Source of the DNA: a virus
Lineage: Duplodnaviria; Caudoviricetes
Strand: one strand, 5' to 3'
Length of the DNA: 36,300 bases
Virus record (IMG/VR): IMGVR_UViG_3300002092_000104
Location: 1-36,300 of that record
Both the position numbers and the translations under genes were made by a program. The notes beneath the pieces are model-generated. The model saw only the letters and a list, made by a program, of their open reading frames with translations. It was not told the origin of the DNA and ran no database searches. Position 1 is the stretch's first letter. Each line of letters starts with the position of its first letter. Shown here piece after piece: positions 1 through 36,300 of this stretch.

Positions 1-1
1 T

Positions 2-70
2 TTTGATGGCAAACCTTGGCGAAAATATGAACAATGCCCAAAATGTAATTACAAAACGGAGGCAAAGTAA
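2..70 (+). CDS. 3' end of a truncated ORF (…FDGKPWRKYEQCPKCNYKTEAK*), CxxC zinc-ribbon-like
   Basis: Open frame from the window edge; its TAA (68-70) overlaps the next ATG (TAATG). Confidence 0.55.
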   Translation, partial: FDGKPWRKYEQCPKCNYKTEAK

Positions 71-273
71 TGAGCGGTTTAATTGATTGGGAAAAACTAT
101 TTTTTGTTTGTGATCGGTGCGGGAATACCGCACCCTTCCGGCACGGGATGGAAACTTGGTCGATGAAATATGACGAACCAAATCCAAACGATAAACGATC
201 TTTTTGTTCTGAGATCTGCGCGCACGAAATTTATTTAAAAGAAAAAGGGGGTAAAAATGTTTCTACTGTCTAA
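70..273 (+). CDS. Hypothetical small zinc-binding protein
   Basis: 67 aa with CDRC and CSEIC; GGAGG upstream; start coupled to the upstream stop. Confidence 0.7.
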   Translation: MSGLIDWEKLFFVCDRCGNTAPFRHGMETWSMKYDEPNPNDKRSFCSEICAHEIYLKEKGGKNVSTV

Positions 274-418
274 AGATGAAAAGGCAATTTTTGAAGCGGA
301 AGATATTAACGACCTATATATGAAACTTCATAAAATTCAGGGTCAAAGTTGGAGTTACGCATTAAGTTACGGTGGGTATAAAATCACAAAAAAAGAAACC
401 GTAACTAATAAGAATTAG
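257..418 (+). CDS. Hypothetical protein, 53 aa (MFLLSKDEKAIFEAEDINDLYMKLH…), not in ORF track
   Basis: AAAGGGGG SD before ATG 257; TAG at 416-418; fills the gap up to the hairpin cluster. Confidence 0.65.
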   Translation: MFLLSKDEKAIFEAEDINDLYMKLHKIQGQSWSYALSYGGYKITKKETVTNKN

Positions 419-458
419 CGCACTAGACGATCCTTTCCGTCGGGACAAGTGTGCTAAT
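414..458 (+). terminator. Stem-loop after ORF 257-418 with anti-SD-like loop ATCCTTTC
   Basis: TTAGCGCACT (415-424) pairs with AGTGTGCTAA (448-457, one G-U); inner GACG/CGTC stem. Confidence 0.55.
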
Positions 459-460
459 AT
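452..460 (+). promoter_or_regulatory. Extended -10 promoter (TG-C-TAATAT), predicted +1 near 467
   Basis: Matches TGnTAnnnT; the same TGCTA-type element occurs at 536-544 and 24852-24860. Confidence 0.45.
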
Positions 461-466
461 AAAAGA

Positions 467-535
467 AGCGCGGATTTGAGAGTTGCCCCTTTCCTCTCCG
501 CGCTCGCGAGATCCCTGCCGTAAGGCGGGGATTTC
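467..535 (+). ncRNA. Candidate ~70-nt small RNA: hairpin with anti-SD loop plus GNRA-capped terminator-like hairpin
   Basis: AGCGCGGA (467-474) pairs with TCCGCGCT (497-504), loop AGTTGCCCCTTTC; second 12-bp stem 508-519/524-535 with GTAA loop; promoter-like element upstream. Confidence 0.5.
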
Positions 536-544
536 TGCTATGTT
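536..544 (+). promoter_or_regulatory. Extended -10 (TG-C-TATGTT) for a leaderless transcript
   Basis: The hexamer ends 6 nt before ATG 551 and there is no SD; typical actinobacterial leaderless geometry. Confidence 0.55.
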
Positions 545-550
545 ACGGTA

Positions 551-709
551 ATGGGAAAAGCAAAATCTAAAGGGGGGCGAAACGATGATCGCCCAAATGG
601 TAAGGCGTTTAAAAAAGTTAAAAAGGTTCAGAAAAAGACGGGTAAAACAACCGACGGTTATTCACCTTCTAAGGTTGCGATCCGCGCTAATAAACGATCG
701 GAAAAATAA
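551..709 (+). CDS. Small, very basic protein, 52 aa (MGKAKSKGGRNDDRPNGKAFKKVKKVQKK…), not in ORF track
   Basis: ATG 551 to TAA 707-709, directly abutting ATG 710; 18 K/R versus 4 D/E. Confidence 0.65.
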   Translation: MGKAKSKGGRNDDRPNGKAFKKVKKVQKKTGKTTDGYSPSKVAIRANKRSEK

Positions 710-1249
710 ATGACCACGATCGTTGCGATTCAATATGAAGACAGGGTTATTATGGGCGCGGATAGCCTTACTACGGGCGATCGAAAATATAGCCATCCTA
801 AAATCGCAAAGATAACAAAACGTAATAATTATTTAATTGGCGGAAGCGGGCTTGCTGAGGCTTGCGATATTGCTCAGCATATTTGGAATCCACCCACTCC
901 AACAACGGCTGATCGAAAAGACCTTTATCATTTTATGATCTCTAAGGTAATCCCGTCATTAAAGAAATGTTTTAAAGATAACCAATATGATTGGCAAAAA
1001 GACGAAAGCGAAAAAGATCCTAACTTTGCCTTTTTAATTGCGGTAGGCGGGCAGGTTTTTGATATATCAGACGATTTTTCGGTTATGTTGGACGATTCAG
1101 GGGTTTATGGAGTAGGACACGGATCACCGTTAGCGATTGGCGCAATTCACGCGGGCGCGTCGATGGAAGAAGCGTTAAAAATCGCGGCTAGATTTGATCC
1201 TTATACCGCGGCTCCATTTTTGATATTTGAACAAGGTAAACGTGGATAA
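710..1249 (+). CDS. Ntn-hydrolase, proteasome beta subunit / HslV-like protease
   Basis: M-TTIVA start; after Met removal Thr1, Asp17 (ADS) and Lys33 match proteasome-beta numbering; GxG loop (GHGS) and C-terminal DPYT. Confidence 0.85.
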   Translation: MTTIVAIQYEDRVIMGADSLTTGDRKYSHPKIAKITKRNNYLIGGSGLAEACDIAQHIWNPPTPTTADRKDLYHFMISKVIPSLKKCFKDNQYDWQKDESEKDPNFAFLIAVGGQVFDISDDFSVMLDDSGVYGVGHGSPLAIGAIHAGASMEEALKIAARFDPYTAAPFLIFEQGKRG

Positions 1250-1562
1250 AAAAATAGTTGAAAAGGTTTTAAAGCGCGCTAAAGGGTATTGCGAAAAGTG
1301 CGGTCAGTATGGCGAAGATATGGCGCTACATCACCGCAAACTCAAGTCTAGGGGCGGCGTTGATAGTGTTGCTAATTTAATGGTAGTTCACCATAAATGC
1401 CATAATTTGGGGACAGATAGTATTCACGCAAATCCGGCGGTTGCTACGGTTAATGGGTGGATGGTGCCAAGTTGGGCTGATCCGGCGGATTACCCAATTA
1501 AACTTCCCGATGGACTTATAGTAAGATTTCGGGAAGATGGTTCGACAGAAAAAATAGACTAG
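1242..1562 (+). CDS. HNH endonuclease
   Basis: CEKC…LHHRK.KSRGG….NL..VHHKCHN; GTG 1242 after AAGGT is preferred to the track start at 1227. Confidence 0.85.
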   Translation: MDKKIVEKVLKRAKGYCEKCGQYGEDMALHHRKLKSRGGVDSVANLMVVHHKCHNLGTDSIHANPAVATVNGWMVPSWADPADYPIKLPDGLIVRFREDGSTEKID

Positions 1563-1573
1563 AGGGGGACAAA

Positions 1574-1954
1574 ATGGCAGATATAACAGTTAAAGGGGTA
1601 ATAGGTAAAGATCCCGAAATAAAGTTTTTTAACGATTTTTCGGTAACATCTTTTCCTATTGCGTACACGCCAAGAGAAAAAAGCAAAACTGGTGAATGGT
1701 CGGACGGTGAAACCGTTTGGTTCAGGGTCAGCGTTGCGGGCAAACAAGCCGAAAACGCGGTAGATCAATTTAAAAAAGGTGATCGGGTTTTGGTAATAGG
1801 TAAATTAAAAGTTTCAAATTACACCGACAAAGCGGGAGTTCAAAAACAAGGATTAGAAATTAGATCCGAGACGGTGGGGGTTATTCCTAAAGTCGATAAA
1901 CAACAATTTAAACCAATCACGACTAAACAAACAGGGGATGACTTCGAATGGTAG
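1574..1954 (+). CDS. ssb: Single-stranded DNA-binding protein, actinobacterial type
   Basis: OB-fold motifs DPEIKF, GEWSDGETVWFRVSV, AEN…KGDRVLVIGKL; acidic/aromatic tail DDFEW. Confidence 0.92.
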   Translation: MADITVKGVIGKDPEIKFFNDFSVTSFPIAYTPREKSKTGEWSDGETVWFRVSVAGKQAENAVDQFKKGDRVLVIGKLKVSNYTDKAGVQKQGLEIRSETVGVIPKVDKQQFKPITTKQTGDDFEW

Positions 1955-2142
1955 AAGCGGAACTAATAGCGGCAAAAGACGTAATTGAATTATTGGGAAT
2001 CAATTTCAATAACCTTCACCAAATCCAGCATAGGGGTAACCTTAAATGGGTTAAGAAGGATGGACGAAATGTTTATTACGACAAAGAAGCGGTTTATGCT
2101 TACAAGGCGCGTAGGGACAAGCGTGGCAAAAAAGACAAATGA
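1948..2142 (+). CDS. Small excisionase/MerR-like HTH DNA-binding protein
   Basis: KDVIELLGI….L….HRG.L…K.GR..YY pattern. Confidence 0.65.
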   Translation: MVEAELIAAKDVIELLGINFNNLHQIQHRGNLKWVKKDGRNVYYDKEAVYAYKARRDKRGKKDK

Positions 2143-2756
2143 AATGTTTCGTATGCCTACGGAAATCCAAACAATCAATTTGTGATCGGTGTTGGACGCG
2201 TGGGCTTGCGAATATAGAAGAATTACCCGCTTTATATGAAGCGTTAGCAGAAGAAATGATCCCCGTTAAAGGTTACGGGGAAAGAGTTCAGGGGACAAAA
2301 ACTCCGCCGTTACCAATTCGGTTAGAAGTTTTGTATTTAAGGTCGGGGGATATTGTTAATTTGTTATATACTCACGAATCAAGGTTACGAAAACAACAAG
2401 GACATTCTCGGATCGTATTTCGCGGGGAAGATATAAAAAAGATTACGGAATCGGCTCAGTATTTTTCCAAACATTGGGATTGGGCTAAAAAAAACTATTT
2501 GAGTTCGGAAGATTTACTTACAGAATTATTTAAAATCTATAATCGAATTCAAGGCGTGTTAGGTAATAGGTCGGAAGAAATAACTATCGGCGCTTGTCCG
2601 GCATTGGACGATCAGGGGAAAACTTGCGGATATACCTTACGAATTAGCCCAACAGTTTTAGAATCATTAGGTGGTATTCGGTGCGGATCGTGTAACACGG
2701 TTTGGGAATCGACCAAATGGCGACTTTTGGGACAAATACTTGAATCTGCTAATTGA
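2139..2756 (+). CDS. Conserved phage protein with N- and C-terminal Cys clusters, possible late regulator
   Basis: CFVC…CDRC at the N-terminus; CP…CG…CGSC..W zinc ribbon at the C-terminus; lies just before the packaging genes. Confidence 0.6.
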   Translation: MKCFVCLRKSKQSICDRCWTRGLANIEELPALYEALAEEMIPVKGYGERVQGTKTPPLPIRLEVLYLRSGDIVNLLYTHESRLRKQQGHSRIVFRGEDIKKITESAQYFSKHWDWAKKNYLSSEDLLTELFKIYNRIQGVLGNRSEEITIGACPALDDQGKTCGYTLRISPTVLESLGGIRCGSCNTVWESTKWRLLGQILESAN

Positions 2757-2916
2757 TGTTGAAACGGGATCTAAATTTTTTAAAGTCTCAACCGTAACCA
2801 TTTATAGGTGGGTCAGAGAAGATAAAATTAAAAAACGAAACGGAAAATATTTGTTTTTAGATCTTCAAAAGGCTTACGATAGGCGGCGTAAGGCGAAACC
2901 CCGTTTGCCAATTTGA
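2740..2916 (+). CDS. Small HTH DNA-binding protein
   Basis: VSTVTIYRWVREDKI helix-turn-helix; in-frame TTG 2740 is preferred to the track start at 2671. Confidence 0.7.
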   Translation: MNLLIDVETGSKFFKVSTVTIYRWVREDKIKKRNGKYLFLDLQKAYDRRRKAKPRLPI

Positions 2917-2943
2917 CATAATTGTTACATAATTCTTTATGAT
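2913..2943 (+). promoter_or_regulatory. Candidate late promoter TTGACA-19-TATGAT with ACATAATT direct repeat
   Basis: TTGACA 2913-2918, TATGAT 2938-2943; ACATAATT at 2916-2923 and 2927-2934. Confidence 0.55.
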
Positions 2944-2986
2944 AGGCGACGCATACCCACGAAGGCACTAAGAAAAAAAGGCAATA

Positions 2987-3154
2987 GTGGATGTTACAGA
3001 ATTAGAACCCACAATAAAAGAAATTGATGACGTTCTAACATATTTGCATAAATTATTAATCGATCCTAAATTAAATGAACGAAGGCGCATTTTAATTCTT
3101 AAAGAGGTCGATGACCTTTTAGATGATCGTTTACAAACTTCCCGCCCTAGTTGA
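2987..3154 (+). CDS. Small helical hypothetical protein, 55 aa (MDVTELEPTIKEIDDVL…VDDLLDDRL…), not in ORF track
   Basis: GTG 2987 after AAAGG; TGA 3152-3154; amphipathic sequence. Confidence 0.6.
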   Translation: MDVTELEPTIKEIDDVLTYLHKLLIDPKLNERRRILILKEVDDLLDDRLQTSRPS

Positions 3155-3240
3155 TGAACCTCGGTTAATAGCGTCCCCTAGAAAACCGTTGTAGGCTACC
3201 CATCTGCCATTCTCGCTAGGGCGGGTTCAACATTAGGGGA
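3141..3240 (+). promoter_or_regulatory. Structured leader of the ParB gene with possible loop-SD pseudoknot
   Basis: Perfect 10-bp stem CCCGCCCTAG (3141-3150)/CTAGGGCGGG (3216-3225); apical TCCCCTA (3174-3180) is complementary to the SD TAGGGGA (3234-3240). Confidence 0.5.
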
Positions 3241-3244
3241 TAAT

Positions 3245-3856
3245 ATGGACGCTAAAAAAATGAATGTAGAATCGTTAAAAGAATATCCAAACAATGCGCG
3301 ACGCGGTAACGTTTCGTTGCTTGTTGAATCTTTAAAAGTTAATGGACAATATCGACCAATAGTAGTTCAAAAATCAACTAATTACGTGCTTGCAGGTAAT
3401 CACTTATTGCGAGCGGCTAAACAAATTGGTTGGGAAGAAATTGACACAGTAATTATTGATTGCGACGATCAAGCGGCGTTAAAAATTGTTTTAGTAGATA
3501 ATCGCTCTAATGATTTGGGCGAATATAACGATGATTATTTAACGGGATTATTAAAAGATTTAGAAAACTTTAGTGGTACGGGATATAACCAATCAGATAT
3601 AGAAGAATTAGAAAAACTTAGTGGCGTAGAACAAGAAGAACGTCCGGATATTGAATTTTCGTTAGCGTTACGAGAAGAAAATAATTACGTAATTTTAGTT
3701 TTTGATAACGCGTTAGATTGGCAATCAGCAATAACAACTTTTGATCTTAAAACTGTTAAAGCGTGGGACTCAAGAGCAGGTTTTTCACGTGCCGGAATAG
3801 GGCGCGTAATTGCGGGGACGCCAATTCTTGATCGGTTGAATAATGTTAATAGTTAG
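3245..3856 (+). CDS. ParB/Srx-like N-terminal domain protein
   Basis: YPNNAR…SL…GQYRPIVV…VLAGNH…AA..IGW…LVDNR motifs. Confidence 0.88.
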   Translation: MDAKKMNVESLKEYPNNARRGNVSLLVESLKVNGQYRPIVVQKSTNYVLAGNHLLRAAKQIGWEEIDTVIIDCDDQAALKIVLVDNRSNDLGEYNDDYLTGLLKDLENFSGTGYNQSDIEELEKLSGVEQEERPDIEFSLALREENNYVILVFDNALDWQSAITTFDLKTVKAWDSRAGFSRAGIGRVIAGTPILDRLNNVNS

Positions 3857-4577
3857 TCCCTCATATAAGCGCGCGGATGATGTAAAAATTCGTAACTGGT
3901 TTTTTGATATTACTCTTGCCGTTCACGAATTCGAAGCGGAAGAATATAAAGAAAAACAAGGCGGCAATTTAATGATATTGCCTGACTTTACTCGCGGAAA
4001 TATGGCTAAAGTTCGCCAATACATCTTGGATCAAGCGGGCAAAGATGAATGGGTAGTTATGATGGATGACGATGTGGAAGAATTTGGATATTTTGGTAAG
4101 GCGACAAACGAAGATAATTGGATGCCTTACGATAGGGATCAGTTTGTAGAATTCTTAGATCGTGGCTGCTTTATGGCAGAAGAAATAGGAACAAATTTAT
4201 GGGGCGTGAACGTTTCATTCGATCCGCGCTTTTATCGGGAATACACACCCTTGGCGTTTAGTTCGCCGGTACTTGGGACTTTTTGCGTACAAAAGAAAAC
4301 CGAAGGTATTGATTACGATATGAGATTAGGGCTTAAAGAAGATTACGATATATTTCTTCAACACTTACATAAGTTTCATAAGGTATTGCGTATTAACCGT
4401 AACTATTATAAAGCGGCTCACTTAACTGTAAAAGGTGGGTGCGGCGTATATAGAAATATGGCGGAAGAAAAGAAACAAGCAGAAATCTTTACTAAAAAAT
4501 GGGGATCAAAGGTTATTAAATGGGCGCCGGAGAGATCAACAAATCCAAGACTTTATCCGCCAATACCGGGCGTTTAA
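3843..4577 (+). CDS. GT-A fold glycosyltransferase-like protein (GREB1-like / TET-associated family)
   Basis: SPSYKR N-terminal motif, R..I…VMMDDD (DxD), KEDYD..L, GG near the C-terminus; adjacent to ParB and terminase. Confidence 0.75.
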   Translation: MLIVSPSYKRADDVKIRNWFFDITLAVHEFEAEEYKEKQGGNLMILPDFTRGNMAKVRQYILDQAGKDEWVVMMDDDVEEFGYFGKATNEDNWMPYDRDQFVEFLDRGCFMAEEIGTNLWGVNVSFDPRFYREYTPLAFSSPVLGTFCVQKKTEGIDYDMRLGLKEDYDIFLQHLHKFHKVLRINRNYYKAAHLTVKGGCGVYRNMAEEKKQAEIFTKKWGSKVIKWAPERSTNPRLYPPIPGV

Positions 4578-5245
4578 TGGAAAACGTTGAAAATGCCGCA
4601 GAACCCGTTGAAAAAACGGCGGAACAAGCGGAATGGGAATTATTAGAAAAAGAACGCAAAGTAGTTGAGTTGCGACAAATGGGAATTACTTATGAAGTAA
4701 TTGCTAAACAAGTGGGGTATGCCAGCCCGTCGGGTGCTTTTCACGCATACGAAAGAGCGTTAGCGCGATACCCAAGGGAAACGATAGATCGTAAAAGAGA
4801 TTTAGCGGATGATCGTATAGAGCGATTACTTGCCGGAGTTTGGACAAAAGCGTTACGTGGCGAAATTCCTGCAATTATGGCTACAATTAAGTTATTCGAA
4901 AGACAAGCAAAACTTCTAGGGTTGGACGCACCCGTTAAAACGGAAAGCCGCGTGGAAGTTTTTGAAGGTGGGAGTGAGATCGATGAGCAAGTTAGACGAT
5001 TTGCCTATCTTATCGCCGAAATCGAATCCCAAAATAACGTCGGAACACATAGCGACAGGGAGCAGACTTTATTGGGAATCGAAGGCGCGATCGAATCAGA
5101 TTCCGCCGACGGAGAATTGGCAAACGTGGTTGATCCTGTCGGGTCGCGGGTGGGGGAAGACTCGTTGCGGGGCGGAGTGGATAGCGTGGGAAGCGATAAC
5201 CAAACCGAAGACACGGTGGGCGATAGTAGCGAAGACATTCGCTGA
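4577..5245 (+). CDS. terS: Terminase small subunit with HTH and an acidic extension overlapping terL
   Basis: ELRQMG.TY..IA..VGY HTH; ERQAKLLGLDAP motif; ATG 4577 overlaps the upstream TAA; precedes terL. Confidence 0.8.
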   Translation: MENVENAAEPVEKTAEQAEWELLEKERKVVELRQMGITYEVIAKQVGYASPSGAFHAYERALARYPRETIDRKRDLADDRIERLLAGVWTKALRGEIPAIMATIKLFERQAKLLGLDAPVKTESRVEVFEGGSEIDEQVRRFAYLIAEIESQNNVGTHSDREQTLLGIEGAIESDSADGELANVVDPVGSRVGEDSLRGGVDSVGSDNQTEDTVGDSSEDIR

Positions 5246-6347
5246 CGCGAGAGATACTACGGTCGAAGGCGACTCAGGGGTTTTGGGGATCTTAAATAGA
5301 TACCACGTTTTAGAGACTTGGAACCGATCAATAGGTGAAATCGTTTTAAAAAACGGTTCACGAATAAAATTATTTTCGGCGGAAGAACCTGATCGATTGC
5401 GTGGACCTCAGCATAATGGGGCTTGGTGCGACGAATTAGCGGCGTGGGACAAAGTGGACGCGTGGGATCAGTTACAGTTCGGGTTACGTCTAGGCGATCA
5501 CCCGCAAATAGTGGTTACGACAACGCCAAGACCTATACCAATTTTAAAGAATTTATTAACGCGTGAAACTACCCATATTACGCGTGGATCAACGTTTGAT
5601 AATGAAAAAAATCTTGCGCCATCTGCTTTAGTTGAGTTGCAGTTACGGTATTCAGGAACTCGGTTAGGTCGCCAAGAATTACAAGGCGAATTGCTAGAGG
5701 ATGTTGAAGGCGCGTTATGGTCTAGGGATATGATTGAATCGGCGCGGATCAGAGAAGAAGATCTGCCGCCTTTAATTAGGATCGTAGTAGCGATAGATCC
5801 AGCGGTAACATCAGGGGAAAACTCAGATGATACGGGAATCGTAGTCGCGGGATTAAGTAGTGATAACCAATATTATGTTTTAGATGATAGAACTTGCCAC
5901 GTAAGTCCGGAACAATGGGCGCGTGTGGCTATAAACGCTTACGAAGATTGGAAAGCCGATCGAATAATTGCCGAAACCAATAATGGTGGCGATATGGTCG
6001 AACTTCTCCTAAGAAACGTCAGCCCCAACATACCCGTCACCAAAGTTACTGCTTCGCGGGGTAAAAGAGTTAGGGCTGAACCTATTTCGGCGTTATATGA
6101 ACAGGGTCGGGTTCATCACGTCGGGGGATTTAATAAGTTAGAAGATGAGATGTGCCAATGGGTGCCGGATTCAGGTGATTCACCGGATCGAATGGACGCG
6201 TTAGTTTGGGCTATGAGCGAATTAGCGGAAGCGTCCGGATCAATGATGGGTCTAGCGTCGTTAGCAGTATTTTGTAGTAATTGTAGATTCCCGACAATAA
6301 AAGGCTCTACAATTTGCCCTAAGTGCGGATCAAGTATTAATAACTAA
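4983..6347 (+). CDS. terL: Terminase large subunit
   Basis: GRGWGKT Walker A, LRGPQ, WCDE Walker B, VTTTP, nuclease AIDPA…E.N.GG…DRMDAL; ATG 4983 after GGGAG. Confidence 0.96.
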   Translation: MSKLDDLPILSPKSNPKITSEHIATGSRLYWESKARSNQIPPTENWQTWLILSGRGWGKTRCGAEWIAWEAITKPKTRWAIVAKTFADARDTTVEGDSGVLGILNRYHVLETWNRSIGEIVLKNGSRIKLFSAEEPDRLRGPQHNGAWCDELAAWDKVDAWDQLQFGLRLGDHPQIVVTTTPRPIPILKNLLTRETTHITRGSTFDNEKNLAPSALVELQLRYSGTRLGRQELQGELLEDVEGALWSRDMIESARIREEDLPPLIRIVVAIDPAVTSGENSDDTGIVVAGLSSDNQYYVLDDRTCHVSPEQWARVAINAYEDWKADRIIAETNNGGDMVELLLRNVSPNIPVTKVTASRGKRVRAEPISALYEQGRVHHVGGFNKLEDEMCQWVPDSGDSPDRMDALVWAMSELAEASGSMMGLASLAVFCSNCRFPTIKGSTICPKCGSSINN

Positions 6348-6365
6348 ATAGATAACGGAGTTAAT

Positions 6366-6713
6366 ATGCCAGCGGTAACCTATAACACCGTAATCGAACA
6401 GGGTGCGGATTGGTATGTAAATTTCCAATGGACAGACCCAAGCGGAACACCTATTGATTTAACGGGATATACCGCGGCGTTACAGATAAGAACTTCACCT
6501 TTAGCAAAGACATCGGTGTTAAGTTTAACTAATACGTCAGGTATAGCGATTACTGCTTCAACGGGGACGCTAGCGGTTCACGCAACGGCGGCGCAAACGG
6601 GAGCGATTACAAACGGACTTTATTCTTATGATATGGAAATTACTAGCGGCGGTGGAATTGTAACTAGATTAGTTCAGGGATCAATTAACGTAACACCACA
6701 GGTAACGCGATGA
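6366..6713 (+). CDS. Ig-like virion protein (fibre attachment / BppU N-terminal-like)
   Basis: IEQGA.W…PIDLTGYTA.LQIR…YSYDMEI…RLVQG pattern; all-beta composition. Confidence 0.65.
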   Translation: MPAVTYNTVIEQGADWYVNFQWTDPSGTPIDLTGYTAALQIRTSPLAKTSVLSLTNTSGIAITASTGTLAVHATAAQTGAITNGLYSYDMEITSGGGIVTRLVQGSINVTPQVTR

Positions 6714-7024
6714 CCGATAGCATTTTAGTAGTAGATCAGCCAATAACGAATGTAGTTATAACAAGCGTACCTGTGCCAAATATAGTTATTACTGCGCCGG
6801 GACCTCAAGGACCGGCAGGAAATGTTACGGGTGTTTTTTATACTCATTATCAGGGGACGCCATCTTCAACGTGGACGGTAAATCATAACCTTAATAATTA
6901 TCCGGTAGCGGTAGTTATAGATTCAGGTGGAACAAACGTTGAAGGTAACGTGTCTTATCCAAATTCAAATCAAATCATATTAACCTTTAGTGCTTCTTTC
7001 GGTGGCACTGCTTACATAATCTAG
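6710..7024 (+). CDS. Short fibre/decoration protein with a mini collagen segment
   Basis: GPQGPAG, then a WTVNHNL..YP…G.V.Y…N…LTFS beta domain also present at the C-terminus of the next gene. Confidence 0.6.
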   Translation: MTDSILVVDQPITNVVITSVPVPNIVITAPGPQGPAGNVTGVFYTHYQGTPSSTWTVNHNLNNYPVAVVIDSGGTNVEGNVSYPNSNQIILTFSASFGGTAYII

Positions 7025-7034
7025 GAGAAAATAA

Positions 7035-8654
7035 ATGGCACGTAAATTTCTGACCCCGATTGACTTAACTCAGAATGAACTACAAAATGCCCGCGTTCAG
7101 AACTTGGGAACCGCGCCATCTTCTCCAGTATCAGGACAGATTTATTACAATACCACCAGTAAAGTTATTTATGTTTACGATGGAACTAACTGGACTCAAG
7201 CGGGTGGGATTACTTACGGATCGTTGGCTTCACGTCCGGCGGCTACTGCGGTATCAGCGGGAACTTTTTATTACGCGACCGATAACTTCTTAATCTATTA
7301 TTCAAACGGTACAACTTGGCAACAAGCAAACGCGTTTGGTTCAGGTCTTTCCACAACGGTAACGATTGCGGGAAGCGCGGCGGATGGATCATCTACTAAC
7401 TACGCGCGCGCGGATCACGCTCACGCGGGACCGGGTTTTGGAACTGTAACGGCGCAAACCTCTTACGGATCTACATCTTCCGATGGTACGGCTACCACGG
7501 TTGCTCATTCAGATCACACACACGGTACTGTGGCAATATCAGGAACTACTCCGGTATCGGTAACGTCAGCCACGGGTACAGTTGGAACTGCTACTTCTGC
7601 GGCTCACGGCGATCACGCTCACGGATTTACTGCGGCAAACTTTGCGCTATCTGCTTTTGGTGTACCTACTGCGTCGGTGTCTTTCAACTCTCAGAAAATT
7701 ACTAACCTTTTAGATCCTACTGCGGCTCAAGATGGAGCGACAAAAAGTTATGTGGACGCGGTTGCGTCCGGATTAAACGTACATAGTGCGGTACAGGTTG
7801 CCACAACTGCGGCTCTACCTACTGGTACTTATGCGGCTGGATCTGCTGGTGCTGATGGTGGAACTGGCGTGGGAGCGACATTCACGGTAACGGCTACGGG
7901 AACAACAACGATTGATACACACGTACTTGTTTTAAATGATCGAGTATTGGTTAAGAATCAAGCGGCTGGATTACAAAACGGTGTTTATACGGTAACAACT
8001 GCTGGAACTACGGGCGTATCAACCGTATTGACTCGCGCGACAGACTACGACAACCATATTGCCGGTCAGGTAATTGCTGGCGATAGTATCTTCGTTATTC
8101 TTGGATCAGCAAACATTTCAACTTCGTGGGTAGAAACCGCGACAGGAACATCTACAACGCCTCTTAACGGTATTAAATTAGGAACAGATTCACTTACCTT
8201 TACGCAATCAGGTTCAGGAACAACTTATACTGCGGGTAACGGTATTACTCTTTCGGGTAGCGCGTTTTCATTCGCTCCATTATCTACAGGCGGTTTAACC
8301 GTAGGTGGTACTGGTGCTACTGCGGCTATCTTGCTTGCTACAAACTCAGGACTTGGAACAACATCAAGCGGATTGGCGGTAGGAGCGGGAACGGGTATCA
8401 CGGTTTCAACCGGTACGGTTTCGGTTGATACATCGGTAGTGGCGCGAAAGTTTTCTCAAACTCTTTCAACATCTTCTACCTCTTATACGATTACTCACAA
8501 CTTGGGAACGCTGGACGTTTTGGTTCAGGTTTATACCGTGTCGGATGGATCGGAAGTAATGGTTGATAACCTGCGGGCTACAACAAATACCGTAACTCTT
8601 AACTTCTCAACCGCTCCATCTGCTAACGCTTATCGTGTAGTTATATTAGGATAA
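7035..8654 (+). CDS. Long virion fibre protein
   Basis: GQIYYNTT module; three DHxH motifs; KITNL.DP…QD.ATK.YVD fibre repeat; DRVLVKNQ…QNGVY domain; YTAGNGITL repeats; C-terminal THNLGT domain. Confidence 0.8.
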   Translation: MARKFLTPIDLTQNELQNARVQNLGTAPSSPVSGQIYYNTTSKVIYVYDGTNWTQAGGITYGSLASRPAATAVSAGTFYYATDNFLIYYSNGTTWQQANAFGSGLSTTVTIAGSAADGSSTNYARADHAHAGPGFGTVTAQTSYGSTSSDGTATTVAHSDHTHGTVAISGTTPVSVTSATGTVGTATSAAHGDHAHGFTAANFALSAFGVPTASVSFNSQKITNLLDPTAAQDGATKSYVDAVASGLNVHSAVQVATTAALPTGTYAAGSAGADGGTGVGATFTVTATGTTTIDTHVLVLNDRVLVKNQAAGLQNGVYTVTTAGTTGVSTVLTRATDYDNHIAGQVIAGDSIFVILGSANISTSWVETATGTSTTPLNGIKLGTDSLTFTQSGSGTTYTAGNGITLSGSAFSFAPLSTGGLTVGGTGATAAILLATNSGLGTTSSGLAVGAGTGITVSTGTVSVDTSVVARKFSQTLSTSSTSYTITHNLGTLDVLVQVYTVSDGSEVMVDNLRATTNTVTLNFSTAPSANAYRVVILG

Positions 8655-8658
8655 TCTA

Positions 8659-8871
8659 ATGAGTAAGTTAGCGTTAGATCCTTTAAATATACAATATCTA
8701 TCAACCGCGCCTACAATTCCTACGTTGCGCGCGGGAGATATTTATTACAATACAACATCTTCTTCGTTACAGGTTTATACTGGTAGCGCGTGGGTGGCGG
8801 CTAATACTGGCGGCGGATCTGTTGCGTATGATTCGGATCAGAACATATTAGCCAATCAGATTTTCGGATAG
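8659..8871 (+). CDS. Small fibre-associated protein
   Basis: GDIYYNTT…LQVY.GSAW module shared with 7035 and 32983. Confidence 0.6.
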   Translation: MSKLALDPLNIQYLSTAPTIPTLRAGDIYYNTTSSSLQVYTGSAWVAANTGGGSVAYDSDQNILANQIFG

Positions 8872-8884
8872 GAAGGGATAATAA

Positions 8885-9247
8885 ATGGCAACGTTTACTA
8901 AAGTACCGCTATCAGGACAAGTAGATGGATCACCGATTTTAGTAGTGGCTACGGCTTCTTCCGGAACTGCGATCCATACAACAGGAACATCCGCGTCGAT
9001 TTATGATGAAATTTGGTTATATGCTTATAACTCATCTACTGCGGCGGTTGCTCTCACGGTTCAATATGGCGGAACAACATCGCCGGATGATGATCTTAAA
9101 ATAACAATTCCATCTTTATCAGGGTTAACTCTTGTTGTACCCGGATTAATTTTGGCTGGTACGGGTGCGGCGGGTAACGTAATTCGCGCTTACGCGGGTA
9201 CGGCTAGCGTTATTACAGTAAGCGGTTACGTAAACAGGATTTCATAA
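8885..9247 (+). CDS. Small beta-rich virion protein, candidate adaptor for the Gly-rich proteins
   Basis: SD GGAAGGGA; Thr/Ala/Val-rich; coupled to the next gene (TAATG). Confidence 0.6.
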   Translation: MATFTKVPLSGQVDGSPILVVATASSGTAIHTTGTSASIYDEIWLYAYNSSTAAVALTVQYGGTTSPDDDLKITIPSLSGLTLVVPGLILAGTGAAGNVIRAYAGTASVITVSGYVNRIS

Positions 9248-10356
9248 TGACTAGCCCAATTAAACGTGGCGAGCCGGGATCTCAGGTTTCGGAATGGTTT
9301 CCATTATCTAATAAAGTAACGGTAACGCAAGCACCTAGAATTCCTATTGTTAATCCCTACGGATTGCCTGTTAGACATACGTTATGTTCTGCGCTTGTAG
9401 TATCAGTTGCGACTTCAGCGGGAACTGCGACGTTTACTGCTCAAAATAAATTTAAAGTCGGCGATAGCGTAACAATTAGCGCAGTAACGCCTACTGGTTA
9501 TAACGGAACTTTTACAGTTACCGCGGCAAATGACACAACATTTTCAATTACTAATGCTACAACTGGTGCAATAACAGTAATAGGTAACGCTACGTTAAAT
9601 ACTGCGCCTGTTTTTCCTAGCGGATTAACTTGGGTATGGGCGGTATGCGTTGGGGGCGGAATGGCTTCAAGTAGTACCGCTACCGTTAATAACGCAGGCG
9701 GCGTTACTGCGGGTTGGGCGCTTGCAGGTTCTACTTATAAAATAGGATACGCTGGATGTGCGGCTTATGTTGGGGGTATTGATTTATATACTCGTTACGG
9801 ACATATTCTTGCAGGTGGCGGTGGGGCTGGACCTGGCATTGGCGGTGCAACAGGCACTGGCGGAACAAGTTATTGGGGGCAACCCGGTGGTACAGGGTGT
9901 TCAGCAACTGGAACATTTGCTTCGCCGGGACCCGGCGGTGGTGGTGGATGTGCGACAAATACAACTGCTCTTATAGGGGTAAATGGAGCGAATGGAACTT
10001 CGGGTGGCGGTGGGCAAAGTTTATCGGTTGCAACAGGGACGGTAGTTGCTGGTAATGGCGGGAGCGGTTTCGTAGGCGGTGGCGGCGGGGCTACTGCTTC
10101 AAGCGGTAGTCGTACTGGTGGTAACGGGGGAAATGGAATAGGTATTGACGGAACTATTTATACGGGTGGTTCAGGGAATACGGGTACTAATGCTAACGGT
10201 GCGGGTGGTGGTGGTGCGGGTATGGCGGGTAATGGTTTAAACGCTACGACAAGTAGGGGCGGACACGGTGGTTTAGGTGGTGGCGCTGGTGGGGCTTCAA
10301 GTTCGGGTGTTACTGGCAACGGTGGCGGTGGCGGATTAATTTATTTATGTTATTAG
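9247..10356 (+). CDS. Glycine-rich virion protein, paralog 1
   Basis: PYGL, GW, YG..AGGG, many GGxGG tracts, C-terminal GGGLIYLCY. Confidence 0.8.
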   Translation: MTSPIKRGEPGSQVSEWFPLSNKVTVTQAPRIPIVNPYGLPVRHTLCSALVVSVATSAGTATFTAQNKFKVGDSVTISAVTPTGYNGTFTVTAANDTTFSITNATTGAITVIGNATLNTAPVFPSGLTWVWAVCVGGGMASSSTATVNNAGGVTAGWALAGSTYKIGYAGCAAYVGGIDLYTRYGHILAGGGGAGPGIGGATGTGGTSYWGQPGGTGCSATGTFASPGPGGGGGCATNTTALIGVNGANGTSGGGGQSLSVATGTVVAGNGGSGFVGGGGGATASSGSRTGGNGGNGIGIDGTIYTGGSGNTGTNANGAGGGGAGMAGNGLNATTSRGGHGGLGGGAGGASSSGVTGNGGGGGLIYLCY

Positions 10357-10368
10357 GGGATATTTATT

Positions 10369-11289
10369 ATGGATAAAAAACGCGGTGAAGTAGGATCACA
10401 AGTATCTTCGTGGTTTCCATCTACAAATAAATTTACATCTAAAGGTTTTACATCTTCAATTCTTCCTTACGGGTTACAACTTCGACAAACAATTTCATCG
10501 GGAACTACCGTTACGCTTCCGGCTGGGTTAACTTTTGTTTACGCTATTTTGGCTGGACCGGGGGCAACAGGCGGTACTTTTAACGGTGGTGGTGGCGCGG
10601 GTCAACTTACTTGGGGTTGGACTTTTGCTGATACAACTTGCTTAATAGGTGCTGTGGGAAATAACAACTATACAAGATACGGACATCTTTTTGCGGGTAC
10701 AGGTGGAAATGGAACATCCGCTACACTTTTTGCTGGCGCTGGTGGCGGCGGTGGAACCAGTGGAACTTCCGTTGGGCAAGCAGGTAAAGTTAATTTTTGG
10801 GGTATGCCAGCGGGTAATCTTGGTGTGGCTGCTCCCGCACAAGGAGCGTCAGCCGCACAAGGTACTGGCGGTTCACCTTGGACGACTGCTGGCATAAGCG
10901 TGGGCGGAGCAGGTGGAGATGGAATCTCAGGCGGGGGCGGGGGAGCAAACAGTAGTACTACAAATACTTCTGCTCAAACTGGCGGAGCGGGTGGTAATGG
11001 CATAATTGGTGGCGGTGGCGGCGCGGTTACCGCTAGCACTGGATCTCGTATTGGTGGCGCTGGTGGCAACGGATTTAATATATTTACTGGTGCTATTCGT
11101 ACTGGTGGTTCAGGGTCAACGGGTACTGGTGCTAACGGCTCAGGTGGCGGTGGAGCGGGTATTGCGGGCAACGGTAGTAACGCAGTTACAACAACTGGTG
11201 GTGCTGGTGGTTTAGGTGGCGGCGGTGGCGGCGGTGGATCTACAACGGGTGGCGCGGGCGGCGCGGGAATACTTTATCTTTTTTACTAA
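10369..11289 (+). CDS. Glycine-rich virion protein, paralog 2
   Basis: Shares the KRGE.GSQVS.WFP N-terminus with paralog 1; ends GGAGILYLFY. Confidence 0.8.
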   Translation: MDKKRGEVGSQVSSWFPSTNKFTSKGFTSSILPYGLQLRQTISSGTTVTLPAGLTFVYAILAGPGATGGTFNGGGGAGQLTWGWTFADTTCLIGAVGNNNYTRYGHLFAGTGGNGTSATLFAGAGGGGGTSGTSVGQAGKVNFWGMPAGNLGVAAPAQGASAAQGTGGSPWTTAGISVGGAGGDGISGGGGGANSSTTNTSAQTGGAGGNGIIGGGGGAVTASTGSRIGGAGGNGFNIFTGAIRTGGSGSTGTGANGSGGGGAGIAGNGSNAVTTTGGAGGLGGGGGGGGSTTGGAGGAGILYLFY

Positions 11290-11301
11290 GATGGGAAAAT
11301 A

Positions 11302-12396
11302 ATGAGCGCAACTTTTTACGATAATCCACAATTTACCGATTCGCCTTATGGATTACTTTTACAACAAACAATTACATCTTCCGGATCGGTAACGATCCCT
11401 AGCAATATAACTCGCGTATGGGCTATTGCTATTGGCGGCGGTGGCGGCGGTGGTTCAACCGTTGCTGGCGGAATACCCGGTGGCGGTGGCGGTGGCGGTG
11501 GTTTTTCAATGGGATGGACTTTTCCTGCAAATACTTGCACTATTGGCGCTGGTAAAATTGGTTCTATTGCCGCAGTTAATCAAACCCAACCATTAGGCTC
11601 AACGTCTTATGGAGTAGTAGTTGCTGGCGGCGGTGGGGCGGGCGGTAATAACAACGGTACTGGTGGCTCAGGGGAACTTGGTGGTGGTCAGGGTGGGTCA
11701 TCGGGACAAAATATTGGTGGAACCTCACAAGCAAGTTTTACAGGTGCGCCAGCGGGCGTAGGTGCGACTGTTGGCGCTCTCGCGAGTAACGCCGTAGTAG
11801 GTTCTTCGGGATGGGGTTCTGCAGGAAACGCAGTTGGTGGTTCAGGAATTTCAGGTGGCGGCGCGGCTAGTGTGGCGGCGGTTGGTGGGGCAACTGGTGG
11901 TTCGGGTTTAATCGGCGGCGGTGGTGCGTCGCCAACAAGCGGTCAAGGCGGAGCAGGTGGTAATGGTGGTAGTGGAAAAGGTGGCGCGGGTGGTACAGGC
12001 GTAAATGCTGGCGGAGTTATTGGCGGCGCGGGTGGCGGCGGGGCGGGATACGTTTCTGCTGGCGGAAGCGCAACTTTAAATACTGCAACAATTACAAATG
12101 TTACGGGATCAGGAACAGTAATAACTTATACTGCTAATAATACTTTTTCAGCCAACCAATACGTTTCAGTATCAAGCGTAAACCCAACCGCTTACAATAT
12201 AGGCGGCGTAATAACAACGGTATCTTCTACACAATTTACACTAGCGGGCGCGACTACTACTGCTTACGTTTCCGGTGGTAGTGCTTCGGTTGCGTTTGCT
12301 GGCAATGGCGGATTAGGTGGTGGCGGCGGTGGTGGAAGTTTTCAAACCATGCAAGGCGGTACGGGTGGCGCAGGTATACTTTATTTATACTACTAA
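11302..12396 (+). CDS. Glycine-rich virion protein, paralog 3
   Basis: FTDSPYGL.LQQTI.SSGSVTIPS; ends GGAGILYLYY. Confidence 0.8.
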   Translation: MSATFYDNPQFTDSPYGLLLQQTITSSGSVTIPSNITRVWAIAIGGGGGGGSTVAGGIPGGGGGGGGFSMGWTFPANTCTIGAGKIGSIAAVNQTQPLGSTSYGVVVAGGGGAGGNNNGTGGSGELGGGQGGSSGQNIGGTSQASFTGAPAGVGATVGALASNAVVGSSGWGSAGNAVGGSGISGGGAASVAAVGGATGGSGLIGGGGASPTSGQGGAGGNGGSGKGGAGGTGVNAGGVIGGAGGGGAGYVSAGGSATLNTATITNVTGSGTVITYTANNTFSANQYVSVSSVNPTAYNIGGVITTVSSTQFTLAGATTTAYVSGGSASVAFAGNGGLGGGGGGGSFQTMQGGTGGAGILYLYY

Positions 12397-12405
12397 GGGG
12401 ACTAT

Positions 12406-13521
12406 ATGAGTATAAGCATACAATCTAATTCTTCATTCACCGATACCCCTTATGGGCTTAAATTACAACAAACGATTGCGTCAAGCGGATCAGTAACGAT
12501 TCCATCAGGGACACAAAGAGTTTATGCAGTTTGTATTGGCGGTGGCGGTGGCGGCGGCTCAAGTTCAACAATGGCTGGCGGCGGCGGCGCGGGCGGGTTT
12601 TCTGCTGGGTGGACTTTTGCCGTTAATACTTGCACCGTTGGAACTGGCGGCGCAGGTGGCATAAATCAATCGTTTGGTTCAACTGGTATTTCAACGGTTT
12701 ATGGAATGGTAGTTGGCGGCGGTGGTGGGGGTGGAATTGGAACAACATCTTCAACTTTATTGGCTTCATATGGAGCAGGTGGCGGTGGTGGTGGATCTTC
12801 TTCTACAACTGGACTTGTTGGCGGCGTAAGTTATACGGGCGCGCTTGCTGGAAGCGCGGGTTCCGGATTAGGTTACGGCGGCGGCGGCGGGAGCGCAAGC
12901 ACAACCCTTGCAGTTGGCGGCGTGGGTGCAGACGGAGTTTCGGGCGGCGGTGGTGGGGGTAACTCAAGCGCTACAACAACTGGAGTTGCGGCTGGCGCTG
13001 GTGGTAGTGGATTAATTGGTGGTGGCGGTGGTTCGGGAAATACATTAGGAAACGCTAGCACTTTTACTGGTGGTAACGGCGGGGCAGGGTTAGGTGGAGC
13101 GGGCGGAACTGCTTCTAGCGTTGCTGGTGTGCCAACTTCGGTAACGATTACTAACGCAGTTGGATCAGGATCAGTAATAACTTACACGGCAACAAATAGT
13201 TATACCGCAGGACAAATAGTTACTATTTTTGGAGTTTTAGGATTTACCACTGCTAATTTAGGCGGTGTAACGATTGCTTCTGCTTCATCTACTCAATTTA
13301 CTGTAAATAGCACGGCTACTGGAACATATACTTCGGGCGGAACTGCAAATATATATTCTTTAAGCGGTGGTGGTGGTGGAGCGGGATATATTTCAGCAGG
13401 ATCTAATGCTTCGGGTAATAACGGTGGAGCGGGCGGCAACGGCGGTGGTGGTGGTGGTGCGGGAAATAACTATGGAACTGGCGGCGCGGGCGGCGCTGGC
13501 ATACTGTATCTTTACTATTAA
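12406..13521 (+). CDS. Glycine-rich virion protein, paralog 4
   Basis: FTDTPYGL.LQQTI.SSGSVTIPS; ends GGAGILYLYY. Confidence 0.8.
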   Translation: MSISIQSNSSFTDTPYGLKLQQTIASSGSVTIPSGTQRVYAVCIGGGGGGGSSSTMAGGGGAGGFSAGWTFAVNTCTVGTGGAGGINQSFGSTGISTVYGMVVGGGGGGGIGTTSSTLLASYGAGGGGGGSSSTTGLVGGVSYTGALAGSAGSGLGYGGGGGSASTTLAVGGVGADGVSGGGGGGNSSATTTGVAAGAGGSGLIGGGGGSGNTLGNASTFTGGNGGAGLGGAGGTASSVAGVPTSVTITNAVGSGSVITYTATNSYTAGQIVTIFGVLGFTTANLGGVTIASASSTQFTVNSTATGTYTSGGTANIYSLSGGGGGAGYISAGSNASGNNGGAGGNGGGGGGAGNNYGTGGAGGAGILYLYY

Positions 13522-13535
13522 GAATAGGGGAAAAA

Positions 13536-13682
13536 ATGGCGATTCGATATGAATATAACTGCGATAAATGCGGGCGTGGATATATAGAACAAAGAGAAGT
13601 AGATTTAGATCAGATAGTAAAAAACTGCGAATGTAGCGGGACTTTCAACCTTTCAAATGAAACACCTTTAGAAAATATTTAA
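13536..13682 (+). CDS. Small zinc-ribbon protein, 48 aa (MAIRYEYNCDKCG…NCEC…), not in ORF track
   Basis: AGGGG SD; YEY.C..CG start resembles FmdB-type zinc ribbons; TAA 13680-13682. Confidence 0.65.
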   Translation: MAIRYEYNCDKCGRGYIEQREVDLDQIVKNCECSGTFNLSNETPLENI

Positions 13683-13687
13683 TAGCA

Positions 13688-13693
13688 CTATAC
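13688..13693 (+). promoter_or_regulatory. Possible -10 element (TATACT) upstream of the portal gene
   Basis: Near-consensus hexamer in a 50-nt AT-rich intergenic gap; no clear -35. Confidence 0.3.
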
Positions 13694-13732
13694 TTAATTG
13701 ATACTGAACCATAAAAATAATAGGAGAACAAA

Positions 13733-15550
13733 ATGGGTTTGTTAGATAATCTTGCCAAAAAAGTGGCGGAAGAAATAACTAAAGCACCAAAACTCCCTGC
13801 TGGAACAGTAACAATGACCGAAACAGAAATGCGTAACGGTTTAATGTATCAACAACAATACGGGACTACCGAGCCTTTATTAAGAGATCAAGTTTTGCCA
13901 TCCGTACCTTTCGGACCGGGAAGTCCATTATTGCCCGGAGCGATTAACCCAGTTGGAGATCGTGGACGACCTGACCCACGCCGTTATGAATATCAGGTAG
14001 CACAAAATATAAATATTACTGCAACCAAGTTAGTGCCTTTTGAAACATTGAGAGCGGCGGCTGATCAGGTTGATATTGTTCGTAGATGTATTGAAGTTTT
14101 AAAAAATAAAATGATTGGTTTGGATTGGGATATTACCCTTTCAGATCAAGCGGCGGAAAGAATTACTTCGGAAACAGGCGGCGATCATCTTAGAGCGATG
14201 GAGAAGGCGCGGGATAAGTTCACGCCTGAGATTGCTCGCTTGCGCGCATTTTGGGAAACTCCGGATAAATCAAATGGTTTAACTTTTTCCGATTGGCTAA
14301 TGATTTCGTTAGAAGAAATTTTAGTGTTAGACGCGTGGTCAGTATGGCCTCAAACCGCGATTAATAAAGAACTTTACGGATTTCAAATCCTAGACGGATC
14401 AACAATTAAACCATTATTAGATGATCGCGGTATGCGTCCACAATCACCGTTTCCTGCTTATCAACAGATTCTTTACGGATTCCCTAGAAGCGAATTCAGC
14501 GCGACAAGAGAAGATGAATCGGCAGATGGAGAGTTTAGTGCTGACGAACTTTCTTATATGGTGCGTAATCGACGTACGTTTAGCGTTTATGGTTATTCGC
14601 CAGTAGAACGTTGCTTACCGCTAGCGGATCTATATTTAAAGCGTCAAGCGTGGCTTCGCGCGGAATATACCGATGGCGTTATGCCGGAAATGATTATTGA
14701 ATCGGACGCTACGTTTGGAAATAACCCTGAGTTATTGCGCGCGTATGAAAATATCCTAAATGATGATCTTTCAGGACAGACAGAACAACGCGTACGCGCG
14801 AAGTTAATGCCAGCAGGTTTAACCGTAAAGCAATTTGAAGGTTACGGGGAACGATTTAAAGATGTATTAGATGATTACTTAGTCACATCTATTTGTGGAC
14901 ATTTTGGAATTATGCCAACCGAAATTGGATTTACTCCTAAGTCGGGGTTAGGCGGCAAGGGACATCAGGATGGAGAAGCCCAAAGCGCAGAATTAATTGG
15001 TTTAATGCCGTTGGCTAATTGGATTTCAAAGATGATCACAAACCTTTCATATACATATTTAAATATGCCACGCGAACTAGAATTCGCTTTAATGCCATCT
15101 TCTCAAAGCGATACTAAAGAAACTGCTGAAAGAGATGACGTTCAAACTCGCGGGGGACGTAAGACAATTAATGAATCACGCGCGGATCTAGGATTACCTT
15201 TATTGGATACTCCTGAGGCTGATATGCCAATATTGGTAGCGGGATCTTCCGTATTCTTGTTTACTCCGGATGGTTTGGTTTCAGCAGGTGTGCCTGATCC
15301 TGTTACTGATCCGCTCGCAACTGATACTCCTGATACTCCAGCCAAAACCCCTGATACTCCAACCGAAACTCCGACTAAAGCGGAGAAGCAAGAGTTGGGG
15401 AGATTTGAAAGATGGATCGAAAAGGGAGTCAGAAATCGGACGTTTAAATTTTATAATGTAGATCCGATAGTAGGCGAAGCGTTGAATAGGTGTTTAGAAG
15501 ATGGGGATATAGACACGGCGCGTAACCTAATTTCTGCCTATATATCGTGA
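13733..15550 (+). CDS. Portal protein
   Basis: LDGSTIKP, YGYSPVE, G.MP, ICGHFGI.P.EIG, TINE.RA.LGLP portal motifs; AGGAG SD. Confidence 0.92.
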   Translation: MGLLDNLAKKVAEEITKAPKLPAGTVTMTETEMRNGLMYQQQYGTTEPLLRDQVLPSVPFGPGSPLLPGAINPVGDRGRPDPRRYEYQVAQNINITATKLVPFETLRAAADQVDIVRRCIEVLKNKMIGLDWDITLSDQAAERITSETGGDHLRAMEKARDKFTPEIARLRAFWETPDKSNGLTFSDWLMISLEEILVLDAWSVWPQTAINKELYGFQILDGSTIKPLLDDRGMRPQSPFPAYQQILYGFPRSEFSATREDESADGEFSADELSYMVRNRRTFSVYGYSPVERCLPLADLYLKRQAWLRAEYTDGVMPEMIIESDATFGNNPELLRAYENILNDDLSGQTEQRVRAKLMPAGLTVKQFEGYGERFKDVLDDYLVTSICGHFGIMPTEIGFTPKSGLGGKGHQDGEAQSAELIGLMPLANWISKMITNLSYTYLNMPRELEFALMPSSQSDTKETAERDDVQTRGGRKTINESRADLGLPLLDTPEADMPILVAGSSVFLFTPDGLVSAGVPDPVTDPLATDTPDTPAKTPDTPTETPTKAEKQELGRFERWIEKGVRNRTFKFYNVDPIVGEALNRCLEDGDIDTARNLISAYIS

Positions 15551-18090
15551 AAGTTTGGGCGGCAAAAGAGATCAAGGGACGGATCTCAGCCCAAAATGCG
15601 GTTAAAATTCGCGCAGTAATTAAAACTTCTTTTAATGCGCGCCAAATTGTTGAAGATTATTTAGGGTCTAACCCCGATAAAACCGATAACGAAACGGCAG
15701 ACAGAGTAAGGGCAAGATCGTGGGTAATGGTTCACGTTAGAACCGATCCCAAACCTCTAGAAAAGGCGATTAACCGAGTATTAGCCGAAGGTTGGGCTAC
15801 GGGTAATAAAGCGGCGCGATCGATGATTAAAACGGCGGTAAATAAAGCGTCGGTTAGTTCAATCGCGTTGGATCCGACGGCTGACGTTTGGGCTGGATGG
15901 ACGCCCGGCGATGAAGCGGTTGCGTTATTGGTTGATCCGCCAAGCGGATTAAAAACTTTAATAGATAATTCTCAGAGTACGGCGCGAAGTGCGTTAAGCA
16001 CAAAATACGACCAAGTAGGCACGGCGTTAGCGACAGGGTTTAGGTCGGGCGAATCACTAGCGAAAATGACCGAGCGAGTAGCGGGCGTTATTGACGATCC
16101 ATCTCAGGCTTTGACGATTGCTACGACAGAGATGAGTAGAGCAACCAATCAATCTGCGATGAATTCGTATCAAAACGCGGGTTTAGGGTCGGTACAATGG
16201 TTTGGGATAGATCCTTGCCCTATATGCGCAGAAAACGATGGCGAAATTGTAGCCCTTGGCGATGATTTCCCTAGTGGCGATTCAGAACCACCAGCGCACC
16301 CAAATTGCTTATGTACGATTTTGCCAGTAATCGACGAAATGGCTTATCGGGACGTTACGGATCAAATCGATCAAGCGGCTAACGACGCGTTTAATTTTGC
16401 TCAAGCCCGCGAAGGTGTATTAACAGATTTAGTTATGGGATTGGCTGACGCGACAAATGCTACGCCAAACGGAATGGATTACCGCTTAAAACAAGTGGGT
16501 TCAATATCTCGCAAAATTGCGGATGAAATTAAAACGGGAGCGGCTAGATCACCCGAAAGCGCGGCTCATAAAATGGCGGATCTTAACCGTTATACCTTGG
16601 TTTGGGACAATAAAAATTACGTCCAAGGGGTTAAGGATTCGTTAGATTCTTTAATCCAAAAGGGCTACGAAACACGCGTTAAAAACTATTGGGAACGCGA
16701 AGATTATCGCGGCATTAACGTAGCGGTAAAAGACCGAAGCGGAAAAGAATTTGAAGTTCAATTCCATACTACCGAATCAGTAACGGTCAAAGAAGAACTT
16801 CATAAACTTTACGAAGAATATCGCGTAGAAAAAAATGACGCTAAACGCTGGAATTTGTGGAATAAGATGACCAAATTGGCAGGAAAAATCCCTGATCCGA
16901 AAGATTATCAAGATCTGCTTAAAATAGGCGATTTAAAACAAGTTCGATTTACCGATTCAATGGGTAACGTGCGCGGGACGACATCATCGTTTTCTAAATG
17001 GTATAACGTTAGAGATACTGCGCCTAAAAAGGTTGCCGAACAAGTGTTTAAGCCTATTGAACCTATGCCTGTGGTTAATGAACCTATTAAACCTATGGAT
17101 GTTATGTTTTCAGATAAGCGAAACGCGGAAATTAAAGCCCAAATAGAAGACATCAAAGGTAAATGGGTTATATCTGAAAAGGATCTTTTAAAAGAAGTTA
17201 AAAATAGTAATTCTGCTATGTATGCTACGGTTAAGAAATACTACGAAGATTTTCACAAAGATTTACCATTTAAAGATAGAAAAATTGCCGCAGAAGCCGA
17301 TCTTACTCGATTAATTTATTATATAGAGAATAATAATAGTTACGAAGATTTTAAATCTATCCTTGCTCCCGATTCTATTATTAATCCAGCAAGAATTTCA
17401 GAATTTAAGCAAGCGGAAATTGTTGCTAAAGAAAAAATTACGGAAGCGTTAAAGAATGGAAACGTAACCATAGCGATTAAAAAAGATGATTTATTCAAAG
17501 TGTTTGAAGATGGTCGCTTTAAGAATCAATTTGAAATACAAAAATCAAACGGATATTACGATCCCGAAATGAGATCAATAAGCGAAAAAACGGTACAAGA
17601 AGTGCCAGTAAATATTGATCCGGCAGAGCGTCCGATTTATGGATTTATTAGTACTGGGGAAGAAATCAAAACCACCGTACCCGACGAAAGCGCAATGAGC
17701 GGTTTGGCTAGAATTTGGGACAATAAACTTAGCCTTAATAGCGAAGCGGTTAGTCAGTATGGGGATATTCGCCTAGTTTTAAAACAGGACGTAAAAGATC
17801 GCACAACAGCGACCATTGGCGATTCACTTTATTCAGGAGTTATCGCGGATAAGGTAACGGCAGAAACTCCCGATTTATTAAATATGGGTTTTTACTATAA
17901 GGGTATTTCAGTAAACGGCATTTATCCGTCTATGAGTTATTTAGAAGCGCAGATTACTGGCGGAGTAAAGGTCGGAGATATTGCCGCGATCTATGCCCCT
18001 CAAAAAGACATTCCAAATTTAGTTGCTAAACTAAAAGAGTTAAATTTAAATATTCCGATTGTGCCTAGAAAATGGGGGATAGATTGGTAA
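15547..18090 (+). CDS. MuF (SPP1 gp7-like) minor head protein fused to RelA/SpoT-like synthetase and DUF3626-like domains
   Basis: MuF IATTE..RA…W….CPIC…PPAHPNC.C (aa ~150-262); RLK…S…K, D..RYT, KNYW, YRGIN, FEVQFHT (aa ~275-458); FKNQFE, ERPIYG, QYG, RTT.T.GDS, YLEAQI.GG (aa ~638-820). Confidence 0.85.
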   Translation: MKVWAAKEIKGRISAQNAVKIRAVIKTSFNARQIVEDYLGSNPDKTDNETADRVRARSWVMVHVRTDPKPLEKAINRVLAEGWATGNKAARSMIKTAVNKASVSSIALDPTADVWAGWTPGDEAVALLVDPPSGLKTLIDNSQSTARSALSTKYDQVGTALATGFRSGESLAKMTERVAGVIDDPSQALTIATTEMSRATNQSAMNSYQNAGLGSVQWFGIDPCPICAENDGEIVALGDDFPSGDSEPPAHPNCLCTILPVIDEMAYRDVTDQIDQAANDAFNFAQAREGVLTDLVMGLADATNATPNGMDYRLKQVGSISRKIADEIKTGAARSPESAAHKMADLNRYTLVWDNKNYVQGVKDSLDSLIQKGYETRVKNYWEREDYRGINVAVKDRSGKEFEVQFHTTESVTVKEELHKLYEEYRVEKNDAKRWNLWNKMTKLAGKIPDPKDYQDLLKIGDLKQVRFTDSMGNVRGTTSSFSKWYNVRDTAPKKVAEQVFKPIEPMPVVNEPIKPMDVMFSDKRNAEIKAQIEDIKGKWVISEKDLLKEVKNSNSAMYATVKKYYEDFHKDLPFKDRKIAAEADLTRLIYYIENNNSYEDFKSILAPDSIINPARISEFKQAEIVAKEKITEALKNGNVTIAIKKDDLFKVFEDGRFKNQFEIQKSNGYYDPEMRSISEKTVQEVPVNIDPAERPIYGFISTGEEIKTTVPDESAMSGLARIWDNKLSLNSEAVSQYGDIRLVLKQDVKDRTTATIGDSLYSGVIADKVTAETPDLLNMGFYYKGISVNGIYPSMSYLEAQITGGVKVGDIAAIYAPQKDIPNLVAKLKELNLNIPIVPRKWGIDW

Positions 18091-18266
18091 AAGGAACCGT
18101 TTTATATATAGCAGAAGATGGATCAGAGATAATTTTTGATCGATTAGACGGCAAAGAACCTTATGCTCACGTTAGATTTCCCGATGGGCGTGAATTTGAA
18201 TCTAATAAACTTGGTTCAATTTTGGCTCGCGGCTATTGGCAACCCGCGCCTGAATGGAATAAATAA
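18072..18266 (+). CDS. Small protein coupled to MuF, candidate immunity protein
   Basis: 64 aa, overlaps the MuF stop; function inferred from position only. Confidence 0.55.
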   Translation: MGDRLVKGTVLYIAEDGSEIIFDRLDGKEPYAHVRFPDGREFESNKLGSILARGYWQPAPEWNK

Positions 18267-18511
18267 TGACCAAAGATCGATGGTTTTATAAAACAGATGA
18301 TCGAAACGACATTCTTGCTATATATCGGTTAAACATTAACGATGATATTAAAAAGGTTACGGAATTGGTGTGGTTGGACAACGCGTGGATAGTAACCGAT
18401 AATTTGGTACAGATGATTACAGGCGGAGAATTCTATTTAGACGAAGTAACGCGGGAAACCGTTCAACACTTTACTCCTTATGTAGATACAAACGAATATA
18501 AATCAGAATAG
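18266..18511 (+). CDS. Small acidic protein, candidate immunity for the alarmone synthetase domain
   Basis: 81 aa; Y…R…E..W….W…G…DEVT.E pattern recalls the small proteins following Tas1/Apk2-type toxins; TAATG coupling. Confidence 0.6.
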   Translation: MTKDRWFYKTDDRNDILAIYRLNINDDIKKVTELVWLDNAWIVTDNLVQMITGGEFYLDEVTRETVQHFTPYVDTNEYKSE

Positions 18512-18520
18512 GAAAATAAA

Positions 18521-18805
18521 ATGGCATTAGTCCACTTAAATAGCACCGCCGGAACAACGGCAACAATGATTTGCCAAGTTGAAACAGGATTATCGCGCAA
18601 CGTCGCAGTTCAAATTCAAAACGGGGATAGTGCGTCGATTTGGGTTGGCGATTCAACTATTACAACATCGGGTGTAACTAAGGGACATTTAATAACTGCT
18701 GGAACAACATTTCAACTTTGGTGTAATTCGGGAGATAAAATTTACGGCATTTCTGCGGCTGGTACTGCGGCTGGTGCAGTTGTAATTACCTATTCAGGAA
18801 ACTAA
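18521..18805 (+). CDS. Small beta-sandwich virion protein, possible head decoration
   Basis: VQIQN….IWVG…TTSG..G…GDKIYGI pattern; located in the head module. Confidence 0.55.
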   Translation: MALVHLNSTAGTTATMICQVETGLSRNVAVQIQNGDSASIWVGDSTITTSGVTKGHLITAGTTFQLWCNSGDKIYGISAAGTAAGAVVITYSGN

Positions 18806-18811
18806 GGAGTA

Positions 18812-20164
18812 ATGATGAATAATTTTTCAAACGCGTATGCGCCAATTGTTAAATATGACAAAAACGGCGATGGAACTCTTATGGTTTACGGTAAGGCGAC
18901 AGATGATTCATTAGATATTGACCAACAAATCTGCGACGCAGGTTGGCTGGATCGCGCTATGCCCGAATGGTTTAAATCCGGCGGAAATATCCGCGAACAA
19001 CACTCAAATATTGCGGCGGGAGTTGCGAAAGAATATGAATCGAAAGAAGATGGTCATTACATTACTACTCTTGTTGTTGATCCCGTTAGCGTTAAAAAAG
19101 TGGAAACAGGAGTTCTTAAAGGCTTCTCAATAGGGATTAAATCTCCGCGCGTAGTGCGCGATACTAAAGCGGTAAATGGTCGGATTATTGATGGTCAGAT
19201 CGTAGAAGTGTCGCTGGTAGATCGTCCGGCAAATCCTAACGCTAAACTCATTATGGCTAAAAGCGTTGATGGCGAATCTTCATTAGTTCAAGTTGAAGAA
19301 TTTCACGAATTTAAAGCGCCACTTCCAACTGAAATTTTTAAAGAGAAGAAGGTCAATAAAGCGGGCTTGCTTATTAATCAAGCAAAAGAAATAGCCCCAA
19401 CAATTAAGAAGTTCGACGAAGCGGCATTTTCTGCGGCTCGCGACGCGCTAGCGCAGTTAGTAATTGCGGAAGCGACAGAAATGAAAGATGGCGAAGATGA
19501 ATCTATTTCGCTTAATATCCTGCTTAACGCAATTCAAGCGTTATTCCAATTTCACGCCCACGAAGCGGCAGAGGGAGAAGTAACAATGGAAAATGAAACA
19601 ACGGAATTGGCGGCTAAAGAAGCCGACGCGACTACTTTGGATACCGACGGATCACATAAATCCGTTGAAGGCGAAGAAGTAATTGCTGAAGTTATTCCTG
19701 CTGAAGAAGTCGTTGCTGAGGAAATTCCAGCAGAAGTGGTAGCCGAAGAAGTTAAGGCTGAAGAAGAAGTTTCAACCGAAGAACCAATTGAGGTTCTAGC
19801 GGAAGAAAAAACCCTGCTCGGTGACTCACAAGTCGCTGAAATATTGGAAAAAGCCGTTAAGAGTGCTAAGGAATCTGTTCAAACCGAGATTGATCTTATT
19901 AAGTCCGAGAAGTCAGCGGCAGAGAATAAGGTCGCGGAACTTGAAGCAGAACTAGCGGTAGCGGTTACAAAAGCGGTTGCTGGTGGACCAAAACGATCAG
20001 CAATCAAAGCAGGAAATGAAAACGAAAATAACGTGTTGCTTGCTAAAGCGGATGATTATGTTCGCAAGGCGGCTTCAACAACCGATCCGGATCTCGCTTC
20101 GGGTTACCGCGCGTTGGCAAAAGAGTTTTTTGCTAAAGCAGGTAAGTCTAGCGATTCCGAATAA
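18812..20164 (+). CDS. Prohead protease fused to scaffolding domain
   Basis: IREQH, LKGFSIG, EVSLVDRPANP.A protease motifs; Glu-rich coiled-coil C-terminal half. Confidence 0.9.
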   Translation: MMNNFSNAYAPIVKYDKNGDGTLMVYGKATDDSLDIDQQICDAGWLDRAMPEWFKSGGNIREQHSNIAAGVAKEYESKEDGHYITTLVVDPVSVKKVETGVLKGFSIGIKSPRVVRDTKAVNGRIIDGQIVEVSLVDRPANPNAKLIMAKSVDGESSLVQVEEFHEFKAPLPTEIFKEKKVNKAGLLINQAKEIAPTIKKFDEAAFSAARDALAQLVIAEATEMKDGEDESISLNILLNAIQALFQFHAHEAAEGEVTMENETTELAAKEADATTLDTDGSHKSVEGEEVIAEVIPAEEVVAEEIPAEVVAEEVKAEEEVSTEEPIEVLAEEKTLLGDSQVAEILEKAVKSAKESVQTEIDLIKSEKSAAENKVAELEAELAVAVTKAVAGGPKRSAIKAGNENENNVLLAKADDYVRKAASTTDPDLASGYRALAKEFFAKAGKSSDSE

Positions 20165-20186
20165 CTCTTAAAGGAGAAACCAAATT

Positions 20187-21833
20187 ATGGCACTAGAAAT
20201 GCCTCGCGCTAAGGATCTATTTGGCGACGTATCAGCAAAGTCTGCTGCTGAGAAGATGGAAGATTACACAAGTGCTCTTTCAGAATCTCTAAGCAAGTCT
20301 GTTGCTATGCCGGGTCAAGCGGTCAGCGCAACATCTGCTATCGAATCACTCGTAGCAAATAAGTCCCTATCACCAGATGTTTTATCTTCACTTAATACTG
20401 CTCTAACTGCGCAACGTGGCGCAATGGGTGATGTAGTAAAGGATATTTCCCTTACTTCACCACTTTCATCTTCTTTCGCGGCGTTCGACTTGGAAGCACC
20501 TGCAAAGTTGCTTACACCACGTCCAACACCACTTCGTAATCGTATCCCACGTAAAAAAGGTGTCGGTACTGCGCACCGTATTAAGCGCGTACTTGGTTAC
20601 ACTGGTACAGGAACTGGCGGAATTGGAAACACTTGGCCAGGAATCACAGAAACAACAACAACTACTTTCGGATCTATTGCTTACGAGCGCGGACCAAAGA
20701 TTAGTTATGCTGCCGATGATTTAATTCTTCCTTACAACTCATTCTCTCTATCAGATAGCGTTTCGTTCGACGCTAACTTCTCAGGTCTTGGCTTCCAAGA
20801 TCTACGTCAACTATCTTCAACTTCAACACTTTATGCAACAATGTTGATGGAAGAAAGAATGATGTTAATGAGCCGTGGAACTGCAACAGGTTTTGTTGGC
20901 GCTCTTGCAGCACCAACAGTTACACTTTCAGCAGTTACCGCAACAGGTTCACAAGTTGCTCTAACTAACGGAACAACTTATTATGTTTATGCAACTTCAG
21001 ACGCTGGTGCTTTTGGTGAGTCTGTTCTATCAACAGTCGCTTCACAAGCAATCACAACTGGTCAAGTTGTTAAGATCGTAGTAAGCAACGTTACAGGTTC
21101 TATCGGAACAAAGATTTATGTGGGAACTTCAACTGGTGCGGCTAACGCTCACTATGTAGGTCGCATTACATCTCTAACCGGTTTCATTAACGGCGCAGGT
21201 GCTTCATCTCTAGGTGATAACGTTGTATTTAATACAACTGGCACACTCGCTTCAACAATTACTGCTGATACCTCTGCTTACGCAACTGGCTATGATGGAA
21301 TTATCCCTACATTGCTATCTTCTGCTAGTGGAGCGATTAACGAGATCAACTCTGCGTTCTCAACCGCTAACCCGGGTGTTGAATATCAGAATGTTTTCGC
21401 AACTCTCTATGACGCAGTTAAGGCTGATCCGGACGAAGTTCTAATCAACGGTTCAGATCGCCGTCAACTATCAGACGCAATCAAGTCAGGTTCAACTGCT
21501 AATTATCGTTTAGCGATTGAAACGCCGGGCGAAGGTGGAATCACTTACGGTTCTATCGTTACTGGTCTGCAAAACGAAGTTACAGGAAAGGCTGTTGGTC
21601 TAACCGTTCATCCTTGGCTTCCACAAGGCGTAAGCCCTGTGCTTTCCTACACACTTCCAATTCCTGATACGCAAGTTTCAGACGTTTGGTCAAACTATAT
21701 GGTACAGGACTATATGGGCATTTCTTGGCCTGTAAACCAGTTCTCGTACGACTTCTCAACATATTTCCGCGGCGTATTTATGTGCCAAGCACCTGCTTGG
21801 AACGGAATCGTTTCAGGAATTGTTTCTGCTTAA
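20187..21833 (+). CDS. Major capsid protein with inserted beta domain
   Basis: Follows the protease; AAAGGAG SD; strong codon bias; DLEAPAK.L.P..TPLRNRIPR; followed by a hairpin. Confidence 0.88.
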   Translation: MALEMPRAKDLFGDVSAKSAAEKMEDYTSALSESLSKSVAMPGQAVSATSAIESLVANKSLSPDVLSSLNTALTAQRGAMGDVVKDISLTSPLSSSFAAFDLEAPAKLLTPRPTPLRNRIPRKKGVGTAHRIKRVLGYTGTGTGGIGNTWPGITETTTTTFGSIAYERGPKISYAADDLILPYNSFSLSDSVSFDANFSGLGFQDLRQLSSTSTLYATMLMEERMMLMSRGTATGFVGALAAPTVTLSAVTATGSQVALTNGTTYYVYATSDAGAFGESVLSTVASQAITTGQVVKIVVSNVTGSIGTKIYVGTSTGAANAHYVGRITSLTGFINGAGASSLGDNVVFNTTGTLASTITADTSAYATGYDGIIPTLLSSASGAINEINSAFSTANPGVEYQNVFATLYDAVKADPDEVLINGSDRRQLSDAIKSGSTANYRLAIETPGEGGITYGSIVTGLQNEVTGKAVGLTVHPWLPQGVSPVLSYTLPIPDTQVSDVWSNYMVQDYMGISWPVNQFSYDFSTYFRGVFMCQAPAWNGIVSGIVSA

Positions 21834-21850
21834 CAAAAACTGAATATAGA

Positions 21851-21890
21851 AATGATCGTGGTAGTCATATATCGGGCTACCGCGATCATT
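21851..21890 (+). terminator. 16-bp hairpin after the major capsid gene
   Basis: AATGATCGTGGTAGTC pairs with GGCTACCGCGATCATT (two G-U pairs). Confidence 0.7.
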
Positions 21891-21908
21891 ATTCGGAAGG
21901 GATAGTAA

Positions 21909-22193
21909 ATGCCAAAGATGGTTGCACCTGATAAGGGTGTTAAACAAACAGACGTAGGCGGTTACCGTTACAACGTTAATCGACAAGGCGTTTATAATGT
22001 TGAAAGTAAAAAACACGTTGAATTAATGAAGCGTGAAGGTTTTATTGAAGCGTCAATGATGGGCGCAGTTACAAACGCGGATAATATTGGCTACACTTGT
22101 ATTGCTTGTGGGTTCGGGTCGTTTTTTAAAAAATGCGGTAAATGCGGAAATGAAAATGAAAGATTAGAAACGGATGGATCAGTAAATGACTAA
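21909..22193 (+). CDS. Small protein with C-terminal zinc ribbon
   Basis: CIACG…CGKCG; SD GGAAGGGA. Confidence 0.7.
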   Translation: MPKMVAPDKGVKQTDVGGYRYNVNRQGVYNVESKKHVELMKREGFIEASMMGAVTNADNIGYTCIACGFGSFFKKCGKCGNENERLETDGSVND

Positions 22194-23079
22194 TGACGTT
22201 TCTCCATTATCACAACAATTTTCTATCCCTTATTTAACTTTAACTGAGTTTAAAAATGCGCCTACCGCTATTGATATTGATAATTTAGTTTTTAATTCAA
22301 CAGATCCGGACGCGCAGGACGCCGAATTGACTAACGTCATAGCGCGCGCGAGTAGTTACGTCGATACGTTTTGTAATCAAATTTTGGGCGCCAGTTCGGA
22401 TACGGAACAACAAAGAACTCGAGTTAAACGCGATGGGTCTATTAGATTTCACCCTAACAATTCACCAATAGTTGCTTTAACTAGTTTGTGGTACGGATCA
22501 GATCCGACACAATTAACTCAAATGACCGATCCGTCTATTTGTTGGCTAGAATCACAACAAGTAATTGTGCCTTCTAATGGACTATCGACCAATTACACGT
22601 CTCAAGGATCGCTTTCGTTAGGATCTTTTACTGGAAACACCACCGAATGTTATTTAAAATATACATACGTGAATGGTTACGCTAACGATACAATAGTCTT
22701 AGCGACGGCTGGACAATCGACAATTACGGTTGCCAATGGAATTGGATTTCACGCTGGATTAATGCTCAAAATTTATGATGGATTAAATTCAGAAAATATA
22801 ACAGTTGGAAGCACCTATACATTTGGATCCAGCACCGTGCCTTTAGCCAATCCATTAAATTATTCACACGCCGTAGGGGTTTCAATTAGTGCGTTACCAC
22901 CAGCGATTAAAGAAGCGGCTATTTTGGTTACAACGGCTATGCTTAAAGTGCGTGGCGATAATTCAATGGTTATGAACGTTACTACATCACCCGGTCATTC
23001 AACTCCCGGCTCTCAGGCTATTGCCAGCGATATTGGTATGGCACAAGAATTATTGAAACCTTATAGAAGAATTAGATAA
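22186..23079 (+). CDS. Head-tail connector/adaptor
   Basis: YLTL.EFK…IARAS..VD.FC N-terminus; LP.AIKEA…LLKPYRR C-terminus; position after the capsid gene. Confidence 0.8.
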   Translation: MTNDVSPLSQQFSIPYLTLTEFKNAPTAIDIDNLVFNSTDPDAQDAELTNVIARASSYVDTFCNQILGASSDTEQQRTRVKRDGSIRFHPNNSPIVALTSLWYGSDPTQLTQMTDPSICWLESQQVIVPSNGLSTNYTSQGSLSLGSFTGNTTECYLKYTYVNGYANDTIVLATAGQSTITVANGIGFHAGLMLKIYDGLNSENITVGSTYTFGSSTVPLANPLNYSHAVGVSISALPPAIKEAAILVTTAMLKVRGDNSMVMNVTTSPGHSTPGSQAIASDIGMAQELLKPYRRIR

Positions 23080-23564
23080 TGAGTAGATCGACAGTTCGCC
23101 AACAAGTTGCCACGTATCTTCAATCGGGATATATCTCAGGACTAAATCAAATCTTTACCTCATTCCCTAAGCGCATTAATTTTCAAGTAAACGCACAACC
23201 CGGAATTCCGTCTCGCGCGGCTCTTATTGTTTTTATTCAAAACGAAAACGAGTCGCGTATTGCTATCGGGGGCGCACATAGCGGATGGAAGCGCGTCGAT
23301 TTTAATTTAATTCTTCAGATTTATTTTCAATCGTCTCAAAATAGCGCAGAAAAAGCGATGGACGATTTTGATACACTTATTGATAGCGTCAAAGATAGGT
23401 TACGGGCAGATCATAATTTCGGGGATACAACGGGAAATATTGTTTGGCAAGGCGCAGAGCCAGCAATAACAACTTCGTATGGAGAACCCGCTACATCCGA
23501 TGGTGGAGTAACAGATATATATGCGCAAATTCAATTCTTAGTAACTGAAATGATCCAAGCCTAA
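23079..23564 (+). CDS. Tail terminator / completion protein
   Basis: R..VR..VA..L start and D.LID.VK..LR.D..G; position before the tail tube. Confidence 0.65.
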   Translation: MSRSTVRQQVATYLQSGYISGLNQIFTSFPKRINFQVNAQPGIPSRAALIVFIQNENESRIAIGGAHSGWKRVDFNLILQIYFQSSQNSAEKAMDDFDTLIDSVKDRLRADHNFGDTTGNIVWQGAEPAITTSYGEPATSDGGVTDIYAQIQFLVTEMIQA

Positions 23565-23575
23565 CAAGGAGAATA

Positions 23576-23794
23576 ATGGCAAATTATAAATATACAGGGG
23601 AAGATCAGAGAGTTTTCCCTACGATCGGCGTAATCGTTGAATCAGGCGATACGTTTGAAGCACCCGATGATTTTTCCGCATATAATGTTTTACCTGTATC
23701 CGGAAATTCAAAGCCTTCCGCACCTGCGAAAGAGCCAAAAGTAAATCCAATTACAACCCCGTCTGCCGCGACAGACTTAACCGCAGGAGCGTGA
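23576..23794 (+). CDS. Small hypothetical protein before the tail tube
   Basis: AAGGAG SD; Pro/Ala-rich tail. Confidence 0.6.
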   Translation: MANYKYTGEDQRVFPTIGVIVESGDTFEAPDDFSAYNVLPVSGNSKPSAPAKEPKVNPITTPSAATDLTAGA

Positions 23795-23798
23795 ATCA

Positions 23799-24782
23799 AT
23801 GAGCGTACAAGCATCCGTTCGTAGTTACGTTGGCATAGCCAAAGAAGTAACTAAAGGAACACCAGTAGCACCAACAGATTTTATTCCAGTATTGGCGAGT
23901 TCATTAAAGCCCGTCGATGTAATTATGCCTCTTTACGATCAGGGACTACGTGGGTCAAACGTGAATTCTTACGCGTATATTCCGGGCAGAACTCATTCAA
24001 CAGTAGATCTTGGCGGAGATGTTTTCCCCGATACAATTGGTTATTCTCTCGCTGGTGTTATGGGCGAAGTAACAACAACAGGAGCAAGCGCGCCTTATAC
24101 TCATACTATCGCGCTTAAAAATACTGCAACCGTTGGCGCGGATTCTCAACCAACCGCTTATACTTTGACCGATTATTACGCTGCAAATGTGCGCGCGTAT
24201 GGCGGACAACAATTCCACGATTTCGTATTAACATTTAACGCAGAAGGTTTGCTTTCATATACTGCTAAATCAACTGGATGGTTATCTGCAACCGCTTCAA
24301 CACCTACACCGTCATTCTCAACAATCTTGCCTACTCCGGTATGGCAAGGAACTGTTTCAATCGGTGGATCTTCCGTATCGACTGCTCTTAGCGGAACAAT
24401 CACTATGGCGCGTCCAGCAACTCCAATCTACGGAGTATCTGCGACTCAAAATCCTTACAACGTTTTCGTTGGAGCATTAACCGTTACTGGATCGTTTGAT
24501 TTTGTAATGGAAGATGATACTGAATTGACTCGTTACCTAACCAACACTCAGCCAGCCATCGTTCTAAACTGGGCGTATGGAACTGGCGCAAGCGCGGTTC
24601 AAGTTCAAGCGACAATGACTAAAGGATCTTACGTAGTAACAGGAATCGATCGTTCGAAAGATTTCGTAACTATTAAGTGCGATATTAACGCGCAAGCAAA
24701 CACAACCGATAAGGGAACTGTTGGCTATTCTCCTATAAAGTGGGTTCTACAAAACGCAAAGCCAAGCGGAACTTACGCTTAA
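23799..24782 (+). CDS. Major tail tube protein
   Basis: GIAKEVT.GT.V.PT start; 327 aa beta-rich; precedes chaperone and tape measure; no sheath gene present. Confidence 0.85.
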   Translation: MSVQASVRSYVGIAKEVTKGTPVAPTDFIPVLASSLKPVDVIMPLYDQGLRGSNVNSYAYIPGRTHSTVDLGGDVFPDTIGYSLAGVMGEVTTTGASAPYTHTIALKNTATVGADSQPTAYTLTDYYAANVRAYGGQQFHDFVLTFNAEGLLSYTAKSTGWLSATASTPTPSFSTILPTPVWQGTVSIGGSSVSTALSGTITMARPATPIYGVSATQNPYNVFVGALTVTGSFDFVMEDDTELTRYLTNTQPAIVLNWAYGTGASAVQVQATMTKGSYVVTGIDRSKDFVTIKCDINAQANTTDKGTVGYSPIKWVLQNAKPSGTYA

Positions 24783-24788
24783 TTAATC

Positions 24789-24850
24789 TCCGGAAGGGTG
24801 TAAGTGGTCGATTACCTTCCCGACTACCTCTGCACCCTTTCGGGCTTTAT
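24789..24850 (+). terminator. Two-part hairpin with anti-SD loop ATTACCTTCC and T-rich tail
   Basis: CCGGAAGGGTGTA (24790-24802)/TGCACCCTTTCGG (24831-24843); GTGGTCG/CGACTAC inner stem; CTTTATTT follows. Confidence 0.7.
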
Positions 24851-24851
24851 T

Positions 24852-24860
24852 TGCTATGAT
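24852..24860 (+). promoter_or_regulatory. Extended -10 (TG-C-TATGAT) upstream of the tail chaperone
   Basis: Near-consensus TGnTATAAT directly after the hairpin, same layout as 536-544. Confidence 0.5.
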
Positions 24861-24890
24861 GGAAGGTAACAACGAACGGAAGGTTCAAAA

Positions 24891-25223
24891 ATGAGTAAAG
24901 TAATTAAGTTGCCAAGTGGCGCAACCGCCACGATCAAAGACGCAAAAACATTAAAGCAAGGCGATCGTAAAAAAATTATGATCCTTGCGGGGTCAGAAGA
25001 AAACCAAGTAACTGTTGGATTAAAAATTGTAGACACACTTTTATCAATTTTGATTGAAGAATGGTCATTTGATTTGGTACCACCTAGCGTGAAAATCGAT
25101 TCCCTAGATCAACTTTCTATTGATGACTATGACGTGTTGGCTAAAGAAGCCGAAGAAGCGCAGAAATCTATATGGCCAAAGTTTGATGAATCAGGGGACG
25201 AAAGTAGCCCAAAAGACAATTAG
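24891..25223 (+). CDS. Tail assembly chaperone (gpG-like)
   Basis: Position after the tube; acidic; ends at a slippery site. Confidence 0.85.
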   Translation: MSKVIKLPSGATATIKDAKTLKQGDRKKIMILAGSEENQVTVGLKIVDTLLSILIEEWSFDLVPPSVKIDSLDQLSIDDYDVLAKEAEEAQKSIWPKFDESGDESSPKDN

Positions 25224-25438
25224 ATCGCCTAAAGTTTCTACTAAAAACAGGAACTAGAGCCGACGATCTTGAATACCCCGATGAACAATTTTTTTATTAC
25301 GTTTGTGCCGAAAGGTTTGGGTGGACACCGTTACAGGTGGACGAACAACCTGCTTATATGCTGGAATGGCTTATAAATATCGCAAACGCGGTAGAAGAAG
25401 TTAAAGAAGAAAAGAGTAACCCAAATGCCCGCCATTGA
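25208..25438 (+). CDS. -1 frameshift extension of the tail chaperone (gpGT-like, ~182 aa fusion)
   Basis: Slippery C CCA AAA (25208-25214); -1 frame open to TGA 25436-25438: RQLDRLKFLL…AERFGWTPLQVDEQP…. Confidence 0.85.
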   Translation, partial: PKRQLDRLKFLLKTGTRADDLEYPDEQFFYYVCAERFGWTPLQVDEQPAYMLEWLINIANAVEEVKEEKSNPNARH

Positions 25439-25892
25439 AGGTTTTAGTGAGTTGATGGGTCAATTCAAAAAACTTGAAATAGACGTGCGTGAACGCCCTA
25501 AGAAGGCGGCAGAATTAATTGGGTTAGCAGTTGAACGTCAAGCCAAAATTAATGCCTCTACGGGGCAACACAAGCCCGGAAAACCACACATTATCGGCAC
25601 GGGACCCGGACCGAACCGCGCGACAAATAAGTTGCGCGATTCGATTCGGAAGTCAGGGTTTACCGTTGGGTTTGATGGGTACACGGTAGTAGTCGGACCT
25701 ACAATCGAATATGCGCGATCGGTTGAATTGGGATCTTCAAAATGGAAAGTTAGAAGCGATGGACAACCTTTTGAACCGGGTGTCGGTTATCCATTCTTTA
25801 AACCAGCGGTTCAAGGATTAAAACAAATGGGCGCTTTTGACACAATATTCAAACAAGTATGGCGCGGAACTCTGTTAGGGGGTGGTGAATAA
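25425..25892 (+). CDS. HK97 gp10-like neck/tail component
   Basis: IEG..EL…VER.AK…P…T..LRDSI…VGP..EYA..VELG…YPFFKPA. Confidence 0.8.
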   Translation: MPAIEGFSELMGQFKKLEIDVRERPKKAAELIGLAVERQAKINASTGQHKPGKPHIIGTGPGPNRATNKLRDSIRKSGFTVGFDGYTVVVGPTIEYARSVELGSSKWKVRSDGQPFEPGVGYPFFKPAVQGLKQMGAFDTIFKQVWRGTLLGGGE

Positions 25893-28600
25893 TGGAAGGC
25901 AGTTATCTTAAAGAACTTATTTTCAGAGTTACCGCCGATACTAAGGGCGCGATACTTGGGCTAAATGGATTAGAAAAAGAATTAGAAAAACTTAACGTTA
26001 GGGTCGCAACGTCAAAAACGGGGATGGAAAAGTTTGTTGCTACGTCAGCAAGTTTGGGAAAAATGGCGGGAATTGGAATCGCCGCTTTTACGGGAATTGC
26101 TTTAGCGGCTGAGCATTTTTCTAAACAAATCGAAATCGCTAACGCGCAGGTAGAAAACACGCTTACCAATATGGGGTTTAGCGCGGAAAAGGTTATGCCT
26201 TATGTTATTAAATTAGAAAATACTTTTACTAATTTAGGTAAAACCACGGGCGATACGGCGGAAGCGTTTAGCATTTTAACAACTGGCTTGAAATCTCCGA
26301 CCGCGGCTATGGAATATATGGGAACGGTTGCGGATTTTACTGCTAAACAACATATGACGATGGCGGAAGGTGCTACCGCGGTAGTCAAAGCCTCTCAAGG
26401 TATGGCACGAGCGTTTAAGCCAATTGGTGTTACTTTTGACGAAGGTAATTCAAAGGCTGAAAAATTTACTATTGGTATGAAGAAGGTTCAAGAAGCGACA
26501 AAAGGAGCGGCGGAAACTTTTGCGGCAACGGCTTCGGGATCTCTCGACGTGATGAAAGCAAAAACTGAAGCGGCTGCGGCTGTTTTGGGTCAAGCGATGG
26601 CGCCTATATTGGTCAGAATTGCGGCTTTTGTTACTGCGTTTATTATTCCGGCACTTAATAATATGGCTAGAGCGTTTGAAAATAACAAAACACAAATTAA
26701 ATTTGTATTAGACGCACTAGTTGCGGTTTTCTTGGGAAGTAAAATTATTGCTGGAATTATGGCATTTATTACAGTATTAGGATTTTTAAAAGAAGCCTAT
26801 TACGCGGTAAAGGTTGCGGCATTAGCGGCTGCTACCTCTGAAATGGCGGCAGAAGCATTTTCTATTGTCGGTTTAGGGGCGGTCGCGGGTGGAGTCGCGG
26901 CAGTAATTGCTGGATTAAAATTAATAAACGGCGCGATCGATGGAATAGGAAATTCTATTGATAGCAAGTCGGGCGCGATGGGCGACTATAAAAAAATTGT
27001 CGCAAGTATGCTCGCCGATATGGGCAAAGTAAATATGAATTTAGATACCACCCCAACGGGACAACAACCTAAACTTGCTTCCGATTGGAACGCTTCGGCT
27101 AAAGCAATTCAAAGCGCGGCTATTAAAATTCAATCCAGCCTTAAAGATTTAAATAAATTAAACGTAGGACAATCGGTTGCCGATCTTGCGATTAATCCAT
27201 TAACTAAATCATTAAATGACGCAACAAAAGGCGCGTTAGCGTTTGGAGTCGCAACAGATAAGTTAATAACTTTAACTAAAAATTCTGCTGCCGCGGATAA
27301 AGCATACGTTTCTTCTATGAATGACGTTACAACGGCGGGAGTGGCGAGAACTCAAGCCCTTAAAAACGCGGCCGATGTTGCTAGTGCGTCAGCAGTTCAA
27401 GCGGCTACGGACGCGGATTCTGCGTTACAAGATATTATGAACGCTCAAAAAGCGTACGCGAACGAAGTTATTTCTACTGTAAATGCGATGAGATCAGCCT
27501 TTCAAAACGCAACTAATTTTAATATTGGAACAACGGCTTCAAATATTACTGCGGCTAAAAAGAATTTAGCAGACGCTCAAGCGGTACTTGCTGACGCTCA
27601 GGCAAAATTTAAAACACAAGTATCTACACAAGCCTACGATAATGTTATTACCAATACGGCTTTGCCAGTATTTACTGCGGAACAAAGAGCGGTTGAAAAA
27701 GCGCAAGAAGATTTAGCGATTGCGTTAGGAACCAAACAAAGTCCGTTTTTAGCGACGGCAGAAGAATTAAAAATTGCGTTACAAGCGTCTTATGATAATT
27801 CGGTTCAATTAGCGCAGACGGCTGGAAATCTTTCCGCGGCTGGATTTAGTCAAGAATTTATTAATCAAATAATCTCGCAAGGACCTGATCTCGGAGTTCA
27901 ATTAGGCAAGGCTATTTTATCTACTGCGCCAGCGGCTCAATCTAGTATGAGCGATTTATTTAATAAAATGACGGATCTAAGTAAAACTGGCGTTAATAAT
28001 TTATCTATTCAATTAAACCAAAACGCAATTAACGTGATGGATACATTTATTAAGAATTTTGGCAATATTTCAATCTCACCTATTGATAAATTGGTTTCAG
28101 CGATTACCACTAGAATTGACGCTATGGTAACTTCAATAACGGAAGCAATAAAAGCGATTATGGCTCAATTAGCGGCATTAGGTCAGATAGCGCCAACAAC
28201 TCCAACAATTCAAAATTTGGTTAAAGGCGTTAAAGATCCTAATGCGAAAATTGATCCTGTTACGCAATCGATGATTAATACAGGCACGGGATATGTTTCT
28301 TCAACGGGAGTCAGTTCAAACGATCCAAATGCAGGAACTTTTGCTCAATATTATCAAGGAACGTCGGGCGGTTTATATGGATCAACCCCGGCAGTATCTA
28401 CCCCAACAACACCTTATAATCCATTAAGCGGAATGACGGTAACCATTAATAATTATCAGCCTACCGATACCGCTACCGCTATGTCCGACGCGGCTTGGGG
28501 TGCGCGTACTTCGTTAGACGTTAATTACACTTTACCTAGCGCCGCTTCTGCCGCGGTGACAACGGGTATTATGAATAAATTAAATACAGGGGGATACTAA
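25892..28600 (+). CDS. Tape measure protein
   Basis: 902 aa Ala-rich helical protein with a central hydrophobic segment; between chaperone and Dit. Confidence 0.92.
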   Translation: MEGSYLKELIFRVTADTKGAILGLNGLEKELEKLNVRVATSKTGMEKFVATSASLGKMAGIGIAAFTGIALAAEHFSKQIEIANAQVENTLTNMGFSAEKVMPYVIKLENTFTNLGKTTGDTAEAFSILTTGLKSPTAAMEYMGTVADFTAKQHMTMAEGATAVVKASQGMARAFKPIGVTFDEGNSKAEKFTIGMKKVQEATKGAAETFAATASGSLDVMKAKTEAAAAVLGQAMAPILVRIAAFVTAFIIPALNNMARAFENNKTQIKFVLDALVAVFLGSKIIAGIMAFITVLGFLKEAYYAVKVAALAAATSEMAAEAFSIVGLGAVAGGVAAVIAGLKLINGAIDGIGNSIDSKSGAMGDYKKIVASMLADMGKVNMNLDTTPTGQQPKLASDWNASAKAIQSAAIKIQSSLKDLNKLNVGQSVADLAINPLTKSLNDATKGALAFGVATDKLITLTKNSAAADKAYVSSMNDVTTAGVARTQALKNAADVASASAVQAATDADSALQDIMNAQKAYANEVISTVNAMRSAFQNATNFNIGTTASNITAAKKNLADAQAVLADAQAKFKTQVSTQAYDNVITNTALPVFTAEQRAVEKAQEDLAIALGTKQSPFLATAEELKIALQASYDNSVQLAQTAGNLSAAGFSQEFINQIISQGPDLGVQLGKAILSTAPAAQSSMSDLFNKMTDLSKTGVNNLSIQLNQNAINVMDTFIKNFGNISISPIDKLVSAITTRIDAMVTSITEAIKAIMAQLAALGQIAPTTPTIQNLVKGVKDPNAKIDPVTQSMINTGTGYVSSTGVSSNDPNAGTFAQYYQGTSGGLYGSTPAVSTPTTPYNPLSGMTVTINNYQPTDTATAMSDAAWGARTSLDVNYTLPSAASAAVTTGIMNKLNTGGY

Positions 28601-29458
28601 ATGGCTACCGTAACCTCACTTAATCTTTATTCTTTCGCGTTTAATGGATTTGTATTTGGTGGAGCGGGTAACGGGGTTCAAATTCTAAGTATTGAAGGAT
28701 TAGAAGATCTTCCTAAATTGCGCGTTCAAGATGACAATCGCGGATATGCGGATGGAATGTTTACGGGTAGAGATTTTTATAGCAATAGAACTTTAACTTT
28801 TACGGTTCAAATTCTTGCTAGCGAAACAAACTCTATGGTTCAAAACCTAGAATATTTACAAACGGCTTTACAACCTCAGCAAACAGGAACAGGGATTCTT
28901 CAATTTCAACTTCCTAACGCGGATCTGCAAAGAGTAAATGCTCGCGTGAGAAGAAGATCGATTAAGATTGACCCTGATTTTACTTATGGTAAAGCGGTGG
29001 GAATGTATGAATTTTTTTGCCCTGATCCGTTGATTTATGACGATACCTTGCAAACCGTAGATATATCTCAATCTTCATCCGCCGTTGGACGTACGTATAA
29101 CCGTACTTATAATATGAGTTTTGGCGGTGGTTCAGCAAGCAACCTTGTGATTAATAGCGGGTGGGCGACGACTTATCCGACCATAACTATTAATGGACCT
29201 GTTATAAATCCGCAAATTAGTAATGCGACTACGGGTAATTTCCTATTGATTAATTACTCTTTACAGACTTCCGACATAATGGTAATTGATACAAATCTAA
29301 GAACCGTTACTTTAAATGGGGTCAATAGGCGATCCTTGTTAGATAATACTTCTTCGTGGTTTGCCGCTTCACCGGGAACTACAATATTAAACTTTAGAGG
29401 AACAGGCACAAGTGGATCGACTACTTGTGTGGTATCTTGGCGCAACGCGTATATCTAG
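28601..29458 (+). CDS. Distal tail protein (Dit)
   Basis: Follows TMP; DG…GR.FY..R.LT, F.CPDP..Y, N.G…TYP.ITI.GP..NP motifs. Confidence 0.82.
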   Translation: MATVTSLNLYSFAFNGFVFGGAGNGVQILSIEGLEDLPKLRVQDDNRGYADGMFTGRDFYSNRTLTFTVQILASETNSMVQNLEYLQTALQPQQTGTGILQFQLPNADLQRVNARVRRRSIKIDPDFTYGKAVGMYEFFCPDPLIYDDTLQTVDISQSSSAVGRTYNRTYNMSFGGGSASNLVINSGWATTYPTITINGPVINPQISNATTGNFLLINYSLQTSDIMVIDTNLRTVTLNGVNRRSLLDNTSSWFAASPGTTILNFRGTGTSGSTTCVVSWRNAYI

Positions 29459-29468
29459 GAGATAAATA

Positions 29469-30470
29469 ATGGCACTACGCACACCACCATCTTGGTTACA
29501 AAATGGATCTCACCCTGCCGAAAATGATCGTTTAACGGCGACGGGTTCATTATGGAATAGTGCTGGAATTTGTGATTACGGGGATTTAATTGTTGCGCCT
29601 ACGGGAACACCATCTATGGCAGTTACCATCGCGGCGGGAAAATGTATTATTCTTGGATCTCAGACTTCTACTCAAGGTTTTTATATTGCTTATAATGACG
29701 CGGCTTATACTGCGACGATTTCTACCGCTAACGCAAGTTTGGGACGTATTGATCTAATAGTGGTAACAGTTCAGGACGCGTTTTATGGCGGAACTGCAAA
29801 CAATCAGGTTTTATTCCAAGTGATCACAGGAACACCTGCTTCAACTCCTGTTGCTCCTAGCGCGCCATCTAACTCATTAATTTTGGCTCAGGTATTGGTT
29901 GCGGCGGCGGTTACTTCTATTACTAGCGGTGCTATTACAGATACGCGTGTTATAGCCTCTTTAGCAGACGTTAATATAACTGCAACAAACGTTGCTTCAA
30001 ACTCGCTTGCGGTTAATACGGTTGCTTCGCAAACAGGTAAGGCGATCCGAGTTAATAACTCAGCGGGAACTCAAGTATTTGCCGTATCTCCGGCTGGTTT
30101 AGTTACTTTCCCTGACGGAACAACGCAAAATACTTCATCCGTTTATAATCCAAATTTAACGGTTAATACGCAAACTGGTTTAACTTATACGATGAACGTT
30201 ACCGACGCGCAAAAGTTAGTTACTTTTAATAACGCTGCGGTGCAAACCGTAACGATTGCGTCTAACGCTACTCAGGCTTTGCCAGCGGGAACTCAAATTC
30301 AAGTTGCCCAACTAGGCGCAGGTCAAGTTACTTTTGTGGGAGCAACGACTCCTGCGGTGGTAACGATCAACGCGACTCCGGGCTTAAAACTTAGAACTCA
30401 GTATTCGGCTGCGACTCTTGTGCAGATTAGCACCGATAACTGGATTCTTATTGGCGATTTGACGGCGTAA
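29469..30470 (+). CDS. Tail fibre / baseplate arm protein
   Basis: SMAVTIAAG, RIDLIV…V..GTP…P..P.AP…LAQV.V….I.D.R N-domain; C-terminal GTQI…Q.GAGQVT…LRTQYS.ATL…WILIGDL domain. Confidence 0.75.
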   Translation: MALRTPPSWLQNGSHPAENDRLTATGSLWNSAGICDYGDLIVAPTGTPSMAVTIAAGKCIILGSQTSTQGFYIAYNDAAYTATISTANASLGRIDLIVVTVQDAFYGGTANNQVLFQVITGTPASTPVAPSAPSNSLILAQVLVAAAVTSITSGAITDTRVIASLADVNITATNVASNSLAVNTVASQTGKAIRVNNSAGTQVFAVSPAGLVTFPDGTTQNTSSVYNPNLTVNTQTGLTYTMNVTDAQKLVTFNNAAVQTVTIASNATQALPAGTQIQVAQLGAGQVTFVGATTPAVVTINATPGLKLRTQYSAATLVQISTDNWILIGDLTA

Positions 30471-30474
30471 TAAA

Positions 30475-31860
30475 ATGCCTTTATTACTGGGAATGGTCGC
30501 TGAATTAGGTAAGCGAATTAATACGTCTTGGATTAATAATATTACGGGAAGAACGTTTAGCGGTTCTGGTTACGGGTATCCCTCAAATTCAGGAACTAGC
30601 ATAAATAATGCTTTAGAAGGTTATGCTGTGCAAGCGGGTTCAACTCTAACCCTTTACAAAACGGATTATACAAGCAAAATTGTTAAATATTGGTCTTTCC
30701 CAACCACGGGAAGTATTGTTAATTTTTCACAAAATATCGTTACTCAAAATAATAACAATAATAATATTATTATTAGTTATTCGGTTGCGTCAACCGAAAA
30801 CGGAATTATTAAATTTGATACTAACGCTGCTACGGTAACTTGGAGAAAAACTTTAAATACAATTTACGCGGATTATCCAACTATTTTAAGTTCGGCTCAA
30901 GATTCAAGCGGAAATGTATATATTACTGGGTATATGAATACAGGCGGTGGGATTTCAAGTATTGGTGCTCAAAATCCGTTTTTATCAAAATTAGATTCAA
31001 GCGGAAATATATTATGGACAACTTGGTATAGTTCAAGTCTTAGTGGTGCTACTTCAATAAGTTATAATGCAATGTCTTTAAAAATAGGGTTAGATGGATA
31101 TATATACATTTATTTTACGTGGGCGGATAGCGGAAGTGGTAGAGCACCTACGATTACAAAATTTAATTCAAGTGGAACCCTCCAATGGTCAAAATATGCA
31201 TCTATTACCAGTGCTAACCCTTTAAGTTATGCAAGTATTGTAATAGATTCTTCCGGAAATGTTTATCTTGCTACTGGAAGTGCCGATACAGGAACTTCTT
31301 GTAGAATAGTTATTACAAAATTAAATTCATCGGGAACTTTTGTTTCAGCGCAAACTTGGACTTTTCCAGCCAGCAGTTATTTTGGACACAATATGGCTTC
31401 AGACATAGACGCAAATGGAAATTTATATTTTGCTTGGGAAACAGATACTCCCGATGTGTTGTTTATAGCGAAATTTAATTCTTCTTTTTCCCTCGTTTAT
31501 ACAAACTCGCTATCTTGCACCGCTTTATCGTCTAGTGTACCAACTCGTTCAAATTATCTTACGGTCAATAATTATTCAAATACATTTGCACTAAATTGTT
31601 ATATTGCACCTTCTGCTGGCAACTATCAAGCAACTCAAATTAGATTACCTTTAGACGGCACAAAAACAGGTACTTATGTTAACGGGTCTTATTCTTGGGT
31701 TTATGCAACAAATACTATTTGGTCAACTGCAACTAACCCGACAATTACAGTTTATACTCTTGCTTCGTCAAGTACAAACGTAACGTTATCGGCAACTGCG
31801 GGTTCTTCAACAGTCACAACCAATACCGTTCCCACTCAAGTAATTACTTCGATACCATAA
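30475..31860 (+). CDS. Beta-propeller repeat protein, candidate receptor-binding protein
   Basis: Repeated DSSGNVY…KL(D/N)SSG..W units; AT-rich relative to neighbours. Confidence 0.75.
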   Translation: MPLLLGMVAELGKRINTSWINNITGRTFSGSGYGYPSNSGTSINNALEGYAVQAGSTLTLYKTDYTSKIVKYWSFPTTGSIVNFSQNIVTQNNNNNNIIISYSVASTENGIIKFDTNAATVTWRKTLNTIYADYPTILSSAQDSSGNVYITGYMNTGGGISSIGAQNPFLSKLDSSGNILWTTWYSSSLSGATSISYNAMSLKIGLDGYIYIYFTWADSGSGRAPTITKFNSSGTLQWSKYASITSANPLSYASIVIDSSGNVYLATGSADTGTSCRIVITKLNSSGTFVSAQTWTFPASSYFGHNMASDIDANGNLYFAWETDTPDVLFIAKFNSSFSLVYTNSLSCTALSSSVPTRSNYLTVNNYSNTFALNCYIAPSAGNYQATQIRLPLDGTKTGTYVNGSYSWVYATNTIWSTATNPTITVYTLASSSTNVTLSATAGSSTVTTNTVPTQVITSIP

Positions 31861-31863
31861 AAA

Positions 31864-32967
31864 ATGGCGGTCTATCGTTATTTATTCGCGGATCTTAGAA
31901 CCAATGCGATTCTTGCGGAATTGCCCCTAACGGGTGTTAGTTTTACCCAAGCGTTAAATACTGCGGGTTCATTTGCGGCGCATTTGTTATTATCCGATCC
32001 GCGTTTAACTAATTACGATATTCAGGGATCAACGATTCCTGCTCGTACGGCTATTTATGTGGATAGGGATGGCGTTTTAGTTTGGGGCGGAGTTTTGTGG
32101 ACGCGGGTTTATTCGTCGGAAACTCAAACAATGAATTTTACGGCTAGAGAATTTGAAAGTTATTTTGAGCGAAGAAGAATTGTTACGAGCGTAGCCTTTA
32201 CAACAACGGATCAACTGACCGTGGCGCAATCTCTTATTAATACGGCGCAATCTGCTACGGGCGGAAATATTGACATAATCGTGCCTTCTAATACGTCAGG
32301 AATTACGGTAGATCGCGTTTATTATTCTTACGAGTTAAAAGATGTATGGAGCGCAGTAAAAGATTTATCTACTTCTTCTACTGGTTTTGATATTAATATA
32401 GATGTTGCTTATGACAGTTTTGGAACTCCAAAAAAGTATTTAAGAACTGATTACCCTTACCGCGGTATTCCTTATGTATCTACTAACGCGGGCGCGCTTG
32501 TTTTAGAATTGCCCGGAAATATTGTGCAATATGAATATCCCGATGAAGGAAACATTACGGCTAACGCGATGTATGCAATCGGACCGGGAAGTAATGAAGG
32601 AAAATTAATTGGTAGCGCGTATATCACTACTCAAGTGGCGGCAGGATGGCCCTTGCTGGAAGATACCACGACTTATAACGATGTTTACGATCCGACGTTA
32701 TTAACTAACTTGGCGGCTGGTGAAGTAACGGCAAAACAAAATCCGGTAGTTACGGCGAAGGTAGTTATTCCTGCTTACGTTGATCCGGTATTGGGATCTT
32801 ATAAAACGGGCGATGAAGTTATGTTAAGAATTACCGATGACCGATGGGTTCAGCAAAATAATACGGGTTACGGTTTAACGGCGATTAAGAGAATCGTAGC
32901 AATCGCGGTAGAGCCGGGTGAAAATTCGCCTGAGCGGGTTACACTTACTCTTGCTGATCCAACTTAA
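31864..32967 (+). CDS. Minor tail / baseplate hub protein
   Basis: YRYL..DL.T…AELP, LN.AG, V.RDG.LVWGG, Y..GD.V…I.D motifs of actinophage hub proteins. Confidence 0.78.
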   Translation: MAVYRYLFADLRTNAILAELPLTGVSFTQALNTAGSFAAHLLLSDPRLTNYDIQGSTIPARTAIYVDRDGVLVWGGVLWTRVYSSETQTMNFTAREFESYFERRRIVTSVAFTTTDQLTVAQSLINTAQSATGGNIDIIVPSNTSGITVDRVYYSYELKDVWSAVKDLSTSSTGFDINIDVAYDSFGTPKKYLRTDYPYRGIPYVSTNAGALVLELPGNIVQYEYPDEGNITANAMYAIGPGSNEGKLIGSAYITTQVAAGWPLLEDTTTYNDVYDPTLLTNLAAGEVTAKQNPVVTAKVVIPAYVDPVLGSYKTGDEVMLRITDDRWVQQNNTGYGLTAIKRIVAIAVEPGENSPERVTLTLADPT

Positions 32968-32982
32968 TAAGGGAGTAAATAA

Positions 32983-33198
32983 ATGAGTTATATTAATTTG
33001 CCACCTGCGCTTTCTATGATGTTTGATGAAATAGATAAAAGATTACGTAGATTAGAAACCGCGGTTAGATTTACCGCGCCTAACGTAGCAACTGATCCAA
33101 CAAATCCAAAAAAAGGTGATATTTGGCTTAACACTACGTCAAACACTTTAAAAGCAGTAGATAAAAACGGAATAGTTAAAACAATTACTTGGTCATAG
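32983..33198 (+). CDS. Small tail tip protein
   Basis: RLRRLET coiled coil followed by a GDIWLNTT module. Confidence 0.6.
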   Translation: MSYINLPPALSMMFDEIDKRLRRLETAVRFTAPNVATDPTNPKKGDIWLNTTSNTLKAVDKNGIVKTITWS

Positions 33199-33223
33199 TC
33201 CACAATAACCGTAAAGGCGCAAA

Positions 33224-33526
33224 ATGAATAAATCCGACTTAGCAACTATAATTTACTCTTACACATTCGTTACGGGTGCGCTTGGATCTGTAATATGGTT
33301 TATAATGAAAAAAGCCATTCACCACGTTATACAAGAGAATATGGAAGATATAAAAATAATTAAACACGAGGTTACGCCAAATAGCGGTGGATCTATGAAC
33401 GATAAAATCAATAAAGAAATAATTCCTATGCTTAAAGAGTTAAGGGAAAATCAAATTAAGATCGGGATCGAAGTTGCAACAATCGATGGCAAATTTGAAC
33501 AACACGTTAGGGAACATTCATTATGA
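33224..33526 (+). CDS. Single-TM membrane protein of the lysis cassette
   Basis: N-terminal TM segment, PNSGGSM.D motif, coiled coil; precedes the endolysin. Confidence 0.65.
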   Translation: MNKSDLATIIYSYTFVTGALGSVIWFIMKKAIHHVIQENMEDIKIIKHEVTPNSGGSMNDKINKEIIPMLKELRENQIKIGIEVATIDGKFEQHVREHSL

Positions 33527-34002
33527 AGGCTGACGATATAATTGCTTTGGCTAAAAAAGAAATCGGTTATAAAGAGGGGACTAATAACGATACTAAATAT
33601 GGGGTTTGGTATGGATTAAACCATCAACCGTGGTGCGCGATGTTTGTTTCATATATCTTTCACGAAGCGGGGCTAACCAATCTTATCGCTCAAACCCCTA
33701 AAGGTTACGCGGCTTGCCAATCGTTTGAAGCGTGGGCTAAAGATCATCATTTATCCGTACCCGTTGCCAGCGTTCAGGCGGGGGATATTTTGTTATTTGA
33801 TTTTGCCAAATCGGGAGTGGCGGAGCATACTGGGATTGCCATTTCAGGGATTGATCCGCACACGCATTTGGTTTCCAGTATTGAAGGTAATACTGGTACT
33901 GACCACGTAGGAGTGAATCAGGCTAACGGGGACGGCGTTTACCAAAAGGTTAGGGCGACAACGATCATCCGTACGGTGATCCGTCCTAAATACACAAACT
34001 AA
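33523..34002 (+). CDS. Endolysin, CHAP/NlpC-type amidase-peptidase
   Basis: A..EIGY.EG..N.TKYG.WY…PWCAMFV, GDI..F, HTGI, IEGNT. Confidence 0.9.
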   Translation: MKADDIIALAKKEIGYKEGTNNDTKYGVWYGLNHQPWCAMFVSYIFHEAGLTNLIAQTPKGYAACQSFEAWAKDHHLSVPVASVQAGDILLFDFAKSGVAEHTGIAISGIDPHTHLVSSIEGNTGTDHVGVNQANGDGVYQKVRATTIIRTVIRPKYTN

Positions 34003-34010
34003 GGAGCAAT

Positions 34011-34214
34011 ATGAATATAAACTGGGTTAAAGTTCAAACAGTAGGTGGAACTTGGGTTCGCGCGTTTGTTGCGGCAACACTTGCCGCCTATATGAGCGGT
34101 TATAACAGTCCTAAGTATCTTCTACACGCTGGATTAGCGGCTATCTTGCCAGTGGTTTTGCGCTACGCGAATCCTAACGATGTCTTTCCAGCACCATCAA
34201 ACACAACTAAATAA
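34011..34214 (+). CDS. Holin
   Basis: 67 aa with two hydrophobic helices (W.RAF.AA.LA; GLAAILPV.LR..NP.D); follows the endolysin. Confidence 0.75.
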   Translation: MNINWVKVQTVGGTWVRAFVAATLAAYMSGYNSPKYLLHAGLAAILPVVLRYANPNDVFPAPSNTTK

Positions 34215-34229
34215 TTAAGTAATACCAGC

Positions 34230-34301
34230 AAGCCCCTGTTCTATCGTGTAACCTATCCCTTAATTCTAGGGGGGTCATATGGCAGAGCAGGGGCTTTTTT
34301 T
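34230..34301 (+). terminator. Long imperfect hairpin plus T-run ending the late operon
   Basis: AAGCCCCTGTTCT/AGAGCAGGGGCTT outer stem, G-U-rich extension, TTTTTTT tail. Confidence 0.7.
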
Positions 34302-34539
34302 GGCTTTAAAAGAGTTGTCGGAAAATAACGTTAAAGAAAAACACGTGGGATGTAAGTTATATCCGTTATATGTAGAAAATACCGAAGAATCAAAAATGAT
34401 CCTAGAAATATTAGATAATAAAGAAATCTCAGCCGTTAAATTGGCAAAGGTATTAAAAGATAATGGGATTAAAATAAGCGTCGATTCGTTACGTCGCCAT
34501 CGAAATCGTAAAGGCGGGGTGGGTTGCCAATGTCCTTAA
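34279..34539 (+). CDS. Small HTH-like protein with a Cys/His cluster (start ATG 34279 or TTG 34300)
   Basis: GC…ISA.KLA.VL…G..IS..SLRRHR….C.C. Confidence 0.65.
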   Translation: MAEQGLFLALKELSENNVKEKHVGCKLYPLYVENTEESKMILEILDNKEISAVKLAKVLKDNGIKISVDSLRRHRNRKGGVGCQCP

Positions 34540-35558
34540 AAGATGATTTAGAAGAATTAAAAAAAGAAGTAGATCCGCAGATTGCGGAATTACGAAATGC
34601 GTTATTAAATACGCAAAAACAATTAGCAAAAGCCAAGATTCGTAACGATGAATTGGTAACGGCAACTCATCGCGGGGCTTATGAGGCAATGTTGGCGTTA
34701 GGATCAATACCGCCAGTTCCGGCACCGGCTAAAGATCTTAGAAAAGCAAAAGCCGAAGTTGCGTTAATTCATTCGACGGATTGGCAAGGCGCAAAAGTGA
34801 CTACAAGTTATAATTCAGAAGTAATGCGACAACGTGTTTTACAATTCGCAGATAAAATTATTCATTTAACCGATCTTCAAAGAAAACATCATCCCGTTAA
34901 AGATTGCGTGGTTATGTTTGGCGGAGATATGGTCGAAGGTTTATTTAATTACCCAGCGCAGTTATGGCAAATTGACGCTTCATTATTTGGACAATTTACT
35001 ACGGTGTCTCGTTTGTGTGTAGATTTTATTCGCGTTATGTTGGCTAATTTTGAAAACGTTACAGTAGTTGCTGAATGGGGTAACCACGGAAGAATTGCGG
35101 GCAAGCGAGCAGAAGTGCCAAAAAGCGATAACGTGGATCGAATGGTTTATGAAATGTCGCGCCAAATTCTTGCGGGCGAAAAAAGATTAACGTGGGAAGA
35201 TTGTCCGGAAGATATTCAGGAAGTAGCGGTGGGAAATTATCGCGCTTTATTAATGCACGGCGACGAATTGGGAAGATCAGGGTTTGCTAGTCCGGCGGCT
35301 TGGATTGCGGGTGGTAACCGTTGGAAGGCTGGCGCGCACGATTATGACTTTATGGATATTTATCTAGGTCATTACCATCGCCACGCGCAAGAACCGATTC
35401 AGAAAAACTTTAATATATATTGGACGGGATCAACTGAGTCGGATAATCGTTATGCGCGGGATTCTATGGCGGCTAGCGGGTTGCCTAGTCAGCGTCTCCA
35501 CTTTGTAGATCCGATCAAGGGGCGGGTTACTGCCCAGTATCAAGTGTGGCTGGACTAA
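34530..35558 (+). CDS. Calcineurin-like metallophosphoesterase with N-terminal coiled coil
   Basis: TDWQ, GGD..EG, GNHG, HGD, GHYH motifs. Confidence 0.85.
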   Translation: MSLKDDLEELKKEVDPQIAELRNALLNTQKQLAKAKIRNDELVTATHRGAYEAMLALGSIPPVPAPAKDLRKAKAEVALIHSTDWQGAKVTTSYNSEVMRQRVLQFADKIIHLTDLQRKHHPVKDCVVMFGGDMVEGLFNYPAQLWQIDASLFGQFTTVSRLCVDFIRVMLANFENVTVVAEWGNHGRIAGKRAEVPKSDNVDRMVYEMSRQILAGEKRLTWEDCPEDIQEVAVGNYRALLMHGDELGRSGFASPAAWIAGGNRWKAGAHDYDFMDIYLGHYHRHAQEPIQKNFNIYWTGSTESDNRYARDSMAASGLPSQRLHFVDPIKGRVTAQYQVWLD

Positions 35559-35588
35559 AAATAGACCGCGAAATACCCCTAAATGGAC

Positions 35589-35617
35589 TTGTAAAGGTTA
35601 CGGTTTACCCCTACTTT
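35589..35617 (+). promoter_or_regulatory. Sigma70/SigA-type early promoter TTGTAA-17-TACTTT
   Basis: -35 at 35589-35594 and -10 at 35612-35617 with a 17-bp spacer, at a module boundary. Confidence 0.65.
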
Positions 35618-35662
35618 TAGATCGTGAACGGAAAGTCCGAATCACGAAAGGGGCAAAATAAA

Positions 35663-35902
35663 ATGGCAAAAAAAGCAACAGGTAATAAAAAAGGTCAGGA
35701 AGCATTTAAAATATTACAACAATGGCGCGAAGAAGGTGTGCCTGATCTAATTACATCTTATGAAGCGTGGAACTTAACAGGTGGTTTAGTTGGTAAATGT
35801 AATAATTATCAAACACCTATGCGTTTGGTTTTAGTCGCGCTTGAATATTCCGCTAAAGGTGGATCCGTAAAAGATTCTTTAAAAATAAAAGAAGGTGCAT
35901 AA
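35663..35902 (+). CDS. Hypothetical early protein (MAKKATGNKKG…)
   Basis: Strong SD GAAAGGGG before ATG 35663; the track GTG 35624 falls at the predicted +1 and is an alternative leaderless start. Confidence 0.7.
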   Translation: MAKKATGNKKGQEAFKILQQWREEGVPDLITSYEAWNLTGGLVGKCNNYQTPMRLVLVALEYSAKGGSVKDSLKIKEGA

Positions 35903-35905
35903 AAA

Positions 35906-36145
35906 ATGAGATATAGCGAAAACGGAATTAAAAAGTTATTGGGCGTAAAGGTTCACAACGCCGTTGAGGGATCAATTAAAATGGAAACGCAAGGAATGTT
36001 ACGGTTCGCAAAATGTAAATGGTGCGATGAAGTAATCGAAAGTTTTTTTAACGATGATGAAGATCGGATGGGATGGAGCGCATGGACTTCAAAAAATGGT
36101 CGGTGTGTCGGGTCAGAAAATAGCAACCAAACGGTTACTATTTAA
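35906..36145 (+). CDS. Hypothetical early protein with CxxC
   Basis: GAAGGT SD; CKWC motif. Confidence 0.6.
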   Translation: MRYSENGIKKLLGVKVHNAVEGSIKMETQGMLRFAKCKWCDEVIESFFNDDEDRMGWSAWTSKNGRCVGSENSNQTVTI

Positions 36146-36169
36146 CAAAACAGAAGGAAGGTAAAAGAA

Positions 36170-36300
36170 ATGGCATTTAATTTAGATAACTATCAGCCGG
36201 TATCGGAGCGATTGGCACAAGCACACGCGGATCATCCTGATCTTAGAATCCTTACGGATTTGGTTCACGTAGAGCGAAATGCTGAAGGAAAACCACTTCA
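36170..36300 (+). CDS. Truncated 5' end (MAFNLDNYQPVSERL…HPDLRILT), possibly a single-strand annealing protein
   Basis: GGAAGG SD; the FNL..Y..V.ERL…P..RI.T N-terminus recalls phage recombination proteins; only 43 aa visible. Confidence 0.5.
   Translation, partial: MAFNLDNYQPVSERLAQAHADHPDLRILTDLVHVERNAEGKPL

What the first reader, a model, noticed from the sequence alone, without database searches (positions are those of the whole stretch)
452..535. Candidate phage sRNA with an 11-nt loop complementary to the RBS of the first early gene
Seen: an extended -10 (452-460), then an 8-bp stem starting at the predicted +1 (467) whose loop displays TTGCCCCTTTC (483-493), then a 12-bp GNRA-capped hairpin. 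The 11-mer is the exact reverse complement of GAAAGGGGCAA (35646-35656), the SD region of the first gene behind the early promoter at 35589. There is no ORF in the interval. Inference: a self-contained trans-acting sRNA that blocks early-gene or host RBSs at the early-to-late switch.
Basis: partly seen in the sequence, partly recalled or inferred. Interest (0 to 1): 0.75.

Follow-up and report, generated by a model that had tools for sequence, protein, structure and literature searches.

The report
Actinophage anti-ribosome-site hairpin RNA
A phage, likely of freshwater Actinobacteria, carries a conserved hairpin whose loop is the exact mirror of a ribosome-binding tag used by early-cluster genes in it and its relatives; loop and tag change together across related phage groups, so it is likely an RNA that would turn down translation of those genes, though no transcript has been seen.

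Summary
Observation confirmed, with two corrections: only 483-488 is an open loop (489-493 sits in a weak 5-bp helix), and a third hairpin (414-458) overlaps the extended -10. Four relatives keep the loop core TTGCCCCTT while stems change compensatorily (6 of 19 pairs). Their early clusters carry 1-5 genes each with the matching site (AAGGGG[C/T]AA), which is rare in other relatives (7 in 1.67 Mb). A second clade, found by position alone, has loop TTGCCTCC and five early GGAGGCAA sites per genome in the two searched whole. A scan found five more loop/site pairs (41 of 180 loci, 1.7 expected), each loop matching almost only its own genomes. In two groups an upstream loop also mirrors a leader-hairpin loop. 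Five of 10 cluster K mycobacteriophages show the reversed start-associated sequence (SAS) in a hairpin loop; four SAS-bearing genomes have no reversed copy. Best reading (0.68): an antisense RNA blocking a private class of early ribosome-binding sites, working like P1/P7 c4 or 6C but no Rfam member. Expression, ends, timing and repression are untested; host targeting is unsupported. This scan has noted the same kind of element on other DNA (36 unchecked notes).

The parts
414..458 (+). Upstream hairpin H0: 11-bp stem over the stop codon of ORF 257-418; its 3' arm holds the extended -10; weak inner hairpin with loop 430-437. Likely the end of the early transcript, or a 5' domain of a longer RNA
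   Evidence: Fold; paired arms differ in step in L002, L262 and L003
452..460 (+). Extended -10 promoter candidate (TG-n-TAnnnT), predicted +1 about 467
   Evidence: Pattern kept in 5 of 5 group-1 members, differences confined to the nnn positions; activity not tested
467..504 (+). Hairpin H1: 8-bp closing stem around a 22-nt pyrimidine-rich region
   Evidence: 3 of 8 pairs with changes on both sides in 5 sequences
483..493 (+). Anti-RBS 11-mer; 483-488 open seed, 489-493 in a weak inner helix
   Evidence: 9-nt core invariant in 5 of 5 members
508..535 (+). Hairpin H2, 12 bp, GNRA-type loop, short U-rich tail; likely terminator
   Evidence: 3 of 11 pairs with changes on both sides, loop free to vary from 4 to over 20 nt; not called by the terminator scan
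536..544 (+). Second extended -10 candidate whose predicted +1 is the ATG at 551 (leaderless); separates the element from the next operon
   Evidence: Sequence; TGCTAT and the final T kept in 5 of 5
551..709 (+). 52-aa lysine-rich ORF next to the element in groups 1 and 2; no Pfam or PHROG family
241..256 (+). RBS of early-cluster ORF 257: weaker predicted target
   Evidence: Rank 3 of 51 starts
35589..35617 (+). Early-type promoter candidate, -35 TTGTAA, 17 nt, -10 TACTTT
   Evidence: a promoter of this form precedes 11 of 15 matching sites in group 1
35628..35635 (+). 8-mer in the target's leader hairpin complementary to 433-440 of H0: possible second contact (weak)
   Evidence: also in one L303 leader (7 nt), not in the leaders of L302, L304 or L262
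35646..35656 (+). Target RBS, exact complement of the 11-mer
   Evidence: rank 1 of 51; hybrid -19.9, net -9.2 kcal/mol
35663..35902 (+). First early-cluster ORF (79 aa), predicted target; no family

Best explanation
The stretch is a conserved hairpin element whose loop is complementary to a ribosome-binding tag shared by the early-cluster genes of this phage group, and it is likely a phage antisense RNA that would block translation of those genes in trans. Shown: the fold, its conservation with compensatory changes, the complementarity, the tag's confinement to early-cluster genes, and the matched change of loop and tag between clades. Inferred: the RNA is made either from the extended -10 at 452-460 (about 467-540) or as the stable 3' end of the early transcript; the open UUGCCC seed nucleates on the GGGCAA part of the tag, the weak inner helix opens, and 11 pairs cover the Shine-Dalgarno region and exclude the 30S subunit, without a chaperone as reported for 6C RNA. 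As the RNA builds up it would damp the early cassette genes together; timing is inferred only from position and promoter type.
For: Loop core invariant in 5 of 5 members while 6 of 19 pairs change on both sides and 95.6% of cells pair. The one-sided changes mostly give or remove G-U pairs on the + strand, and + folds better in 4 of 5 over the 140-nt region. Matching sites before start codons: window 1, L302 1, L303 5, L304 4, L262 4, against 4 in 781 kb and 3 in 893 kb of other relatives. After the G-run of the RBS, CAA/TAA (which fits the loop, T by G-U) follows in 22 of 40 upstream starts and 0 of 17 downstream starts. Target ranks 1 of 51 starts and the next two are also early-cluster genes. 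Clade 2, found by gene position only: loop TTGCCTCC, with GGAGG[C/T]AA before 5 rightward early starts in G001 and 4 in G002, plus one leftward start each. Seven loop cores against seven genome sets give diagonal counts 13, 11, 24, 23, 10, 6, 4 and no off-diagonal count above 2. Own-match scan: 41 of 180 loci against 1.7 expected from non-kin RBS sets, 5 of 17 kin clusters. In groups 2 and 6 the upstream loop GCCGTTC mirrors a GAACGGC leader-hairpin loop just before the tag in 3 of 11 and 8 of 13 tagged starts, all behind promoter-like sites.
Against: No transcript, end or activity data. The window itself holds only one exact target and is not a hit in the scan; its gene 70 has a clade-2-type site that pairs weakly (-10.1 against -19.1 kcal/mol). 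Five G-rich coding stretches pair better than the target in a raw duplex scan. Only 5 related sequences: pair-level covariation does not beat shuffles (33 and 34 of 500). Groups 3-7 were found through the match itself, so only groups 1 and 2 are a non-circular contrast, and the counts come from related genomes (downstream starts from only two). For H1 alone the strand energies are mixed. In groups 4 and 5 the hairpin sits in a 5' leader next to an SD it could pair with in cis. Four cluster K genomes keep 12-19 SAS cores with no reversed copy, so such tags can exist without such a loop. 139 of 180 loci, many of them fragments, gave no hit at the stricter threshold.
Confidence: 0.68

Rival explanations
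1. The pairing is real but does not repress: the RNA opens leader hairpins, shields the early mRNAs from decay, or brings a protein or nuclease to them.
For: The target RBS is partly folded into a leader hairpin (opening cost 7.0 kcal/mol in the context used), and a second loop-loop contact is predicted in groups 2 and 6. A small basic ORF lies next to the element in groups 1 and 2.
Against: The duplex covers the whole SD region; by established knowledge of c4 and 6C that blocks initiation.
Confidence: 0.12
2. The element is only a terminator-promoter junction between the early cluster and the next operon; the loop match is a leftover of an inverted RBS copy with no function.
For: It lies at an operon boundary with terminator-like hairpins and a promoter behind it in groups 1, 2 and 3; in group 2 H1 is followed by T-rich bases.
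Against: Terminators need no 12-22-nt loop; H2's loop varies freely while H1's core is invariant; loop and tag match in seven groups.
Confidence: 0.08
3. The tag is a binding site for a phage protein (in DNA or RNA); the reversed copy is an operator, or a decoy shown on a minus-strand RNA.
For: Pope et al. left protein or RNA binding to the SAS open; H1 alone folds as well or better on the minus strand in several members.
Against: One-sided stem changes mostly give G-U on + (A-C on -); the reversed copy sits inside a covarying hairpin, which a DNA operator does not need; the inverted arm of H0 lacks the final T of a -10.
Confidence: 0.07
4. The RNA is aimed mainly at host ribosome-binding sites, as a general anti-SD inhibitor.
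For: The loop is pyrimidine-rich and partly resembles a generic anti-SD; 6C RNA binds many host mRNAs through C-rich loops (abstract).
Against: The loop follows each phage group's own tag; GGAG-type late starts of the window pair poorly. The host genome is unknown (one search found no related locus in genomes), so this was not tested directly.
Confidence: 0.05

Closest known systems
c4 antisense RNA of phages P1 and P7 (Rfam RF01695)
   Same: Phage RNA with loop-displayed complementary stretches that bind around the ribosome-binding site of a phage mRNA in trans; sequence differs between related phages and sets heteroimmunity (PMC12197685, passage in section 7).
   Different: No RF01695 match. 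c4 controls the antirepressor mRNA in temperate enterobacterial phages; here a tag shared by several unlinked early cassette genes is matched, and no antirepressor was identified.
6C sRNA of Actinobacteria (M. tuberculosis 6C; Rfam number RF01066 taken from an earlier scan note)
   Same: C-rich loops bind several mRNAs directly without Hfq or ProQ in the same phylum (PMC6486639, abstract).
   Different: Host chromosomal RNA with host targets; no Rfam match here; one short C-run, and a loop that changes with a phage-specific tag.
Start-associated sequences (SAS/ESAS) of cluster K mycobacteriophages and cluster EF Microbacterium phages
   Same: Over-conserved, phage-specific RBS repeats before non-structural genes, of unknown function; four K1 phages have one reversed copy not tied to a gene (PMC3203893 and PMC7302621, passages). 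That copy lies in a hairpin loop in Anaya and four others.
   Different: Different tag sequence; the K hairpin is part of a larger multi-hairpin region, and the loop is absent in 4 of 10 aligned phages and altered in one; the group-1 model does not find it.

Membership tests
c4 antisense RNA (RF01695) | Match to the Rfam covariance model | tested here: not met
   No match at gathering score in the window; not among the 5 weak matches at E up to 10 in 380-600
c4 antisense RNA (RF01695) | Loop-displayed complementarity to the RBS region of a phage mRNA | tested here: met
   (computational only)
c4 antisense RNA (RF01695) | Target is the antirepressor mRNA | tested here: not met
c4 antisense RNA (RF01695) | Shown repression and immunity between related phages | not testable with these tools
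   Needs expression and infection experiments
6C sRNA | Match to the Rfam model | tested here: not met
6C sRNA | Chaperone-free pairing of C-rich loops with G-rich mRNA stretches | not testable with these tools
   Predicted duplex has 6 G-C pairs of 11; binding not measured
SAS-type tag of actinophages | Phage-specific repeat at the RBS position of non-structural genes, in one orientation, with a single reversed copy | tested here: met
   forward copies before early starts; one reversed copy of the 9-mer per group-1 locus, the loop
SAS-type tag of actinophages | The cluster K or EF 13-bp consensus itself | tested here: not met
   The group-1 tag differs from both consensus sequences quoted
Any Rfam family | Gathering-score match | tested here: not met
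   Window; six loci of groups 1-5 gave one chance match at E 0.96
Stand-alone trans-acting sRNA | Discrete transcript with its own 5' and 3' ends | not testable with these tools
   Promoter and terminator are predicted only; no RNA data could be laid on the region

The most novel reading that the evidence does not exclude
Actinophage lineages run a private address system for translation: each lineage tags its early cassette mRNAs with its own RBS extension (in some also a leader-hairpin loop) and encodes a co-evolving one- or two-loop antisense RNA that reads the tag, switching the whole early regulon off and possibly silencing superinfecting kin. The unexplained SAS of K1 mycobacteriophages, with its lone reversed copy in a hairpin loop, would be a culturable case.
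Probability: 0.35. Interest if true: 0.85.

Novelty: new variant of a known kind. Interest (0 to 1): 0.72.

Why it matters
It would be an RNA switch acting on a whole set of a phage's own early genes through a shared, lineage-specific RBS tag; the phage antisense RNA closest in mechanism that I read about (c4) acts on one mRNA. It also offers a testable answer to a question left open in 2011, what the over-conserved start-associated sequences of actinophages are for: in K1 mycobacteriophages the lone reversed SAS lies in a hairpin loop and can be mutated in M. smegmatis. Natural loop/tag pairs that do not cross-match would also give orthogonal translation switches for Actinobacteria.

Tried and rejected
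Expression: no RNA holder listed for window 300-1300, so no reads were laid; this is no evidence either way. Pattern scans for more group-1 members: 16 stretches, 1 the window's own record, none a new member; 119 loci listed of about 260; the three clear two-hairpin folds were known members; 34 stretches, 4 known members; loop left free: 4 stretches, all known members; the pattern was built from them; 4 stretches, all known clade-2 contigs. No match to window 400-720 among 50,697 GenBank phages; no related locus in bacterial genomes. A minus-strand gene using the loop as its RBS was rejected: no ATG/GTG start of a 30-aa ORF follows in any member. A cis role on the next gene was rejected for group 1: ORF 551 has no SD and ranks 49 of 51. 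The H0-leader match is not kept in L302, L304 or L262 and stays a hint. The group-1 model finds group-6 elements weakly (E about 3e-5, rough) and none of groups 2-5 or cluster K, so one shared family is not shown. No family or look-alike for the target protein. Literature: nine searches listed no paper whose title or abstract start describes such an RNA; one search was swamped by unrelated papers. In the supplements of the 10,000 viral RNA catalogue (PMC10690425) six loop strings were not found, but files 1, 2 and 4 were not searched and mmc1-3 could not be read, so the RNA may be listed there; bioRxiv supplements were not available.

Full report
Context. The window is a whole 36,300-base linear virus record, 88% complete, all main genes on +. 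Its right end holds the start of an early cluster (promoter 35589, ORFs 35663, 35906, 36170), its left end the last small genes (70, 257) before an HslV-like peptidase, HNH, SSB and terminase block. The two ends do not join; part of the early cluster is missing. Relatives carry WhiB (G001, G002; L303, L304; none found in the window itself), so an actinobacterial host is inferred (WhiB as an actinobacterial marker is my own knowledge); the freshwater habitat is inferred, not read from a record.

Observation. All stated features are at the stated places (z = -5.95). Only 483-488 is predicted open; 489-493 closes a weak 5-bp helix with one G-U. A further hairpin H0 (414-458) carries the extended -10 in its 3' arm, and a second extended -10 (536-544) points at ATG 551. 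An inverted 11-mer alone means little: the window has 346, though only this one links a gene start to intergenic DNA.

Homologs. The best 80 of 202 loci for the peptidase, 48 for ORF 551 and the best 80 of 106 metagenome loci for its alignment gave four distinct relatives with the element: L302, L002/L303, L003/L304, L262. The 9-nt core is invariant in 5 of 5; 6 of 19 pairs of H1 and H2 change on both sides and 95.6% of cells pair; slid controls give 37-60%, but the two pair-level measures do not beat shuffles (33 and 34 of 500) and five related sequences are few. H2's loop varies freely. One-sided changes mostly make or remove G-U pairs on +, and + folds better in 4 of 5 over the whole region, although H1 alone is mixed. 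The TG-n-TAnnnT pattern is kept in all five, its variable positions changing in step with H0's other arm, which suggests selection on both promoter and hairpin.

Targets. AAGGGG[C/T]AA before a start codon occurs 1, 1, 5, 4 and 4 times in window, L302, L303, L304 and L262, always upstream of the element or in the window's early cluster, against 4 in 781 kb (73 peptidase loci without the element) and 3 in 893 kb (122 ORF-551 loci). L302, 94% identical to the window's left end, has a perfect site about 540 bases upstream of where the window begins, so the missing part likely holds more targets. Eleven of 15 such starts lie behind a CTTG-17-TAnnnT promoter-like site. Among starts with a G-run RBS, the next bases are CAA/TAA in 22 of 40 upstream and 0 of 17 downstream (Fisher p 5e-5; genomes related, downstream set from two of them). 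With opening costs included, ORF 35663 ranks first of 51 window starts, 70 and 257 next; in a raw genome-wide duplex scan five G-rich coding stretches score better, and gene 70's site is a poor match.

Loop and tag change together. Four loci found only because they carry the ORF-551 and peptidase homologs (L049, L050, L056, L062) have at the same place a hairpin with loop TTGCCTCC, and the two complete genomes have GGAGG[C/T]AA before 6 and 5 starts, with the group-1 site before 0 and 1. GGAGG-type sites are commoner in the background (46 in 781 kb), so this tag is less private. A scan for any hairpin loop complementary to an 8-mer present in at least three of a locus's own RBSs hit 41 of 180 loci, against 7.7 expected from all foreign RBS sets and 1.7 from non-kin sets; 5 of 17 kin clusters. 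It revealed groups with loops CCTCTCTC, GCTATCTCCTT, GTCTCCTT, CTCCAGTT (at the two-site threshold) and TTCCAGTC. The loop-by-genome matrix is diagonal (13, 11, 24, 23, 10, 6, 4; off-diagonal at most 2; 25 chosen loci). Groups 3-7 were picked through the match, so the matrix shows specificity, not independent discovery. The window itself is not a scan hit, having one exact site. In groups 2 and 6 an upstream hairpin loop GCCGTTC mirrors the GAACGGC loop of a leader hairpin directly before the tag (3 of 11 and 8 of 13 tagged starts), a predicted second, kissing contact; the group-1 counterpart (433-440 with 35628-35635) is weak. In groups 4 and 5 the hairpin follows a -10 and precedes an SD and ATG, so a cis role is possible there, though in group 4 the longest matches (10-12 nt) are to other genes. 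The group-1 model recovers group-6 elements weakly and no others: shared design, common descent not shown.

Link to print. Pope et al. 2011 (PMC3203893, passages read) describe the 13-bp SAS at the RBS of non-structural genes of cluster K phages, function open, with a single reversed copy in four K1 phages. In Anaya that copy forms the 10-nt loop of an intergenic hairpin between genes 96 and 97; the region is shared by 150 records. The loop is present in 5 of 10 aligned phages (core unpaired with probability 0.91-0.99 in the four computed), altered in Amohnition, absent in Yuna, Keshu, SirPhilip and Pixie; TM4, Pixie, Yuna and SirPhilip have 12-19 forward cores and no reversed one (Keshu not searched whole). 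So the parallel is real for K1 but a tag does not require such a loop. Microbacterium EF phages have similar unexplained repeats (PMC7302621, passages); I did not test them.

Comparison. It works like c4 of P1/P7 (PMC12197685, part 1 of 6 and one passage) and like 6C RNA (PMC6486639, abstract and outline) but belongs to neither family by Rfam. PMC2864571 (two passages) lists c4 in its table; PMC10914365 (passages) reports phage antisense RNAs without this mechanism in the passages seen; PMC10690425 was seen as a listing and in part of its supplements. The nine paper searches named under Tried and rejected listed no description of such an RNA; the library lacks most subscription journals. Earlier notes of this scan report the same kind of element in at least 36 other genomes (8 shown); none is a look-alike of this sequence. 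They are unchecked and gave me the c4 and 6C leads; the cluster K link I had reached before reading them.

Verdict. The structure and its tie to the early RBS tag are well supported by comparison; an RNA that would repress early translation is the best reading (0.68). Transcript, ends, timing, sign of the effect and host targets are untested. New variant of a known kind; interest 0.72, raised by the matched change of loop and tag across clades and by a direct test of the SAS question in a culturable phage.

Noticed in passing
L388:34856-34905 (Anaya record about 59855-59905) and L391-L398: The lone reversed SAS of K1 mycobacteriophages lies in the loop of a covarying hairpin within a conserved multi-hairpin intergenic region behind a terminator near the right genome end; the tip of that hairpin differs in other cluster K phages.
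   Followed up: partly
L006, L028, L030, L067, L077, L079 (minus strand, e.g. L028:1024): Long interrupted hairpin with loop CCTCTCTC matching the AGAGAGG RBS class on both strands, followed by a strong extended -10 promoter-like site.
   Followed up: partly
L256:13982, L233:14076, L239:5653, L261:13592: Anti-RBS hairpin directly behind a -10 and directly before the SD of the next gene; could act in cis as a pseudoknot as well as in trans.
   Followed up: partly
L037:9831, L057:9859, L042:7151: Multi-hairpin element with loops mirroring both the GAACGGC leader loop and the AACTGGAG RBS, ending in a terminator-like hairpin; weakly found by the group-1 model.
   Followed up: partly
L049:9650-9800: Tandem CCACCACCGCCGCC-type repeats inserted between the hairpin and the promoter of the ORF-551 homolog, absent in L050, L056 and L062.
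   Followed up: no
window 35595-35603, 541-548, 398-405: A TTACGG-type box recurs in the spacer of early promoters and beside the -10 of ORF 551 in groups 1 and 2, with an inverted copy at the end of ORF 257; possible regulator site, but the word is also common in coding DNA (17 matches).
   Followed up: partly
window 551-709: Small lysine-rich ORF, likely leaderless here; in group-4 phages its homolog carries the tagged RBS and lies about 4 kb before the hairpin.
   Followed up: partly
window 36254-36300 and L303:1-47: The window's last 47 bases are identical to the start of L303, a relative about 79% identical elsewhere: likely an assembly break shared by two strains. Left and right parts of the window match separate contigs (L001, L399), so their linkage was not checked independently.
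   Followed up: partly
window 3245-4577: ParB-N domain gene followed by a TET-associated glycosyltransferase (PF20691) just before the terminase genes: possible DNA-modification module.
   Followed up: no
L224, L225, L248, L324 (upstream of the ORF-551 homolog): Very stable multi-hairpin leader (about -88 kcal/mol over 236 nt) of unknown kind.
   Followed up: no

Follow-up and report, generated by a model that had tools for sequence, protein, structure and literature searches.

Introduction

Multi-effector MuF proteins and MuF proteins fused to an Apk2 synthetase are both already known. Apk synthetases carry the signature RYT / GxN / YH (PMC12226406), and the presence of the Aph1 hydrolase is variable among Apk2 systems (PMC10083569). 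SaEAS of Streptomyces, with residues D121 (active site), R124, N169, E182 and Q184, yields (p)ppApp as well as (p)ppGpp (PMC12691689). The products of VpEAS and AaEAS are limited to (p)ppGpp. ToxSAS of the FaRel2/PhRel type pyrophosphorylate tRNA.

Among ADP-ribosyltransferases (ARTs), SopF is active with an Ile-Tyr-Glu (I-Y-E) triad (PMC10333799), while DarT depends on R51 and E160, with roles also for H13, K28, L30 and Y71 (PMC9967889). MuF-DUF3626 cargo, including MCP1 of Lactococcus phage TP901-1, is listed with activity unknown in the supplement of PMC5576092.

We describe here a locus of a freshwater phage in which a predicted alarmone synthetase and a predicted ART are carried by the same MuF protein. 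The window is the whole stretch of DNA that was analysed, 36,300 nucleotides of a Caudoviricetes genome (IMG/VR record IMGVR_UViG_3300002092_000104), and all coordinates refer to it.

Results

Two enzyme domains and two partner genes in nested order

An 847-aa ORF with a GTG start follows the portal gene and is itself followed by two small, overlapping ORFs of 64 and 81 aa (ORF64 and ORF81). The features of the region are as follows.

13733..15550, + strand: portal protein gene (Pfam PF04860, E 9e-10; phrog_2662 portal, E 1e-56); its stop overlaps the MuF start
15547..18090, + strand: MuF-synthetase-ART gene, 847 aa (ORF and domain matches)
15547..16332, + strand: N-terminal region with MuF (SPP1 gp7-like), aa 1-262, Pfam core aa 156-258 (PF04233, TIGR01641)
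16369..16956, + strand: predicted Apk2/EAS-type small alarmone synthetase domain, aa 275-470 (8VX3 match, motif alignment)
17013..18264, + strand: swappable block of 1,252 nt, comprising linker, ART domain and ORF64 (absent from relatives L004 and L005)
17023..17106, + strand: short Pro-rich linker, aa 493-520 (6 Pro in 28 aa)
17107..17388, + strand: segment of about 95 aa before the ART core, aa 521-614 (conserved in closest relatives; low GC)
17389..18087, + strand: DUF3626 domain with a predicted SopF/DarT-like ART fold, aa 615-847 (PF12294, 7DN8, Foldseek, VIA)
18072..18266, + strand: ORF64, predicted ART inhibitor, of an unnamed family with an L-x-R-G-Y-W motif (co-occurrence, complex model)
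18266..18511, + strand: ORF81, predicted synthetase inhibitor in the IapK/Tis1 position (synthetase upstream in every locus with a match)
18521..18805, + strand: conserved 94-aa head-module gene (homologs in L004, L005, L010, L014 and L015)
18812..20164, + strand: prohead protease gene (phrog_80, E 5e-6; PF04586, E 0.03)

The 94-aa gene is present in relatives with or without either cargo.

The two enzyme domains lie on one MuF protein and the partners are nested, ART-ORF64 inside and synthetase-ORF81 outside; we regard this architecture as nearly certain. Compared with a close relative, synonymous outnumber non-synonymous codon changes in all parts (36:7 in the ART, 52:9 in the synthetase, 10:5 in ORF64 and 9:4 in ORF81), so that ORF64 and ORF81, predicted originally as two coupled ORFs, are real genes. 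The Pro-rich linker was only partly borne out: a short stretch was found at aa 493-520, and it is followed by about 100 conserved residues (aa 521-614, 34–36% identical in relatives P0002 and P0003). The GC content of 17014-17388 is low (0.32).

The locus has several traits of MuF polymorphic toxins: the gene sits in the portal/terminase neighbourhood, its C-terminal cargo varies among relatives (synthetase only, ART only, other), and the small 3' candidate immunity genes are under purifying selection and cargo-specific. It also carries two unrelated enzymatic domains on one head-linked polypeptide, as polyvalent proteins are defined in PMC5512222; no hub MPTase domain of such proteins was detected in the Pfam scan of the ORFs. 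The original assumption that precedents carry a single toxin was not supported: polyvalent MuF proteins with a RelA/SpoT domain are described in PMC5512222, and other two-cargo MuF proteins were found in this analysis.

The synthetase domain and ORF81

The MuF assignment was confirmed by PF04233 (aa 156-258, E 2e-10, 41.8 bits for a cut-off of 29.6) and by TIGR01641 (44.4 bits for a cut-off of 39.65). Residues 275-478 matched SaEAS (PDB 8VX3, E 1.2e-18) and MuF-synthetase proteins of Mannheimia, Pasteurella and S. pneumoniae phages (E 1e-19 to 1e-14), matches that are not due to chance; PF04607 scored under its cut-off (E 9e-4). The four predicted synthetase motifs were all found in place (R313-L-K315, D345, YRGIN 387-391 and EVQFHT 403-408). 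Alignment with Apk2-type phage proteins gave as motif residues R313, K315, D345, R348-Y-T, G389-x-N391, E403, Q405 and H407, and in our reading of the 8VX3 alignment D121, R124, N169, E182 and Q184 of SaEAS correspond to D345, R348, N391, E403 and Q405. The Apk signature reads RYT / GIN / FH here, with FH in syn4 where YH is published. Motifs and matches point to the Apk/EAS type, as against toxSAS of the FaRel2/PhRel type. The domain is very probably active, and by analogy with its relatives (p)ppApp is quite likely to be among its products. No Aph1-type hydrolase or HD-domain gene was found in a Pfam scan of 34 of the 37 ORFs of at least 90 aa; since Aph1 varies within the family, its absence does not exclude membership of the Apk2 group.

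ORF81 follows a synthetase in all 15 locus rows where it has a match. It lies 59-69 nt after the synthetase in eight of them, which lack the block described below; the other seven are of the type of this phage. Its likeness to the Tis1/IapK partners is equivocal: PF24154 matched none of seven ORF81 members, a comparison with nine IapK-position proteins by hhalign was not significant (E 0.016, probability 2.8%), and Tis1 (6OX6_B) came tenth and weak in Foldseek (E 0.87) and fourth in VIA (Z 4.2, rmsd 4.0, 62 residues aligned). The Atlas lead for ORF81 scored 0.84, with PF24154 on 11% of its members. The constant pairing nevertheless makes ORF81 a quite probable blocker of the synthetase.

ART and ORF64 form a swappable block

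In relatives L004 and L005 the MuF-synthetase gene is directly followed by ORF81, and ART and ORF64 are absent. The blastn match with L005 ends at window position 17012 and resumes at 18265, in agreement with the junction alignment; in a contig of run X4, 268 letters stand in place of 16838-18351. Forms with and without the block both occur in one freshwater run. Loci L090 and L091 are organised like L004 and L005, and in L108 and L110 ART is followed by ORF64 and, kilobases later, synthetase by ORF81. A rule by which the partner genes follow the order of the domains was ruled out by these six loci. In a MuF tree of 15 rows the two synthetase-only and four double forms fell in one supported clade, with the ART-only forms outside, a topology compatible with gain as well as with loss of the block. 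ART and ORF64 come and go as one unit inside an existing synthetase-ORF81 pair. This clean gain or loss within a predicted toxin-antidote pair indicates how a one-toxin MuF protein can become polyvalent.

The second domain is a predicted ADP-ribosyltransferase

The second enzyme-like domain proved real, with matches to 1635 cluster representatives at E<=0.001, and slightly wider than predicted (aa ~615-845); its predicted fold, by Foldseek, is that of an ART. With the single sequence, PF12294 (DUF3626) scored 19.1 bits, under the cut-off of 27, and a PDB search gave no match. In the alignment, however, 83 of the 90 members matched PF12294 at E<=0.01; several relatives scored above the cut-off, and the profile of the domain found SopF (7DN8, E 4e-8). 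The predicted ART is common in phages: one viral scan gave 124 stretches that match it, and MuF was present on 31 of 159 proteins examined. One GenBank record already annotates this domain as an ART. Our literature search, which covered few subscription papers, found no activity for MuF-DUF3626 and no paper on its use by phages.

The predicted model (pLDDT 92.4) matched ART folds in Foldseek (E 2e-7) and, in VIA, SopF (Z 11.9, rmsd 3.9, 187 aligned; 15–18% identity in the structural alignments) and DarT (Z 11.2, rmsd 3.7, 172 aligned). Conserved residues are I642, R676, Y698, Y738, D759, E800 and Q802; among the 90 members R676, G739 and Q802 are invariant, Y698 is kept in 89, and Y738 and E800 in 88 each. 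E800 aligns with the Glu position that distinguishes the 7DN8 from the 7DN9 chain, and I642, as the Ile of an I-Y-E site, lies in a stretch that is not significant alone. These results predict an ART fold with an I-Y-E-type catalytic site, and the modelled domain is very likely an NAD-using ART-fold enzyme. With its phage head-gene context and MuF fusion the protein is not SopF itself; its action would be ART-like.

The substrate of such an enzyme might be DNA, as for DarT: the ART would modify the host genome or the incoming phage genome bound by MuF, and ORF64 would restrain it during assembly. DarT and SopF are level as fold matches, and eight of the ten top Foldseek rows are DarT; I642, R657, K659, R676, Y698 and E800 fall in DarT register; and gp7-type MuF proteins bind DNA (PMC10083569). 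The register is nevertheless a match by spacing alone and not a residue-level superposition, the sequence profile found SopF and no DarT, none of the 90 members carries a DarT Pfam family, and the ORFs scanned included neither a DarG-type nor a NADAR eraser gene. We consider modification of DNA unlikely. A protein target for the ART appears somewhat likelier, since its closest sequence relative is SopF.

Relatives in cultured phages, host and site of action

Lactococcus phage TP901-1 encodes a MuF protein with the same ART family (MCP1, E 6e-36; conserved motifs kept), followed by the 75-aa gene MCP2; it has no synthetase. MCP2 scored E 0.44 with the ORF64 profile and E 3e-6 (among four sequences) with a hand-picked outer set, and is by sequence at most a distant ORF64 relative. 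A larger-size form of MCP1 was detected in precipitated phage and lost in a portal mutant, and TP901-1 lacking MCP2 still formed plaques and lysogenised (6.5e6 vs 7.5e6; PMC4493119). That this mutant is viable implies that its ART is not lethal when unguarded. The MCP1/MCP2 pair of TP901-1 thus seems to offer a relative that is ready for laboratory work. In DSL-LC01, a cultured phage of freshwater Actinomycetia, an ART is followed by an ORF64 homolog (E 9e-20), and this phage shares with the present one both the ART-ORF64 pair and an Ntn-hydrolase gene.

Leads for an Actinomycetota host, which include the genes shared with DSL-LC01, are weak. Terminase, portal and capsid-like proteins had mixed best matches, and no WhiB was found among the ORFs scanned. 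The four best genome matches of the ART were from Microtetraspora and Nocardia. The SSB scored best, under the cut-off, with PRK07772, which we take to be an actinobacterial label.

The two enzymes might instead stay uninjected and act in the producer cell or lysogen, where late-expressed pairs of toxin and antidote could alter nucleotide pools, stop rival phages or give the host a weapon against competitors. Reports of MuF toxins come from temperate phages only, their injection being presented as a hypothesis (PMC5576092, PMC10083569), and the cargo is optional, relatives lacking one or the other. The domains are nevertheless fused to a portal-associated head protein, the full-length fusion of the TP901-1 relative sediments with phage (PMC4493119), and no integrase was found in 34 of the 37 ORFs of at least 90 aa of this record, which is 88% complete. 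Action confined to the producer cell is in our view improbable, and delivery from the virion, by analogy with these relatives, rather probable.

ORF64 is a candidate inhibitor of the ART

The start of ORF64 may be a TTG at 18084, giving 60 aa, which agrees with the position at which its homologs begin. It has no Pfam, PHROG, NCBIfam or PDB match, its best Atlas score was 0.83 (low recognition), and our literature search found no inhibitor family of this kind; tblastn found no ORF64 in cultured phages, and the profile does find the DSL-LC01 gene. ORF64 and ORF81 are unrelated (E 0.45), which ruled out two copies of one antidote.

In an ORF64-led scan, made with a nine-sequence subset because the broad alignment was too diverse, an ART lay upstream in 21 of 22 loci, the remaining locus being cut by the contig end. 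The profile was built from ART-led loci, so this co-occurrence is partly circular; outside the ART scan it held in 12 of 13 loci. ORF64 was absent from all 14 dereplicated synthetase loci without ART, and 49 of 56 matches of a wider profile lay directly 3' of an ART. Conversely, a strict ORF64 match stood beside the ART in only 21 of 52 dereplicated ART loci and in none of 18 genome loci; many of the loci without a strict match carry a more distant small gene. Neither partner had a match in Tierra gp9 or in loci L092 and L093, which have synthetase and ART.

The original prediction called for modelling each domain with each small ORF, and this check came out positive for the ART with ORF64: the complex scored 0.65, compared with 0.40 for the best of three controls, at a mark reached by 116 of 157 solved pairs and by 2 of 215 mismatched pairs. 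Runs shared at least 77% of contacts, with a partner pLDDT of at least 77, and there was no solved relative of ORF64 to copy. In the model the conserved Arg53-Gly-Tyr-Trp of ORF64 faces Y698 and Y738 in the NAD cleft, as a predicted plug. Co-occurrence and model together make it likely that ORF64 binds and blocks the ART. The proposal of one antidote per domain accordingly stands as far as co-occurrence, for both pairs, and a complex model, for ART-ORF64, can carry it; immunity itself is a prediction.

The 56 matches comprised 32 stand-alone genes, 20 N-termini of longer ORFs, three copies inside ART-bearing ORFs and one split fragment. The leader and internal positions are unusual for a plain antidote. 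ORF64 might thus be a docking adaptor or regulatory subunit that grips the ART and tows further cargo into the head, or sets activity. Several of 12 ORF64-led cargo ORFs scanned carry VIP2-type or DRAT-like ART domains, ORF64 is fused behind the ART in three locus rows and shares a protein with it in 4 of 159, and the TP901-1 small-gene mutant is viable. ORF64 is, however, a stand-alone gene here and in most matches, the modelled contact covers the catalytic cleft, and in several fusions ORF64 is followed by a Lys-preceded leader motif, a possible cleavage site. We judge an adaptor role distinctly improbable.

Discussion

We propose that the MuF fusion would be packaged in a few copies through its link with the portal, as in its relatives, and would probably enter the next host along with the DNA. 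There the synthetase could convert ATP to (p)ppApp at a rate that would let even a few molecules have an effect, and the ART could move ADP-ribose from NAD to a host macromolecule, both by analogy with relatives. In the phage-building cell, ORF81 would block the synthetase and ORF64 the ART, its Arg53-Gly-Tyr-Trp plugging the modelled NAD cleft against Y698/Y738. The purpose would presumably be a short blow, at entry, to the nucleotide pools of the host and to one of its targets, so that takeover is eased or defence weakened. Encoded in a late operon, the antidotes would leave a newly infected cell unprotected, which counts against this reading; taken as a whole, the evidence tilts modestly in its favour. 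A broader version, in which widespread SopF/DarT-like phage-head ARTs mark DNA at entry while tethered by MuF, ORF64 plugs the NAD pocket, the ART is stacked here with a (p)ppApp synthetase and TP901-1 MCP1/MCP2 is the same enzyme-inhibitor pair, is unlikely. That one or both domains are inactive or mere NAD/ATP hydrolases, and the small genes passengers, is very improbable: the first triad position is Ile and not His, but SopF is active with such a triad, and the catalytic columns are near-invariant, all parts are under purifying selection and the pairing is strict.

MuF-DUF3626 cargo thereby acquires a predicted function, that of an ART, the only characterised relative found being a Salmonella effector, and a candidate inhibitor family, ORF64, with a modelled active-site plug. 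The benefit of MuF-fused toxins to the phage is stated as open in PMC10083569 and PMC5576092; the existing mutants of TP901-1 and the cultured phage DSL-LC01 make the question testable.

The Apk2-IapK/Tis1-Aph1 systems likewise have a MuF protein with an Apk-signature synthetase beside the portal and a small 3' partner (PMC12226406, PMC10083569). Here, a second enzyme and its partner are nested between synthetase and partner, the Aph1 hydrolase was not found, and ORF81 is not significantly IapK-like by sequence. SaEAS is the best solved relative of the synthetase and its active-site residues match; it differs in being exported by Sec and in lacking an immunity gene, and its products are both (p)ppApp and (p)ppGpp (8VX3, PMC12691689).

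For the ART, SopF (7DN8/7DN9) is nearest by profile and shares the Pfam family DUF3626, the predicted fold and an I-Y-E-type site. SopF is a type III effector that needs eukaryotic ARF1 and modifies the V-ATPase (PMC6682159, PMC10333799), whereas the ART described here sits on a phage head protein with a small predicted inhibitor. DarT of DarTG (7OMV, 7YK3; PMC9967889) ties with SopF as a fold match and has an invariant Arg and a Glu at like spacing; DarT is a toxin of host defence whose antitoxin is an enzyme, whereas the partner here is a predicted binder of 60-64 aa, and there is no match at the sequence level.

Polyvalent proteins (PMC5512222) and MuF-ART fusions (PMC9503650) also place several unrelated enzymes on one head-linked polypeptide, and fusions of MuF to RelA/SpoT and to ART domains are mentioned. 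The ARTs in these accounts are of the HYD2/N4 and Alt/VIP2 families, unlike DUF3626; the main text of PMC5512222 mentions neither 'DUF3626' nor 'SopF', and the text and supplement of PMC9503650 contain neither 'DUF36' nor 'SopF'. In Bxa-Bsi-BAH of Bacteroides (PMC11699363), too, an ART fused to MuF is accompanied by a small immunity protein that binds; there, one toxin has two antidotes, whereas here two predicted toxins would have one each. Finally, TP901-1 MCP1/MCP2 (PMC4493119) combines MuF with the same ART family, the same motifs and a small 3' gene, and differs from the present locus, where the ART is stacked behind a synthetase, in carrying the ART as its only cargo enzyme of the two.

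The MuF protein and its genomic setting

The virus contig of 36.3 kb, from a record 88% complete, carries the following features:

15547-18090, + strand: MuF-synthetase-ART gene (847 aa; ART, ADP-ribosyltransferase-type domain), flanked by portal and prohead protease genes of a tailed phage
aa 156-258 of the 847-aa protein: MuF domain
18072-18266, + strand: ORF64 (64 aa)
18266-18511, + strand: ORF81 (81 aa)
34524-35558: ORF of 344 aa

At least half of the stretch is present in five sequencing runs, all with the label freshwater metagenome, and four of the five are possibly its source; an actinobacterial host is plausible. Synonymous changes exceed non-synonymous ones in every part of the locus when it is compared with the close relative L001, which indicates that ORF64 and ORF81 are genuine genes.

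Elsewhere in the window, a proteasome-subunit-like Ntn hydrolase (710-1249; PF00227, E 2e-4) is shared with DSL-LC01, a cultured freshwater Actinomycetia phage, and with Microbacterium phages. A ParB-like gene and, directly after it, a TET-associated glycosyltransferase-like gene (3245-4577; PF20691, E 3e-8) form a possible DNA-modification pair. Two paralogous Gly-rich genes (11302-13521; 364 and 371 aa) with a common short terminal motif sit between terminase and portal, an unusual site for likely fibre-like proteins. The 344-aa ORF carries what we take, by eye, to be calcineurin-like metallophosphoesterase motifs; it had no Pfam or NCBIfam match at E<=0.01, and it could act on nucleotides.

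Two predicted enzymatic domains

The four synthetase motifs were found at exactly the positions first proposed, and the presence of two enzyme domains on one MuF protein was upheld. Residues 275-478 match SaEAS, a Streptomyces synthetase (PDB 8VX3; E 1.2e-18), as well as synthetases fused to MuF in Mannheimia, Pasteurella and pneumococcal phages, genera in which Apk2 has been characterised. At the sites of the reported Apk signature (RYT, GxN, YH; PMC12226406) the window protein has RYT, GIN and FH, and it aligns with Apk2-type proteins motif by motif. Judged from sequence, domain 1 likely makes (p)ppApp; this is not certain because SaEAS is reported to produce both (p)ppApp and (p)ppGpp, and two further relatives (p)ppGpp only (PMC12691689). 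A scan of 34 of the window's 37 ORFs of at least 90 aa revealed no Aph1-type hydrolase.

The second domain matched DUF3626 weakly (E 0.037). SopF is described as carrying this domain (PMC6682159) and as being an ADP-ribosyltransferase whose triad is I-Y-E (PMC10333799). DUF3626 was matched by 83 of 90 aligned homologs, and a profile of the 90 retrieved SopF chains (E 4e-8 and 7e-7). The structure search that had been proposed for each domain led, for the AlphaFold2 model of domain 2 (pLDDT 92.4), to SopF first and DarT next in the Foldseek ranking. VIA-align gave a tie between SopF (Z 11.9, rmsd 3.9, 187 aligned) and DarT (Z 11.2, rmsd 3.7, 172 aligned), almost all rows under them being other ART-fold proteins. 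R676, G739 and Q802 are invariant among the 90 homologs, and Y698, Y738, D759 and E800 are present in 88-89 of them. An ART fold is predicted with confidence. The reported substrate of SopF is protein and that of DarT, which uses a catalytic Arg, is DNA (PMC9967889); a DarT-like modification of DNA stays alive as a reading because the spacing of R676 resembles that of the DarT catalytic Arg.

The ART domain is also found in bacterial and archaeal genomes (L126-L143), where the proteins that carry it are often very long (Nocardia, Microtetraspora, Patescibacteria); only 3 of these 18 loci had MuF nearby.

One small gene accompanies each domain

In the related loci L004/L005, a MuF-synthetase protein of 492 aa is followed immediately by an ORF81 homolog. 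The match between their DNA and the window runs to 17012 and resumes at 18265; therefore linker, ART and ORF64 form a single 1,252-nt block. One contig of run X4 omits the same region, and the window sequence itself is also in X4, unchanged. The synthetase precedes ORF81 in L090 and L091 as well, and in L108 and L110 ART is followed by ORF64, with synthetase then ORF81 far downstream. At the level of co-occurrence, these loci bear out the proposal of one small partner gene per domain.

A scan led by ORF64 gave 22 loci, with ART upstream in 21 and the remaining one at a contig start; 13 of the 22 were new, 12 of them with ART. Among 17 dereplicated synthetase loci, 14 were without ART, and none of these had ORF64. 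The association is looser from ART to ORF64 than from ORF64 to ART: of 52 dereplicated viral ART loci, 21 have a strict ORF64 match adjoining ART, and of 18 genome loci none does. From the 49 remaining ART-locus rows, twenty downstream ORFs were chosen by eye; taken together they resembled the ORF64 profile (hhalign E 1.5e-5, probability 80%), against E 0.25-0.27 for controls, so the family probably extends beyond the strict matches. L092, L093 and Tierra gp9 had no match to either small partner.

Modelling of ART with ORF64, one of the checks first proposed, gave a complex score of 0.65 against 0.40 for the best control; of 157 solved pairs, 116 attained the mark for this score, as did 2 of 215 mismatched ones. 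Different runs had at least 77% of their contacts in common, and ORF64 pLDDT was at least 77. The modelled contacts (aa 643-648, 659-661, 698-699, 736-738, 759-762) line the conserved cleft, where Arg53, an ORF64 residue within the family motif, contacts both Y698 and Y738. The model is thus support for, not proof of, binding of ORF64 to the ART domain. ORF81 is assigned to the synthetase by position and co-occurrence. Its predicted fold (pLDDT 82.7) combines a small beta-sheet and two helices. Among the leading matches in both structure searches, only Tis1, a known immunity protein, was of the same size and matched full-length, and this match was not significant; sequence tests against IapK-position proteins gave no significant kinship. 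An ORF81-like domain also forms the N-terminus of longer ORFs at L091:742-1395, an XkdF-type prohead protease, and L110:8913-9656.

TP901-1 and the proposed mode of action

The nearest experimental data come from Lactococcus phage TP901-1, with MCP1 and MCP2 (ORF33/ORF34, L150:1717-3653). The C-terminal extension of its MCP1 belongs to the same ART family, with conserved motifs kept; previously unassigned, it is now read as ART. Tuc2009 is without this extension. MCP1 was reportedly seen at larger size in precipitated phage and lost without portal, and a stop of whole MCP1 reduced lysogeny from 7.5e6 to 2.7e2, but removed MuF too (PMC4493119). MCP2 is a possible distant inhibitor: its stop is reported to make particles scarce and plating lower in a viable phage (PMC4493119), which fits a modest antidote role and, by that viability, argues against a lethal ART.

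MuF proteins are described as low-copy head proteins linked to the portal (PMC10083569, PMC5576092). While the late genes are expressed, ORF81 and ORF64 would most likely keep both enzymes silent; the MuF fusion would be packaged and then exit the head together with DNA. Inside the newly infected cell, the synthetase would convert ATP into (p)ppApp (the reported SaEAS rate exceeds 100,000 per minute; PMC12691689), and ART would modify a host target with NAD. We infer both the delivery from the head and the purpose of the cargo.

Related head-gene clusters and known systems

Other multi-cargo MuF proteins with the same ART were a 1303-aa 2H phosphoesterase-MuF-synthetase-ART protein (L093:1673-5584) and the forms MuF-zeta toxin-ART and MuF-DRAT-like-ART (P0009, P0012). 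Chains of head-linked cargo genes occur in L007-L019, L041, L111 and L112; in these, the next cargo protein (VIP2-type ART, DRAT-like ART or metallopeptidase-like) begins with the ORF64 domain. Cargo modules open with a short leader, H-x(1-3)-HDQ-x-x-H (L007:4310-5146, L011:3794-6541, L111:85-930, L112:7010-7843 and other related loci), which is preceded by Lys in 32/32 copies (background 5.3%) and may be a signal for packaging or for cleavage by the head protease. A leader of a second type, Q-x-R-D-x-x-G-R-W/F, is found as well. The window protein has neither leader.

A search of openly available papers turned up none that deals with SopF-like ARTs of phages or with the ORF64 family. MuF-Apk2 proteins with immunity genes (PMC12226406, PMC10083569), MuF-ART fusions (PMC9503650) and polyvalent head proteins (PMC5512222) are already in print, MuF-DUF3626 is tabulated for three proteins with activity unknown (PMC5576092 supplement), and Tierra gp9 is named ADP-ribosyltransferase in GenBank. 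The double load recurs, since synthetase and the same ART were together in 6 of 159 proteins examined and in L093; with the polyvalent proteins, this speaks against the earlier view that known MuF cases carry a single toxin domain. The locus is a real, well-resolved case, and its chief value lies in the ART family, the predicted inhibitor of ART and TP901-1 as a test system.
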